Origin: Actinomycetota bacterium
Lineage (GTDB): Bacteria; Actinomycetota; UBA4738; HRBIN12
Length of the DNA: 41,252 nucleotides
Direction of reading: 5' to 3'
NCBI GenBank assembly: GCA_050692535.1
Contig: JBOGVL010000001.1
Coordinates: 1 to 41,252 of the forward strand
Part shown: positions 1 through 41,252 of the stretch, in pieces
Layout of the letters: each line of letters starts with the position of its first letter
Position numbering within the stretch: position 1 is the stretch's first letter
Notes under the pieces: model-generated
Databases searched by the model: none
Seen by the model: only the letters and a program-made list of their open reading frames with translations
Told to the model about the DNA's origin: nothing
Program-made: the position numbers and the translations under genes

Positions 1-375
1 CGGCGTCGTCTTCCCGAGCTCGTCCGATCGATCGGATCCGACCTGTCGCTCCTCGTGCGTCAACAGGGCGAGCTGGCGAAGCAGGAGCTGGGCGAGATGG
101 CCGAGGCGAAGGCCAAGGGGGCGGGGGTCCTCGCCGCCGCCGCCGTGCTCGGTCTGTTCGTGGTCGGGTTCGTCGGGCTGGCGGCGGCCGCCGCGCTCGA
201 TCTGGTCCTTCCGCGGTGGGCGGCTCTGTTGATCGTGGGCGTCGCCTACCTGCTGCTCGCCGGGATCGCGGCCCTCATCGGCCGGCGCGAGCTCGGCACG
301 AGCGTCAGTCCGGAACAGACGAAGCAGACGGTGAAGGAGGACGTGGAATGGGCCAAGCAACAGCTGAGAAGGTAA
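1..375 (+). CDS. Holin-X / phage-holin-family-like small membrane protein (5' end cut by window edge)
   Basis: Frame 1 is open from nt 1 (the ORF track begins it at GTG 55). Two long hydrophobic helices (VLAAAAVLGLFVVGFVGLAAAAAL; WAALLIVGVAYLLLAGIAALIG) are followed by a charged tail. It lies directly upstream of a DUF3618-like gene, a common actinobacterial pairing. Confidence 0.55.
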   Translation, partial: RRRLPELVRSIGSDLSLLVRQQGELAKQELGEMAEAKAKGAGVLAAAAVLGLFVVGFVGLAAAAALDLVLPRWAALLIVGVAYLLLAGIAALIGRRELGTSVSPEQTKQTVKEDVEWAKQQLRR

Positions 376-635
376 GCGAGATCGATCAGACGCGAAAGCG
401 GCTCGAGACCGAGCTGCGAGAGCTCGAGACCTACTTGCCGGCCGCCGCGCTCTGGGTCAAGCGCGCCGTGGGGGCCATCCATCGTCGCGGGCGGGATGAT
501 GACCTCGATCCTCGTCTTCTCGATCCGCAGGAAGCGCCGGCGGGACGCGGGCAGTCGCCTGCGCGACCTCGAACATCGACTGGATCGGGTCGAGCGCGAG
601 GTCGGCCGGCCGCACGCATACCGCTAGGTCGCTAG
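348..635 (+). CDS. DUF3618-like coiled-coil protein, apparently frame-broken near nt 470
   Basis: ATG 348 overlaps the end of the upstream gene. The N-terminus MGQATAEKVSEIDQTRKRLETELRELETYL is DUF3618-like. After about residue 42 this frame becomes Arg/Pro-rich junk, while frame 1 encodes a convincing TM helix plus basic anchor (see finding). Confidence 0.4.
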   Translation: MGQATAEKVSEIDQTRKRLETELRELETYLPAAALWVKRAVGAIHRRGRDDDLDPRLLDPQEAPAGRGQSPARPRTSTGSGRARGRPAARIPLGR

Positions 636-1222
636 AGCATCTCCGTGCGGGCCTGACGCGCACGGTCGGCCCCGATGGCGCTCTTGACGTTCTTCTCCTC
701 CTCGGGCGGAGGGAGCACGGCAGGCATGCCGAGAGACTCGATCCACAGCTCCCGTGCCCATCCCATCGTGTGGTAGAGGTGCTGGTCCTCCTCCTCTCCG
801 ACCTCCGAGTACGCCTCCTTGAGCGCCGTGCCCTCGTCGCCGGTGAGCGTCTGGGAGACCTCGTTCATCAGCTCCCAGTTCTGATGGTCCTTGGTCTCCG
901 CCTCGACGACGCACTCGGCGGCGACCAGCTGCGCGGCCTCCGGATCGGCCTGTCGCGCCGTCTCCATCGACTGGACGAGCGTCCGAACCTTGGTTCGCAG
1001 GATCGCCCGGCCGGGGGAATCGGCCTGAGGATCGAGCCGGAAGGCTCCGAGGACGCCGGTCATGACCTCGACGTGATGGCGGGTCTCCTCGAGGTACTTC
1101 TGCCACTCCTTGTTCAGATCCTCGTTGATCGCGCACCGGACGGCCGCCTCGTAGACCTGGACGCCTCCGAGCTCTGTCTCCAAGGCCTGGTACAGCAGTT
1201 CCTCGACCTGTTGCCTGTTCAT
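632..1222 (-). CDS. Ferritin-like / four-helix-bundle protein (hypothetical)
   Basis: Internal ATG at 1222 is preceded by GGAGGA (rc of 1226-1231). The 196-aa helical acidic protein has E/H-rich pairs (YLEETRHH, EEEDQHLYH). The upstream part of the 260-aa ORF looks non-coding. Confidence 0.55.
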   Translation of the reverse strand: MNRQQVEELLYQALETELGGVQVYEAAVRCAINEDLNKEWQKYLEETRHHVEVMTGVLGAFRLDPQADSPGRAILRTKVRTLVQSMETARQADPEAAQLVAAECVVEAETKDHQNWELMNEVSQTLTGDEGTALKEAYSEVGEEEDQHLYHTMGWARELWIESLGMPAVLPPPEEEKNVKSAIGADRARQARTEML

Positions 1223-1584
1223 CTGTCCTCCTTGCCGATCACTCAGGCTCGCCTGTGGACTTCCCCGGCGTCGCCGCATCATGAGGACGTCCCGACGTTG
1301 GCCGCTGTCGTTCGTCGCGGAGCGTGAGTTCCCATGACCGGCCAAGGTCAAACGCGCAGGGATGACGGCGCCGCGAGGGACGCGGCCGCTCTTCGAGGGC
1401 GAACGCTCCGGCACGTCAGCTCGACGGCGGAGGAGAGTCGAGATGCTCCGTTCGTGCTCGGCATCTCGCGGGTGCCGGGATCGGCACCCGGTGGTCAGCG
1501 CAGGCGTTCCCCTTCGATCGGTGCCTCGTTTCTTGATTCCTGCATGGGTGAGGGGTGACGCCTGGCCGACAGGTCAGCTGCTGA

Positions 1585-1971
1585 TCACAGGTTCTCCCAC
1601 AACCCAACCACGTTCCCCTCGCTGTCCTTGAAGTACGCGAAGGCACCCATGTCGGGGATCTCCGTCCTTGGCTGAACGACGCTGCCGCCGCCCGCCTCGA
1701 TCTTCTTCAGCGAGTCATCGATGGCGTCGACGCCGATCGTGATGACCGATACGGGGGTGTCCGAGCTCCGGGTCATCAGGCCGCCGTTGATCGCGCCCGG
1801 CTCGGTCGGGATCCGGCTCTGCTCGTCGATCGGGGTCGTTGTGACGGTGGTGTAGACGTTCCCGCCGCCCATGTCCATGTCGTTGAGCTCCCAATCGAAG
1901 ATGGAGCGATAGAACTCCTTCGCTCGCGCCGCGTCGTCCACCGGAATCTCGAAATGCACGACCTTGTCCAT
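1585..1971 (-). CDS. VOC (glyoxalase/bleomycin-resistance/dioxygenase) family protein
   Basis: 128 aa, MDKVVHFEIPVDD...AYFKDSEGNVVGLWE. This is a typical VOC fold signature. It is a paralog of 20401-20790. Confidence 0.9.
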   Translation of the reverse strand: MDKVVHFEIPVDDAARAKEFYRSIFDWELNDMDMGGGNVYTTVTTTPIDEQSRIPTEPGAINGGLMTRSSDTPVSVITIGVDAIDDSLKKIEAGGGSVVQPRTEIPDMGAFAYFKDSEGNVVGLWENL

Positions 1972-2159
1972 TCCTGTCCTCCTTCCAGCGAGGCACCGAC
2001 CATCGAGAGCCTATGACGTCCGGACCTGAAACGTCCTGGGGCATCGTGCCTCCCCGCTCGAGTCCGGATGGGAGCCGTCTCCGGATGGGCGCCGTCGCGC
2101 AAGATAGGACCCTCGACCGGCGGGGTTTGTTCGTCGGGGCTGGCGGATAGCATCTCTCC

Positions 2160-2471
2160 ATGGCTGGTCAGGAGCGTGACATCCTCGAGCGAGCGGTCCA
2201 GGCCCTCGGCGACGAGGCGGCAGCCGCGAATACCATCGTTGACGAGGCTCTGATCGCTGGCCTCGGGGAGTCCCATCCCGTCACCATCCAGGCGAAGATC
2301 CTGCGCCAAGAGCTCCTCCAAGTGATGGGCGAGCTCGAGCGAGATCTGAGTCGGTTCGTTCTCGATTGCACGGCCTGCGGCCGGACCGTTCACTGGGTTG
2401 CCGGTCCCGGCGTCTCGGCCGGCCACTGGGCACACCGGGAACCTGCTCCGCATCACGAACCCGCGTTCTAG
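2160..2471 (+). CDS. Hypothetical small protein, family shared with 26792-27082; C-terminal CxxC...H..H
   Basis: 103-aa ORF. Its about 60-aa core (ILERAVQALGDEAAAANTIVDEALIAGLGESHPVTIQAKILRQELLQVMGELERDL) is clearly homologous to the 26792 ORF. Confidence 0.55.
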   Translation: MAGQERDILERAVQALGDEAAAANTIVDEALIAGLGESHPVTIQAKILRQELLQVMGELERDLSRFVLDCTACGRTVHWVAGPGVSAGHWAHREPAPHHEPAF

Positions 2472-2521
2472 GTTTGCCTCTGGATGCATTCCGTCGGTGC
2501 CCGCTGGAAAGGGGAAGGGTG

Positions 2522-2983
2522 ATGGACTCTCCAGTCGGGAGGCGGCATGTGCGACGGTACCCCCGTATCGCCGCGATTTCGGTGGCTCTCGCTGCGCTCG
2601 CCGCGTGCAGCGGCGACGGGGGCGGCACGGTGGCGGTGACACTCCAGGAGTTCTCGGTCGCGACCGATCCCGCGTCGGTGGATGCCGGCGAGGTTGTGTT
2701 CGAGGCGACGAACGAGGGTCCCGACGACGTTCACGAGTTCGTGGTATTCCGAACGGACCTCGGCCCGACCGAGCTCCCGACCGACGAGAACGGTGCCGTC
2801 GTCGAAACGCGCGAGGGGATCGAGCTGATCGGCGAGATCGAGGACATTCCGGTTGGGGAGACCCAGAGCGTGACCCTGGACCTCGAGGCCGGCAACTACG
2901 TGTTGATCTGCAACATCTGGGACGAGGACGAGCAGGAATCCCACTATCAGGAGGGGATGCGCACCAGCTTCACGGTCGAGTAG
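2522..2983 (+). CDS. Cupredoxin-like (type-1 copper site) lipoprotein
   Basis: ATG 2522 follows GGAAAGGGGAAGGG. The signal peptide has lipobox LAAC. His (VHEF), Cys (LICN), His (SHY) and Met (EGM) are arranged like blue-copper ligands. Confidence 0.75.
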   Translation: MDSPVGRRHVRRYPRIAAISVALAALAACSGDGGGTVAVTLQEFSVATDPASVDAGEVVFEATNEGPDDVHEFVVFRTDLGPTELPTDENGAVVETREGIELIGEIEDIPVGETQSVTLDLEAGNYVLICNIWDEDEQESHYQEGMRTSFTVE

Positions 2984-3156
2984 CTCGCGCAATCGTGGGG
3001 CAGGAAGGCGGAGCGTCGCTTTCTGCTGCATGACGGATGGGCTCGCATGGATGCCCGGCCCCAACAACGCCTGCGATCCGGTAGGCCTGTGGTTCCGGGC
3101 ACGGTTTGCACGATGCAGAACGAGGGAATCTGCATCCCGACCTGGGGAGGTGCTGG

Positions 3157-3348
3157 ATGGCAGGAGCGGCGATGCAAGCCAAGGGGAAGGCGAACAAGGT
3201 CGCGGGATCCGCCAAGAAGGCGGTCGGAAAGGCAACGAAGAATCGGAGTCTTCAGGCGAAAGGATCCGCGCAGAGGGCGAAGGGCACGATTCAAGACGCA
3301 GTCGGCAAGGTTGAGCGGAAGGTTCGTGGCGGGAGCCGTTCGCTGTGA
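3157..3348 (+). CDS. CsbD-family stress protein
   Basis: ATG 3157 lies 6 nt after GGAGG. The Lys/Gly/Ala-rich 63-aa sequence (KANKVAGSAKKAVGKATKN...GTIQDAVGKV) is typical of CsbD. Confidence 0.8.
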   Translation: MAGAAMQAKGKANKVAGSAKKAVGKATKNRSLQAKGSAQRAKGTIQDAVGKVERKVRGGSRSL

Positions 3349-4065
3349 ATGGCTGCTCTTGACGATCCACGAGGCGTTGCCGCATTCTTGCCAACCGTCC
3401 GCACCCCGCCGGCCGAGCCGAGACTTGCGCCTCGGCAACCTGGCGTCGGGCTGGCACTCGTCGGCGTACGCGCCGGTGCGGGCGGAAAGACTCCTGTAAG
3501 AAGCGGTCGGTATGGTGCGCGCATCGCGAAGATTCGACGACTCATTTCGTGCTGGCTCGGAGCAGCGCTCGTGCTCCTCTCCGCCTGCTCGGGCGCCCCA
3601 GACCCGGGCGCGACCGGGTCCACGTCAAGGTCCTCGACCAGGCCGCCGGCGTCCGCGGTCGCCGAGGTCCTGGACTTCTCGTCGCCGAAGCTGGGCGGGG
3701 GAACGGTCCGGGGGGCCGACTACGCCGGGGCCGATCTCGCGATCTGGTTCTGGGCTCCGTGGTGACCGTATTGTCGGGGCGAGGCCCCCGACGTCGCGCG
3801 GGTCGCGCGCGAGTATGGAGATCGGATCGAGTTCCTCGGCATGGCCGCCCTCGACTCCACCGACGCCATGCAGCGGTTCGTCGATGAGTTCTCGCTCAAC
3901 TTCCCGCAAGCGGTCTCCGAGGACGGCTCGCTGTGGGCACGGTTCGGCGTGCCCTATCAGCCGGCTTGGGTGTTCGTGGACGACGACGGCCAGGTGACGG
4001 TGATCCAGGGCGTGCTCCCCGACGACGAGCTTCGGAGGATCCTGGACGAGCTCGCGGCGAGTTAG
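3349..4065 (+). CDS. TlpA/ResA-like thioredoxin-fold lipoprotein with one in-frame TGA (3763-3765) at the first Cys of CxxC: Sec candidate or pseudogene
   Basis: Frame 1 is continuous from 3349 to 4065 except for the TGA. It reads ...LVLLSAC(lipobox)...AIWFWAPW[TGA]PYCRGEAPDVARVAREYGDRIEFLGMAALDS...GVPYQPAWVFVDDDGQV. The start is uncertain: there is no canonical start codon just before the signal peptide, and ATG 3349 abuts the csbD stop. Confidence 0.6.
3773..3792 (+). promoter_or_regulatory. GC hairpin 7 nt downstream of the in-frame TGA (candidate bacterial SECIS-like element)
   Basis: gtcgggg (3773-3779) / loop cgaggc / ccccgac (3786-3792) forms a perfect 7-bp stem. A second small hairpin, cgcgcg-ggt-cgcgcg, lies at 3795-3809. 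Confidence 0.3.
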
Positions 4066-4210
4066 AGGGTCGGCGGACCCCGGTGGGCCAAGTCCCCACA
4101 CTCGGCGGAATCCGGGCTCCCCGTAAAGGGGACCGATCGAGGATCCGTCCGCCCCGGCCACGGGCGGCGAGTGCGCCGCCGTGGAGGTCCCGCTCGAGTT
4201 CCTCTTCCCG

Positions 4211-4264
4211 TAGCCCGTCCGTCGCGAGCCGATCGGGTAGCCCGTCCGTCGCGAGCCGATCGGG
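4211..4264. repeat. Perfect 27-bp tandem duplication (2 copies)
   Basis: tagcccgtccgtcgcgagccgatcggg occurs at 4211-4237 and again at 4238-4264, in a convergent intergenic region. Confidence 0.95.
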
Positions 4265-4291
4265 CCGCCGATGGTCGGCTGCCGTTGTTCC

Positions 4292-4522
4292 TCAGCGACG
4301 ATCGTCGAACTCGTCGTCCTCCTCGACACCGCGAGCCTGGTCAAGCGCGTCGGCCTCCGGCCGCTCGCCGACCCGGTTCAGCTCCTCGGGCGGTGGCTGA
4401 ACGTCCGTGGCCTGCTCGAGCGCGTCGGCCTCGGGGACGCCGGCGTCGCCGGCCGGGTCGGCGTGTTCGGACCGGCGCTCTTCATCGGCGATCTCAGCCT
4501 CATCGGGGAATCGCTCCTCCAT
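4292..4522 (-). CDS. Small acidic hypothetical protein (76 aa) with internal PEADAL(E/D)QA repeat
   Basis: ATG 4522 lies 6 nt after GGAGAGGAG. It is directly downstream of, and co-oriented with, the nitroreductase gene. Confidence 0.5.
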   Translation of the reverse strand: MEERFPDEAEIADEERRSEHADPAGDAGVPEADALEQATDVQPPPEELNRVGERPEADALDQARGVEEDDEFDDRR

Positions 4523-4575
4523 CGCGCGCTCCTCTCCCGGCCCGCTTCTTCGCGTGGCCGTACGATCGGCATTCC

Positions 4576-5091
4576 TCACCAGCGCTCGCGGTGTACGACG
4601 TCGTCGAACGATCGTCGGTTCGGGTGAAGGATCGGCCTGAGCGGCCGATCGTCGGGATGACCGAGCGCGACGAGGATCGGGCACTCCCGGTCGTCGGGAA
4701 GGCCGAGGATCCGACGGGCGAGTCCCTGATCGCCGACGGAGGCGTGGCCGCTCCCGATGGCGAGGTCCGCGGCGGCGAGCATGATCGACATCGTCACCTG
4801 CCCGAGGTCGTACAGCAGGATGTCGCGCTCCTCTCGGTCCTCGGAGGCCGGCACGACGAGAGCGATCGTGGCTGCCGAGTCCGCGACATGAGCCGCGTAG
4901 CGCCACATGCTCGACAGCTCGCGGAGGCGATCGCGGTCGGTCACCACGACGAAGTCCCACGCCTGCTGGTTCACAGAGGATGGCGTTCGGCGGGCGGCCT
5001 CGAGGATCCGATCGAGCTCCTCGGCAGCGATCTGCCGGGCGGTGTACCTCCGCACGTTCCTGCGAGCTCTGAGGACGTCCCAAGTCTCCAT
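4576..5091 (-). CDS. Nitroreductase family protein
   Basis: 171 aa, METWDVLRARRNVRRYT...RRTPSSVNQQAWDFVVV...LYDLGQ. This is the classic nitroreductase N-terminal signature. Confidence 0.85.
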   Translation of the reverse strand: METWDVLRARRNVRRYTARQIAAEELDRILEAARRTPSSVNQQAWDFVVVTDRDRLRELSSMWRYAAHVADSAATIALVVPASEDREERDILLYDLGQVTMSIMLAAADLAIGSGHASVGDQGLARRILGLPDDRECPILVALGHPDDRPLRPILHPNRRSFDDVVHRERW

Positions 5092-5178
5092 GGGTAGACG
5101 ATAGGTGTTCGGTCCGAGGCATCGCATCGGGGAGGGTGGCGCGACCGGTCCCGAGGATTGCCCACGAGGAGGCCCGCC

Positions 5179-5712
5179 ATGGAACGCGCGACGCCGGTGG
5201 TGATCCGGGGGCCACAGCTCCTGCTTCGGCGGCTGCGACCCGCAGAGATCGACGTGGAGTGGCGGGCCATGGTCGAAGCCGATCCGATGACGATCGCCGC
5301 CCTCCCGGACGAGGCCGACTTCAAGTCCCGACTGCGACGATCGGGTTGGCTGGCGGACGGCTGGCTCGATCTCGCGATCGACCTCGACGGTGAATCGATC
5401 GGGCGTATCCAGACGTTCGTCCCCCCAAGCCGACCACTGCCTCCGGGCGTGTTCGAGGTCGGAATCGGGCTTCGCGCGCACGCGCGCGGCAAGGGCTACG
5501 GTCGCGAGGCCCTCGAACTCCTCACCGACTGGCTGTTCGAACATGCGGCGGCTCAGCGCGTCGAGGCTCCCACCGACCCCGACAACCTGGCGATGCGGAC
5601 GGTCTTTGAGCGGCTCGGCTGGGAGCTCGTGGGAACGCTGGACGACTTCGATCGGACCTGGGTGATGTACGCGATCACCCGGGCGCAGTGGGAGACTCGG
5701 CGCAAGACATGA
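5179..5712 (+). CDS. GNAT family N-acetyltransferase (RimJ/RimL-like)
   Basis: ATG 5179 lies 6 nt after GAGGAGG. It has the acetyl-CoA motif RGKGYGREALELL. The ORF track's TTG 5158 is a less likely start. Confidence 0.85.
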   Translation: MERATPVVIRGPQLLLRRLRPAEIDVEWRAMVEADPMTIAALPDEADFKSRLRRSGWLADGWLDLAIDLDGESIGRIQTFVPPSRPLPPGVFEVGIGLRAHARGKGYGREALELLTDWLFEHAAAQRVEAPTDPDNLAMRTVFERLGWELVGTLDDFDRTWVMYAITRAQWETRRKT

Positions 5713-6004
5713 CGATCCACGGCTCGAAAATCCTGATCACGCCCAAACCGACACCCTGGCTCGCGCTGCGCGAGCGACCCGGCCCCAGGCGATCAGGCGA
5801 CGTGGTAGTGGTAGTCGGTTTGCACTCGGACCCGTGTAGCGTGCATGAAGGTAGTCGTGGTCGGCAGGCACCCAGAGCGCCTTGGGCTGCTCCGAGGAGG
5901 CTGACGGAGACGGTGAGCTCCTCGAAGCCCGCCGATGAATTCATCCGGCCGGCGTCGTCTACCTGAATGCCACCAGATGCGGCCTACCCTAGGAGGGGAG
6001 CAAC

Positions 6005-6622
6005 ATGAGGAAAGTCATCGCGGGCCTGTTCATGTCGCTCGACGGCGTCGTCGAGGCGCCCGACCAGTGGCACTTCCCGTACTTCAACGACGAGATGGGT
6101 GCTGCCGTCGACGCGACGTTCGGCTCTGCCGACACCATGCTCTTCGGTCGCAAGACCTACGACAGCTTCGCAGGGGCGTGGCCGGCGCGGGAAGCGGCCG
6201 GCGAGGAGGACGCCGGCTTTGCCAAAGCGCTCGGTGATGCACGCAAGATCGTCGTATCGAATCAACCGCTGGAGTTCACCTGGCGGAACTCCGAGCAGCT
6301 GAGCGGCGACCTCGTCGAGGCCGTCGCCGCCTTGAAGAGCGAGCCGGGCGACTCGAACATCGCCCTGAGCGGCTCGGTCTCCGTCGCCCGCCAACTGCTC
6401 GCGGCGGGGCTGCTGGACGAGCTGCACCTGTTGGTGCACCCGATCGCCGTCCGCAAGGGCATGAGGCTGTTCGACGAAGGCGAATCCCGGATCCCGTTGA
6501 CATTGATCAAGTCCGAAACGTTCGAGACGGGTGTCCTGAACCTCGTCTACGCGCCCGCGCAGTCGACCGTCGAAGGCACCTACGAGGACGCCAAGTCCCA
6601 CCTGTCCCAGCCCGACCGGTAG
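6005..6622 (+). CDS. Dihydrofolate-reductase-like (RibD C-terminal domain) family protein
   Basis: MRKVIAGLFMSLDGVVE...TMLFGRKTYDSF...ELHLLVHPI, preceded by a GGAGGGGAG RBS. It is one of three paralogs. Confidence 0.9.
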   Translation: MRKVIAGLFMSLDGVVEAPDQWHFPYFNDEMGAAVDATFGSADTMLFGRKTYDSFAGAWPAREAAGEEDAGFAKALGDARKIVVSNQPLEFTWRNSEQLSGDLVEAVAALKSEPGDSNIALSGSVSVARQLLAAGLLDELHLLVHPIAVRKGMRLFDEGESRIPLTLIKSETFETGVLNLVYAPAQSTVEGTYEDAKSHLSQPDR

Positions 6623-6682
6623 ATACGATCGTCGCTCCAAGCGGCACGCCTCCACGGTCGGTGGATGGCGAGGCCGGCAAGT

Positions 6683-7540
6683 CTATGTGCGGCGTTCGGC
6701 CTCCTCCTCCGGCCCGGGGTGCTTCTCTTCGGGGGACAGGTGCATGCCTTCGGTCGAGGATCGTTTTGGCTCGAATGCCGGCGCCGGCTGTTCGTCCTCG
6801 ATGTGGGTCGACACCCGCTTTGCGAATCGGAACCCTTGGCGGTGCGGTCCAGGCTCCGTCGGTTCGTTGCCCGGGCTGTCGAGATACCGTCGAATGCCGT
6901 TCGCGAACTGGATCCCTTCGAGTTGATTGTCCGTCAGCACCTCGCCATCAGCCTCCTTTGGCGCGAGAACGTCGCGAACCAGCAAGAACAGCGTTGGATG
7001 GTCGAGCGAGCCGGGGTCCCAATGTTCGTCGCCGGGGATCTCGACGTGGCCGTAGACGTGCGGATCATCCCAGACCTCGGATCGACGATAGTACGTGTCC
7101 ACCGCCGCCGGCAGGCGGTCGAGTCGGGTCGGCCACCGACGGGGACGCCGCAACGCCGTCGAGACGAAGCCGCGGCGATGCAGGAGCGCCAAGAGCGCAA
7201 CGAGCGGAGCGAGGCTCGAGGCCTTCGGAAGCCAGGGATCGAGCCTGGAGAACTCGACGATCTCGATCTGGAGCAGATCATGATCGTGTTCGTCGACGGC
7301 GGAACCTCTCGCCCAGAGCGGTCGATGTTGGCCGATGACGTCTTCGCCGACCTGGAACTCGGTCGGAAAGCGGAGCTGCTCCACATAGCCGTCCGTCTGC
7401 GTCGTGTGGAGGCAGAGCAGCGGGTTGTTCCGACGTCGGCGTTCGTATGGACCCTGCGGGAAGTGCTTGACCTCGACGAGCGTCCCGTTCGGCCCCGGAA
7501 GCTTCCCCACGACCCATCCGTTGTCGATCTCGTACGTCAC
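6683..7540 (-). CDS. Hypothetical protein, possible amidase_2/PGRP-like N-acetylmuramoyl-L-alanine amidase domain
   Basis: 285 aa. The LCLHTTQTD ... HVYGHVEIPGDEHWDPG pattern resembles Zn-amidase_2 motifs. There is no signal peptide. The functional call is tentative. Confidence 0.5.
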   Translation of the reverse strand: MTYEIDNGWVVGKLPGPNGTLVEVKHFPQGPYERRRRNNPLLCLHTTQTDGYVEQLRFPTEFQVGEDVIGQHRPLWARGSAVDEHDHDLLQIEIVEFSRLDPWLPKASSLAPLVALLALLHRRGFVSTALRRPRRWPTRLDRLPAAVDTYYRRSEVWDDPHVYGHVEIPGDEHWDPGSLDHPTLFLLVRDVLAPKEADGEVLTDNQLEGIQFANGIRRYLDSPGNEPTEPGPHRQGFRFAKRVSTHIEDEQPAPAFEPKRSSTEGMHLSPEEKHPGPEEEAERRT

Positions 7541-7576
7541 GCCCTGTATCCGATCGCCATCCGCCGCGCCAGCGGC

Positions 7577-9052
7577 TCAGTTCTGGCGGTTGAACCACAC
7601 CCCCCCGGGCCCGGCCCAGCTCAGACCCTCTCCCCACGTGGCAATCGTCTTGCCGGTGCTTGTGATGGCCAACTCCCCGTAGTCGCCGTAGACCTCGTCG
7701 AACCCGTCCTCGTGTTTGTACGCGGCGCCAGACGTCACGTCCGAGATCCTGACCGGCGCGCTCCACGAGGCGCCACCGTTGTTCGAGCTCCGATAGAAGA
7801 CGTTCCAGGCGTCGGGGTCGTCACCGTTGATGGTCTGCATGTACCAGGCGCGGACGTCGCCGTCCCCGCGCGACTCCACGGCGGGAGAGGTCGCGTTCTC
7901 GCCGGCCACCGAGAGGGCGACTCGGCTGCTCCACGTTCGGCCGCCGTCGGTCGACCGTCGGGCGAAGATCTGCTGCGGGCCGAGATCGGTCGTCGCGCCA
8001 TCGTAGAGCAGCACAAGGTTCCCGGCGTCATCGGCCGAGACTGCGTCGTGCCCGATATAGAAGTCGGGAGAGCAGCCCGCGGCGACGCACGCCTCGCCTA
8101 CGTTCACGGTGTCGACGACACGGTCCTCCCACGTGGCCCCCGCGTCGCGCGAGATGAAGACGTGGTGGTTCACGATGCCCTCGGGCGCGCCGCCCGGGCC
8201 CGAGTAGGCGATGTCGCTCTGCGCGAAGACGACCGTGCCGTCGTGCAGTACGTCGGCGTCGAACGCGAAGAAGTAGCGGCCCGAGTCGACGAGCTTCAGC
8301 TGGGTCCACGTCTGTCCGTAGTCGTGGGACTGCGCGACCCAGGGGTCACCGCCGGTTGGGCCATTCCACGAGATGTAGACGTCCCGGCCGTCGTCGCTCG
8401 TCGCGAGCACCGGCTTGTCGTTCCACGAGACGTTCCCGTACGTCTTGACCGGCGCCGACCACGTCGTGCCGTGGTCGACCGAGCTCGTGAACACCACGTT
8501 GAAGCCGTTCAGGTAGGCGGCGTAGACGGCACCGGTGTTCGGGACGACCTCGACGACCGGGTCGTACTGCCAGGACCCCTTGCACGCGCAGAGCGGCCGT
8601 TGCGGCGCCCATGTCTTCCCGCCGTCCGACGAGACGTGCAGCGAAATGTGGGGGACCGGGCAGTTGCCGGGGCAAGGTTTCGGCCCGAAGTGGGTCGTCA
8701 TCAGATAAACGAACGGAGCGTTTGGGTCCGCAGCGATGGCCGGCTCCCAATCGTCCGCCACGGGGTCGATGGCCTGCTCGCCGGCCCAGCCGGGCGCCGG
8801 CGGTCCCGCGGCCGTTGCTCGGACATGCCACGCGACGCCGCTGGCGTTCGCCTCCGCGAGCGCCTCCAACCGTTCCTCCGTCTGTTCGGACAACTCCTGC
8901 TGGACCTCGGGGCCGCCGCCCCGTGCCGCAGGCTGACCGCCGAACCGAGCCGGGCCCGTCGGCGCGAGGAGCCACGCCAGAAACAACGCCAGGAACAACG
9001 CACCAGCCACCAGTTCCACGGCCAACGCGGTGCGTCGAGCTCGAGCCGTCAT
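7577..9052 (-). CDS. BNR/Asp-box repeat (sialidase-fold beta-propeller) protein with N-terminal membrane anchor
   Basis: Six SxDxGxTW-type boxes are present (SSDGGKTW, SVDHGTTW, SHDYGQTW, SRDAGATW, STDGGRTW, SNNGGASW). ATG 9052 follows GGAGGGGG, and the protein starts with a TM/signal anchor. Confidence 0.8.
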   Translation of the reverse strand: MTARARRTALAVELVAGALFLALFLAWLLAPTGPARFGGQPAARGGGPEVQQELSEQTEERLEALAEANASGVAWHVRATAAGPPAPGWAGEQAIDPVADDWEPAIAADPNAPFVYLMTTHFGPKPCPGNCPVPHISLHVSSDGGKTWAPQRPLCACKGSWQYDPVVEVVPNTGAVYAAYLNGFNVVFTSSVDHGTTWSAPVKTYGNVSWNDKPVLATSDDGRDVYISWNGPTGGDPWVAQSHDYGQTWTQLKLVDSGRYFFAFDADVLHDGTVVFAQSDIAYSGPGGAPEGIVNHHVFISRDAGATWEDRVVDTVNVGEACVAAGCSPDFYIGHDAVSADDAGNLVLLYDGATTDLGPQQIFARRSTDGGRTWSSRVALSVAGENATSPAVESRGDGDVRAWYMQTINGDDPDAWNVFYRSSNNGGASWSAPVRISDVTSGAAYKHEDGFDEVYGDYGELAITSTGKTIATWGEGLSWAGPGGVWFNRQN

Positions 9053-9533
9053 TGCCCCCTCCTCGATCGCGTGGCGCCTTCCTATCACGACCCTGGCGAG
9101 CACGTCTCGGCCGGTCACCGAACGGGCCGACCACCGTCGAGGATCAAGCGGGGATTCCGCCGAGGATCCGGTGACGCCCCCTCAATAGGCCTACGATATG
9201 GACATGCTCCGCCTCAGGGTCGACCTGTCCGGCGAGGCCGACGCAGGTGCCCCCCGCGGACTCACCTGAACTGACCACGAGGGCGCAGGGGCCCATCTCG
9301 TTCTCCACCGATCGGCGTCCGTATGAAGCTGTGCTCGTGGGTCAGTGGATGTGCGCAGGCGACCTCGAGCGACGCCGAACTCTGCGAGTACCACGACAAG
9401 GTCTCGGGAGGTCTCTCCGCGAGAGCGCGGAGGCCGGCAAGGTGGCGGCCCGTCGGCTCCTTCGGCGGCAGCGCGGTGCTCCGGGACGCCGCGATGAGCG
9501 GCGCGGACCTCCCGAACTGATGGAGGAGGGACC

Positions 9534-9788
9534 ATGAGCAGCCCGACGGAGCGGATGAACTCGGACCAGCGCAACGTCTATTTCGAGCCGCCTCACTACA
9601 CACCCGACGAGATCGACGCGGTGCTGTCCGACGGGACCCACCTGAAGGCGGCCTACCAGCTCGAAGGGCGGCGCCTCGGGTTTAGCCGCTCGCTGCCGGT
9701 CGGAACGCTCATCCTGCTGGACGGGGTTCGCGGCTGGGTCGTCGGATCGCCGACGCCCGCGGGCTTGGACGAGCAGGCCCCCGCCTAG
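9534..9788 (+). CDS. Hypothetical protein (84 aa)
   Basis: ATG 9534 is preceded by GGAGGAGGG. I recognise no family. Confidence 0.45.
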   Translation: MSSPTERMNSDQRNVYFEPPHYTPDEIDAVLSDGTHLKAAYQLEGRRLGFSRSLPVGTLILLDGVRGWVVGSPTPAGLDEQAPA

Positions 9789-10019
9789 CGCAGCTCAGGG
9801 GGCGAGCAATCGGTCGATGAACGCGGATCTCCGGCTCCCAGGTGACCGGCCCACATCCCGGTGAAACACGGCGCAGGATTGATCATCGAGTGCTCCCCAC
9901 GGCGAAGCGGGTTCCCGAGCTGGCAATCTGCAGATCTCACGGCTGGCCCGAACACGTGACGCCGGCGGCGCCCTCACACACCGGCCGCCGCCCGCGCGCC
10001 ACCGAAGTTCGGTTCGGAC

Positions 10020-11258
10020 TTGGGTCAACCGGTAGAGGCCTATCATGCGCCCACCTTGACTGTGTGCGGCCCGAGGGAGCTGGCGGACCGGGCGGGCGTG
10101 CCCGCCCCCTTCGTGGATCGGCTCGTCGAGCTCGGGATCGTGACCGCGGCCGAGGACGGAACGTTCTCCGAGGCTGACGCGTATCGCGTGCGGTTCGTAC
10201 GGTCCTCCGATCGAGGTGGCCTCTCGGTCGAGGCGATCGCTCGAGCCATCCGGGAGGGTCGTTTCTCGCTCGCGTTCCTGGACGGTCCCCAATTCCGCTG
10301 GGCCTCGCTGTCGCCCCGGACCTACGCGGAGGTCGCCGAGGAGCTGGGCCTTCCCCTCGACTTCGTCCTTGCATCCGAGGAGGCCTTGGGCAAGGTCCGC
10401 CCCGAGCCGGACGACGCGGCCCCCGACGACCTCTTCGCGATGCTCGAGTTCCCGCGCGTGGCCTTCGATGCGGGGGTCGACGCTCAGACGCACCTGCGCA
10501 TCATCCGCGTCTACGCGGACGCACTCCGCCGGATCGCGGAGTCCGAGGGCGATGTGTTCCACCGGTTCATCGAGATGCCGCGTCTGGAGGCCGGGCTCAG
10601 CCATGGCGAGATGCTGGATGCCGTGAATCCCATCGGCGCCGTGCTCGCGCCCAGCATGGAGCGATTTCTCCTCGCGACCTACCGCCGCCAGCAGGAGCGG
10701 GTATGGACCGACGACGGCGTGCTGCACATGGAAAGCGCGATCGAAGCGATGGGGCTGTACGAACGGCCCGAACGCCCGACCGCGTTCACGTTTCTCGACC
10801 TCACCGGCTACACCAGGCTCACCGAGGAACGAGGCGACGAGGCCGCCGCGGGGCTCGCCGCTGACCTGACCCAGCTCGTGCAGGGGGAGGTGGGCCGTCG
10901 CGACGGGAAGGCGGTCAAGTGGCTCGGCGACGGCGTCATGTTCTCGTTCCGCGACGCAGCGGCGGCTGTGCTCGCGACGATCGAGGTCGGCCGTCGAACG
11001 GGCGAGGTCGGCCTTCCTCCCGCCCACTCCGGCATCGCCGTCGGGCCCGTGATCTTCCAGGACGGCGACTACTACGGCCGAACCGTGAACCTCGCCGCCC
11101 GCCTTGCCGGGCTCGCGAATCCAGGCCAGACCCTGGTGGATGCCGAGGTCGTCCGACTCGCCGGGGGACGCGACGACGTGGGTTTCCGAGGCCTCGGTGC
11201 CGTTCCCTTGAAGGGGATGTTGGAACCCGTCAAGGTCTATGAGGCGCTGCCTCGGTGA
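10020..11258 (+). CDS. Class III adenylate/guanylate cyclase with N-terminal HTH-like regions
   Basis: The C-terminal catalytic domain reads FTFLDLTGYTRLTEERGD...KWLGDGVMFSF...GIAVGPVIFQDGDYYGRTVNLAARL. The N-terminus has MerR-like HTH segments (ELADRAGVPAPFVDRL). The start is uncertain: TTG 10020, TTG 10056 or GTG 10062. Confidence 0.8.
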   Translation: MGQPVEAYHAPTLTVCGPRELADRAGVPAPFVDRLVELGIVTAAEDGTFSEADAYRVRFVRSSDRGGLSVEAIARAIREGRFSLAFLDGPQFRWASLSPRTYAEVAEELGLPLDFVLASEEALGKVRPEPDDAAPDDLFAMLEFPRVAFDAGVDAQTHLRIIRVYADALRRIAESEGDVFHRFIEMPRLEAGLSHGEMLDAVNPIGAVLAPSMERFLLATYRRQQERVWTDDGVLHMESAIEAMGLYERPERPTAFTFLDLTGYTRLTEERGDEAAAGLAADLTQLVQGEVGRRDGKAVKWLGDGVMFSFRDAAAAVLATIEVGRRTGEVGLPPAHSGIAVGPVIFQDGDYYGRTVNLAARLAGLANPGQTLVDAEVVRLAGGRDDVGFRGLGAVPLKGMLEPVKVYEALPR

Positions 11259-11315
11259 ATGGTTGTTGTGGCGGGTGTGGGCCGCTGTGGCCACGCCGCC
11301 TTTGACAGACCATGA

Positions 11316-11349
11316 GACATGACTCCGCTCAGATGAGCGGAGTCATGTC
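11316..11349. terminator. Perfect 14-bp-stem hairpin downstream of the cyclase gene (no U-tract)
   Basis: gacatgactccgct (11316-11329) / loop cagatg / agcggagtcatgtc (11336-11349). Confidence 0.3.
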
Positions 11350-11651
11350 CTTCCACGCTCCGGAGGTGTGTTCCGGTGGCGGCGCCAACAGACCAGAACC
11401 TCGGTTGCGCTTCCCCTCGCCTCCAGAGCGTGGCTGTATGGGAGGAACAGCTCCAGCGCTCTCGGAATTCCTGCTTCGCCCCCGGGCGAGTTCTTGGTCG
11501 TCGTCCAGGTTGGCGAGTGAGCCGGCTCGACCGTGGCGCGGCCTGCGCCAACCAGGACAGGTAGATCCCGATGCCGGCATGCGGCCGCCCGTGGATGTAC
11601 TCCCCGAGGCGGCCGCGACCGACATCGTCGTGTTCGGCGATCTGACAGCCT

Positions 11652-11840
11652 TCACGCGCCGAGCGCCTTGAACCCTTCGTAGACCATGAACGCCGGCCAG
11701 AGGATCGCCTTGGGGAAGATCGCCCAGACGTACTCCCAGAACGAGTTGGCCTGCTGCCAGAAGTAGAACAACGCACCGAAGATCCCCACTGCGTAGAGCG
11801 CGCCTCCGCCAGCGGCGGCACCCTTGTCGCCCTTCGCCAT
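11652..11840 (-). CDS. Small hydrophobic membrane protein (62 aa)
   Basis: MAKGDKGAAAGGGALYAVGIFGALFYFWQQANSFWEYVWAIFPKAILWPAFMVYEGFKALGA, with a GAGAGGGG-type RBS upstream of ATG 11840. Confidence 0.5.
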   Translation of the reverse strand: MAKGDKGAAAGGGALYAVGIFGALFYFWQQANSFWEYVWAIFPKAILWPAFMVYEGFKALGA

Positions 11841-12111
11841 CGCCAACCCCTCTCGTCCGGCGACCCCAGCCCTGAGGCTATCTCGGTCTCGGCCCGCGTG
11901 GAGGCCGCGAGCGCGCCCGCACAGACGAATGACGAATATCGGGGCGATCGATCTTCGATGTGCTCGTGCGGACAACACGTGCTGGTCGGGGCACACTTGT
12001 CCAACGTGGACGACGAGGGCAGCTGAGCGGAGCAGTCCTGACCGAGATCAAGGGCAATCAAAGGCCTGTGTGGAAGGTCCCGCCCCCTGGAGTGGCCCCG
12101 CCCCCGGGGCG

Positions 12112-12501
12112 TTACACGACGGCGACGGCGTCGATCTCGACGAGGAATTCGGGGCCCAAGCCGGCGACGACGTGGACCGTGATGGCCGGCGGTGGGTCGG
12201 CCGGGTTCCACGCCTGCTGGAAGGCGGCGACACCCTCGTCGAACGCGTGGCCGTCCACCACGGCGATGGTCCAGTGCACGATGTTCGCCAGGCTCGCTCC
12301 CTCGCTCTCGAGGATGGTCGCGAGGTTGCGGAACGCCTGGCTGGCCTGCTCCCCGACGGTAGGACCGACGACCTTGCCGTCGACGTCGACGCCGTTCTGT
12401 CCGCCGATGTAGATCGTCTTCGCCGGCTGTTCGACCACGACGGCCTGGCTGAAGGCCGGGCTGCGGTGGAGTCCCTCGGGGTTGATGTGCCGTGTGCTCA
12501 T
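12112..12501 (-). CDS. RidA/YjgF/L-PSP family protein
   Basis: ATG 12501 follows AGAGGAGGG. The sequence reads ...SQAVVVEQPAKTIYIGGQNGVD...FRNLATILE...VEIDAVAV. Confidence 0.9.
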   Translation of the reverse strand: MSTRHINPEGLHRSPAFSQAVVVEQPAKTIYIGGQNGVDVDGKVVGPTVGEQASQAFRNLATILESEGASLANIVHWTIAVVDGHAFDEGVAAFQQAWNPADPPPAITVHVVAGLGPEFLVEIDAVAVV

Positions 12502-12647
12502 GTGTCGCCCTCCTCTGACGATGACACCAGTCACAGTAGGCCCAGGTGTACGCACGAGGAGCTCCTTCCGCCGATTGAGACGGTCGGTGCTTCGTCCGGC
12601 CGGATGGGTGGATTCGTCAGCGAATCTGCTGTGTCGATCTCAAACAG

Positions 12648-12857
12648 CTACTCGGCGCGATCCCGTGTCGGCACAAGACGGAACGGATGACCTGCCGGGT
12701 CGGCGAAGACCCGCGAGCGGTCGGGCCCCGACCGTCGAACGGCCGGCACATCGCGACCGTCATCGTCGTTCACGACTCCGGGCGGCTCCATCCCGAGGCG
12801 ATCATTCTCACGACGACCGCGCCGAGGAAGTCGGAAATCCGGGGTTACGTGTGTCAC
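12648..12857 (-). pseudogene. Possible C-terminal remnant of a VOC-family gene
   Basis: The ORF tail ...RVFADPAGHPFRLV matches the conserved C-terminus of the intact VOC gene at 17034-17417 (QVYADPAGHPFCLC). The rest is not VOC-like and there is no credible N-terminus. Confidence 0.3.
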
Positions 12858-13438
12858 TTCACGAGTTCGAATCGGAGGTGGGTGGCGCCCGGTGTCTCGA
12901 TCGAATTCGTCCTCCGCAGTTCGATTCCCTCAGGGTCGAGATCCTCGAAGAGCCGGACGCCGCCGCCGAGGAGTAAGGGGATCAAGTGGATCTGCATCTC
13001 GTCCAGCAGCCCGGCCTCCAGGTACTGCCTCATGATGTTCGCTCCGCCCCAGATGCCGACGTTCTTGTCGCCGGCGGCAGCACGGGCCAGCTCGAGTGTG
13101 GCCTCGATCCCATCCGTCACGAACGTGTAGGTCGTACCGCCCTGCATTGGCAGAGGCTCTCGCGCTTCGTGAGTCACGATGAACACCGGCATCCCGTAGG
13201 GCGGAGGGTCGCCCCACGGCTCGAAACCGACGTCGAACATCCGCTTCCCGATCACGACCGCCCCGGTCGAAGCAAAGAGCTCGTCCACGATCGCGGCGTC
13301 GGTCTCCGTCTTGGCATCGAACTGCCAGTCGGAAAGTCGACCGGGGTCGTTTCCCTCCAACGGGCTTCCGACGCCTGCTTTGGGATCAGTGATGAAACCA
13401 TCGAGCGACATCGAGACGTGGGACGTGACCTTGCTCAT
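12854..13438 (-). CDS. Dihydrofolate-reductase-like (RibD_C) family protein
   Basis: ATG 13438 follows GAAGAGGAGGG. The sequence reads MSKVTSHVSMSLDGFI...VVIGKRMFD...DEMQIHLIPLLLG. Confidence 0.9.
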   Translation of the reverse strand: MSKVTSHVSMSLDGFITDPKAGVGSPLEGNDPGRLSDWQFDAKTETDAAIVDELFASTGAVVIGKRMFDVGFEPWGDPPPYGMPVFIVTHEAREPLPMQGGTTYTFVTDGIEATLELARAAAGDKNVGIWGGANIMRQYLEAGLLDEMQIHLIPLLLGGGVRLFEDLDPEGIELRRTNSIETPGATHLRFELVK

Positions 13439-13651
13439 CGCACCCTCCTCTTCAGGGACGCTCTGTTCTCGGCATTGGACGCCGCAAAGGATCAAGAATC
13501 ATCGGGTCCGGGTCGTCGCAGATGGCCTCGGTGTCCCCTTCGCGAACGCGTCCGCGTGTCCGACGCACCCGGCGACGAACCCGTCCAGGGACATGGACAT
13601 CTCCCGGTAGGCGGTTCCTCGTCTCACGCCATCCCCTTCATCTCCGCCCGC

Positions 13652-14092
13652 TCAGGTCGCGGGCCGTGTCTGGATCCTGGCCACGAGCCCGTCCAGGAAC
13701 TCGTTCCAGCCTTCGGTGAACCCTCGTTCGAGGTCGCCGGAGGGGACCCCGCGTTGAGTGAGCGTGAGGAGCGTCCGTTCATCCAGCCATTGAAGGCTGA
13801 TCTCCATCAGCGATTCGACGTGGGATCCATCCGGCCACTCGGTGGTCGACGCGTAGACGAGGCGGTGTGGCCTGTCCACGGTGTGGAAGACGTTCCGCTC
13901 GACATAGGGCGCCGAGGACGGGCCGAACCGGATGATCCACTCGCCTCCGACGCGGAGATCGCACTCGGACTCCACGACCGAGTCGGGCCCCCCCGCCCTG
14001 AGCGCGCGTTGTGCATCGGGATCCGTGTACGCGTCGAACACGACGTCCGGGGGCGCGTCGAACCATCGCTGGAGGTGGATGCCCGGGGTCAC
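13652..14092 (-). CDS. SRPBCC (AHSA1/START-like) domain protein
   Basis: An in-frame GTG at 14092 overlaps the arsR-like stop as GTGA (translational coupling). The sequence reads ...HLQRWFDAPPDVVFDAYTDP... Confidence 0.8.
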   Translation of the reverse strand: MTPGIHLQRWFDAPPDVVFDAYTDPDAQRALRAGGPDSVVESECDLRVGGEWIIRFGPSSAPYVERNVFHTVDRPHRLVYASTTEWPDGSHVESLMEISLQWLDERTLLTLTQRGVPSGDLERGFTEGWNEFLDGLVARIQTRPAT

Positions 14093-14433
14093 GCGCGTCG
14101 CCCCGAACGAGTCGAGACGTGGCGGTCGAGCGCGTCGAGCCGCCGTTCCCACATGCGAAACGTCTCGATCCATTGCCAAGCTTCGTCGAGGCGTTCCGGG
14201 CCGAGCGTGCATTCCCGGACCCTGCCCACTTTCTCCGTCGTGAGCAGTTGCGTCTCCTCGAGGACGCGCACGTGTTCCAGGACCGTGGGAAGGGCAATCC
14301 CGAAGGGTCGTGCCAGCTCGCTGATCGACGCCGGGCCCGTGGAGACGAGCTGCAGGATGCTGCGGCGGGTCGGGTCGGCCAGCGCGCCGAACGTCCGGTC
14401 GAGCGACACATACTTAGGCATGTGGCTAACCAT
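14089..14433 (-). CDS. ArsR/SmtB family transcriptional regulator
   Basis: ALADPTRRSILQLV...ISELARPFGIALPTVLEHVRVLEETQLL is a winged HTH. The ArsR+SRPBCC pairing is canonical. Confidence 0.85.
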   Translation of the reverse strand: MVSHMPKYVSLDRTFGALADPTRRSILQLVSTGPASISELARPFGIALPTVLEHVRVLEETQLLTTEKVGRVRECTLGPERLDEAWQWIETFRMWERRLDALDRHVSTRSGRRA

Positions 14434-14733
14434 ATTGCAACGACATCGATCAAGTCAACGCGGCGTATCGGAGGGGCGGGAGCTCCCGGCAAGAGTCGAA
14501 CCCGCAAGCGGGGCGCACGGATTCGAGCCAATCATGGCCCACGTGTGGGGCATCGTCGGGCCCCCAACTGGCGCAGAAGCTTCGGCGACCAACGGGAAGC
14601 CTTGCAGACTGAAAGCGCAGATGAGAGCTCATTTCGTCCTCGACGCTCCTTGGGCGAAAGTGGTACAGGTGAGGCGAAGATCGTCGTTGCTGAGGATTCG
14701 ATTGAGAGGTTCCACCGTGGGTAGGACGCAGTC

Positions 14734-15186
14734 GTGACGGACGATCGCCCGTACATCCAGGTCAACGACCGCGAGCGCGAGCGTCTCCGGAAGTTCATCA
14801 ACAGGCTGGACGACGATGCCCTCGCAGCACCGGCCAACGAGTACTGGACGGTCGCGGGCGTGCTGGGGCACATGGCGTACTGGGACAACCGGGTGCTCGT
14901 CTTCGCCGACAAGATCGATCGCGGCGAGCCGTGGGTCCCGTCGGATGCCGAACCGGAGGGTGACTGGCTCACCGATTCGACCCGCGCGATCATCCATGCC
15001 ATCGCACCGAGGGCGGCAGCCGAACTCGCCCTGCGGATCGCGGAGGAGACAGACGCACGCGTAGCCGAGCTGCCCCTGGACCGGATGGCTCCGCTCGACC
15101 CGGAGAGTCCCATCTCTCCAGCCCGCGGCGAGCACCGAGCTGAGCACCTCGACGAGTTGGAGCGAGCTCTCCGCGACCGCGGCTGA
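14734..15186 (+). CDS. DinB-family (four-helix bundle) protein
   Basis: GTG start. The GVLGHMAYWDNRV motif is present. It is similar to 22188-22649 (HMAFWDRFV). Confidence 0.7.
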   Translation: MTDDRPYIQVNDRERERLRKFINRLDDDALAAPANEYWTVAGVLGHMAYWDNRVLVFADKIDRGEPWVPSDAEPEGDWLTDSTRAIIHAIAPRAAAELALRIAEETDARVAELPLDRMAPLDPESPISPARGEHRAEHLDELERALRDRG

Positions 15187-15398
15187 ACGACGCTCGCTCG
15201 GGATCGCCGCTCAGACCGATGTCGACGCATGACGCACTGTTGTCGGCGGATCGAGAGGGGCGGGTAGCGCAGGCACGAAGAACATCGCGGGACGTGGGCG
15301 TTCGTGCTCCGCTATCCACGCCTGACGGAGGCCTCACGCGCCCCGGCGCACGAGATCTCTACCGACGACCCGTTCCTGGCACCAACTAAGCTGGTGAC

Positions 15399-15803
15399 GT
15401 GCCGATCACCTATACGTGGCGTGGCGCCTTCACCAACACCGAGCTGAACGAAATGCACGCCGAGGCCTTCGAGACCCGCGTCTACGACGAGGCTGAGTGG
15501 AACTGGCTGGAGCAGGTTCACCGGCACAGCCTCGGTTGGGTGGTCGCACGAGAGGGCGCGATACTCGTCGGGTTCGTGAACGTGCCCTGGGACGGGCTCG
15601 TGCACGCCTGGATTCAGGACACGATGGTCGCCGAGGCGGCGCGTCACCAGGGGGTCGGGGCAGAGCTGGTGGCCGTCGCGGTGACGGAGACTCGCGGTGC
15701 GGGATGTGAGTGGATGCACGTCGACTTCGACGACCATCTCCGTCCCTTTTACTTTGACGCCTGCGGCTTCACTCCAACCAATGCGGGTCTGATCGAGTTG
15801 TAG
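15399..15803 (+). CDS. GNAT family N-acetyltransferase
   Basis: 134 aa with a GTG start. It has the acetyl-CoA loop RHQGVGAELV and the tail FYFDACGF. Confidence 0.8.
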   Translation: MPITYTWRGAFTNTELNEMHAEAFETRVYDEAEWNWLEQVHRHSLGWVVAREGAILVGFVNVPWDGLVHAWIQDTMVAEAARHQGVGAELVAVAVTETRGAGCEWMHVDFDDHLRPFYFDACGFTPTNAGLIEL

Positions 15804-15961
15804 ATCTCTTCAGGCGCTGACATGCACGATATGTCCACGCGCCCCAGCGCGGGGTGCCGCCCGATTGCGCCTGGCTCCTCCACGACATCATCCGGGCCGA
15901 TCCCGAGCGCATGGTGGACGTCGAGCGCTCGATGCGTGATGCACCCGGGTAGGGTTCTTCG

Positions 15962-16822
15962 ATGCCCGCCGCGACGCTGAACGTCGGAAACGTTGAGATC
16001 ACAGCGATCCTCGACGTCGACACGTCGATGCCGCTCGCCGAGGTGTTCGATGGGAGCGGCGACCCTCCACCCGGCGGATCAGAGTCCCTTGCTGCGAGGT
16101 ATCCGGACGACTTCACCGCCGACGCGTGGCACTTCCGCGACCACTGCTTCCTGGTCCGTACGCCGACGCGCCTGACCTTGATCGACACGGGCGTCGGCCC
16201 GACCGACTCGGCCTTCGGACGATGGCTCGGCGTCGGTGGGACGCTGCCGGACGAACTGGCCGAGCTCGGCGTGATGCCGGACGACGTTGACGACGTCATC
16301 CTCACCCACATCCACTCGGACCACACAGGGTGGAACACGACGCTGTCGTCGAGCGGATGGGTCCCGCGGTTCTCGAATGCCCGGTACCACCTCCATGACG
16401 CCGACGTCGCGTGGATGCGAGGCTTCGTCGATGAGGAGGACGTCCGGGAGTTCGCCGAGGCGATCGCCCCCCTCGAGTCAGCGGGGCAGCTCGACACGAC
16501 CATCGAGGACCGCGAGTTGTCGCCCGGCCTGAGCCTGCGACACGCGCCGGGTCACACCCCGGGACACCGGTGCGTTCTCTTGGACACCGGCGGCGAGCGG
16601 GTGCTCTTCGCCGGAGACCTCTTGCACTTCACGTTCCAGCTGAACGACCCTGGGTTCCGCTCACCAGGCGACGATGATCCGGAGGAGGGAAGCCGCACAC
16701 GGGCCGCGTGGCTCGACCAAGCGGAGTCGGAGGGTCTGACGCTCGCGACCGCGCATGTTCCACCGTCCCCCATTGGTCGGATCGTCCGTGAAAGGGGACA
16801 GCGGCTGCTCCGGCGTCGCTAG
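15962..16822 (+). CDS. MBL-fold metallo-hydrolase
   Basis: The HxHxDH motif (THIHSDHTGW) and downstream His/Asp ligands (HAPGHTPGH) are present. Confidence 0.9.
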   Translation: MPAATLNVGNVEITAILDVDTSMPLAEVFDGSGDPPPGGSESLAARYPDDFTADAWHFRDHCFLVRTPTRLTLIDTGVGPTDSAFGRWLGVGGTLPDELAELGVMPDDVDDVILTHIHSDHTGWNTTLSSSGWVPRFSNARYHLHDADVAWMRGFVDEEDVREFAEAIAPLESAGQLDTTIEDRELSPGLSLRHAPGHTPGHRCVLLDTGGERVLFAGDLLHFTFQLNDPGFRSPGDDDPEEGSRTRAAWLDQAESEGLTLATAHVPPSPIGRIVRERGQRLLRRR

Positions 16823-17033
16823 GGGAACCTCTCGACCGCTTTCATCGGCGCCAACCCGTGGCGAGCAAGGTCGAGACCCATCGATGTCTGGATAGGAGAG
16901 GCCACGCGCGCCCCAGCGCGTGAGGTCTCCTTCGGCCTGTCCTGGCGTACGCGTTAGGAACGTTGTCGGCGCAGATGAAGTTACGCTCCACCATCGGCGT
17001 AGGCCAGCCTGGTCTCCGTGGAAGGGATGGACG

Positions 17034-17417
17034 ATGCGTATCAATCATCAGGTCGTCGTGTTCGACGCCGCCGATCTCGCGGCCGAGAGCAGTTTCTGGG
17101 CCGCGGTGCTCGAGGGCACCGTCGATCCTGAGGACGACTGGCACATGGTGATGGTCAACGGCGAACCGCGGGTCGGGGTTCAGCTGGCGCCCAACCACAT
17201 CCCGCCCGACTGGCCCGACGGAACACCGCCCCAACAGATCCACCTCGACCTGTGGGTCGAGGACTTCGGGCCCGCCCACGACCGCGTCATGTCGCTGGGT
17301 GCGAAAGTGCTGAAGCCGGCGGAGGACGTCGACTCCGGCGACAACTTCCAGGTCTATGCGGATCCTGCCGGGCACCCGTTCTGCCTGTGCTGGGTTCAAC
17401 GCGACGAGCGGCGGTAG
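17034..17417 (+). CDS. VOC/glyoxalase-like family protein
   Basis: ATG 17034. The sequence reads MRINHQVVVFDAADL...FWAAVLEG...IHLDLWVED...QVYADPAGHPFCLC. Confidence 0.85.
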   Translation: MRINHQVVVFDAADLAAESSFWAAVLEGTVDPEDDWHMVMVNGEPRVGVQLAPNHIPPDWPDGTPPQQIHLDLWVEDFGPAHDRVMSLGAKVLKPAEDVDSGDNFQVYADPAGHPFCLCWVQRDERR

Positions 17418-17512
17418 CCTGCCTCATCGATCCCGCCAACAGAACACGCTCAGATCCGGCTGAAGACGTCTTGGCGATTGACTCGCAACTTTCCTGGTGC
17501 TTGGCTCCGCGC

Positions 17513-18277
17513 ATGACGGATGAGTACACGGATGCTACCTACGGCGACCGGATCGCTGAGGCCTATGACGAGCGGTACCAAGCATCGTTCGCGGAGGACA
17601 CCGTCGCCGCGGTCTCGTTCTTGAAAGAGTTGGCGTTGGATAGCCCCGCACTCGAATTGGGGATCGGGACCGGACGCCTAGCGCTCCCGCTCGCCGAAGC
17701 GGGAATCGACGTGCATGGAATAGATGCATCCGAGGCAATGGTCGCCAAGCTGAAGTCCAAACCCGGAGGTGGTCGCATCCCGATTACGATCGGGAGCTTT
17801 GCGGACTTCTCGCTCGAGACTCGGTTCCGGCTCGTTTATGTGGCCTTCAACACGTTCTTCGGGCTCCTCACGCAGGACGAGCAGATCTCCTGCTTCGCGG
17901 CGGTGGCACGGCACCTCACGCCCGACGGCGTCTTCGCGATGCAAGCGTTCGTGCCAGACGTCACGCGGTTCGACGTCCACAATCAGCGTGTAGCCGCAGA
18001 CTCGGTGGGCATCGACGAGGTCGCCCTCGAGACCTCGACTCACGACCCGTTCACTCAACGAACCGATAGCGCGTACGTAGTGATTCGCGACGGAGGCGTC
18101 CGGTTGTACCCGGTGAGGATCCGCTACGCGTATGTGTCCGAACTGGATCTCATGGCCCGTCTAGCGGGTCTCAGGCTGCGCGACCGCTGGGCCGGATGGG
18201 ACCGAGAACCATATCCGTCGCGGAGCTGGACCCACGTGTCCGTGTGGGAGAAGAACGAGCTCGACCGGCCTGCCTAA
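17513..18277 (+). CDS. Class I SAM-dependent methyltransferase
   Basis: ATG 17513. SAM motif I is ALELGIGTGRLALPLA. Confidence 0.9.
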   Translation: MTDEYTDATYGDRIAEAYDERYQASFAEDTVAAVSFLKELALDSPALELGIGTGRLALPLAEAGIDVHGIDASEAMVAKLKSKPGGGRIPITIGSFADFSLETRFRLVYVAFNTFFGLLTQDEQISCFAAVARHLTPDGVFAMQAFVPDVTRFDVHNQRVAADSVGIDEVALETSTHDPFTQRTDSAYVVIRDGGVRLYPVRIRYAYVSELDLMARLAGLRLRDRWAGWDREPYPSRSWTHVSVWEKNELDRPA

Positions 18278-18534
18278 GGGCGTTGTCCGCCGATCGAGAT
18301 GTGGCAACCGGCCTCCTCAACTGGCGATATCCATAGTGCTTTGTGCGCCAGCCCGTGGGGGAGTCGTGCATAGCCCCGTCATCGAAGACCAGCCGCACGT
18401 GGCTGCGGCCGGCGTCCATGACGTAGATGGCGAGGCCCTGAACTCCACATGCCCCTCGGATTCGAGCTCGGCGGGCGTGGCACCGCGAGAGCCATCCGCG
18501 TGCATGACGTGCTCCGGTCGGTAGATTGGCTCGA

Positions 18535-19110
18535 ATGGCGTTCGCAGTGCACCCGGTCACGAAGGAGCGGTGGCTCGACCTCGTCGAGCTGTTTGATCGG
18601 CCGATCGTTCGAACCTGCTTCTGCATGTTCTACCGGAAGACCGGAACGGGCACCGGCGTCGGCCCGGAGAACCGGCAGGCGATGAAGGCCCTGGTGAACC
18701 GGGGCACCGTGCCGGGGCTCATCGGATACGAGAACGGCGTCCCGGTCGCTTGGGTCTCGATCGGGCCCCGAGAGGACTTCGCGAAACTCCGCCGGTCCCC
18801 CGTCATGAAGCCCGTGGACGACCGACCGGTGTGGTCGATCGTGTGTTTCTTCGTCGACCGGGAGGCCCGTGGCCGCGGCCTGTCAGAGCGGATGCTCCGG
18901 GCAGCCGTGGACTACGCACGGTCGTGCGGCGCCCGCCTCGTAGAGGCGTATCCGGTGGACAAGGACGAACGAAGCCACCCGGATGACATGTTCTTCGGCG
19001 CGAAGGCCATGTACGACCGCGCGGGGTTCCGGGAAGTGGCCCGACGAAGGCCCACCCGGCCGGTGGTGCGCAAGGCGCTTCGGCCCGGAAGCTCCTCGAA
19101 GCGACCGTGA
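18535..19110 (+). CDS. GNAT family N-acetyltransferase
   Basis: MAFAVHPVTKERWLDLVELF...CFCMFYR...REARGRGLSERML. The alternative TTG start at 18526 is 3 codons upstream. Confidence 0.8.
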   Translation: MAFAVHPVTKERWLDLVELFDRPIVRTCFCMFYRKTGTGTGVGPENRQAMKALVNRGTVPGLIGYENGVPVAWVSIGPREDFAKLRRSPVMKPVDDRPVWSIVCFFVDREARGRGLSERMLRAAVDYARSCGARLVEAYPVDKDERSHPDDMFFGAKAMYDRAGFREVARRRPTRPVVRKALRPGSSSKRP

Positions 19111-19153
19111 CCCCGAGATTGACGACGAACCCAGCTGGGATGCCGAGTGCTCG

Positions 19154-20056
19154 TCAGGGCAGCACGAGGACGCGCTGGACCGGCTGAAGCTCGGAGGCGC
19201 GCTCGTCCCAGCTCGCACCCTGGTCGGTCGAACCGTAGACGCGTCCGTCAGAGGTGCCGAACGCGGCGAAGGAGCCGTCGGGGAGCGCGTCGAGGCAATA
19301 GGTGTCGATGTTGTCCTCGAACCTCTCGGGAAGCCCGGCGCGGCAGCGCTCGAAGGTGCCGCCGGTGAGTTTCCCCCGATAGACGGCGGCGCGTCCGCCG
19401 CGAGGCCCGTTCGAAGCAGACACCAGGACGGCGTCGCCGCAGACCGCGACGGCTCGCGAGTAGCGCGCCTCGAGTCCGTCGGTCCGATACGTCCACGTGG
19501 CGCCGCGGTCGGTGCTCCATGCGAGCCCGCCTGCGCACGCAGCGAGCACCATGCCCTCGGCGGTCGTGACGTGGTGAACGTCGGCGTCGATATCGATCGT
19601 CGGCGTCCACGTCTCGCCGCCATCGTCCGTGCGAAGGATCCCGCCCACATGGACGTTGGCGTAGACGTCGTCGTCCCAGTTGGCGATCGAGCGAGTATCC
19701 GGCGGCCCGCCCCACGGCGTAAACCAGGTCTCCCGGCCTTCTGCGTGATCGAACGCGACGACTGGTTCGAGCGCTTCGCCTGCCAGCCGGAACAGGCGGG
19801 CCTCCGACGAGCCCACGAACACATCTGCGCCGATACCCGCGACACAGGTGGCGCGAAGGTCGTCGAGATCGGTGACGTGGTACCAGTCGGCGCCGGCCGC
19901 GTGCCAGAGCTCGGACGCGTCAACGATCGCCCAGAACTCCTCTCTCGCGCGCCCGAGCGCCGTCACCGACCGACCGACGTGATCCGGCCTCGGCGGCCGC
20001 CTTTGGTCGTCGAAGGTGTGCATCCCGTCCCGCGTCGCGACGAGGACCGCTGGCAT
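19154..20056 (-). CDS. BNR/Asp-box beta-propeller protein (cytoplasmic, no signal peptide)
   Basis: Three Asp-boxes are present: TDDGGETW, STDRGATW, STDQGASW. Confidence 0.7.
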   Translation of the reverse strand: MPAVLVATRDGMHTFDDQRRPPRPDHVGRSVTALGRAREEFWAIVDASELWHAAGADWYHVTDLDDLRATCVAGIGADVFVGSSEARLFRLAGEALEPVVAFDHAEGRETWFTPWGGPPDTRSIANWDDDVYANVHVGGILRTDDGGETWTPTIDIDADVHHVTTAEGMVLAACAGGLAWSTDRGATWTYRTDGLEARYSRAVAVCGDAVLVSASNGPRGGRAAVYRGKLTGGTFERCRAGLPERFEDNIDTYCLDALPDGSFAAFGTSDGRVYGSTDQGASWDERASELQPVQRVLVLP

Positions 20057-20400
20057 GATCCAATGCTCTCACCCGTCGGCGGTTCGAGCCGGCACCTCCC
20101 ACAAACGACGAGATCGACTGCCCGGACCTACAACGACGGGTCGACTGCCCGGACGACCGCAGCGGCCCGACGATCATGTTCGAGGCCTCGGCAACTGACG
20201 CCTGGATGGGCGAGGGTCGGGAAATGTACCCCGGGGGTCTCGTCGCCCAACGGGTTCCCACGGCCGCGCCCAGACCTTGTCCCGCCACCGCCACCTCGCG
20301 CCCGCCGAGCATAGACGACGGCCCGGGGAAGAGGTTCACCGGCGCCGGTAGGTCGGCTCGTCGGGGTGAGCTGATCGCAACCGCTGGTGTAGCGATCCTG

Positions 20401-20790
20401 CTAGGGCTTCTCGAACAGGCCAATCACGTTGCCTTCGGTGTCCTTCGAGTAGGCGTACGCCCCGAGTTCACCCATCGAGGTCCGCGGCTTCACGACGCTC
20501 CCGCCCTCGGCCTCGATCTTCTTGAGTGACTCGTCGATCGAATCCACCTGGACCGTGACGACCGGTGCCGGTGTATCCGACGAACGGTGCATCAGCCCCC
20601 CGTTGATGGCGCCGGGCTCAATCGGCGTGCGGTTCTCCATCGGACCCTTTTCGTCCACAGGCGTGGTGAGGACGAGCGTGTAGTCGGCCTCGTCCATCGG
20701 TACGATGCCCCACTCGAACACGGTGCCATAGAAGCCCCTCGCCCGTTCCACGTCGTCGACCGGTATCTCGAAGTGGACCACCTGATCCAT
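20401..20790 (-). CDS. VOC family protein (paralog of 1585-1971)
   Basis: ATG 20790 follows AGAAGGAGG. MDQVVHFEIPVDD...EPGAINGGLMHRSSDTP...SLKKIEAEGGSVV is colinear with the 1585 gene. Confidence 0.9.
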   Translation of the reverse strand: MDQVVHFEIPVDDVERARGFYGTVFEWGIVPMDEADYTLVLTTPVDEKGPMENRTPIEPGAINGGLMHRSSDTPAPVVTVQVDSIDESLKKIEAEGGSVVKPRTSMGELGAYAYSKDTEGNVIGLFEKP

Positions 20791-20975
20791 CTGCCGCCTC
20801 CTTCTGCGAGGGTTCAGACCCTGTTCAACCCATGTGGCCGCCGACACGGCGGCCACATAGCTACTCCATGACCCCGGCAACCGTGATGGCAACTCAAGGG
20901 TATGGTCCTGAGGTGCCCCAGGTTTCAGGAATGTCCCTCGGCGGGGGGCTGCAATCGGACGAACGCCCGGCTCTC

Positions 20976-21407
20976 CTAGGCCGAAGCCATCGATCCCTCG
21001 GTCACTTCCCCCTTGTGCGCCGCGAAGGCCGCCAGGACTTCATCCTTCTCACGCGGAGGGACCCCGAAGTGATCGAGCGAGCGTCCCAGCTCAGCCGCGA
21101 CCTCATCGAACTCCTCGGAGGTGATGTGAAGCTCGCGATGGGCTTCTTCCAACCCGAGGGGCGTGCTTCCCGGCTTCGTGGCAGCAAACGAGAGAGGTCC
21201 ACCGGCGACGTTGCAGACCCAGAGCGTGCGCATGAACTTCAGCCCCGGCAGCCTGTCCAGCTGGTTGGTATGCCACTCACGAAGCTCGGGGTTCTTCGAT
21301 CCTTGGCCGACGATGGGGTTCCGAACGACCGCATCGCTGAAGTGGTCGATCACCGCAGCGATGGCGAATACGCCACCCAATCGTTCGTACAGGCTGGGCT
21401 CTGCCAT
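20976..21407 (-). CDS. Group 1 truncated haemoglobin
   Basis: SLYERLGGVFAIAAVIDHFSDAV...HRELHITSEEFDEV is the 2-on-2 globin signature. A GAGAGGGGGG RBS is present. Confidence 0.85.
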   Translation of the reverse strand: MAEPSLYERLGGVFAIAAVIDHFSDAVVRNPIVGQGSKNPELREWHTNQLDRLPGLKFMRTLWVCNVAGGPLSFAATKPGSTPLGLEEAHRELHITSEEFDEVAAELGRSLDHFGVPPREKDEVLAAFAAHKGEVTEGSMASA

Positions 21408-21580
21408 GCTCGCCCCCCTCTCTTCGTTCCACGTGCCGTGCGGGCCGCCACATATCTGGATGGTCTACGTGCGGCACCTGGGATCGGTTCTTGTCTCGGG
21501 GCGACCGCGGAGAGGAACGTTCGGGTGGGCGAGTGTTCGCGAATGTGCCTCGAAGTCTGCGAATATCCGCGCCGAGGTTC

Positions 21581-22051
21581 TCAGGCGCTCCGAGCGCCGA
21601 CCGCTCGTACCGCCGCGAGGGCCAGAGGGGCCCCTTCGATGATCTGGAGTACCAGGAGCAGGACGGTCTGCCAGCGACCGAAGTGGGGTGCCGCTTCGAG
21701 TACTTGTCGCGTGATCGTAATCGCCAGGGTCAGCGCCACAGCGACGAAGACGCCGCCGGCGACGCCGACACGGTCCCGCTCTAAGTACAGGATTCCTACC
21801 GCTATCACCGCGGCGTTGGTCCACCATCCGAGAAAGAACGAGATCAGGCCTCGCAGGGGCAATCCCAACGAGAAGATGAACTCGGAGCCGCCGCCGTACA
21901 ACGGCAGCAGCGGTGGCAAGACGGCGATCAGGGCGGCCCCGGTAGCGAGGCGGACAATCTCGCGGTGTGGCTCCCTCCCCAGCGTCGTCCGCACGTTCCG
22001 GATGCTATTCGGTCGCGAAGTACAGGAGACGGACGCAGCAGGCTCGCCCAC
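21581..22051 (-). CDS. Hypothetical polytopic membrane protein
   Basis: The ORF has about 4 hydrophobic helices. The start is uncertain. Confidence 0.45.
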   Translation of the reverse strand: MGEPAASVSCTSRPNSIRNVRTTLGREPHREIVRLATGAALIAVLPPLLPLYGGGSEFIFSLGLPLRGLISFFLGWWTNAAVIAVGILYLERDRVGVAGGVFVAVALTLAITITRQVLEAAPHFGRWQTVLLLVLQIIEGAPLALAAVRAVGARSA

Positions 22052-22187
22052 GGGCCGTCCGATATCCGAGGATGTCTCGCCCTGGTGCCCCGAGGGTTTG
22101 CCCTCTGATCCCGAGCGGATGTCGGAGGCTCCGTCTCAAGCGCTGCAGGGATACGTAGCTGAATCGTCGCGATGGTCACTCAGGCGT

Positions 22188-22649
22188 TCATGGGGTGGGG
22201 AAGGCTGCTTCGATAGTGCTGAGGTGCTCACCTCGGTGGAGCGAACGGTCCACCAGGCGCTCTCGCCCTCCCTGCACAACCTCCGAAACGACATCGGCGT
22301 CGAGCGACCCGATGAGACCATCGATCTCTGCAGCCGCCGCGAGGCAGTCCTGGACGGCGGTTCGCGGCGGGATAGCGGCCCACTGTCGCAGGGACGAGTC
22401 ATTGATGAGCTCCAGAAGATCGTCGTCGAAGGAACGAGGTGTGCGACTCGCCATGGTTGCGGCCAGCAGCCACCTGGCGCGAACGAATCGATCCCAGAAC
22501 GCCATATGGGCATAGAGCGCCGCGGCGGTCCATGGCGGGTCGATGGTCTGGCTGAGTTCCTCATCCGAGAGCCGCACGCCCAATGCTCGCAGCCGATCCA
22601 CCGCTGCGTGATTTCGGTCCTCGATCACCCGCCGAGCCGTCGCCTCCAT
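22188..22649 (-). CDS. DinB-family protein
   Basis: 153 aa. YAHMAFWDRFV ... HRGEHLSTIE are His-containing helix motifs typical of DinB-like bundles. Confidence 0.7.
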   Translation of the reverse strand: MEATARRVIEDRNHAAVDRLRALGVRLSDEELSQTIDPPWTAAALYAHMAFWDRFVRARWLLAATMASRTPRSFDDDLLELINDSSLRQWAAIPPRTAVQDCLAAAAEIDGLIGSLDADVVSEVVQGGRERLVDRSLHRGEHLSTIEAAFPTP

Positions 22650-22775
22650 CGGTGTCTGTCAACCTACACGGCAGCCGGCGATCGAATCGAGCGTGAGAGG
22701 GCTTGTAAGCCAAGAGGGCTGCTGCAAATGCGGTGTTGAGTTGACGAACGTGCCGAGTGAGACTCCCCAAGGAGC

Positions 22776-23249
22776 GTGGAGGCAGCCGACCCGCGGAGGG
22801 GAGGGACGGTGAGCGAGCCCGAGGACATCACGACCCCAACCGGCGTCATTCACTACGGGGGTCCTTGTCGGGACGACTACGACAACATCGAGGTGTACGA
22901 CCAGCCGCCCGAGGGCGGGAGCCCGATCAAGCTCCAGAAGGCCGCGCTCGAGGCGTTTCGGGGTGCGGAGCGCGCCTACGGCGTGGCCACCGATCGTCCT
23001 TCGGGGGAACGCCGAATCCAGCTCACAGGCTCGTGGCGCTCCTGTTCCTACCAGCGCGAGCTGTTCGCGAAGGACCCGGCCCGTTACGCCGACCCCGACG
23101 TGACGGGCCACACTCGGGGCATCGCGATCGACGTCTCGACGGCCGTGCCGAACCCGGAGCTCATTGCTCGGTGCCTTCGTGAGAACGGCTGGACGCGGAC
23201 ACGACCCGATGACGAGCCCTGGCACTGGTCCTATGGGGTGACTGTGTAG
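22776..23249 (+). CDS. Peptidase M15 (VanY / D-Ala-D-Ala carboxypeptidase-like) domain protein, no signal peptide
   Basis: SWRSCSYQRELF ... HTRGIAIDV ... EPWHW (SxHxxGxAxD-type Zn site). GTG 22809, which follows GGAGGGGAGGGA, may be the true start. Confidence 0.8.
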   Translation: MEAADPRRGGTVSEPEDITTPTGVIHYGGPCRDDYDNIEVYDQPPEGGSPIKLQKAALEAFRGAERAYGVATDRPSGERRIQLTGSWRSCSYQRELFAKDPARYADPDVTGHTRGIAIDVSTAVPNPELIARCLRENGWTRTRPDDEPWHWSYGVTV

Positions 23250-23371
23250 GCGGCGTCTTTGCAAAGAGTCAGCTACGCCGGCCGGTCGCACGGATCACTC
23301 GCGCTGCCATCCGGCGAACGTCATACGCCTGCAGGAGGGTGGTACAACGCTGAGGTTGTGATACCGACCGA

Positions 23372-23866
23372 CTAGCGGGAGCGGCGTCGGCGACGTGCGA
23401 GGGCGAGCGCGCCGACGACGGCAACCGCGCCGAGAACGGGCAGCGGCGCCGACACTCCGGGGGCGTCCGGGGAACGAGTCGCCGGTGCCGCCGCCTCCGG
23501 TGCCGCGACGTCGAACCCGATCGCGGCGCCCTGCTCACAAGGTGACGGTGCCCACAGGCAGATGTTCCATCGTCCGACGGTCGGGATCTCGACCGTGCCC
23601 TCGTAGACGGTGGGACGGACTTGAGCGAGCCGCATCGGGACTCCGTCGAGGAGCCGACCGCCGTTGGGGAAGGCCCAGAGGAAGTGGTTCCACGGCCGGG
23701 GCGCCGGCCGGTCGAGGCGGACGATGACCTCCAACGGCTCGCCCGCGACCTGGATGCCGGGTTCGATCTCGACGGTGAAGTCCGTCGGCACCTTCGCGGC
23801 CGCAGGCGTCGGGAGGAGGACTGCCAGCGCGAGCAGCGCCGCGCCCACCACGTTCCTGAACCTCAC
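23372..23866 (-). CDS. Secreted hypothetical protein with C-terminal TM anchor and RRRRR tail
   Basis: GTG 23866. It has the signal peptide VRFRNVVGAALLALAVLLPTPAAA and the C-terminal anchor PLPVLGAVAVVGALALARRRRRSR. Confidence 0.55.
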   Translation of the reverse strand: MRFRNVVGAALLALAVLLPTPAAAKVPTDFTVEIEPGIQVAGEPLEVIVRLDRPAPRPWNHFLWAFPNGGRLLDGVPMRLAQVRPTVYEGTVEIPTVGRWNICLWAPSPCEQGAAIGFDVAAPEAAAPATRSPDAPGVSAPLPVLGAVAVVGALALARRRRRSR

Positions 23867-24187
23867 GCCCTCACTACGCGCGGTCGTTGCCCGTGGTTCC
23901 ACGTTGCGCGAGGGAACAACCGCACACACTCCCTGGTTCTACTAGTCGTGAACGGGTGAAGGACTTCCTCGTCGGCTCCGGGGACCTGCTGCGCTGCCTT
24001 CTTCGCGCGGATCCTCAGCCGGCGGGTCCGCCGAACCCATGGAGAACTGATGGGCGCCCGACGCAAGTACCTCAACTTGGACCTCGAGCCGCGGTCCGCG
24101 GAACGCATCACTCGGTCATGTACCACTTGACGTCGCGCGGGCGGGGGGCGGATGGTGATCCGGCCCGCGCGAGGGGTTGGTGGATAC

Positions 24188-25108
24188 GTGAAGGTTATCG
24201 ACGGCAACGCGCTGGCGAAAGAGCTCCACGCGAGCATCGAGGACGAGCTCCAGATCCTTCGGATGTCGGCGGTGCAACCTGGGCTCGCTACGGTTGTCAT
24301 CGGCGAAGACTACGGAGCACGGTCGTACGAGCACCATGTTCGCCGCTTGGCGGAGGAGCTCGAGTACGGGTACGTGTGCGAGCATCTGGCACCGGATGCA
24401 GAGCTCGCCGAGGTGATCGCCACGCTCGGCAAGCTGAACGCCGATCCGAGGATCACCGGGATCCTCGTCCTTCAGCCGCTTCCTCGGCACCTGCCCGAGG
24501 CGGAGATCAACTCGGCCTTGGACCCACTCAAGGACATCGAGGCAGTGCACCCCGTGAACGCCGGGCTCCTCGCGCAGGGACGACCCCGGTTCGTACCATC
24601 CTCCGCCGCCGCGTGCTTCTACATCTTGGACTCGTACATCCGGTCGGAGGGTTACGACCCGGCTGGGTTCTACCGGGGACGCACTCTGGTCATCGTCGGG
24701 CGCTCCAACGGCGTAGGCAAGCCCGCGCAGTGGCTCGGCTTGCAGCGCGACGCGACGGTCGTGACATGTCACACGGGCACCGACGAAGCCGGGCGGCTGG
24801 CCGACTTCACGCGCCAGGCGGATGTCCTCATCGCCGCCGCAGGCGTGCCGGCGCTCGTCACGGGGGGCATGGTCCGCGAGGGCGTGATCGCCATCGACGT
24901 GGGGATCAACGCGTTGAAGGATCATTCGACAGGCGATATCCATATGGTCGGCGACTTGGACTTCGAGGGCGTTGGGGCGAAGGCGGAGGCGATCACTCCC
25001 GTTCCTGGTGGGGTGGGCCCGGTCACGGACGTATGGCTCGTCGGAAACACGCTCACCGCCGCCGCGATGGCAGCCAGGGTGGAGCCCCGGTTCGGCACGC
25101 GACGGTGA
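24188..25108 (+). CDS. folD: Bifunctional methylenetetrahydrofolate dehydrogenase/cyclohydrolase
   Basis: The GTG 24188 product reads VKVIDGNALAKEL...GLATVVIGED...ILVLQPLP...VIVGRSNGVGKP...TPVPGGVGP, colinear with FolD. Confidence 0.9.
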   Translation: MKVIDGNALAKELHASIEDELQILRMSAVQPGLATVVIGEDYGARSYEHHVRRLAEELEYGYVCEHLAPDAELAEVIATLGKLNADPRITGILVLQPLPRHLPEAEINSALDPLKDIEAVHPVNAGLLAQGRPRFVPSSAAACFYILDSYIRSEGYDPAGFYRGRTLVIVGRSNGVGKPAQWLGLQRDATVVTCHTGTDEAGRLADFTRQADVLIAAAGVPALVTGGMVREGVIAIDVGINALKDHSTGDIHMVGDLDFEGVGAKAEAITPVPGGVGPVTDVWLVGNTLTAAAMAARVEPRFGTRR

Positions 25109-25241
25109 CCGCGTGCGGCGGAGTCAAGGGTTACCTCCTGCCGGATCGGAAAGGGAGACCAACGGGTCTGGTCAGGGACCGGATCGGTGCCCCCGGGCAG
25201 GAATCCATCGGGTAGCGGTCAGCCGACTCTCCCGGGCGAAG

Positions 25242-25592
25242 TCAGCACGTCACATGGAGAATCGCATTGGTGTCTTTCCGCGCTCGCCCCAGTTCCTCGA
25301 GGGCCTGGGGCGTCGGGAGAACCAGCAACTGCACGCCTCGCCGCCTGGCGTCCTCGGCGACCTCTTCCATCACGGGAAGCGCCCCGTCGGCTCCGCTCCC
25401 GACGACCAGACGCTGGCAGCTCCAGGGGATGTCCTCGGCCAAGGACAATGGCGTATGGCCATACCGCGTCCGAAACGGTTTGGAGGGCCCCTTCCGGCGC
25501 TTCCGGACTCGCCCACGATCGACCACGAGGTCGTGCTCGTAGATCTTCCCGTCGACCTCGATCGATCCGAATGCGAACCGTCCGAAGCGCAT
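25242..25592 (-). CDS. Mth938-like (DUF498) domain protein
   Basis: 116 aa, MRFGRFAFGSIEVDGKIYEHDLVV...LVVGSGADGALPV. Confidence 0.75.
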   Translation of the reverse strand: MRFGRFAFGSIEVDGKIYEHDLVVDRGRVRKRRKGPSKPFRTRYGHTPLSLAEDIPWSCQRLVVGSGADGALPVMEEVAEDARRRGVQLLVLPTPQALEELGRARKDTNAILHVTC

Positions 25593-25749
25593 CTCTCCAA
25601 GAAGTGTAGGCCGAAACGCCGTCGGCGTGGATCACGCCACGGATGCAACGACAGCCTTCGACCGACAGTTTGGCCACATGAACTTGCACTCGGGGCACCG
25701 GACAGGGGGTTCCCTGCTGGTCCAACCCATTCGGCGGTACTCTCACGCA

Positions 25750-26310
<561 letters not shown>

Positions 26311-26431
26311 CCATCGGGCTTGAGGACGTTGCGCGTCTCGTCGATAGCCTCTTGTCATGATCCAAGAAGGCGGCCGCAGTCTGACTCACCGTCGGGCTGA
26401 GGGTGGTCCCTTCAGCGCTCCTGCGCCTCCA

Positions 26432-26695
26432 TCACCGCCAACCCACCAACCCGACCTCCATCACCGCCAATCCGAAGAAGAACATCGGCAAGCCGATGAA
26501 CACAAGGAACACGCTCAATATCAGCATGAAGCCGGTAAGTGCGATTCCGAAGCCGACCCCCACGAGGAGGAGTCGCCCCAAGAGGTTTGGAACTGACACC
26601 TCCGGACGAGGTTCCTGACGGACCGGAGCAGGGTGCTTCTCCTCCAGCCGGGGTGGTGGGATCGGTCTCCCGACTACACGTTCCTCGGTCTGCAT
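26432..26695 (-). CDS. Small membrane protein (hypothetical)
   Basis: ATG 26695 follows AAGGACGGAG (alternative ATG 26713). The C-terminal half has two hydrophobic helices. Confidence 0.5.
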   Translation of the reverse strand: MQTEERVVGRPIPPPRLEEKHPAPVRQEPRPEVSVPNLLGRLLLVGVGFGIALTGFMLILSVFLVFIGLPMFFFGLAVMEVGLVGWR

Positions 26696-26791
26696 GTCTC
26701 CGTCCTTTCCCAATGCCCTTCACGCATCTCTTCCATGGAGACGAAGCAGCGGCCCCTCCTGTGACATAGCCAATCGTGATGTGGCCGCAAG

Positions 26792-27082
26792 ATGGTCTCG
26801 CCGAGGTCCCAGGGGGTGACGTGTTCGGCTCAACGGGAACGGGAGATTCTCGTGCACGCCGTCCGCGCCGTCACCGAGCCGGCAGCCAAGACCGACGACC
26901 TGGTCGACGAGGCGATCGCCGTCGGGCTCGGCCGCTCTGATCCGCTCGTGGCCCACGCGAAGATGCTCCGGCTCGAGCTGCTCAAGGTGAAGGCCAACCT
27001 CGAGCGGGAGCTCGGCACGCTTTCCTTGCTCCGCCAGGGCCGCTCGCTGCTTCCGCTTGGCTCCGACTCGCCCGTCGGCTAG
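26792..27082 (+). CDS. Hypothetical small protein, paralog of 2160-2471
   Basis: The core ILVHAVRAVTEPAAKTDDLVDEAIAVGLGRSDPLVAHAKMLRLELLKVKANLEREL aligns with the 2160 ORF at roughly half identical positions by eye. Confidence 0.5.
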   Translation: MVSPRSQGVTCSAQREREILVHAVRAVTEPAAKTDDLVDEAIAVGLGRSDPLVAHAKMLRLELLKVKANLERELGTLSLLRQGRSLLPLGSDSPVG

Positions 27083-27103
27083 GGCTCTGGGGTAACAACC
27101 CAT

Positions 27104-27165
27104 GTGCCTCCCGGGAGGAATCGAAATTCCGCGCGCGGTTGAGGAAGGTGCGGGAAGCGCTGGTT
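27104..27165 (-). repeat. Degenerate tRNA-3'-end-like copy A
   Basis: It contains the 16-nt core cccgggaggaatcgaa (27110-27125) shared with copies B and C. Its rc keeps AGCGCTTCCCG, a decayed CCC anticodon arm. Confidence 0.5.
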
Positions 27166-27254
27166 GCTCACGCTGAATGCCAGCGGTGTTGTGCGGCAGT
27201 CCTGTTCGTGCATTCGTGACCCGGCTCTCGGCGCCGTGTTTCCGCTGGTGAGAG

Positions 27255-27300
27255 TGGCCCCCGGGAGGAATCGAAACCTTCGACCAAGTGCAAACGAAAT
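27255..27300 (-). repeat. Degenerate tRNA-3'-end-like copy B
   Basis: tggcccccgggaggaatcgaaacc; the rc reads ...GAAGGTTTCGATTCCTCCCGGGGGCCA. The T-arm has one mismatch plus one extra T, and I could not build a cloverleaf. Confidence 0.5.
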
Positions 27301-27562
27301 ACCCCGCGAGGGCACCGAGTGCTGGTTCGGCAATCACGAACAATGCCACGCAGAAGGCGTGAAGACTCCAGAAGTACGCGAGTCCTGTCGTCGCGAGCGT
27401 GGTCGAGGATCCCGGCAGAGCTCACCTTCGACCTGATGCTCGACGGCCGAAGCGGCCCCGAGCGGGACTGTCGTAGGGTCGTACACGCACGCCTTCCCTT
27501 CGTCTGGAGGAAGCTTGGCGGATCGAGCGCAATACCGAACGCCGCGGGCCACGTAGCCACCG

Positions 27563-28537
27563 ATGCGGTTCATGATCCTCGTCCGGGCCTCGCCGGCGTC
27601 CGAAGCCGGCGCGATGCCGAAGGAGCAGCAGATCGCGGAGCAGCTCGCGTTCCATCAGGCGATCGACGGGGCCGGCATCCTGATCGACGCGATGGGCTTC
27701 CATCCCACGTCGAAGGCCTGGCGTGTGCTGCAGCGGACCGACGGGTCCCGCGAGGTGATCGAGGGACCGTTCCACGACGATCACCTGATCGCCGGCTACA
27801 CATTGATCGACGTGGCGTCGCGCGAGGAGGCGATGGACTGGTCGCTCCGCTACGCGAAGACCGCCCTCGAGGGCGAGGACGGGGAGATCGAGGTTCGCCA
27901 GCTGTTCGATCTCGACGAATTCGTCCAGGGCCCCGCCGTTCACGGGTTCCGGGAGCTCGACCTGGTCGGCCGGATCGCCGCCGACGTGGGACGGTCCCGA
28001 CCCGACCTGTCCCGAGCCGTCTCCCCGGACGGCACCGTGACCGTCCTGTTCACCGACATCGAGGGATCGACGCAGCTCACCGAGGCGCTCGGCGATGCCG
28101 AGTGGATCCGCGTGCTCCGCGCCCACAACGCGATCGTCAGGGATCAGGTCGTCGCCCATTCGGGCATCGAGGTGAAGTCCCAGGGCGACGGGTTCATGCT
28201 GGCGTTCGCGTCCGCTGAGGACGCCCTGGGCTGCGCGATCGAGATCCAGCGGGCGCTCGTTCAACCTCTCTCGGATGGGCTTCGGCTCCGCGTGCGGATC
28301 GGGCTCCACACCGGCGAGCCGATCCGCGAGGAGGACGACTTCTACGGGAAGGACGTGGTCCTCGCAGCGCGGATCGCGGCGGAGGCACGGGGAGGTGAGA
28401 TCCTGGTCTCGAAACTCGTCCGAGAGCTGACGGAACGCTCCGGGCTGTTCTCGTTCACGGATCCCACCGACGTCGAGCTCAAAGGCCTTTCCGGCATGCA
28501 CTCCCTGTCGGCGGCTCGTTGGCAGACAGGTCTCTGA
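27563..28537 (+). CDS. YCII-related domain fused to a class III adenylate/guanylate cyclase catalytic domain
   Basis: The N-terminus MRFMILVRASPASEAG...FHDDHLIAGYTLIDVASREEAMDW is YCII-like. The C-terminus VTVLFTDIEGSTQLTE...KSQGDGFMLAF...GLHTGEPIREEDDFYGKDVVLAARI is a cyclase domain. Confidence 0.85.
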   Translation: MRFMILVRASPASEAGAMPKEQQIAEQLAFHQAIDGAGILIDAMGFHPTSKAWRVLQRTDGSREVIEGPFHDDHLIAGYTLIDVASREEAMDWSLRYAKTALEGEDGEIEVRQLFDLDEFVQGPAVHGFRELDLVGRIAADVGRSRPDLSRAVSPDGTVTVLFTDIEGSTQLTEALGDAEWIRVLRAHNAIVRDQVVAHSGIEVKSQGDGFMLAFASAEDALGCAIEIQRALVQPLSDGLRLRVRIGLHTGEPIREEDDFYGKDVVLAARIAAEARGGEILVSKLVRELTERSGLFSFTDPTDVELKGLSGMHSLSAARWQTGL

Positions 28538-28647
28538 GCGGAGACGCGGCGGTCCATGCTGACGAGCGAAGCCCCTCGATACACGAGCGGGAGGAGTGCT
28601 CATGACCCGCGCCCGAGAGGTACCGGTTTTTTCCCACCGTATGGATC

Positions 28648-28709
28648 GGTGCCCCCGGGAGGAATCGAACCTCCGACTCGCGGTTTGGGAAACCGCTGTC
28701 TCCGTGAGC
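28648..28709 (-). pseudogene. tRNA-Gly(CCC)-like fragment or pseudogene (anticodon arm, variable loop, T-arm and 3' acceptor strand intact; no canonical D-arm or 5' acceptor)
   Basis: The rc reads GCTCACG-GAGACA-GCGGT/TTCCCAA/ACCGC-GAGTC-GGAGG/TTCGATT/CCTCC-CGGGGGC-A-CC. The expected 5' strand GCCCCCG is absent. Confidence 0.55.
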
Positions 28710-28793
28710 GTCAGAAATCGCGCGTCGATCCGTCGTGAGCCTCGCGGATCCTGGTCGGCGGCAGTCGTGTCCCGGAGCCCAATCCGTGCTTCG

Positions 28794-30170
28794 TCACGAA
28801 GCCGAAGGTCGGAGCCGGACCTCGACGCGTGTCCCCTCGCCGGGTTCGCTCGAGACGACGACGGTGCCGCCCCACTTCTCGGCGAGGTCGCTCGCGATCG
28901 CGAGGCCGAGCCCCGAGCCTCCGCTCGGCGCCCCGCGCCCGCGGTAGAAGCGTTCGGTCACGCGCGCGACCTCGTCCTGCGGGATGCCCGGCCCGCGGTC
29001 CCGGACGGCCACGAACACGCGTCCGTCCCGCTCGCCGGACTCGATGGTGATCTCACCCGGCGCGTACGAGGTCGCGTTGTCGACCAGGTTGTCGAGGATC
29101 TGGTCCAGGTCCGACGGGTTCCCCTGCGCGAGTCCCGCCCGGCCCTCGGCGACGACCGTCGAGCCCCGCTGCCGGGCCCGCTCGTCCCACCTCGCGATCG
29201 CCCGGGTGACCGACTCGGCGAGGTCGACCTCGGCCGCTGCGCCCTCCTCGATCTCGCGCGACATCTCCAGGAGCCGGTCGACGATCCCCGAGAGCCGATC
29301 GACCTCCTTCTCGGCGGCCTCGAGCTGGCGTTTGACGCCGTCGTCGCCGGCCTGGTCGATCGCCGACTCCAGGCGCAGCTTCATGCCGGTGAGCGGCGTC
29401 CGAAGCTGGTGCGAGGCGTTCGCGACGAACTCGCGCTGCGCCCGGACCGTGCGCTCGAGCCGGCCGGCCATCTCGTCGAACGAGCGTCCGAGCTCGGTGA
29501 TCTCGCTGGCGCCGCCGACCTCCTCGGCGCGCGCCGACAGGTCGCCGGACCCGAGCCTCCTCGCCGCGCCGGCCAGCCGCGTCAGCGGCCGCGAGAGCGA
29601 TCCCGCCAGCCCGAACGCGAGCACCAGCCCCGCGACCAGCCCGGCCGCGCCGATCGCCAGCAGCCCGAGCGTGACCCGCCGGACGTTGTCGTTGACCTCC
29701 TGCACGTCCTGCGTGATCCGGACCGCGCCGACGATCTCGCCCGCCTGGCTCCGGAGCGGCACCGCCGTCGCCATCAGGTCCTGGCCGAGCGTCTCGCTTC
29801 GCCGGATGTCCGACGTCGACTCGCCCCGCTCGAGCGCCGCCGTGATCTCCGGCCGCTCCCCGTTGAGGTAGTTCTGGCCGACGTCCTGCCCCGCCGAGTC
29901 GGCCAGGACGACGCCGTCGGCGGCGATGACCACCACGCGCGCGCTCGCGAGGCCGGCCGAGTCGACCACGAACGCGTCGAGCTCCGGAGTCTGTGCCAGA
30001 TCCCGCGGGTCGAGCGCCGCCGCGATGCCCTGCGTCGTGATGAGCGCGGAGTTCTCCAGCTCGGCCGTGGCGCGTGCCCGCAGGTTGATCGTGAGCGGGA
30101 GGCCGAGCGCGACGATCAGGACGAGCAGGATGTACGCGAAGGCGATGACGAGGCGCGTGCGGACCTTCGT
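28794..30170 (-). CDS. Sensor histidine kinase (TM-sensor-TM-HAMP-HisKA-HATPase_c); non-canonical or unresolved start
   Basis: It has the H-box ASHQLRTPLT, the N-box LDNLVDNA, and the G-boxes DRGPGI and GSGLGLAI. The first TM helix (RLVIAFAYILLVLIVALGLPLTI) lies upstream of the first canonical start (GTG 29969). ACG 30170 sits 5 nt after AGGAGG. Confidence 0.8.
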   Translation of the reverse strand, partial: TKVRTRLVIAFAYILLVLIVALGLPLTINLRARATAELENSALITTQGIAAALDPRDLAQTPELDAFVVDSAGLASARVVVIAADGVVLADSAGQDVGQNYLNGERPEITAALERGESTSDIRRSETLGQDLMATAVPLRSQAGEIVGAVRITQDVQEVNDNVRRVTLGLLAIGAAGLVAGLVLAFGLAGSLSRPLTRLAGAARRLGSGDLSARAEEVGGASEITELGRSFDEMAGRLERTVRAQREFVANASHQLRTPLTGMKLRLESAIDQAGDDGVKRQLEAAEKEVDRLSGIVDRLLEMSREIEEGAAAEVDLAESVTRAIARWDERARQRGSTVVAEGRAGLAQGNPSDLDQILDNLVDNATSYAPGEITIESGERDGRVFVAVRDRGPGIPQDEVARVTERFYRGRGAPSGGSGLGLAIASDLAEKWGGTVVVSSEPGEGTRVEVRLRPSAS

Positions 30171-30179
30171 GGCAGCCTC

Positions 30180-30869
30180 CTACGCCTCCTCGGGAGCGAG
30201 GAACCGGAAGCCAACGCCCCGGATCGTCGTGATGTAGCGGGGCTTCGACGGGTTCTCCTCGATCTTCTTGCGGAGCCATGAGACGTGCACGTCGAGCGTC
30301 TTTGTGGGGCCGAACCAGTGCGGGTCCCACACCTCGTCCATGATCTCCTCGCGCTTGAGCACCTGCCCGGCGTTGGACATCAGGATGTTGAGCAGGTCGA
30401 ACTCCTTGGCGGCCAGCTCGAGGGTCTCGCCCGCCCGAGTGACCGTCCGCGAGGCCGGGTCGAGCCGGATGTCCCCGATCTCGACCGGCCCCGGCCGCAC
30501 GTCGGCCCGCCCTCGCCGCAGGATCGCCCGGATCCGGGCCGTAAGCTCGCGCATCGAGAACGGCTTGACCACGTAGTCGTCGGCGCCGAGCTCGAGCCCC
30601 ACCACCCGGTCGATCTCCTCGCCCCGAGCGGTGAGCATGATGATCGGCACGTCCGACTCACGCCGGATCTCGCGCGCCAGGTCCCGCCCGTCGCCGTCGG
30701 GAAGCATGACGTCCAGCAGGATCAGGTCCGGCGTGGCGCGCCCGTAGGCACTCCGCGCCGCATCGATCGTGCCGGCCACCTCCGCCTCGAACCCCTCACG
30801 CTCGAGGCTCTCGGCAAGGGGCTCCGAGATGGCCAGCTCATCCTCAACGACCAGTATTCGCGACTTCAC
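30180..30869 (-). CDS. OmpR/PhoB-family response regulator
   Basis: GTG 30869. The receiver reads RILVVEDE...LILLDVMLPDGDG...YVVKPF, followed by a winged helix ...YITTIRGVGFRF. Confidence 0.9.
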   Translation of the reverse strand: MKSRILVVEDELAISEPLAESLEREGFEAEVAGTIDAARSAYGRATPDLILLDVMLPDGDGRDLAREIRRESDVPIIMLTARGEEIDRVVGLELGADDYVVKPFSMRELTARIRAILRRGRADVRPGPVEIGDIRLDPASRTVTRAGETLELAAKEFDLLNILMSNAGQVLKREEIMDEVWDPHWFGPTKTLDVHVSWLRKKIEENPSKPRYITTIRGVGFRFLAPEEA

Positions 30870-30991
30870 GCCCGCGATGGTAGCGGGAGTTCCTATGGTC
30901 CTTCGTTCGGCCCAAGTCACAGCCGGGGTGCTCGAGCTCTGTTCCGGCACCATCGTTCCCTGCCCCGAGGTGCATGCTTCCGGCTTGCTTC

Positions 30992-31411
30992 CTACTCCTC
31001 CTTAGAGCCAACCGCATTGAGGACGGCATCTGCGATGTCGTGCATGGAGCCTCCCTTAACAACATAGGCGGTGGCTCCCGCTTGGAGCGCCTGTCGTTTT
31101 CGGAGTTCGTCATCGAACGTAGACAGCATGACAACGCGAGTCGCAGGCAGGCGGCCTACTATGATTTCGGTCGCCTGAATGCCCCCAATCCCCGGCATCT
31201 TGACGTCCATCAGGACCACATCAGGTGCGAGCTCTTGCGCAAGCTCAATTCCGCTTGCGCCGTCCCCAGCCTCGCCGACAACCGCGATGCCCTCTACCTC
31301 CAAGAGCTCCCGCAGGGCCTGACGGCTGTCCATACTGTCGTCTACAAGCAAGACGCGTGGCTGCGGGCGTGGCGTGGGTACAGGACTCATAGCGATCAAT
31401 CCGTCGAGCAA
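30992..31411 (-). CDS. Receiver-only (CheY-like) response regulator
   Basis: RVLLVDDS...VVLMDVKMPGIGG...VVMLSTF...AYVVKG, with no output domain. The start is TTG 31411 or ATG 31390. Confidence 0.8.
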   Translation of the reverse strand: MLDGLIAMSPVPTPRPQPRVLLVDDSMDSRQALRELLEVEGIAVVGEAGDGASGIELAQELAPDVVLMDVKMPGIGGIQATEIIVGRLPATRVVMLSTFDDELRKRQALQAGATAYVVKGGSMHDIADAVLNAVGSKEE

Positions 31412-31697
31412 TCGCCCCGCCTGGGCGGAATCGTGGGACGGAGTTCCTTGCTCCTCACAGGGTCTTCACTTGATTGTCGGCTATCGGTGAGGTCTTCCCG
31501 ATCCCCCGTTAGGCCAGTCAGGATGCGACTTTCGTTCAGGGTTCTGATCGGGCTACTCTTGACTCCAGATGGCCGCGGGGGGGAGAGGTGAGCCCACTTG
31601 GCCCTCGGCCATGACCTTCCTCGAAGCTCGCGTGCACTGCTAGACAGCCAATGGCGCAGCCAGCTCGCGGGCAGATAACCCTCCTGACGAAAAGGTC

Positions 31698-34600
31698 CTA
31701 ACGCTCAGCCCCGAGCCCTAGCGAGGCTTCGGCCATCTCCACTCGTGCAAGAGACGCCGCGTTCCCCTTTCGACGATACAGATCCGCTGCCGCCTGAAAC
31801 TCAGCGGAGGCGTGAAACACCTTCCCGGCGGCCTGGAGCACAATCCCTAGGTCGAGGTGTGCATCGCCAGCCATGCTGAGCAGATCCGACCCGGCGGCGA
31901 AGGCCACCCCTTCGCCTGCAAGTCGCTCCGCTTCCATGAGCTCCCCGTTGGCAGCCAGAACCTTGGATCGAACACCCCGCCAAGCCATCTGCGACGCGAC
32001 GTCGTCCTCGGCGGTGGCATGTTCACTCTCGATCGTAGCTCGCATTGCCTCGCTGAGATTCCCTTGTCGGTACAAGGCCTCCGCCAACAGCGCAACCGCC
32101 GTCGAGAGCATGCTCCGCTCACCCATTCTCTTCAGCGCCTCGACTGCCGGCCGCAGAACGACTTCGGCGCGGCCCGGATCCTCCGCAAAGAGCATCGCCG
32201 CTCCGTAGTGCATTCGGATGGATACTAGCCTCCATTCAGTGCCGAGCTTTCCTGCACGGATGACGGCGTCGTCCAACAATTTGCGCGCCTGGTCGAATCG
32301 ACCAGCCATTGCAAGGAGGAACCCAAGTCCTGCCAAAGCCTCGGGGTCCGGGCGTTGCGCGCTTGCCAGGTTCTTCTCGATGATCTGAATGCAGCGGTCA
32401 ACCGGGATGGGGCCATGCGCCACACCCAGACTCGAACGCTGAGCAGCCTCTCGCTCGTCGCCTGCCTCGCGTGCGAGACGCTGGCCGATCTCGTACGCCT
32501 CGACGGCTTCAATGGCTCTTCCGCGGCGACCCAGAGCATCTCCGAGAAGTCTGTGCGCTCTCGCAGCACCCGCTAACTCCCCCAGGCTTCGCAGCGCCTT
32601 CTCAGCATCGGCGGCAATCCGCTCAGTCTCCTGAGTGTTCGTGTCGTCGGGCGCACGCCAGAACCTAATATCCGTCTGTTCAAGACGGATACGCCATTCG
32701 GCTATCTCATTCCCAAGGCGGCGAGCATCAGTGAGTGCTTCGCCGAGTACCGACTCGGCCCCGTCCAGGTCACCCGTTTCGAACAATGCAACGCCTAGAC
32801 GCCACCCGATCTCGACCCGAAGGGGATTGTCCTTGTCGAGGAGGCCAAGGGCGCGGTTCAGCAAGCTGCTTGCTGCCGGATTGTCGTCCCGGGCGAGTGC
32901 TCGCACGCCGGCCGACCAGAGCCGAGTCCCGGCGCGATCCGCAAGGGACTGAGTGCCCGAATCGCGGATCCCCAACTCCACACGAAATCCATGTGCGGTC
33001 TCAAAGTGATACCCCACAATCTCCTCTAGCTCAGCTATGCGGCTACCGCTCCCGGCCTCCAGGTACCCTCCCAGCGCCTCGTGAGCCGCAGCCCGGGCTT
33101 CCTTAGACATCGCCCGATAGACCACGTCGCGGATCAGGTGGTGGCGGAACCTGAACGTCCGCCCACCGCTCGGGGACTCACTACGAACTGAGATCAGGTC
33201 CTTCGCATCAAGGTCATCGAGGAGCGTCTCAAGGTGCGTATGATCAAGGTCGAACGCCGCGAGATTCTGTGTCGTGAAGATTTGTCCAACCACCGATGCG
33301 TTTTCCAAGACACGGCGCTGAGCCCCTCCGAGTCGGTCGAGACGGGCGCCGATGAGCGCGTGAATCGTAGGCGGTATGGGGACTTCAGTGAGATCGGAGG
33401 AAGCTACCCAACGACCATCCGTCCATTGCAATAGCCCATCATCGATGAGCATAGCCACGAGCTCTTCGAGGAACAGTGGGTGCCCCTCGCCGGCTTCAAG
33501 AATTCGCTCACGTGCCGTGTCATCAATCTCGACGGGCCCCACGAGATTGTTGACCAGCATTGTGCTCTCCTCGCGGTCCAGTGGGAGCAGCGGCAGATTC
33601 ACAGCATCAAGGCGCCCGCCTCCCCAACCTGGCCGTCTCTCCACAATCTCCGCTCGTGTCATGCACACGACGAGGATCGTCACTCCGCGAGATGCCCGCG
33701 CAACGTGCTCGATGAGATCCAGGAGTGTTGTCTCAGCCCAGTGAATGTCGTCGAACACAAGGACGAGTGGGTGATCGCGAGCGATGATCTCGAACAACCT
33801 TCGTATTGCAAAGAGAGTCTCACCCGGTGCTGGGGGGTTCTCACTCAGGCCGAGAATGGAAGCTATCTGCTCCTCAACGAACCCGGCGTCCTCGGCCGAG
33901 CCCAAGAGTGTTCCTACTCTCGTTCGAGCGGCGTGAGCCAGGTCGGCGTCGTCGATTCTCGCAGCCTGCCGGACCATCTCGGCGACTGGCCAGAAGGTGA
34001 TGTCTCGTCCGTATGACAAGCAGTGGCCGGTCAACACGGTCGCGCTTTCGCGCGCCTGGACCAGGAACTCGCTTACAAGTCGTGTCTTTCCAACGCCCGC
34101 GGATCCAAGCAGGGTGACAAGCGAGGCTCTTCTTCCTAGCGAGGCCCGCGCAAAGGCTTGCCGGAGGACTGTGAGTTCTTCTTGTCGGCCGACGAGAGGG
34201 GAGCTGAATCTGCGGCCCGCCGTGCGGACACTCATGTCATCCACCAACCGGAAAGCGCCTAGTGAGGATGACTCCTCCCCGAGAATAAGAATCTCGGTCG
34301 GTTCCATTCCCGCAGCGCGCTCAACGAGCCTGGCAGCGGCGCCCGACATTAGGACTTCACCTGGTCGGGCTGCTTGCGCGAGTTGGTCGGCCTCTTCAAT
34401 CGGTCCGAGAGTGAGGAGCCGCTGCTCAGCGGCGGAGGATTCAACGAGCGCTTCGCCAAGTCCGATTCCCATACGAGCCGCGAGCGCGACCCCGTTTATC
34501 GCGTCAGCCCCCCCACCTCGCGAAGACGTGGCGCGAAGCTCCATCGCCGTACGAACGGCTCGGGCAACGTCGTCCTCGTGCACTCGGGGCACCCCGAAGA

Positions 34601-35567
34601 CGGCACTGATTCTCCCAACGACGACCTCGTAAACCCAGCCGCCATAGGACTCAATGACCCCTCTTGCGTCCTGTACGGCCCGGTCCAGGGTGGCCTTCCC
34701 CGCTTCCGGATCGTCCGTGGGTCCTGCACCGGTCGAGAATCGGCAGACAAGGGCGGCAACGGTCTTCCTGAGGGTGCGCGGGTCGGTTTCGTCGGCTAGC
34801 GCCGGCGAATTGAGAGCGGCATCCTGCGCAAGGATCTGTCGTTCGAGTCGCCGAATAGCCGGGCCGACCTCGATACCAACCTCGGTAGAGAGTCGATGCC
34901 GGAGTTGGGTGATCGAATCAAGAGCCTCCGCTTGCCGCCCGGTTCGGTACAAGGCAATGGCAGCCAAACCGTGGATCCGCTCGTTGAGAGGGAGTGCTGC
35001 CCGCAAGGCCTCAAGCTCAGGCACCGCCTCGACATGTCTGCCAAGAGCCAATTGCGCCTCCAGTCGTTCGGCTCGAGTGGCGAGGAGCAGTTCATCCAAC
35101 TCGGCGAGCTCGGGCTGCGGCACGCCAGGGATGTCCACGTTTGAGAGAGGGGTTCCCTTCCACAGCTTCAGAGCTCGATCTAGCGTGTCCCACGCGGCCC
35201 TGTACTCGGCGTGGGCCATTTCTGCACGGCCTTGCTGAGCCAGCCTGCGGAACTCGTCCAGATCCAGTCGATCGGGGCCAACATGCAAGACGTAGCCCCT
35301 GTCTCGCGATTCCAGGATCACCGTTGGATCGCCGTCTATCAGTTTCCTGAGACGCGAAACGTGCATCTGCAGCGCGGTACGAGCGGTGGCAGGCGGCTCG
35401 TCTCCCCAGAGGGCGTCAATGAGTGTCGGGGAGGAGAAGACCTGCTCTGCGCCGAAAAGGAGGACAGCCAGCAGCCCCTTGAGCTTGGAGCCGCGAAAAG
35501 GGATTGGTGACCCGTTCCGCTCGACCTCAAGAGGCCCCAACACCCGAAAGACCAGGTGATCAGCCAT
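31698..35567 (-). CDS. SARP (OmpR-type wHTH + BTAD) - degenerate cyclase-homology domain - AAA/STAND P-loop NTPase - TPR multidomain regulator (1289 aa)
   Basis: ATG 35567. The SARP region is FRVLGPLEV...LKGLLAVLL...ALWGDEPP...ALQMHVSRLRK...LDLDEFRRL. The cyclase-like region is TVAALVCRFS...AVFGVPRVHEDDVARAV...ARMGIGLGEALV, which lacks the FxDxxGFT aspartates. Walker A is GSAGVGKT and Walker B is LVLVFDDIHW. The C-terminal 550 aa are TPR-like. Confidence 0.9.
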   Translation of the reverse strand: MADHLVFRVLGPLEVERNGSPIPFRGSKLKGLLAVLLFGAEQVFSSPTLIDALWGDEPPATARTALQMHVSRLRKLIDGDPTVILESRDRGYVLHVGPDRLDLDEFRRLAQQGRAEMAHAEYRAAWDTLDRALKLWKGTPLSNVDIPGVPQPELAELDELLLATRAERLEAQLALGRHVEAVPELEALRAALPLNERIHGLAAIALYRTGRQAEALDSITQLRHRLSTEVGIEVGPAIRRLERQILAQDAALNSPALADETDPRTLRKTVAALVCRFSTGAGPTDDPEAGKATLDRAVQDARGVIESYGGWVYEVVVGRISAVFGVPRVHEDDVARAVRTAMELRATSSRGGGADAINGVALAARMGIGLGEALVESSAAEQRLLTLGPIEEADQLAQAARPGEVLMSGAAARLVERAAGMEPTEILILGEESSSLGAFRLVDDMSVRTAGRRFSSPLVGRQEELTVLRQAFARASLGRRASLVTLLGSAGVGKTRLVSEFLVQARESATVLTGHCLSYGRDITFWPVAEMVRQAARIDDADLAHAARTRVGTLLGSAEDAGFVEEQIASILGLSENPPAPGETLFAIRRLFEIIARDHPLVLVFDDIHWAETTLLDLIEHVARASRGVTILVVCMTRAEIVERRPGWGGGRLDAVNLPLLPLDREESTMLVNNLVGPVEIDDTARERILEAGEGHPLFLEELVAMLIDDGLLQWTDGRWVASSDLTEVPIPPTIHALIGARLDRLGGAQRRVLENASVVGQIFTTQNLAAFDLDHTHLETLLDDLDAKDLISVRSESPSGGRTFRFRHHLIRDVVYRAMSKEARAAAHEALGGYLEAGSGSRIAELEEIVGYHFETAHGFRVELGIRDSGTQSLADRAGTRLWSAGVRALARDDNPAASSLLNRALGLLDKDNPLRVEIGWRLGVALFETGDLDGAESVLGEALTDARRLGNEIAEWRIRLEQTDIRFWRAPDDTNTQETERIAADAEKALRSLGELAGAARAHRLLGDALGRRGRAIEAVEAYEIGQRLAREAGDEREAAQRSSLGVAHGPIPVDRCIQIIEKNLASAQRPDPEALAGLGFLLAMAGRFDQARKLLDDAVIRAGKLGTEWRLVSIRMHYGAAMLFAEDPGRAEVVLRPAVEALKRMGERSMLSTAVALLAEALYRQGNLSEAMRATIESEHATAEDDVASQMAWRGVRSKVLAANGELMEAERLAGEGVAFAAGSDLLSMAGDAHLDLGIVLQAAGKVFHASAEFQAAADLYRRKGNAASLARVEMAEASLGLGAER

Positions 35568-35643
35568 GTTCCCCCCGGACCCAGTGGCGCGGCCCCAGCG
35601 TAACGGAGTCGCCAGGCTGGATGCCACTCCCGGACGGTCAGAA

Positions 35644-35672
35644 ACGTTAGCGCGGCGTTAGGGATGCGTTAG
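35644..35672. promoter_or_regulatory. Three direct heptamer repeats (A/G)CGTTAG with exact 11-nt periodicity; candidate SARP operator
   Basis: acgttag at 35644-35650, gcgttag at 35655-35661 and gcgttag at 35666-35672. The array lies in the divergent region between the SARP gene (ATG 35567, minus strand) and the 27-codon gene (ATG 35729, plus strand). Confidence 0.5.
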
Positions 35673-35728
35673 CGGCGCCGACGACTCTGGCCTCCAAGCG
35701 ACCCCAAGAAGGGGAAGGGAGGCAAGCC

Positions 35729-35812
35729 ATGCGAGCTCTCAGGCGTCTCGCCCTTGCGGCAGGCACGCTGTTCGCGCTCGCCCTCGCCGGCGGCGCGCAC
35801 ATCAGGTTCTAA
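35729..35812 (+). CDS. 27-aa signal-peptide-like micro-protein MRALRRLALAAGTLFALALAGGAHIRF
   Basis: It is not in the ORF track because it is too short. GGGAGG (35717-35722) lies 6 nt before the ATG. It is paralogous to 36192-36275, with only synonymous DNA differences across the shared C-terminus. Confidence 0.6.
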   Translation: MRALRRLALAAGTLFALALAGGAHIRF

Positions 35813-35929
35813 TGCGGCTTCGCACCGGATCCACCTAAGCGCGTAGCCGCCGCCTCCGGCGGCACCCGGCGTCTGCACCCGTCGGGGCGCCCGCTGGCGA
35901 GGTAGGCCGACTTTGAAGGGCGGTACAAG

Positions 35930-35953
35930 CGCCCCCGGCCTTAGTCGGGGGCG
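35930..35953 (+). terminator. GC hairpin followed by a T-containing tract, downstream of the plus-strand micro-ORF
   Basis: cgcccccg (35930-35937) / loop gccttagt / cgggggcg (35946-35953), then ttgcccttgggttcttc. A smaller hairpin, gccgccg-cctc-cggcggc, lies at 35846-35863. Confidence 0.35.
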
Positions 35954-36128
35954 TTGCCCTTGGGTTCTTCTGCCCCCCAGCCTCATGACTGGGCAGGACG
36001 GCCCCCAAGGAGTGCGTAGGGTCGGCTCCCGCGGATCCTCCCCTTCGCCCTATCCCAGGGAGTCGCCGCGGCGAGGCCGCAGCTACGGTCCTTTCTGGGT
36101 GGGTGTGTTTGACGAAATGCACACACCA

Positions 36129-36159
36129 CGTAGGCTCCGGGGGTCTCCCGGAGCCTACG
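36129..36159 (-). terminator. 13-bp perfect-stem hairpin 33 nt downstream of the minus-strand micro-ORF
   Basis: cgtaggctccggg (36129-36141) / loop ggtct / cccggagcctacg (36147-36159). An adjacent 7-bp hairpin, ggtgtgt...acacacc, lies at 36102-36127. Confidence 0.4.
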
Positions 36160-36191
36160 GAATGACTTTCGACGACTTGTGGTCGGTGGAA

Positions 36192-36275
36192 CTAGAACCG
36201 GATGTGAGCGCCGCCGGCCAGAGCCAGCGCCGCGAGCGAGCCGACCGCAATGGCGAACCGCTTGATCAGCTTCAT
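36192..36275 (-). CDS. 27-aa signal-peptide-like micro-protein MKLIKRFAIAVGSLAALALAGGAHIRF
   Basis: It is not in the ORF track. GGAGG lies 7 nt upstream of ATG 36275. It has the same length and the same C-terminal 12 residues as 35729-35812. Confidence 0.6.
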   Translation of the reverse strand: MKLIKRFAIAVGSLAALALAGGAHIRF

Positions 36276-36359
36276 CTCTCCACCTCCCTCAAGGACTGCT
36301 GGGAGACCTAGCCCCCCGGCCGATGCTGATATCCCCCACTCTCGTCCTCCCCAACAAAA

Positions 36360-36388
36360 GGAGGATGATTGGAGGAACTATCGGAGGA
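36360..36388. promoter_or_regulatory. Three direct GGAGGA repeats spaced 11 and 12 nt
   Basis: ggagga occurs at 36360-36365, 36371-36376 and 36383-36388, in the divergent region between the minus-strand micro-ORF and the HisKA_3 kinase. Confidence 0.35.
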
Positions 36389-36528
36389 CCCCCCAACGGC
36401 CCACAAGCCGCCTCTCCGCCCTACAGAACCCACCGTACGTAGTGGGCGCAGGCGAAGCCGCCGAAGAGGTGGTTTCAACTAGCTTCCTCAAAGGGCAAGA
36501 TGGGGCGTTCGCTCAGGAGCGGGTGAGG

Positions 36529-38067
36529 GTGACTCAAGAGGGCGCTCAGACGAGGTCGTCAACCCACAATTGGGCTCTGACTTTCTTCGAGCTCGCCGTT
36601 GTGATCCCAACCCTCACCCTCCTAACCGTAGGACTGGTCCGCGACGACGCCGCACCCATCGAAGAGGACTGGACCGCCCTCCTGATCTGGGTGGCGATCA
36701 TCGCGCTCGTTGAACTGATCCCCGTTCCGACATGGCGAGGAACTGCCATTGGGATGGGGTTCCCCTTGCTGATGGTTGTGGCGTTCATCTATGACCCGGT
36801 AGCAGCAGCAGCAGCAGCCTTCTTGGCCGCCTCGGATCCGCGAGAACTCAAAGGTGAAGTTGGCCTTCTTCGAGCCCTCTTCAATCGGTGCCAGGTCGCG
36901 TTGGCGGTTTGCGCTGCGAGTGCGATCTTCCATGAGCTCGCCTCAATCCACTCTTCAAATCCCTTGCGACTGTTGGCGGCGGCCGGACTAGCGGCGGTTG
37001 CTGACTACCTCGTCAACTTCACCCTGGTCGCTCTGGCGGCGGGCATCCATTATCGGATGCATCCCATACGAGTAATCAGACAGCTCCGCGTGGGGAGACT
37101 CACCGAGTTTGTCATCAGTTATCTCGGGCTGGCCGTGTTTGGCCTGATTCTCGCAAAGGTCTATCTGGAGACGGCCTTCTACGCGGTGCCCGCTTTCGTA
37201 ATCCCTCTGCTGCTCGCGAGGCAGATGTTCTTCCGCAGCAAGGCGCTCGAGGAGGCACACAAGGAGCTACAGGATCGCGAGCACGTGCTGCGCGCGTTGT
37301 CGAACCGGATGGCGGAGGAGCGACAGGACGAGCGGCAGCAGATCGCCGCCTACCTGCACGACGACCTGGCGCAGCTGCTCTTCCGGCTCTCGATCCAGGT
37401 GGACGTCGCGCGGCGGCATCTGGACAAGGGCAAGGTCGACGACACCGAGCGCGTGCTCACCGAGATCAAGGAGACGAAGAACAAGACGTCCGACCGGATC
37501 CGGGCGCTGATCCGAGACCTGCACCGGTCGCCTCTGGGGCGCGCCGGGTTGGGGGCGGCGCTGCACAGCTTCATCGCGGAGACGGGACGGGACTCCGAGG
37601 TGCAGTACCACACCGACATCGACGAGATCGACCTGCCCGCCCCGATCGCGCTGCTGATGTACCACATCGCCCGCGAGGCGGTCATGAACTCGCTCAAGCA
37701 CGCGAAGGCGCACAACATGTGGGTCGTCGTCAAGGAGAACGGCGACGAGGTGGAGATGGTCCTGCGCGACGACGGGGTGGGGTTCGACGTCGACGCGCCG
37801 GAGCCCGAGGGGCACTTCGGCCTGACGATGATGCGTGAGCGCGCGTCGGTCGGCGGCGGGACCTACGAGGTCGCGAGCGAACCCGGCGAGGGCGCCACCA
37901 TCACGGTTCGCTTCCCCACGTCCTGGCTGCAGGAGGACGGGGAGGGGGGGGCGGGCTCGGGATCGCACGTGCCGCTGCCCCCGCACCAGCCGCCGAGCCA
38001 CGACGATGTTTCCCCTGGTTCCTCCTCGAAGCCCGAGGACTCCTCGACGGAGAAGGTACGCGCATAG
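36529..38067 (+). CDS. Polytopic (about 7 TM) sensor histidine kinase, HisKA_3 (NarL-type) + HATPase_c
   Basis: GTG 36529 lies 9 nt after AGGAG (alternative GTG 36523). It has about 7 hydrophobic helices and no large extracytoplasmic loop. The H-box is IAAYLHDDLAQLL, the N-box is REAVMNSLKHA, and DDGVGF and GHFGLTMMRERA are present. Confidence 0.85.
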   Translation: MTQEGAQTRSSTHNWALTFFELAVVIPTLTLLTVGLVRDDAAPIEEDWTALLIWVAIIALVELIPVPTWRGTAIGMGFPLLMVVAFIYDPVAAAAAAFLAASDPRELKGEVGLLRALFNRCQVALAVCAASAIFHELASIHSSNPLRLLAAAGLAAVADYLVNFTLVALAAGIHYRMHPIRVIRQLRVGRLTEFVISYLGLAVFGLILAKVYLETAFYAVPAFVIPLLLARQMFFRSKALEEAHKELQDREHVLRALSNRMAEERQDERQQIAAYLHDDLAQLLFRLSIQVDVARRHLDKGKVDDTERVLTEIKETKNKTSDRIRALIRDLHRSPLGRAGLGAALHSFIAETGRDSEVQYHTDIDEIDLPAPIALLMYHIAREAVMNSLKHAKAHNMWVVVKENGDEVEMVLRDDGVGFDVDAPEPEGHFGLTMMRERASVGGGTYEVASEPGEGATITVRFPTSWLQEDGEGGAGSGSHVPLPPHQPPSHDDVSPGSSSKPEDSSTEKVRA

Positions 38068-38587
38068 CCCACACGACCAGCCACACCAGCCCGGCGTAGA
38101 TGAAGACGTCACCGATGCTGATCACCTGGTGGATCGGCCCCGCCACGGGGATCACGTCGGCCAGGAACTTCAGCACGTCGAAGTCTTCCATCAGGTGGTG
38201 TTTGTAGGCGCCCTCGTCGACGAGGTACCGGATGACGTCGGCCTGGCCGGAGGCCCGGAGCGCGTCCTCGCTCACCGGCATGCCCCCGTTGGACACGATC
38301 ACCGCCGCGTTGCACGCGACCCCGAGCAGGATCACCGGCATCCCCGGCAGCCGGACGTTGAGGACCCCGAAGGTCAGCAGCAGCGCGTACGAGAGCGCGA
38401 GCACGCCCGTGCGTGCGATGAGGTCGCTGCCGCCCCCGCCCTCGGGCAGCGGCAGGAACTGGATCCCGAGCCCCGCGAGGGCGAGCCACCACCACCGCAG
38501 GTGCAGCTGCTCGAGGTTGGTCAGCCGGCCGCCGAAGAGGTAGCCGAGGACGACGGCGAGCGCGAGGACGATGAGGTAGAGGCGCAT
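37901..38587 (-). CDS. DUF5317-like membrane protein with a 50-aa low-complexity tail
   Basis: ATG 38587. MRLYLIVLALAVVLGYLFGGRL...NAAVIVSNGGMPV...IGDVFIYAGLVWLVVW. Only the last 228 codons of the 786-aa ORF are credible. Confidence 0.75.
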   Translation of the reverse strand: MRLYLIVLALAVVLGYLFGGRLTNLEQLHLRWWWLALAGLGIQFLPLPEGGGGSDLIARTGVLALSYALLLTFGVLNVRLPGMPVILLGVACNAAVIVSNGGMPVSEDALRASGQADVIRYLVDEGAYKHHLMEDFDVLKFLADVIPVAGPIHQVISIGDVFIYAGLVWLVVWAMRVPSPSRSPRASRRNQGKHRRGSAAGAGAAARAIPSPPPPPRPPAARTWGSEP

Positions 38588-38665
38588 GCGTGATCGCGGG
38601 TCTTGGGGACGGCCGATTCTGTCGCCTCCACCGGCGGGTGTCCAGCGAGGCCGTAGCATCCGGGC

Positions 38666-40330
38666 GTGGCGCGGATGGTGCCGTTCCCGATGCTGCCGAC
38701 CGACAGCTCGGCCGAGCGGCGACTGTACGAGGCGTTCCTGGGGCAGCTCGACGACGTGTTCGTCGTGTACCACTCCGTCGACTGGGTGATCCTGCGGGAC
38801 GGGCGCTCCGAGCAGGGCGAGGCCGACTTCGTGGTGGCGCACCCCGAGCTGGGGCTCCTCGTGCTCGAGGCGAAGGGCGGCTCGATCGCGTACGACCCGG
38901 CGACGCGCCGCTGGACCCAGACCGGGCACGGCGGTGCGCACCATCTGGACGAGGACCCATTCCACCAGGCCGAGGACGAGATGCGCTCGCTCGTACGGAT
39001 TCTGGAGGCACAGCCGGGCTGGGAGCGATGGATGCCGAGCTACGGGTTCGGCGTCGCCTTCCCCGACGGGCGGTACGAGCGCGAAGCCCATCCGGGCGCG
39101 CCGGCCGAGATCGCGATCGACCACCACGATCTCCCGCGGCCGTCCGAACGCGTCCCCGAGGTGATGCGGCACTGGCTCCGGCCGGGCCGCGCGTTCGGCG
39201 CCGAGGGCATGGATGCCCTCGCGCTCGCGCTCGGCTACCGGGTCGAGATCCGGCTGCCGCTGCGGCTCCGGTTCGACGAGGAGGACAAGAAGATCGTCGA
39301 GCTCACCCGGGACCAGGCGTGGGTGCTCGCGTTCGTCACCAACCGCAAACGCGCCGCCGTCACCGGGGCGGCGGGGTCGGGCAAGACGCTCCTCGCGCTC
39401 CAGATCGCGACGCGGCTCGCCGCCAAGGGCCACCGGACGCTGCTGACCTGCTTCAACCGGCGCCTCGGCGACTACCTCCGCGAGGCTGCGGGCGACGTGC
39501 CCGGCCTGGACGTCGACCACTTCCACCAGCTCTGCGTGCGGGTGGCCGAGGAGGCGGGGCTGACCGTGCCGGAGGCCGACATCGAGCCGGGGTCGCGGCA
39601 CTTCGAGCACGAGCTGCCGGAGCTCCTGGCCGAGGCCGCGGCCCTGCTCGGGCCCCGATACGACGCCGTCGTGGTCGACGAAGGACAGGACTTCCGCGAG
39701 TGGTGGTGGCCCGCGCTCCTGTCGCTCCACCGCGATCCGGACGAGGGGATGCTCTACGTCTTCGCCGACGACGAGCAGAACCTCTACGGGGGAGCGCTGC
39801 CGGTCCCCGAGGACCTGCGCGTCGGTCCGATCCCGCACAACCTGCGGAACACGCGGGAGATCGGGGAGTTTGTCTCCGTCTTCTATTCGGGCGAGCAGAA
39901 GCCCGTCGCGAAGGGCCCGCCCGGCCGTGCGGTGGAGATCATCGGCTACCGGGACGACGAGGACCTGTCGCGGCTCCTCGGCACCGTCCTCAGGAACCTC
40001 GTGGAGGAGGAGCACCTCCCGATGGAGGACATCGCGCTCCTGACACCGTCGGGCACGGGGAAGAGCCGCCTGCGCGCCCGGGGTGAGGCGGGGGGCTACC
40101 GGCTCTCCGAGACCGTCGAGCCCGGGACGATCCTCGCCACCAGCGTGCACGCGTTCAAGGGGCTCGAGCGTCCCGTCGTGATCCTCGCCGAGCTCGGCGA
40201 CAAGCATCTGGAGGACCTGCGGCAATACCTCTACGTCGGCGGCTCGAGGGCCCGGAACCACCTGATCGTCCTCGCCACGGAGCCGGTCGCCCGGCAGCTG
40301 CGGCGGATGGCCGCCGTCTCGGCCCGCTAG
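38666..40330 (+). CDS. NERD (nuclease-related) domain fused to an SF1 UvrD-like helicase/ATPase
   Basis: The NERD region is ERRLYEAF...EADFVVAHPELGLLVLEAKGG. Walker A is GAAGSGKT and Walker B is VVVDEGQDF. The C-terminal UvrD_C-like region is SVHAFKGLERPVVIL...LYVGGSRARNHLIVL. Confidence 0.85.
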   Translation: MARMVPFPMLPTDSSAERRLYEAFLGQLDDVFVVYHSVDWVILRDGRSEQGEADFVVAHPELGLLVLEAKGGSIAYDPATRRWTQTGHGGAHHLDEDPFHQAEDEMRSLVRILEAQPGWERWMPSYGFGVAFPDGRYEREAHPGAPAEIAIDHHDLPRPSERVPEVMRHWLRPGRAFGAEGMDALALALGYRVEIRLPLRLRFDEEDKKIVELTRDQAWVLAFVTNRKRAAVTGAAGSGKTLLALQIATRLAAKGHRTLLTCFNRRLGDYLREAAGDVPGLDVDHFHQLCVRVAEEAGLTVPEADIEPGSRHFEHELPELLAEAAALLGPRYDAVVVDEGQDFREWWWPALLSLHRDPDEGMLYVFADDEQNLYGGALPVPEDLRVGPIPHNLRNTREIGEFVSVFYSGEQKPVAKGPPGRAVEIIGYRDDEDLSRLLGTVLRNLVEEEHLPMEDIALLTPSGTGKSRLRARGEAGGYRLSETVEPGTILATSVHAFKGLERPVVILAELGDKHLEDLRQYLYVGGSRARNHLIVLATEPVARQLRRMAAVSAR

Positions 40331-40480
40331 GTCCGAGGGTGGGAGGCGGCGGCCTGCTGCTCGCTCCCCACACCCGAAGAGGCGAAAGTCGGGCGCCCAC
40401 CGGTCTCAGCGCGCGATCGGCGATTGATCGACTCGATCTTGGGTAGTCAGGAGGTGATCGAGCGGAACGAGGGAGGGTGC

Positions 40481-41248
40481 ATGCTTGCCATCGACTTCGA
40501 AGCCGGGCTCACCGAGGCGTGGGAGAGAATCGCGACGTTCGTCCCGAAGCTCCTCGGGTTCCTCGCGATCCTGATCATCGGCTACTTCGTCGCGAAGCTC
40601 TTCGCTCGCGTCGTGGATCGGCTGCTCGAGCGGATCGGATTCGATCGGTGGGTGGAGCGCGGGGCCCTCAAGACCGCACTCGAGCGGTCGAGGTTCGATG
40701 CCTCGGACATCCTGTCCGTTGTCGCCTTCTGGGCCGTGTTCTTGATCGCGCTGCAGCTCGCATTCGGCGTGTTCGGCCCCAACCCCGTGAGTGACCTGAT
40801 CCAGGGGATCATCGCCTACCTGCCGAACCTGTTCGCCGCCGTGGTGATCCTCGTGATCGTGGCCGCGCTGGCGAAGGTCGTGACGGACCTGCTCACCGCT
40901 GCGCTGGGTTCGGTCTCGGGCGGGGACTGGATCGCGCGAGGCGCGGGGATCGCCATCCTCGTCGTCGGGATCTTCGCGGCGCTGAATCAGCTGGAGGTCG
41001 CGCCCGAGATCGTCAACGGGCTCTTCTACGCGCTGCTTGCCATCGTCGTTGGGACGGCGATCGTCGCGTTCGGCGGCGGCGGCATCCAAACCGCGCGTCG
41101 GTATTGGGAGCGCGCCAGCGTGAGCGTGGAGAGCAAGACCTCTCAGATCCGGCACGGAGCCGAATCGACGGAGACCACGCACCGGGCCGAGGACGTTGTG
41201 GGGATTCCCGACGTCGAGGAGGAGCGTCCGGGCAGGCCACCGATGTGA
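40481..41248 (+). CDS. Membrane protein with repeated 'conserved TM helix' motifs (mechanosensitive-channel-associated family)
   Basis: ATG 40481 follows GAGGGAGGG. There are four similar helices, e.g. FVPKLLGFLAILIIGYFVAKLFARVVDRLLE. Confidence 0.65.
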   Translation: MLAIDFEAGLTEAWERIATFVPKLLGFLAILIIGYFVAKLFARVVDRLLERIGFDRWVERGALKTALERSRFDASDILSVVAFWAVFLIALQLAFGVFGPNPVSDLIQGIIAYLPNLFAAVVILVIVAALAKVVTDLLTAALGSVSGGDWIARGAGIAILVVGIFAALNQLEVAPEIVNGLFYALLAIVVGTAIVAFGGGGIQTARRYWERASVSVESKTSQIRHGAESTETTHRAEDVVGIPDVEEERPGRPPM

Positions 41249-41252
41249 CCTC

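Follow-up and report, generated by a model that had tools for sequence, protein, structure and literature searches.

In the window (the whole stretch of 41,252 nucleotides of actinomycetotal DNA that was analysed), the region 3512/3532–4065 is most probably the gene of a thiol:disulfide oxidoreductase with a thioredoxin fold, tethered to the membrane on its extracytoplasmic side and belonging to the actinobacterial DsbE/DsbF type, whose nucleophile is predicted to be selenocysteine (Sec; WFWAPW-U-P-Y-C), a reading to which we assign a probability of roughly 0.87. By direct reading of the sequence, the TGA at 3763–3765 is the sole interruption of frame 1 between 3349 and 4065; ORF calling yields two pieces, 3349–3765 and 3841–4065. 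Across the stop, the context is ...DLAIWFWAPW-[TGA]-PYCRGEAPDVARV..., and the read-through product scores above the cut-off of the Pfam models AhpC-TSA, Redoxin and Thioredoxin. The original prediction described this layout correctly: apart from one in-frame TGA the gene is open, and the TGA falls on the first Cys of a W-C-x-x-C motif, the residue opposite U in the alignment with DsbF (WFWAPWCPTC) being likewise the first Cys. The features of the gene are collected in Table 1.

Table 1. Features of the predicted selenoprotein gene, in coordinates of the window.
Feature	Position	Strand	Details or basis
Ambiguous translation start region	3512..3534	+	ATG 3512 and GTG 3515 one base out of frame
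In-frame ATC 3523 and ATT 3532	within 3512..3534	+	
Predicted lipoprotein signal peptide (I)RRLISCWLGAALVLLSAC	3532..3588	+	Sequence reading and ortholog leaders
Lipobox L-S-A-C	3577–3588	+	Predicted lipidated Cys codon is TGC 3586–3588
Low-complexity linker and N-terminal thioredoxin-fold part, ending WFWAPW (family signature)	3589..3762	+	
UGA, predicted selenocysteine, nucleophilic first position of U-P-Y-C redox motif	3763..3765	+	Cys alignment, orthologs
C-terminal two thirds of redoxin domain, including cis-Pro region YQPAW	3766..4065	+	Stop TAG 4063–4065
TGT, resolving Cys of UxxC	3772..3774	+	Sequence and DsbF alignment
Hairpin 1, 7 bp, GUCGGGG/CCCCGAC, loop CGAGGC	3773..3792	+	Fold and conservation
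Hairpin 2, UCGCGCG-GGUCG-CGCGCGA, loop 3801–3805	3794..3812	+	Probable SelB-binding SECIS stem-loop

Among solved structures, the best matches of the read-through protein are DsbF (3IOS, E 1.7e-33) and DsbE (1LU4, E 7.3e-28). Residue-by-residue alignment to both structures reveals a thioredoxin/redoxin domain with the W-C(U)-x-x-C motif and a cis-Pro loop (WFWAPWC, QPA); the linker and N-terminal region align with DsbF from residue 16, and the part that follows the TGA aligns up to residue 145 of 150. The two M. tuberculosis proteins, DsbF (Rv1677) and DsbE/MPT53 (Rv2878c), share with the window protein the WFWAPW-C-P-x-C signature, the domain length and the YQPA cis-Pro region, with roughly 45–50% identity over the domain, and they too are exported actinobacterial proteins; unlike the predicted window protein, they begin the active-site motif with Cys instead of Sec, and their genes have no SECIS. 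M. tuberculosis DsbF is a lipoprotein, and in the window gene a hydrophobic core and the lipobox LSAC are found at 3553–3588; nearly all orthologs have a corresponding complete leader of the form M-(R/K-rich)-hydrophobic-[AS][AGS]C, while the initiation codon of the window copy itself is ambiguous.

The original assignment to TlpA/ResA-like redoxin lipoproteins is refined in that the characterised proteins nearest to it are mycobacterial DsbF and DsbE, and the models for ResA proper (NF002854, 59 bits vs a cut-off of 170) and TlpA proper (NF047696, 23 bits vs 230) were rejected. B. subtilis ResA, Bradyrhizobium TlpA and CcmG-DsbE are alike in being thioredoxin-fold, membrane-tethered extracytoplasmic CxxC proteins, a kinship reflected in the Redoxin and AhpC-TSA matches of the window protein; an association with cytochrome c maturation genes would be expected of ResA or TlpA proper, and no CcdA/DsbD, ResBC or cytochrome c maturation genes were found near the window gene. 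The family NF041054 (ResA-like WAxxUGC selenoprotein) resembles the window protein in that its members, too, are selenoproteins of ResA/TlpA-like character whose Sec lies in the region of the active site, yet it is a different family: its model of 354 positions gives 29.3 bits, the cut-off being 300. No NCBIfam family scored above its cut-off for the window protein.

As the original prediction stated, UxxC selenoproteins are an established bacterial class. Indeed, UxxC TlpA-like selenoproteins have already been catalogued (PMC13188914, Table 1; PMC2398784), and the window gene thus adds a member to a recognised kind of selenoprotein. The catalogued proteins show the same fold class, UxxC motif, Cys/Sec-pair logic and environmental, largely marine, distribution, and the window family is likely identical with theirs, as judged by description. 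A relationship to DsbF, a lipoprotein leader and two SECIS classes are not described in PMC13188914 or PMC2398784.

The orthologs provide evidence that the TGA is an inherited codon. The best ortholog, found in a genome of the sister genus (G022) and 47% identical, carries TGA at the identical codon together with a clean ATG and a lipobox, and the same codon is TGA in the loci L050 and L195. A metagenome search for WFWAPW-TGA gave at least 120 contigs, and about 100 of the 120 listed read U-x-x-C followed by about 100 homologous codons. In the family tree, the window gene lies in a Sec-only clade, with its nearest member at 67% identity, and the Sec/Cys label requires only about four changes over 143 rows. 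Cys forms (WFWAPWCxxC) were found in other Actinomycetota, at 18 distinct loci and in 42 rows, the nearest of them being at most about 54% identical to the window protein; because Sec forms were sampled by a pattern that requires TGA and Cys forms by one that requires Cys, the Sec and Cys counts are not unbiased frequencies.

The coding signature likewise extends across the stop. GC3 in frame is 0.93 upstream of the TGA and 0.88 downstream, where GC2 is 0.42; amino-acid identity to orthologs after the TGA equals or exceeds that before it, and dN/dS against orthologs downstream of the TGA amounts to 0.2–0.6, i.e. purifying selection. The ortholog comparison, which the original prediction had named as a check, finds TGA and not TGC in the nearest orthologs, followed by a conserved frame. 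Altogether, these sequence comparisons show the UGA to be inherited within a large, apparently Sec-encoding clade and the frame behind it to be conserved as protein.

Two hairpins follow the UGA, and both are present in the minimum-free-energy fold. Hairpin 1 (-12.2 kcal/mol) was found as originally described, a 7-bp stem with loop CGAGGC starting 7 nt after the TGA, and is conserved with compensatory changes, three compensatory pairs separating the window from G022; soil-type (S-class) members have kept it as an accessory stem, although in a register that shifts from one subgroup to the next. The second hairpin noticed at the outset is also present and conserved, although the interval first given for it, 3795–3809, is only the inner 5-bp register of 3794–3812. 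The bSECIS model specifies an apical loop of 3–9 nt, a stem of 4–16 bp, a G as first or second nucleotide of the loop, a distance of 16–37 nt from the UGA and an MFE of at most -7.5 kcal/mol (PMC13188914). Hairpin 2, with its 7-bp stem, its 5-nt loop GGUCG 35 nt after the UGA and its -12.4 kcal/mol, lies within all these limits, whereas the loop of hairpin 1 starts 14 nt after the UGA, outside the range. The SECIS placement of the original prediction is borne out in that a compatible, covarying fold exists, but it is hairpin 2 and not hairpin 1 that supplies the fitting loop.

Since the single-sequence fold is not significant (z = -1.65, with 13 of 200 shuffles folding equally well), single-sequence folding statistics were excluded as evidence, in keeping with the original caveat that GC hairpins are common at the local GC content. 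The support for the hairpins mattering is comparative, not thermodynamic. RNAalifold independently picks hairpin 2 as the S-class consensus, with compensatory changes in 4 of 6 predicted pairs, and in a separate helix count 88.3% of the S-class cells for this hairpin are paired. For the GGUC-loop hairpin of the M class, 88.9% of cells are paired, as compared with 22–57% in slid controls, and 52 double-change cells are seen vs 11.5 in shuffles; in marine members the tetraloop GGUC does not vary. Inside the element, Val is encoded by GTC 93 times out of 95, while the next Val codon is more evenly divided (GTC 22, GTG 22, GTT 10, GTA 6). The 18 Cys-form homologs are devoid of the helix and use GTG, GTT or ATC at the codon that is fixed as GUC in Sec forms; none of them forms all seven of the seven helix pairs, as compared with 51 of 96 Sec forms. 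An Rfam scan of 3600–4000 returned only chance-level matches (E about 1) and is uninformative because Rfam is not known to hold a bacterial SECIS model.

On these comparative grounds, hairpin 2 is probably the SECIS stem-loop that SelB binds. It shares with the fdhF-type SECIS of E. coli the position shortly behind the UGA, the stem-loop shape and the presence of GGU(C) in a small apical loop; unlike the fdhF-type loop, which lies about 20 nt from the UGA, the loop of the window family lies 27–35 nt after it, and the subgroup of the window has an extra conserved hairpin between UGA and GGU-loop hairpin. A distance of 35 nt, as for the GGU loop of hairpin 2, is near the maximum of what is known, and in the FdhA and AhpD-like genes of the same genome the loop is found about 20 nt from the UGA. 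We put forward only tentatively, and with more doubt than belief, that soil-type members including the window and G022 use a composite SECIS, in which a GC hairpin directly after the UGA is followed by the GGU-loop hairpin. If hairpin 1 were needed for function, for instance to position SelB by acting as a spacer or by causing a pause, this would be a distinct bacterial SECIS class.

The genome to which the window belongs encodes SelA (400 bits), SelD (345 bits) and tRNA-Sec (75 bits), and SelB in two parts, of which the N-terminal one adjoins SelA on contig C131 and the C-terminal one lies on C198. No sel genes or tRNA genes occur within the window. Thus, the original observation that selA, selB, selC and selD are absent from the window is correct, and the machinery for which a genome-wide search had been suggested is present elsewhere in the genome. 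SelA was detected in 37 of 41 relatives, G022 among them, and two further UGA genes of the same genome, encoding FdhA and an AhpD-like CxxU protein, each have a GGUC-loop hairpin after the in-frame UGA. The neighbours of the window gene encode CsbD, a nitroreductase and a GNAT protein; across 109 loci there is no conserved operon partner, and the only recurrent neighbour is a divergent lipoamide dehydrogenase gene, in 15 marine loci. In 13 same-genus genomes searched for synteny the redoxin gene was not found, and only the neighbouring nitroreductase (77–82% identity) and the upstream lipoprotein gene have matches, at other loci.

Could the TGA nonetheless be a recent nonsense mutation of TGC in an ordinary Cys-type redoxin that is now a pseudogene? 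A single substitution suffices and the start codon is irregular too, and the original prediction considered this explanation equally simple. It is contradicted by the nearest relatives, which at 47–67% identity all have TGA, the Cys forms only beginning at about 54% or less, by the TGA-specific conserved RNA structure and the fixed synonymous codon that accompany the TGA, and by the purifying selection on the downstream region; we judge it extremely improbable. Nearly as improbable is that the contig of the window (C1) was mis-binned and that its true host is without Sec decoding, in which case the UGA would terminate translation or be read through by another tRNA. The genome is a metagenome bin of 467 contigs with an N50 of 8.5 kb and an estimated contamination of 2.7%, in which C1 exceeds all other contigs in length by a wide margin and deviates in composition (66.6% GC vs 70.9 ± 1.6% for the bin), so that what connects it with the contigs of the Sec machinery is the binning and the presence of this machinery across the lineage. 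This concern is mitigated because SelA is found in 37 of 41 genomes of the matching lineage; moreover, the best DNA matches of the window genes, at up to 86–91% identity, are in the same genus and family, and the very existence of a SECIS linked to the TGA implies that the host decodes Sec.

The Sec reading of the TGA is compatible with yet another explanation, which differs only on the state of the window copy: a genuine selenoprotein gene with an ancestral Sec codon may be decaying here, a true indel of 1 nt behind ATG 3512 or a true ATG>ATT change at 3532 having abolished efficient initiation, with the result that hardly any protein, or none, would be made. As the original prediction had remarked, a canonical start is missing: the 58 codons in front of the signal peptide include no in-frame ATG, GTG or TTG, and the only such codons precede the TGA by 138, 125 and 64 codons. 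ATG 3349 abuts the csbD stop and was rejected as an unlikely start, GC3 in the gene frame being 0.57 over 3349–3511 vs about 0.9 in the gene. ATG 3512 lies 12 codons before Cys 3550, a distance identical to that found for the ATG in L195, the closest relative (MPWKRKRIRSTAC), and the codon aligned with ATT 3532 in L190 (MRRLLATALL) is its ATG. Most likely, the 5' irregularity reflects either a 1-nt indel between ATG 3512 and 3535, be it an assembly error or a real lesion, or else the use of ATT 3532 for initiation. For want of a canonical in-frame start before the signal peptide, the window copy may be poorly expressed or not at all. That ATG 3512 sits at the homologous position yet one base out of frame is what decay would produce, 5' lesions are seen in other metagenome members (a 1-nt frameshift in L115, a deletion in L098), and the gene appears dispensable in the genus because the search of 13 same-genus genomes did not detect it. 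Beyond its start the gene shows no defect, however, with intact motifs, no extra stops, GC3 of 0.88–0.93 and dN/dS below 1; single-base indels are typical assembly or consensus errors in metagenome bins as fragmented as this one, and AUU initiation is known in bacteria, e.g. from E. coli infC. Altogether, we regard decay of the window copy as rather unlikely, though far more credible than a nonsense mutation or mis-binning.

For the predicted selenoprotein, we propose the following mechanism. By the time the ribosome reaches UGA 3763, it would have melted hairpin 1 at least in part, and the SelB-GTP-Sec-tRNA(Sec) complex would bind the GGU-containing loop of hairpin 2 and insert Sec. The precursor would then be exported, lipidated at the Cys of the lipobox and cleaved, and the mature enzyme may alternate between the selenol/thiol and selenenylsulfide states, exchanging disulfides with exported proteins, possibly faster than its Cys relatives do. 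It might act as an oxidase or isomerase, as reported for M. tuberculosis DsbE and DsbF, Cys proteins to which an oxidase role is said to belong, or as a reductant similar to ResA and TlpA.

In summary, the outcome for the window itself is mainly a corrected annotation. The same correction applies to L195, where the gene caller annotated pieces of 91 and 98 amino acids flanking the TGA: since standard gene callers split or truncate such genes, an abundant extracytoplasmic selenoenzyme of environmental Actinomycetota would be systematically missing from annotations. With about 100 aligned natural SECIS variants among the matches listed, in two structural classes, the family is useful for refining bacterial SECIS models. 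Its Sec, Cys and UxxU forms, moreover, make up a clean series provided by nature on a scaffold, that of DsbF, which has been studied in depth; the series may be used to ask what benefit selenium brings to an extracellular catalyst of disulfide exchange.

The TGA at 3763-3765 is the sole interruption of frame 1 on the forward strand between 3349 and the TAG at 4063-4065, as the original prediction had described. Read through it, the frame gives DLAIWFWAPW-[TGA]-PYCRGEAPDVARV and a product that scores above the cut-offs of the Pfam families AhpC-TSA, Redoxin and Thioredoxin. The strong coding signature is equal on both sides of the TGA and stays in one frame (GC3 of 0.93 at 3601-3762 versus 0.88 at 3766-4062, GC2 of 0.42). 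Furthermore, comparison with six orthologs yields a dN/dS of 0.2-0.6 over the 99 codons 3' of the TGA, where amino-acid identity is at least as high as in the 45 codons 5' of it. With TGA-bearing orthologs, this downstream conservation, a covarying SECIS element and the Sec machinery of the bin all in its support, we put the probability that UGA 3763 is a selenocysteine codon with a functional-type SECIS element at roughly 0.87. A 161-codon open frame (3512-3997, forward strand, from ATG 3512) overlaps the gene at +1; it shows no coding-type GC3 pattern, and automated annotation might take it for the CDS.

It had also been considered that the TGA marks a recent pseudogene, created from a TGC codon by a single change. 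A six-frame search of 40 relatives returned one clear ortholog, in a genome of a sister genus within the same family (G022; 47% identity, 150 bits), which carries TGA at the identical codon (FWFWAPW-U-GRCQETAPGV) and starts cleanly at an ATG, with the lipoprotein leader MRFRARTAVALAALALVAAAC; the other matches in these relatives are Cys-containing paralogs of at most 37% identity. Among reference genomes, a scan located numerous Cys forms (signature IWFWAPWCxxC) in other Actinomycetota, including Mycobacterium, Sporichthyaceae, Jiangellaceae, Nanopelagicaceae and Myceligenerans, along with one additional Sec form (locus L050). At least 120 metagenome contigs match a DNA pattern for WFWAPW followed by TGA; among the 120 matches listed, about 100 encode U-x-x-C and then about 100 homologous codons, three encode U-x-x-U, and the rest, about 16, are chance matches in other frames. 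Both forms were sampled by motif-specific patterns, so these counts are not frequencies. The closest relative among the matches listed, metagenome locus L195, is about 63% identical and shares this architecture, with a regular ATG start; automatic gene calling had split it at the TGA into pieces of 91 and 98 residues. When 143 distinct domain sequences are placed on a tree, the Sec/Cys label changes only about four times, and the window gene falls in a Sec-only clade whose nearest member is 67% identical. The TGA is thus inherited rather than newly created, and we reject a recent origin by TGC-to-TGA substitution. The three U-x-x-U (diselenide) variants, marine loci L110 (TGA at about 2264), L149 and L162, bear TGA at both active-site positions (WFWAPW-U-PF-U-NAEAP and U-PV-U-RSEA), retain the GGUC hairpin, stay open to full length downstream and group with L127 and L165 in a single clade.

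Both hairpins proposed directly 3' of the UGA are real, the earlier placement of the second at 3795-3809 covering only its inner register. The accompanying caution that GC hairpins come cheaply was justified, as the single-sequence fold is unremarkable for its composition (z = -1.65, matched by 13 of 200 shuffles). We aligned the UGA and the following 54 nt of 96 distinct family segments without gaps and found two SECIS architectures, whose distribution follows both habitat and clade. The mostly marine class (63 sequences) has a single hairpin whose GGUC tetraloop, placed 27-30 nt 3' of the UGA, hardly varies at all; 88.9% of its cells are paired, and 52 are double changes versus 11.5 in shuffles (0 of 500 as high), while controls with slid partners pair at only 22-57%. 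The soil and sediment class (33 sequences, including the window, the sister-genus ortholog and L195) has tandem hairpins and a GGU loop about 8 nt further downstream than in the marine class. Here the stem of hairpin 1 is retained with a register that slides between subgroups; hairpin 2 is the class consensus, predicted independently by RNAalifold, with 88.3% of cells paired, GC-to-UA switches in seven sequences and the loop [A/G]GGU[N].

The Val codon within the element is GTC in 93 of 95 sequences, while the next Val codon, three codons on, is GTC in 22, GTG in 22, GTT in 10 and GTA in 6. The helix is absent from 18 Cys-form homologs (none with 7/7 pairs, four with 6), as against 7/7 pairs in 51 and 6 pairs in 34 of the 96 Sec forms, and their equivalent codon is GTG, GTT, ATC or CTT, and GTC only once. 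The fixed codon, together with the absence of the helix from Cys forms, ties the structure to the TGA. The published bacterial SECIS model limits the loop to 3-9 nt and the stem to 4-16 bp, and calls for a G within the first two loop positions, a distance of 16-37 nt from the UGA and an MFE of at most -7.5 kcal/mol (PMC13188914). Hairpin 2 passes on every count (35 nt, -12.4 kcal/mol), whereas hairpin 1 fails on spacing, its loop starting 14 nt from the UGA. SelB would therefore be expected to bind hairpin 2. Hairpin 1 must be unwound, at least in part, once the UGA occupies the A site.

The original prediction had called for a search for the Sec machinery, and all four components are present in the bin (2.96 Mb, 467 contigs, 87% complete; see table). 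Among 41 genomes sampled from its genus, family and order, 37 also have a SelA that exceeds the cut-off, so Sec decoding belongs to the lineage and is no peculiarity of this bin. A frame-aware scan of the bin turned up at least two further UGA genes. The formate dehydrogenase alpha-subunit gene is a second selenoprotein gene, with a hairpin (GUGGUC-GGUCU-GGCCAC) whose loop begins about 21 nt 3' of the UGA; an AhpD-like gene, assigned to its family by eye and with a GGUC-loop hairpin about 20 nt 3' of its UGA, is a candidate third.

Features of the window (contig C1) and of other contigs of the bin
Feature	Location	Strand	Details
Lipoprotein-like ORF	2516-2980	+	155 aa, …LAALAACSGDGGG…
CsbD-like gene	3106-3348
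Lipoprotein leader	Cys codon 3586-3588	+	RRLISCWLGAALVLLSAC, lipobox LSAC at end
Hairpin 1	3773-3792	+	7 bp, loop CGAGGC
Hairpin 2	3794-3812	+	7 bp, 5-nt loop GGUCG
Nitroreductase	4576-5544	minus
GNAT	5158-5712
SelA	C131		400 bits
SelB, N-terminal part	C131, directly downstream of selA		265 bits
SelB, C-terminal winged-helix part	C198
SelD	split across ends of C40 and C34		345 bits
tRNA-Sec	C196		anticodon UCA; ARAGORN, and Rfam at 75 bits
Formate dehydrogenase alpha subunit, in-frame TGA	C80:4887-4889	minus	CNRT-U-HAPSVVGL; …DSCNRT-U-HAPSVVGLATVFG…
AhpD/CMD (carboxymuconolactone-decarboxylase)-like gene, in-frame TGA	C389:1900-1902	minus	CxxU; …SERNRCEF-U-TGAHGAV…

The window is the longest contig of the bin, at five times the N50, with a uniformly lower GC content (66.6% versus 70.9 +/- 1.6%). 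Its genes match relatives singly, at scattered loci and with 70-91% identity (best matches up to 86-91%, in the same genus and family), and a search of 13 genomes from the same genus did not recover the redoxin gene. This contig thus looks like flexible or accessory DNA of the lineage or a close relative's DNA from the same sample; it may be an accessory island or a plasmid-like element, or may come from a closely related population. Given the spread of SelA, its host lineage decodes Sec under either origin.

The 5' end is the one real anomaly of the gene. As the original prediction had remarked, a canonical start is missing: in-frame ATG, GTG or TTG codons lie only 138, 125 and 64 codons 5' of the Sec codon, and orthologs start 3-12 codons ahead of the hydrophobic core. 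On our rough weights, the leading though still tentative reading, at slightly under even odds, is a start at ATG 3512 followed by a 1-nt indel, either an assembly error or a true lesion. This ATG lies 12 codons ahead of Cys 3550, where homology to L195 predicts the start; it is one base out of frame, and a 1-nt indel between 3514 and 3535 would yield MVRASR-x-IRRLISCW.... About one chance in three goes to ATT 3532, as a non-canonical or mutated start, which aligns with the ATG of L190 (MRRLLATALL...). A start at ATG 3349 is improbable: it abuts the csbD stop, and the intervening 163 nt have a GC3 of 0.57 in that frame, which is not coding-like. We give equally little credence to any start other than these three. 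That the window copy is disabled at its 5' end is unlikely, at about one in four. Comparable damage to 5' halves is seen in two family members from metagenome contigs. In L115, compared with L189, a C run is one base short, which shifts the frame about 75 nt ahead of the TGA of L115; in L098, compared with L142, the greater part of leader and linker is missing.

Among solved structures, the protein best matches M. tuberculosis DsbF (3IOS, E 1.7e-33), followed by DsbE/MPT53 (1LU4, E 7.3e-28). The two alignments span the entire domain and take in WFWAPW-C-P-x-C as well as the cis-Pro region YQPA, whereas ResA and other TlpA-like proteins match far more weakly. No NCBIfam model reaches its cut-off, and the curated ResA-like 'WAxxUGC' selenoprotein family is a different one (29 bits versus 300). 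Judged from its sequence, which gives no direction of electron flow, the protein is most likely an exported, membrane-anchored disulfide-exchange catalyst with Sec in place of the attacking Cys. No CcdA or cytochrome c maturation gene lies near it, and no neighbour is conserved across 109 family loci, except at 15 loci of the marine subgroup (L093, L081 and 13 others), where the selenoprotein gene diverges from an adjoining dihydrolipoamide dehydrogenase gene, joined in five by an E2 acyltransferase; the arrangement probably reflects synteny within the lineage and not a functional link. The upstream lipoprotein-like ORF has no Pfam matches; on visual inspection, its C-terminal half looks like a small beta domain of cupredoxin type, and its homologs occur in same-genus genomes at other loci (75-78% nucleotide identity).

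The class of UxxC thiol oxidoreductase-like selenoproteins has long been established (PMC1794560, PMC2398784), and the window gene is another member of it. What it offers beyond a corrected annotation is the size of the family, a GGUC element that is specific to TGA forms and holds one synonymous codon fixed, the division into two SECIS classes and the start-codon anomaly of the window copy.

Follow-up and report, generated by a model that had tools for sequence, protein, structure and literature searches.

Two very short open reading frames, a polytopic histidine kinase, a receiver-only response regulator and a giant SARP-type regulator lie side by side in an actinomycetal genome, and the question that this locus raises is whether they work as a single secreted-peptide signaling cassette, as a preliminary description proposed, or are wired in another way. 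The window, i.e., the whole stretch of DNA analyzed, comprises 41,252 nt of contig JBOGVL010000001.1 (assembly GCA_050692535.1, Actinomycetota bacterium; UBA4738; HRBIN12). All components named in that description are present in it, several of them with refined coordinates:

30992–31390, minus strand: stand-alone NarL/LiaR-type receiver of 132 aa (TTG start at 31411 possible; Response_reg, 7.8e-26)
31698–35567, minus strand: SARP-LAL-type regulator of 1289 aa (ATG start at 35567 supported by the relative P0121)
35646–35674, plus strand: predicted SARP operator of pep1 (GTTAGCG, GTTAGGG and GTTAGCG with 11-bp periodicity)
35683–35688, plus strand: -10-like hexamer GACTCT of pep1, exactly 8 bp past the 3' heptamer
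35729–35812, plus strand: pep1, 27-aa micropeptide MRALRRLALAAGTLFALALAGGAHIRF, the copy predicted to be SARP-controlled (Shine-Dalgarno GGGAGG)
35945–35963, plus strand: terminator-like hairpin past the pep1 gene, followed by a T-rich tail
36129–36159, minus strand: probable pep2 terminator, a hairpin with a perfect 13-bp stem, 33 nt past the pep2 stop codon
36192–36275, minus strand: pep2, 27-aa micropeptide MKLIKRFAIAVGSLAALALAGGAHIRF, the kinase-linked copy
36377–36439, minus strand: pep2 promoter (inverted repeat CGTAC-N10-GTAGG at 36439–36420, -35 TTGTGG at 36406–36401, -10 GATAGT at 36382–36377)
36529–38067, plus strand: MASE9-type sensor histidine kinase of 512 aa (HisKA_3 with His277, HATPase_c)
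37901–38587, minus strand: DUF5317 membrane protein (Pfam, 3e-32), convergent with the kinase gene and overlapping its 3' end

The locus was compared with about 65 related loci from uncultured soil Actinomycetota. Relatives of the peptides were searched in genomes and metagenomes by means of degenerate DNA patterns, a search that also gave chance matches (3 of 13 hits in genomes, about 8 of 62 in metagenomes); the loci obtained from two DNA-pattern scans were screened for six query proteins only. Because the pairings of pep2 with the kinase and of pep1 with the SARP gene are conserved across related loci, the wiring of these four genes is, as far as sequence can tell, both real and new.

The first step in the answer is that the micropeptide genes exist. 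Both are preceded by a GGGAGG-type Shine-Dalgarno sequence, and the family comprises 34 distinct peptides encoded by 56 distinct nucleotide versions, all with the same length, stop position and strong Shine-Dalgarno site. Among these versions the summed entropy at the first, second and third codon positions is 12.3, 6.3 and 31.5, respectively. This excess of third-position variation, the Shine-Dalgarno sites and the orthologues in other genomes bear out the earlier claim that pep1 and pep2 are genuine, conserved and paralogous protein-coding genes. The idea that they are ORFs by chance, or what remains of the signal peptides of decayed genes, and that their adjacency would be meaningless, could appeal to their 84 nt, to their absence from the calls of standard gene finders and to the lack of a family model, but it is effectively refuted by these constraints and by the conserved promoters and terminators that the genes possess. 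Gene callers miss them because 84 nt is below the minimum length of Prodigal. Pfam and NCBIfam scans of both peptides gave no match, and literature searches on the peptide motif and on SARP/TPR/peptide quorum sensing in Actinobacteria found nothing relevant; as far as these searches go, the family is undescribed. Although overlooked by gene callers, it is conserved over its whole length and more strongly than the neighboring kinase.

The peptides have a basic N-terminus (K/R at positions 2, 5 and 6), about 17 hydrophobic residues (hydrophobic stretch 7–20) and the C-terminus LAGGAH-x-[RK]-[FLW], of which GGAH-x-[RK]-[FLW] is almost invariant across the family. All 34 variants carry (A/V)-L-A before the GG, a motif that fits a signal-peptidase I site, and the h-region is short (11–13 residues). 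The basic start, the hydrophobic stretch and this motif, taken together, would equally suit a minimal N-in transmembrane anchor. The paralogues pep1 and pep2 differ in their N-terminal halves and keep an identical C-terminal decapeptide. Their C-terminal tripeptides match within the genome in 5 of 6 cases (IRF, IRF, MRF, VRL and MRF), the lineage-specific VRL being common to pep1 and pep2 of the same genome. Helical periodicity of the variability was dropped as a means of discriminating a transmembrane helix from a signal peptide, since it did not reach significance (p=0.43) and the dominant pattern had a period of 2. A double-glycine leader processed by a C39 transporter was likewise rejected, as the leader is hydrophobic, neither amphipathic nor acidic, and no such transporter is linked.

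The protein encoded divergently from pep2 is a HisKA_3-class kinase with an H-box domain (PF07730, 1.9e-08) and a HATPase_c domain (PF02518, 2.6e-12). Its most likely start is the GTG at 36529, which matches the 93%-identical orthologue P0001, and not the ATG at 36250, which overlaps pep2. The H-box AAYLHDDLAQ is invariant in the orthologues and is kept in the paralogous kinase found in other loci. The membrane part scores 16.9 bits against MASE9 (PF20972), where the cut-off is 24.3, and the orthologues P0004 (25.2) and P0019 (28.2) pass. According to an AlphaFold2 (AF2) model (pLDDT 72) and hydropathy, this part would contain six transmembrane helices and a short re-entrant hairpin (short helices 78–87 and 90–100 between full transmembrane helices). 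The preliminary description was thus right about a polytopic HisKA_3 kinase that lacks an extracytoplasmic domain; it gave the number of helices as about seven. Its comparison with AgrC, ComD and FsrC is not supported: the kinase is of the HisKA_3 type with a probable MASE9 sensor, and its predicted outer loops, which are tiny (3–10 residues), are the least conserved part (column identity 0.33–0.53 vs. 0.79–0.87 for the inner loops), which argues against AgrC-like sensing. In the model, the conserved residues E21, E62, D159 and E193 would sit in the membrane core or inner leaflet. MASE9 sensors have no extracytoplasmic domain and have been proposed to bind their ligand within the membrane (10.1101/2021.11.05.467447).

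The association of pep2 with this kinase, also part of the original proposal, holds in every locus with enough flanking sequence: wherever the flank allows, pep2 is divergent from a MASE9/HisKA_3 kinase gene, with kinase identities from 100% down to 53%. In L035, the kinase adjacent to the peptide gene has about 36% identity, the two genes are convergent, and what would be the divergent side lies off the contig. In some loci the peptide gene is placed between two paralogous kinases; no remnants of a paralogous kinase were found between pep1 and pep2 in the window. DUF5317 adjoins the kinase wherever a locus extends past the kinase 3' end. The recurrence of pep2, one or two paralogous kinases and DUF5317 together identifies them, on comparative grounds, as an ancestral unit. 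DUF5317 was also considered as a possible peptide-processing enzyme and gave no PDB profile match, no NCBIfam match and no literature; its single-sequence model (pLDDT 52.6) was too poor for a fold search.

Between pep2 and the kinase lies a distinctive promoter class formed by a CCTAC-N10-GTAGG palindrome, a -35 element and a GATAGT -10 element. Its conservation extends over about 47 distinct promoters, the N10 spacing is kept in 44 of 46, and the palindrome occurs once per locus, only in the pep2/kinase intergenic region. A structured leader of about 100 nt (36276–36370) separates the promoter from pep2; neither the leaders nor the intergenic regions matched a known RNA in Rfam. The TAC-N10-GTA geometry of the repeat equals that of a NarL 7-2-7 site, and HisKA_3 kinases are normally paired with NarL-family response regulators. 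This operator-like element suggests feedback from the kinase pathway. No NarL-type regulator for the kinase is encoded in any locus, and neither a LytTR nor a cognate regulator lies beside it in the annotated loci, in agreement with the earlier remark that the kinase has no adjacent DNA-binding response regulator.

The second peptide gene belongs to a different partner. The large regulator combines an OmpR-type wHTH (Trans_reg_C, 3.5e-10) and a BTAD domain (5.4e-34) with a degenerate cyclase-like segment, an AAA_16 STAND ATPase (1.1e-22) and a C-terminal TPR region, for which the matches are to generic models and, save for TPR_2, below the cut-offs. No GerE (LuxR HTH) hit appeared in the Pfam scan. 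NCBIfam assigns residues 19–287 to the AfsR model and residues 275–882 to TIGR03903, a kinase/cyclase fusion model, the matching PDB chains include AfsR (1e-35) and EmbR (2e-29), and homologues of the regulator carry PF00211. Walker A (GSAGVGKT, at 488) and Walker B (VLVFDD, at about 604) motifs are present, and in the cyclase-like segment an Arg (VCRFS) appears, from the sequence, to replace the metal-binding Asp. This organization, i.e., wHTH and BTAD followed by cyclase-like and STAND modules but no LuxR HTH, together with a heptamer promoter, is that of SARP-LAL regulators and matches the architecture described for PimR (PMC5930380).

Upstream of pep1 are three heptamers separated by 4-nt spacers, the arrangement of the SARP-LAL archetype PimR (PMC5930380); the array is the sole one of its kind in the window, where 0.01 would be expected by chance. 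In L001 and L002 the spacers differ but the heptamers are kept, a phylogenetic footprint, and equivalent arrays occur in L022, L055/L081, L041, L058, L040 and L090. Promoters of this type have two or three heptamers (GTTAGCG or GTTACCG) with 11-bp spacing. In 9 of 9 of them the last heptamer is 8 bp from a NANNNT hexamer (the distance in L002 being read by eye), which is the distance from 3' repeat to -10 that the SARP promoter rule demands (PMC10936776). The box sequence shifts from GTTAGCG to GTTACCG in step with the SARP clade. The earlier match between SARP boxes and the pep1 promoter is thereby strengthened by canonical geometry, by at least five genomic arrangements and by this co-variation. 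The pep1 promoter has canonical SARP geometry and is a predicted SARP target, and the evidence places the regulator upstream of pep1 as its probable activator, not downstream as a peptide receptor. Among more distant homologues, L089 (39% identity) has neither peptide nor heptamer array, and the TTAGCG-type array of L021 (52% identity) precedes other small ORFs.

Orthologues of pep1 adjoin SARP genes in L001, L002, L022, L055, L081 and L090, and a pep1-type gene is almost always found next to a SARP-LAL gene. With respect to the kinase locus the pair is found in five different places. L090 carries the SARP and peptide genes with no kinase gene in the surrounding 6 kb, and in L040 a peptide operon with SARP boxes has no SARP gene within 1.8 kb. 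By this distribution SARP-LAL and pep1 are a mobile two-gene module. Across the about 65 related loci the pep1-type and pep2-type promoter classes do not overlap, and most loci with pep2 and the kinase contain neither SARP nor pep1.

The stand-alone receiver fits neither unit. It is 35% identical to the receiver of Escherichia coli NarL, its nearest full-length relatives are NarL/LiaR response regulators, and its GC3 of 0.66 is similar to that of the SARP gene (0.67) and unlike that of the flanking genes (0.88–0.95). None of the related SARP/kinase loci has a receiver-only gene, and the orthologues P0242 and P0247 sit in unrelated contexts. A receiver-only regulator does lie just beyond the SARP gene, as described before, but it is not syntenic elsewhere, and its membership of the peptide/kinase/SARP system is doubtful because it is adjacent in this genome only. 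Directly after it comes a feature that had been missed, a complete OmpR-type response regulator (30180–30953) with its own HisKA kinase (28794–30179). An sCache/OmpR two-component system is, like DUF5317, a constant neighbor. With the receiver absent elsewhere and most kinase/pep2 loci devoid of SARP and pep1, the co-occurrence check speaks against a single four-part cassette.

What the peptide does is less firmly answered. We tentatively favor a membrane micropeptide that modulates intramembrane-sensing MASE9 kinases, with one of its copies placed under SARP control, an explanation to which we give somewhat less than an even chance. The locus would encode one micropeptide from two genes under different control. 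The peptide would insert in the membrane with its N-terminus inside and modulate the MASE9 kinases there, as MgrB or SafA do PhoQ, and the kinases' own putative NarL-family regulator would set pep2 expression, closing a feedback loop. The SARP-LAL protein would switch pep1 on once its STAND/TPR module is activated by some cue; pep1 would then be a second source of the same peptide and act as a connector, i.e., a second input into the kinase pathway, comparable to AfsR–afsS and EvgA–safA. Conservation of the whole peptide, weak conservation of the outer loops, the conserved acidic and polar residues of the membrane part, the intramembrane binding proposed for MASE9 and the fact that no exporter was seen among the genes called in the annotated loci support the intramembrane view. 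Other observations count against it. No locus encodes the NarL-type regulator that it invokes; the invariant C-terminus would lie at the outer face, where the kinase is least conserved, and something else may therefore read the peptide; the (A/V)-L-A|GG motif and the short h-region fit cleavage and release; and L090 and L040 lack a nearby kinase and a nearby SARP gene, respectively.

Known systems offer parallels for both halves of this favored explanation. As in MgrB/SafA–PhoQ, a tiny protein resembling a single transmembrane segment is encoded beside an intramembrane-sensing kinase, and a second copy under a different regulator recalls the connector logic of EvgA–safA–PhoQ; LiaS, the partner of LiaF, is also a HisKA_3 kinase. 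However, there is no sequence relationship to MgrB or SafA, the 27-aa peptide is shorter and has almost no extramembrane part, the sensor is MASE9, and contact between peptide and kinase is a prediction that draws on synteny, on whole-length conservation and on the intramembrane sensing proposed for MASE9. For the other half, AfsR, which activates afsS, is likewise a SARP of large size that contains a STAND ATPase and whose C-terminal half is of the TPR/LAL type, and PimR, which activates pimM, has a degenerate guanylate-cyclase-like segment and a target promoter with three heptamers and 4-nt spacers. Both activate one neighboring gene via 11-bp heptamer repeats, as predicted here. AfsS is also a small-protein target, but one of 63 aa and hydrophilic, as opposed to 27 aa and hydrophobic, whereas the target of PimR is a PAS-LuxR pathway regulator instead of a micropeptide gene. 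Moreover, there is no biosynthetic gene cluster nearby, the heptamer is GTTAGCG/GTTACCG and not CGGCAAG, and the hosts are uncultured non-Streptomyces Actinomycetota.

A first alternative, which we regard as unlikely, places the micropeptide on the output side: it would be a small membrane effector that has another conserved target and is induced by two independent pathways, the MASE9 two-component pathway acting through pep2 and the SARP-LAL protein through pep1. The separate promoter classes would fit this, as would the invariance of the C-terminus, which nothing conserved on the outer side of the kinase mirrors. Possible targets would be a transporter, the cell-envelope machinery, DUF5317 or the neighboring Cache-domain kinase, and DUF5317 and the sCache/OmpR system are constant neighbors. 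PhoP–mgrB and LiaR–liaI are two-component regulators with a small-protein gene as main local target. AfsR–afsS is a further precedent (PMC10936776). However, strict divergent pairing over a large evolutionary distance and the location between two paralogous kinases are the usual pattern of a sensor accessory, and no candidate target is singled out.

The second alternative, similarly improbable, is a secreted pheromone: the 27-mer would be cleaved after (A/V)LA, GGAHxRF or AHxRF would be sensed by the kinase outside the cell and, after import, by the TPR region, and pep1 would provide positive feedback. Such a precursor would show the n-h-c layout seen here, in which position -3 is A or V and position -1, just ahead of the GG, is invariably A. 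The identical C-terminal decapeptide behind divergent N-terminal halves, with its co-variation within genomes, points the same way. In size and in the conserved C-terminal 7-mer, the 27-mer resembles the precursors SHP, PrgQ and ComS. As in Rgg–SHP and PrgX–PrgQ, a short precursor has about seven conserved C-terminal residues, and as in rgg/shp the peptide gene is divergent from that of a TPR-containing regulator whose operator lies in front of the peptide gene. Even for AfsR, no inducer of the TPR domain of SARP-STAND proteins is known (PMC10936776), which would leave room for a peptide. Nevertheless, RRNPP regulators have an HTH-TPR fold of about 300 aa, not a SARP-STAND organization of 1289 aa, and neither Opp nor PptAB nor Eep is linked here. 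Most genomes with pep2 and the kinase lack the SARP gene, as do most peptide-bearing genomes, so that a TPR receptor cannot belong to the core of the system.

Comparison with the Agr/Com/Fsr systems leads to a similar result. There too the peptide gene adjoins that of a polytopic kinase with no sizeable extracellular domain, but HPK10, LytTR and AgrB/ComAB-type maturation are absent here and HisKA_3/MASE9 is found instead; pherotypes in those systems have diversified, while this peptide is nearly invariant and faces tiny, poorly conserved outer loops. The preliminary description had noted that the window contains no dedicated exporter, protease or Opp importer; this stands for the genes scanned, which, like the genes called in the annotated loci, include none that is AgrB/ComAB-like, Eep-like or Opp. 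The genes called in those loci also show no other exporter or processing gene. An h-region far more conserved than in usual signal peptides and a receiver-only regulator that is not conserved with the system also weaken the pheromone reading. Its strongest form is distinctly improbable. In it, an exported and cleaved cationic heptapeptide, GGAH-x-R-F, would be an intercellular signal read at the membrane by the MASE9 kinases and, in genomes with the SARP gene, inside the cell by the TPR region of the SARP activator, which would amplify pep1. If the peptide were nevertheless secreted, it would represent a type of peptide signaling not known in Actinomycetota; the strongest form would be the first peptide quorum-sensing circuit in high-GC Gram-positive bacteria and would give the first identified ligand class for a SARP-STAND TPR domain and a MASE9 sensor.

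Should the peptide stay in the membrane, as favored here, it would be, to our knowledge, an early actinobacterial example of an MgrB/SafA-type modulator or connector. An orphan MASE9 sensor with no known ligand gains a candidate partner, and the apparently sole local target of a SARP-LAL regulator would be the gene of a micropeptide, not that of an antibiotic pathway regulator, extending the AfsR–afsS logic outside Streptomyces with a clean predicted operator. The host lineage of the micropeptide family is common in soil metagenomes.

The window corresponds to a complete contig of 41,252 nt from an NCBI MAG labelled Actinomycetota bacterium (P0121 among the homologous proteins compared), in which two micropeptide genes, pep1 and pep2, lie in convergent orientation between a regulator gene and a histidine kinase gene. 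Both are preceded by a GGGAGG-type Shine-Dalgarno site. The features concerned are:

30992-31390, minus strand: receiver-only gene, confirmed by Pfam
31698-35567, minus strand: SARP regulator of 1289 aa, with matches to Trans_reg_C, BTAD, AAA_16 and TPR
35646-35674: heptamers GTTAGCG, GTTAGGG and GTTAGCG at 11-bp spacing
35729-35812, plus strand: pep1, a 27-codon ORF (MRALRRLALAAGTLFALALAGGAHIRF)
36192-36275, minus strand: pep2, a 27-codon ORF (MKLIKRFAIAVGSLAALALAGGAHIRF)
36276-36376, minus strand: pep2 mRNA leader of about 100 nt
36383-36400, minus strand: palindrome GGGGG(A/T)C(C/T)CCC within the pep2 promoter
37901-38067, convergent: 3' overlap of about 167 nt between the kinase and DUF5317 genes

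Related peptide genes were sampled through kinase homologues on long contigs and by scanning for the C-terminal motif with degenerate DNA patterns, which returned 13 matches (10 genuine) with one genome per GTDB species and 62 matches (approximately 54 genuine) in the JGI metagenomes. All sources pooled, this yielded 34 different peptides and 56 different 84-nt DNA versions, among which neither length nor stop position nor Shine-Dalgarno site varies, synonymous codon changes are more frequent than non-synonymous ones, and the entropy summed per codon position is 12.3, 6.3 and 31.5 for positions 1, 2 and 3, respectively (56 DNA versions). Judged by this conservation and by the variation at third positions, the two paralogous micro-ORFs claimed in the preliminary description are genuine genes. 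Their consensus is M-[KR]-x-x-[KR]-R-x-A-x-A-x-G-S-L-x-A-L-[AV]-L-A-G-G-A-H-x-[RK]-[FLW]; neither Pfam nor NCBIfam has a similar entry, and the motif was not found in the searchable literature. The genuine genome matches occur in MAGs labelled uncultured Actinomycetes or Actinomycetota, with the exception of a 2.8-kb contig binned as Dehalococcoidia. One related locus (L040, 617-800, minus strand) carries two tandem peptide genes behind a SARP-box promoter, the second with a divergent C-terminus (MAVLKRLTLAVSALLALVIGGGAHIKW), and the 1.8 kb upstream on that contig contains no SARP gene.

When promoters were classified from the 200 nt upstream and the divergent neighbour of every peptide gene, they separated cleanly, which points to two modules and not to the single cassette that had been proposed. 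The pep2-type class (n=57) is defined by the inverted repeat CCTAC-N10-GTAGG, a -35 element CTTGTG and a -10 element GATAGT, and the pep1-type class by SARP-type heptamers; no classified peptide gene has a promoter with both palindrome and heptamers. Six genes match neither pattern exactly, most of them still located beside a kinase. Co-occurrence gives the same picture, since most loci with kinase and pep2 lack both SARP and pep1.

In the pep2 module, wherever the contig is long enough, the pep2-type gene has a divergent kinase orthologue (53-100% identity) at approximately 230-275 bp; the divergent promoter region noted earlier is a recurrent arrangement. The CCTAC-N10-GTAGG palindrome occurs once per locus and is confined to this intergenic region. 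Its conserved TAC-N10-GTA core has the geometry of a NarL 7-2-7 site, which suggests that an unlinked NarL-family response regulator controls the divergent pep2 and kinase promoters; none of the loci examined encodes a GerE-type response regulator. The second palindrome, GGGGG(A/T)C(C/T)CCC, is situated between the -35 and -10 (GATAGT) elements in nearly all pep2 promoters and could be a distinct repressor site. Downstream of it, the pep2 leader, found in about 47 related loci, begins with a conserved hairpin TCCCCC-loop-GGGG (TCCTCC...GGAGGA in the window), followed by a second stem that varies in sequence and retains pairing potential. Rfam has no match for this leader. Since the C-runs in it could base-pair with the GGGAGG Shine-Dalgarno site, translational control of pep2 by sequestration of that site is conceivable.

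Most genomes carry a second, paralogous kinase on the other side of pep2 and convergent with it, which is 33% identical to the main kinase, has the seven-segment sensor in common and an intact H-box, and is absent from the window. Wherever the locus extends that far, the main kinase gene faces a convergent gene for a DUF5317 membrane protein, and the two overlap at their 3' ends (by 70-150 nt in related loci); the C-terminal tails of both proteins are of low complexity. Fold and function searches gave no assignment for DUF5317, and its invariant motifs NGGMP, KHH and S-x-GD suggest an enzyme or transporter. In the 3.45-Mb MAG chromosome OY969934.1 (locus L001, 6300-10000), an insertion sequence (HTH_Tnp_1 + rve) separates pep2 from the kinase, the second kinase seems to be in fragments and pep1 is frameshifted, reflecting either module decay or long-read assembly error.

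The pep1 module is organized around the SARP regulator, which belongs to the SARP-LAL class. Its N-terminal part hits the AfsR and EmbR structures, and the cyclase/ATPase region of TIGR03903 covers residues 275-882. Its domain make-up is that of PimR, in which a SARP is joined to a cyclase-like segment and a LAL ATPase, likewise with no LuxR HTH (PMC5930380). The match between the SARP module and the heptamers in front of pep1, claimed from the first reading of the sequence, is borne out on several counts. The array is the sole one in the window (0.01 expected by chance). Ten pep1-type genes have three heptamers at 11-bp spacing, with a SARP-LAL orthologue divergent at 141-167 bp where the flank allows, and an eleventh (L090) has two; L001 and L002 retain the heptamers although the spacers vary. 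In nine of nine promoters the 3' heptamer is followed after exactly 8 bp by a hexamer whose second base is A and whose sixth is T (GACTCT, CATCCT, CACCCT, CATCCT, GATGCT, GATGCT, CATGCT, CAGCCT and CAGCAT), the -10-like geometry stated for SARP-dependent promoters (PMC10936776). Moreover, the heptamer sequence follows the SARP clade, being GTTAGCG in the window, L001, L002, L022 and L040 and GTTACCG in L055/L081, L041 and L058. On this evidence the SARP stands upstream of the peptide, and from these promoter features we conclude that pep1 is probably its direct target, apparently the only one locally.

The position of this SARP-pep1 module is variable: between the OmpR response regulator and the paralogous kinase in the window, L001 and L002, directly after DUF5317 in L055/L081, about 5 kb from the kinases in L022 and without a kinase within 6 kb in L090; in L020/L046 the SARP is convergent with a pep2-type gene. 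Behind pep1, the same strand carries the paralogous kinase in L002 (7771-9587) and DUF5317 in L055 (2417-3313), so the SARP-dependent promoter may read through into lineage-specific downstream genes. More distant regulators differ further. In L021 (region 12050-13160, minus strand), a 52%-identical SARP-LAL has neither peptide nor kinase close by, and a TTAGCG-type array with 11-bp spacing, 1.2 kb beyond its 3' end, faces small ORFs whose N-termini resemble signal peptides, which suggests that the family can be rewired towards other small secreted proteins. L089, with a 39%-identical SARP, has no array and no peptide.

The receiver-only gene is indeed encoded just beyond the SARP gene, and its proposed membership of the cassette is not supported: it is not present at any other SARP or kinase locus examined, and its orthologues (60-64% identical) adjoin an ammonium transporter or pup. 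GC3 is 0.66-0.67 in the SARP and receiver genes versus 0.88-0.95 in the flanking window genes (0.92-0.95 in the adjacent OmpR response regulator, HisKA kinase and helicase genes), with a GC dip over 30992-35567; this is consistent with a recent gain of both genes and suggests that they were acquired jointly. The receiver domain is NarL/LiaR-like (35% identity to E. coli NarL, with NarL/LiaR response regulators as closest full-length relatives), and on family grounds the protein could accept phosphate from a HisKA_3 kinase.

The kinase itself, with HisKA_3 and HATPase_c domains (Pfam) and a probable MASE9-type sensor, most likely starts at GTG 36529 and has 512 aa (36529-38067, plus strand), as judged by comparison with the 93%-identical P0001. 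An AF2 model (50 homologues, pLDDT 72) agrees with the earlier description in having no extracytoplasmic domain, and replaces the approximately seven TM helices described there with six full helices and two short ones (78-100) forming a re-entrant hairpin; the last TM helix continues straight into the DHp helix with His277. This topology meets the positive-inside rule and is in line with MASE9 as published, for which an intramembrane site of ligand binding is proposed (10.1101/2021.11.05.467447). The extracytoplasmic loops comprise 3-10 residues and show the lowest conservation within the protein (column identity 0.33-0.53, versus 0.79-0.87 for the inner loops), and the conserved acidic and polar residues are situated in the core or inner leaflet. 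Such an outer face fits poorly with a kinase that senses, in the way of AgrC, an extracellular peptide of nearly invariant sequence.

MgrB and SafA modulate PhoQ, and the reading that we tentatively prefer, short of an even chance, is that the peptide is a membrane-resident micro-protein that would modulate kinases in the same fashion, the SARP-driven pep1 copy serving as a connector in the manner of EvgA->safA or AfsR->afsS. In its favour are the conservation of the whole peptide length, exceeding that of the kinase, a make-up like that of a minimal N-in TM anchor (basic residues at the N-terminus, some 17 apolar residues and H-x-R-F at the interface) and the fact that the annotated loci showed no linked Opp genes and none for export or processing. 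Some features argue for a secreted pheromone instead, which we regard as unlikely: (A/V)-L-A|GG fits a signal-peptidase site well, the paralogues diverge in their N-terminal halves and have the same C-terminal decapeptide, and the C-terminal variant is equal in pep1 and pep2 within a genome in five of six cases, the lineage-specific VRL included (exception, L041). No better are the chances of an effector with another target, for which it counts that the kinase outer face has no conserved counterpart to the invariant peptide C-terminus, so that the TPR domain, the Cache kinase or DUF5317 could be the peptide reader. A helical-periodicity test of peptide variability was uninformative.

Agr/Com systems are defined by an HPK10 kinase, a LytTR response regulator and a maturation gene, and RRNPP systems by an HTH-TPR receptor fold and Opp import; the system in the window shows none of these features. 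It belongs with two known kinds, the small-protein/kinase pairs and the SARPs activating a small gene. What is new is the micropeptide family, the fact that it is obligately paired with MASE9-type kinases under a predicted NarL-type operator, and the mobile SARP-LAL and micropeptide module.

Directly after the receiver-only gene lies a complete pair, missing from the preliminary description, of an OmpR-type response regulator and a Cache-domain HAMP/HisKA kinase. Just upstream of it, 27557-28537 (plus strand) encodes a YCII-related domain fused to a class III adenylate/guanylate cyclase catalytic domain. ARAGORN detected no tRNA anywhere in the window, and a 60-nt Rfam tRNA match at 28650-28709 (minus strand; 35.2 bits, above the gathering score) may represent a truncated tRNA remnant between the cyclase gene and the HisKA kinase.

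Follow-up and report, generated by a model that had tools for sequence, protein, structure and literature searches.

Three heptamers of the form (A/G)CGTTAG are probably, at about 80%, the operator ('SARP box') through which a divergently transcribed SARP regulator of 1289 aa would activate a 27-codon micro-ORF. The initial annotation of this DNA had proposed a SARP operator driving the micro-ORF, and the proposal is strongly supported by comparison with related genomes, which bears on the conservation of the repeats, their fixed distance to a −10 element and their linkage to SARP genes. By the window we mean the whole stretch of DNA analysed, 41,252 nt in length; it belongs to an incomplete assembly (G000; 2.96 Mb in 467 contigs, 70.7% G+C, 87% complete).

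Three in-phase repeats form a single site in the genome

The array lies between two genes that are read away from each other, and these elements are as follows.

35644–35650, plus strand: direct repeat 1 (distal), ACGTTAG, predicted at about −51 to −45; its core CGTTAG is invariant in the orthologous loci of G011 and G003
35655–35661, plus strand: direct repeat 2, GCGTTAG, predicted at about −40 to −34, at the −35 position; it corresponds to the upstream afs-box repeat (−40 to −30; PMC10936776)
35666–35672, plus strand: direct repeat 3 (proximal), GCGTTAG, predicted at about −29 to −23; it corresponds to the downstream afs-box repeat (−29 to −19)
35729–35812, plus strand: target micro-ORF, 27 codons and stop, MRALRRLALAAGTLFALALAGGAHIRF, matching the family profile with E 8e-12
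31698–35567, minus strand: large SARP regulator gene, 1289 aa, with wHTH, BTAD, AAA_16 and TPR

We confirmed the coordinates given initially for the heptamers: they start at 35644, 35655 and 35666, a period of exactly 11 nt, and the two spacers within the array are unlike each other (cgcg and ggat). The distances to the flanking genes were correct as well, the array ending 57 nt before the micro-ORF ATG at 35729 and starting 77 nt from the SARP ATG at 35567, a start that was also returned by an independent gene call. The word CGTTAG itself is not enriched, since the window holds six copies and 6.25 are expected from shuffles. Three of these six are clustered in phase, and the paired pattern gave two matches for 0.24 expected. 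The minus-strand CGTTAG at the SARP stop codon (31698) had rightly been taken for a chance copy.

We then considered both strands of the whole 2.96-Mb assembly, which contains 65 copies of CGTTAG. Within this assembly no other CGTTAG pair was found at 11 or 22 nt, allowing as many as 3 mismatches in the 18 core bases revealed no second array, and a looser rule (three TTAG with at most 1 mismatch, followed by N10 and NANNNT) returned no other site. Similarly, the array (up to 2 mismatches) occurs exactly once per genome in G000, G003 and G011, and a reversed control pattern had no match in these three. A single array in the genome points to a dedicated pair of one regulator and one promoter. 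As a score based on arbitrary triple 7-mers with period 11 tells only the best-kept boxes apart from shuffles, giving degenerate boxes background-like values, a rule combining the repeat cores with the −10 was used instead.

Short repeats of this kind can also be functionless, arising by chance or by slippage as an 11-nt tandem repeat. Public genomes contain at least 120 matches to the CGTTAG 11-nt array, most with identical spacers, and the exact triple arrays frequent in other phyla are mostly perfect tandem repeats, with no SARP in any of the 8-kb loci, a result that carries no information on the regulator studied here. The word is thus not specific to SARPs, and it is the context that identifies the binder. 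In the present case the cores are kept while the spacers vary, both inside the array and from one orthologue to another; three genomes each have a single such array, and its distance to a conserved −10 is fixed. We therefore regard a functionless tandem repeat as extremely unlikely.

A predicted weak promoter at a fixed distance from the repeats

The predicted promoter and transcript that follow the array comprise these elements, in addition to the micro-ORF.

35683–35688, plus strand: predicted −10 GACTCT, with A at 35684 and T at 35688; start site predicted at about 35695
35702–35714, plus strand: 5′-UTR hairpin (CCCC, loop AAGAA, GGGG), present in the minimum-free-energy fold
35717–35722, plus strand: RBS GGGAGG, kept as GGAGG in the orthologues
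35928–35963, plus strand: terminator hairpin(s) closing the short transcript; equivalent GC-rich hairpins are found in G011 and G003

A −10 had been anticipated at about 35681–35688, but none had been recognised from the single sequence; GACTCT (35683–35688) is found there, recognisable only by comparison of promoters. In the 15 triple-box (class-B) promoters that we compared, A at position 2 and T at position 6 of the −10 are invariant, and in all 15 a gap of exactly 10 nt separates the last core from (c)ANNNT, the register of three of them (G154, G155 and G156) being taken from a rule-based scan. The 8 nt previously quoted for the distance between repeat and −10 depends on framing: 10 nt are counted from the heptamer as initially drawn, and 7 nt when counting from TT.

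With GACTCT set at −12 to −7, the heptamers start at −51, −40 and −29. The box overlaps the −35 position, the −35 itself is poor or absent and the −10 is suboptimal, the start site being predicted from conservation. No match to a sigma-70 consensus promoter was detected in 35450–36500, as expected for an activator-dependent promoter.

A hairpin of the CCCC-loop-GGGG form lies just past the predicted start in both promoter classes of the micro-ORF family, and may serve as an mRNA stabiliser or as a regulatory site. Downstream of the micro-ORF, the sequence of the 3′-UTR is not conserved, unlike the presence of GC-rich hairpins.

The repeats are kept with the SARP orthologue

A full-length SARP orthologue was found in two of the 40 nearest genomes, G011 and G003 (the latter a single contig, 95% complete), each 67% identical to the regulator of the window. 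The array had been expected to persist in genomes that keep the SARP gene, and it is present in both: CCGTTAG-ccgc-GCGTTAG-cggg-TCGTTAG in G011 and ACGTTAG-tgac-ACGTTAG-cccc-CCATTAG in G003. In total, 35 of the 36 core bases in the two genomes match the window, and the spacers show random-level identity. A three-way alignment of the intergenic regions shows conserved islands, namely the three cores, an A..CT located 10 nt past the last core, the CCCC/GGGG hairpin and the RBS, as well as, on the opposite strand, a TANNNT hexamer before the SARP gene. The micro-ORF is conserved together with the array in both orthologous loci.

In G003 the SARP-driven micro-ORF (L023, ~2434–2515) is one base out of frame in a G run relative to all other copies; given that this is a single-contig assembly, we read the slip as an assembly error or a broken gene.

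Next in similarity comes the SARP of G111 (53% identical), which is adjoined by neither array nor micro-ORF. A metagenome scan with the SARP N-terminal domain returned only paralogues of at most 47% identity, none of them with the micro-ORF, and the collections searched yielded no closer orthologue.

Related SARP loci share the geometry of the promoter

A SARP-domain search of the 294 genomes of the order gave matches in 148. With other sequences, three nnnTTAG-like repeats in 11-nt phase are also found at ten further related SARP loci; the repeats seen among the best 30 loci include CGTTAC, TTTTAG, CTTAG, TTTGGC/TTTAGC, TCAGCG and TGAGC. The 11-nt period holds in 14 of the 15 related promoters, the remaining one (G102) having 10 + 12.

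We then examined how these promoters are placed relative to SARP genes. In the fetched set, a SARP start is located 162–377 nt away from 10 of the 12 rule-fitting promoters. One exception lies on contig 23 of G197, where the box is the same as that of the SARP-adjacent promoter in the same genome, and the other is G102, with its SARP 5 kb away. No SARP occurs within 5 kb of the other promoters in the micro-ORF family (0 of 50), and the background fit of the triple-box rule is 11 of 6926 tiles; the rule was written post hoc, after viewing the same promoters, and the loci are related, so that the 2 × 2 association with SARPs overstates independence and these counts are descriptive, not a test statistic.

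In G197, a CCTTAG/TCTTAG/TCTTAG box stands before two micro-ORF pairs, L055 (C23) and L077 (C8), one of them beside the SARP gene. This is a two-promoter regulon. A second triple-box promoter on another contig is also found in G209 (L316, G209:C195), and the tail of its peptide reads FKIV versus WKA.

The same comparison bears on autoregulation of the SARP gene, which had been suggested from the divergent layout. According to this explanation, the array would mainly serve the divergent promoter of the regulator and not the micro-ORF. The regulator has its own predicted −10.

35602–35597, minus strand: predicted −10 of the SARP gene, TACGCT; an equivalent hexamer occupies this position in the orthologues and at more than 10 related SARP loci

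A gap of 41 nt separates this element from the array upstream of it, and an effect from about −50 to −80 is possible. The distance from the box to the −10 of the micro-ORF is fixed in 15 of 15 promoters, whereas both the distance to the SARP gene (162–377 nt) and the orientation (divergent or co-directional) vary. In addition, one G197 box precedes a second micro-ORF pair on another contig, in a region free of SARP genes within 5 kb. Read-through from the micro-ORF into the SARP gene was also considered as a form of autoregulation in co-directional loci and was rejected: in the four loci with an upstream co-directional micro-ORF, strong hairpins precede the SARP gene, which keeps its own TANNNT −10. 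Among relatives this −10 reads TAGGCT (the form in the orthologues), TACGCT or TAGCGT. Thus, in view of the conserved TANNNT −10 (TACGCT), the separating hairpins and the variable SARP distance set against a fixed −10 distance, autoregulation is neither needed nor indicated, and we consider it very unlikely that the array acts mainly on the SARP gene. The preferred reading remains that of an operator serving the micro-ORF.

The micro-protein family and its ordinary-promoter copies

A profile built from nine members found the micro-protein family in 204 of the 294 genomes of the order. The 70 copies read, from 61 loci, all begin with a basic N-terminus and a hydrophobic stretch, continue with LAGGAH, and end in an aromatic or aliphatic residue, R/K and 1–3 further residues. 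LAGGAH is kept with almost no exception among the 70 copies. Searched against Pfam and NCBIfam, the micro-protein matched none of their families, down to a threshold as permissive as E ≤ 10.

A second copy of the micro-ORF is found in the window, convergent with the first, and the C-terminal 12 residues of the two products are identical.

36192–36275, minus strand: second micro-ORF copy, MKLIKRFAIAVGSLAALALAGGAHIRF, with an ordinary promoter; it lies outside the SARP unit and serves as a contrast
36406–36401 and 36382–36377, minus strand: its promoter, with −35 TTGTGG and −10 GATAGT (TTGTGG-N18-GATAGT)

Two promoter classes can be told apart in the family, 45 ordinary (class-A) promoters versus 12 fetched triple-box promoters. 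The ordinary form, TTGTCC-N17–19-GATAGT, includes the promoter of the second copy in the window. In sequence this form (CTTGTCCCCC..GGGGGTCCCCCGATAGT) is common to 45 loci of the order.

A GGAGGA triple repeat at 36360–36388 had also been listed as an array before the second micro-ORF; it is probably no operator of the SARP kind, the other 44 promoters having TCCCCC/GGGGG there and no triple repeat. Read on the strand of the gene, the three TCCTCC units were tried as another box and rejected: they straddle the GATAGT −10 and the early transcript, and the repeats are not conserved.

The residues that follow GGAH differ between genera (IRF, MRF, FKAG, FRAG, WRAG, FKF). Within genomes, they are the same in the SARP-driven and ordinary copies in 8 of 13 cases, for example IRF/IRF in G000 and G003 and MRF/MRF in G011 (SARP-driven/ordinary; example loci of the paired comparison are L070, L312, L066, L059, L060 and L057). 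In the window, the last 12 codons shared by the two copies (35777–35812 versus 36192–36227) carry 5 synonymous differences, pointing to selection rather than to recent gene conversion. Together, the family data suggest that the SARP-driven micro-ORF is an extra, inducible copy, the other copies having an ordinary promoter and no SARP nearby.

Other candidate binders and the context of the locus

Direct repeats one turn apart are also bound by other winged-helix proteins, and a further explanation is that the array is the operator of such a protein, for example the OmpR-family response regulator encoded at 30180–30953 (minus strand), or of one encoded elsewhere. A protein with Response_reg and Trans_reg_C domains is indeed found 4.7 kb away. 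Conserved CGTTAG triple arrays in Streptomyces have no SARP within 8 kb, so another protein may read the word there. Members of the response-regulator family are, however, conserved neighbours on the downstream side of ordinary-promoter copies, and these copies have no repeats (21 loci, median ~1.6 kb). Of the 22 loci of this family, 18 are class A only, and a member is present within 5 kb in only 4 of the 13 class-B loci, whereas a SARP start lies less than 400 nt from 10 of the 12 rule-fitting promoters. As in SARP promoters, the box also overlaps the −35 position and keeps a constant spacing to the −10. Another winged-helix protein is thus an unlikely reader of the array, and the adjacent SARP is retained as its probable binder.

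The Streptomyces arrays form a separate observation. In several species (L123, L138, L145, L178, L186, L190, L197 and L218) a conserved 11-nt-phased triple CGTTAG, TCGTTAGtggtGCGTTAGcgccTCGTTAGcgg, is located upstream of a DUF4232 lipoprotein gene, and no SARP occurs within 8 kb. In S. chattanoogensis, a TetR-family gene and a gene for AfsA (butyrolactone synthase) adjoin the array.

The region 31000–36500 is a block of lower GC (60–64% versus 70.7% for the genome) that holds a receiver-only protein, the SARP gene and the SARP-driven micro-ORF. On one side of it is the ordinary micro-ORF, on the other the response-regulator/kinase pair. At 21 other loci the OmpR-type regulator and kinase are found ~1.6 kb past the ordinary micro-ORF; here the distance is 5.2 kb, so that the block looks like an insertion. 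This suggests that the SARP cassette is an inserted module adding an inducible copy of the micro-ORF.

The neighbouring regulator and its DNA-contacting residues

The neighbour of the array had been annotated as a SARP, and Pfam bears this out with Trans_reg_C, BTAD, AAA_16 and TPR. The independent gene call on the public assembly gave an identical protein from the same ATG. The AAA_16 match has E 1e-22 and TPR_MalT is faint. No LuxR-type HTH (GerE/LuxR) was matched by Pfam in the 1289 aa. Regulators of the PimR type also have a region homologous to guanylate cyclases; for about residues 240–456 of the present protein, in which a pseudo-cyclase had initially been suggested, Pfam gave no family at E ≤ 0.01. 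By the published classification, a protein with these predicted domains is a large SARP of the SARP-LAL sort.

Residues 1–254 align to the SARP domain of AfsR (PDB 8K60) with E 9e-36. The ATPase part does not align to AfsR: the central NB-ARC is absent, and Pfam gives AAA_16. The AfsR contact residues W74, P79, S91, R92, R94 and K95 are kept as W54, P59, S71, R72, R74 and K75. Repeat position 5 is read by T88 in AfsR; the corresponding residue here is M, and the base at that position likewise differs from afsS. Across the loci the equivalent of T88 tracks the type of repeat, being M with CGTTAG, G with CGTTAC and mostly V with YTTAG, a tracking that is only suggestive as it is confounded with phylogeny.

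The ATPase-TPR part has 16 matches in the ~3-Mb G000 genome, most of them in proteins lacking a SARP domain, and numbers are similar in relatives. For such small genomes this is a large expansion of STAND-type proteins.

Proposed mechanism and possible roles of the product

We infer the binding, the activation, the start site and the signal in the following scheme from the arrangement described above. wHTH-BTAD protomers would occupy a single face of the DNA in head-to-tail order, at about −51, −40 and −29. They would replace the missing −35 and offer a docking surface for sigma region 4 and the RNA polymerase core, and the bound SARP would in this way activate the weak promoter with its −10 GACTCT (35683–35688). 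The predicted product is a transcript of ~260 nt carrying the 5′ hairpin, the RBS, the 27-codon micro-ORF and the terminator. The ATPase-TPR part presumably gates the activity of the SARP on a signal. The weak points of this reading are a register 1 bp off that of afsS and a weak −10.

For the micro-protein, the strongly conserved hydrophobic part favours a role as a one-helix membrane partner. A more speculative view, which we hold to be rather improbable, is that the unit forms an autoinduction loop for a peptide, with SARP, ATPase and TPR parts as its chassis: the TPR part would sense the C-terminal 5–9 residues once these are released, and the SARP would activate the peptide gene by way of the triple box. 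The 27-residue product would then be a pro-peptide with a basic N-terminus, a hydrophobic stretch, an A-x-A and a GGAH-x-R/K-x end. Such a loop fits the divergent layout, the single target, the tails that vary between genera and the copies that are alike in 8 of 13 genomes. If it existed, it would be an actinobacterial counterpart, in logic, to Rgg/SHP or ComR/XIP, and if the micro-protein were the regulator's own signal, the peptide signalling would be of a kind so far undescribed in this group.

To our knowledge, SARPs are known almost only as switches of antibiotic clusters in streptomycetes. In this small-genome bacterium, uncultured and high in GC, a SARP-LAL-like regulator would have one clearly defined operator and one non-biosynthetic target, the inducible copy of a widespread and previously undescribed 27-residue micro-protein. 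The 15 promoters, in which repeats and recognition-helix residues co-vary, offer a natural series on how SARPs read DNA. Moreover, the geometry (three boxes, 10 nt, cANNNT) can be applied to regulon prediction in genomes beyond culture.

Comparison with known systems

One-helix micro-proteins of the MgrB, SafA and PmrR type, small membrane partners of sensor kinases, resemble the product in form. Ordinary copies of the family are usually divergent from a polytopic HisKA_3 kinase: of the 14 members of the kinase family, 11 are encoded upstream on the other strand, the median distance being 190 nt. In sequence the micro-proteins are unrelated to MgrB, SafA or PmrR, a group not known to be under SARP control.

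In the Rgg/SHP and ComR/XIP systems of streptococci (RRNPP), a regulator with a repeat domain adjoins a divergent gene of ~25 codons, with its operator in the promoter of that gene. The products of peptide genes of the Rgg/SHP type have a basic N-terminus and a hydrophobic stretch, and their short C-terminus is conserved. There the peptide is exported and processed, and the repeat domain of the neighbouring regulator senses it; the likeness seen here concerns the gene layout and the shape of the peptide only. The DNA-binding and ATPase modules are unrelated. Compared with a leader of the Rgg/SHP type, the hydrophobic part is unusually conserved here, and no regulator of this kind is found near most members of the family.

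AfsR and the afs box of Streptomyces coelicolor (PDB 8HVR, 8K60, 8JKE) provide the structural reference. In SARP targets the direct repeats are spaced by 11 or 22 bp, and the distance between the 3′ repeat and the −10 is 8 bp (PMC10936776). In afsS, two 11-bp repeats span −40 to −19; its promoter has a poor −35, a 20-bp spacer and the −10 CACTGT. As proposed for the window, a large SARP with ATPase and TPR parts activates the adjacent gene of a small protein there; also common to both are the 11-bp repeats over the −35 with units from about −40 and −29, the suboptimal −10 of the form CANNNT and the contact residues. AfsR R92 reads the essential T of the repeat, which in afsS is 16 nt from A(−11); the first T of the proximal CGTTAG is 15 nt from A35684, a difference of 1 bp by which the register is shorter here. 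The two systems also differ in the number of repeats (three here, two in the afs box), in the core CGTTAG found here, and in the ATPase, which is of the AAA_16/MalT type here and NB-ARC in AfsR, so that the alignment covers the SARP domain only. Finally, the target is a hydrophobic peptide of 27 aa rather than the 63-aa AfsS, and the host is an uncultured bacterium with a ~3-Mb genome rather than a streptomycete.

In operator format and logic, PimR of Streptomyces natalensis, the archetype of the SARP-LAL group, is the closest match. PimR has three heptamers with 4-bp spacers and a single divergent target, pimM. Both regulators combine a SARP domain with a LAL-type P-loop part that lacks the LuxR HTH, are transcribed divergently from the neighbouring gene, and are associated with three heptamers separated by 4 bp and with one target. 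Unlike PimR, no biosynthetic cluster was seen among the genes examined (~27–41 kb). The heptamer is CGGCAAG in PimR, SanG and PolR, and (A/G)CGTTAG here. The PimR operator is located off the −35, whereas the present array overlaps it and has no secondary 10-bp operator. The target of PimR is a PAS-LuxR regulator, and that of the SARP in the window would be a micro-protein. The type of switch is well known; its setting in an uncultured high-GC host and its target are unusual.
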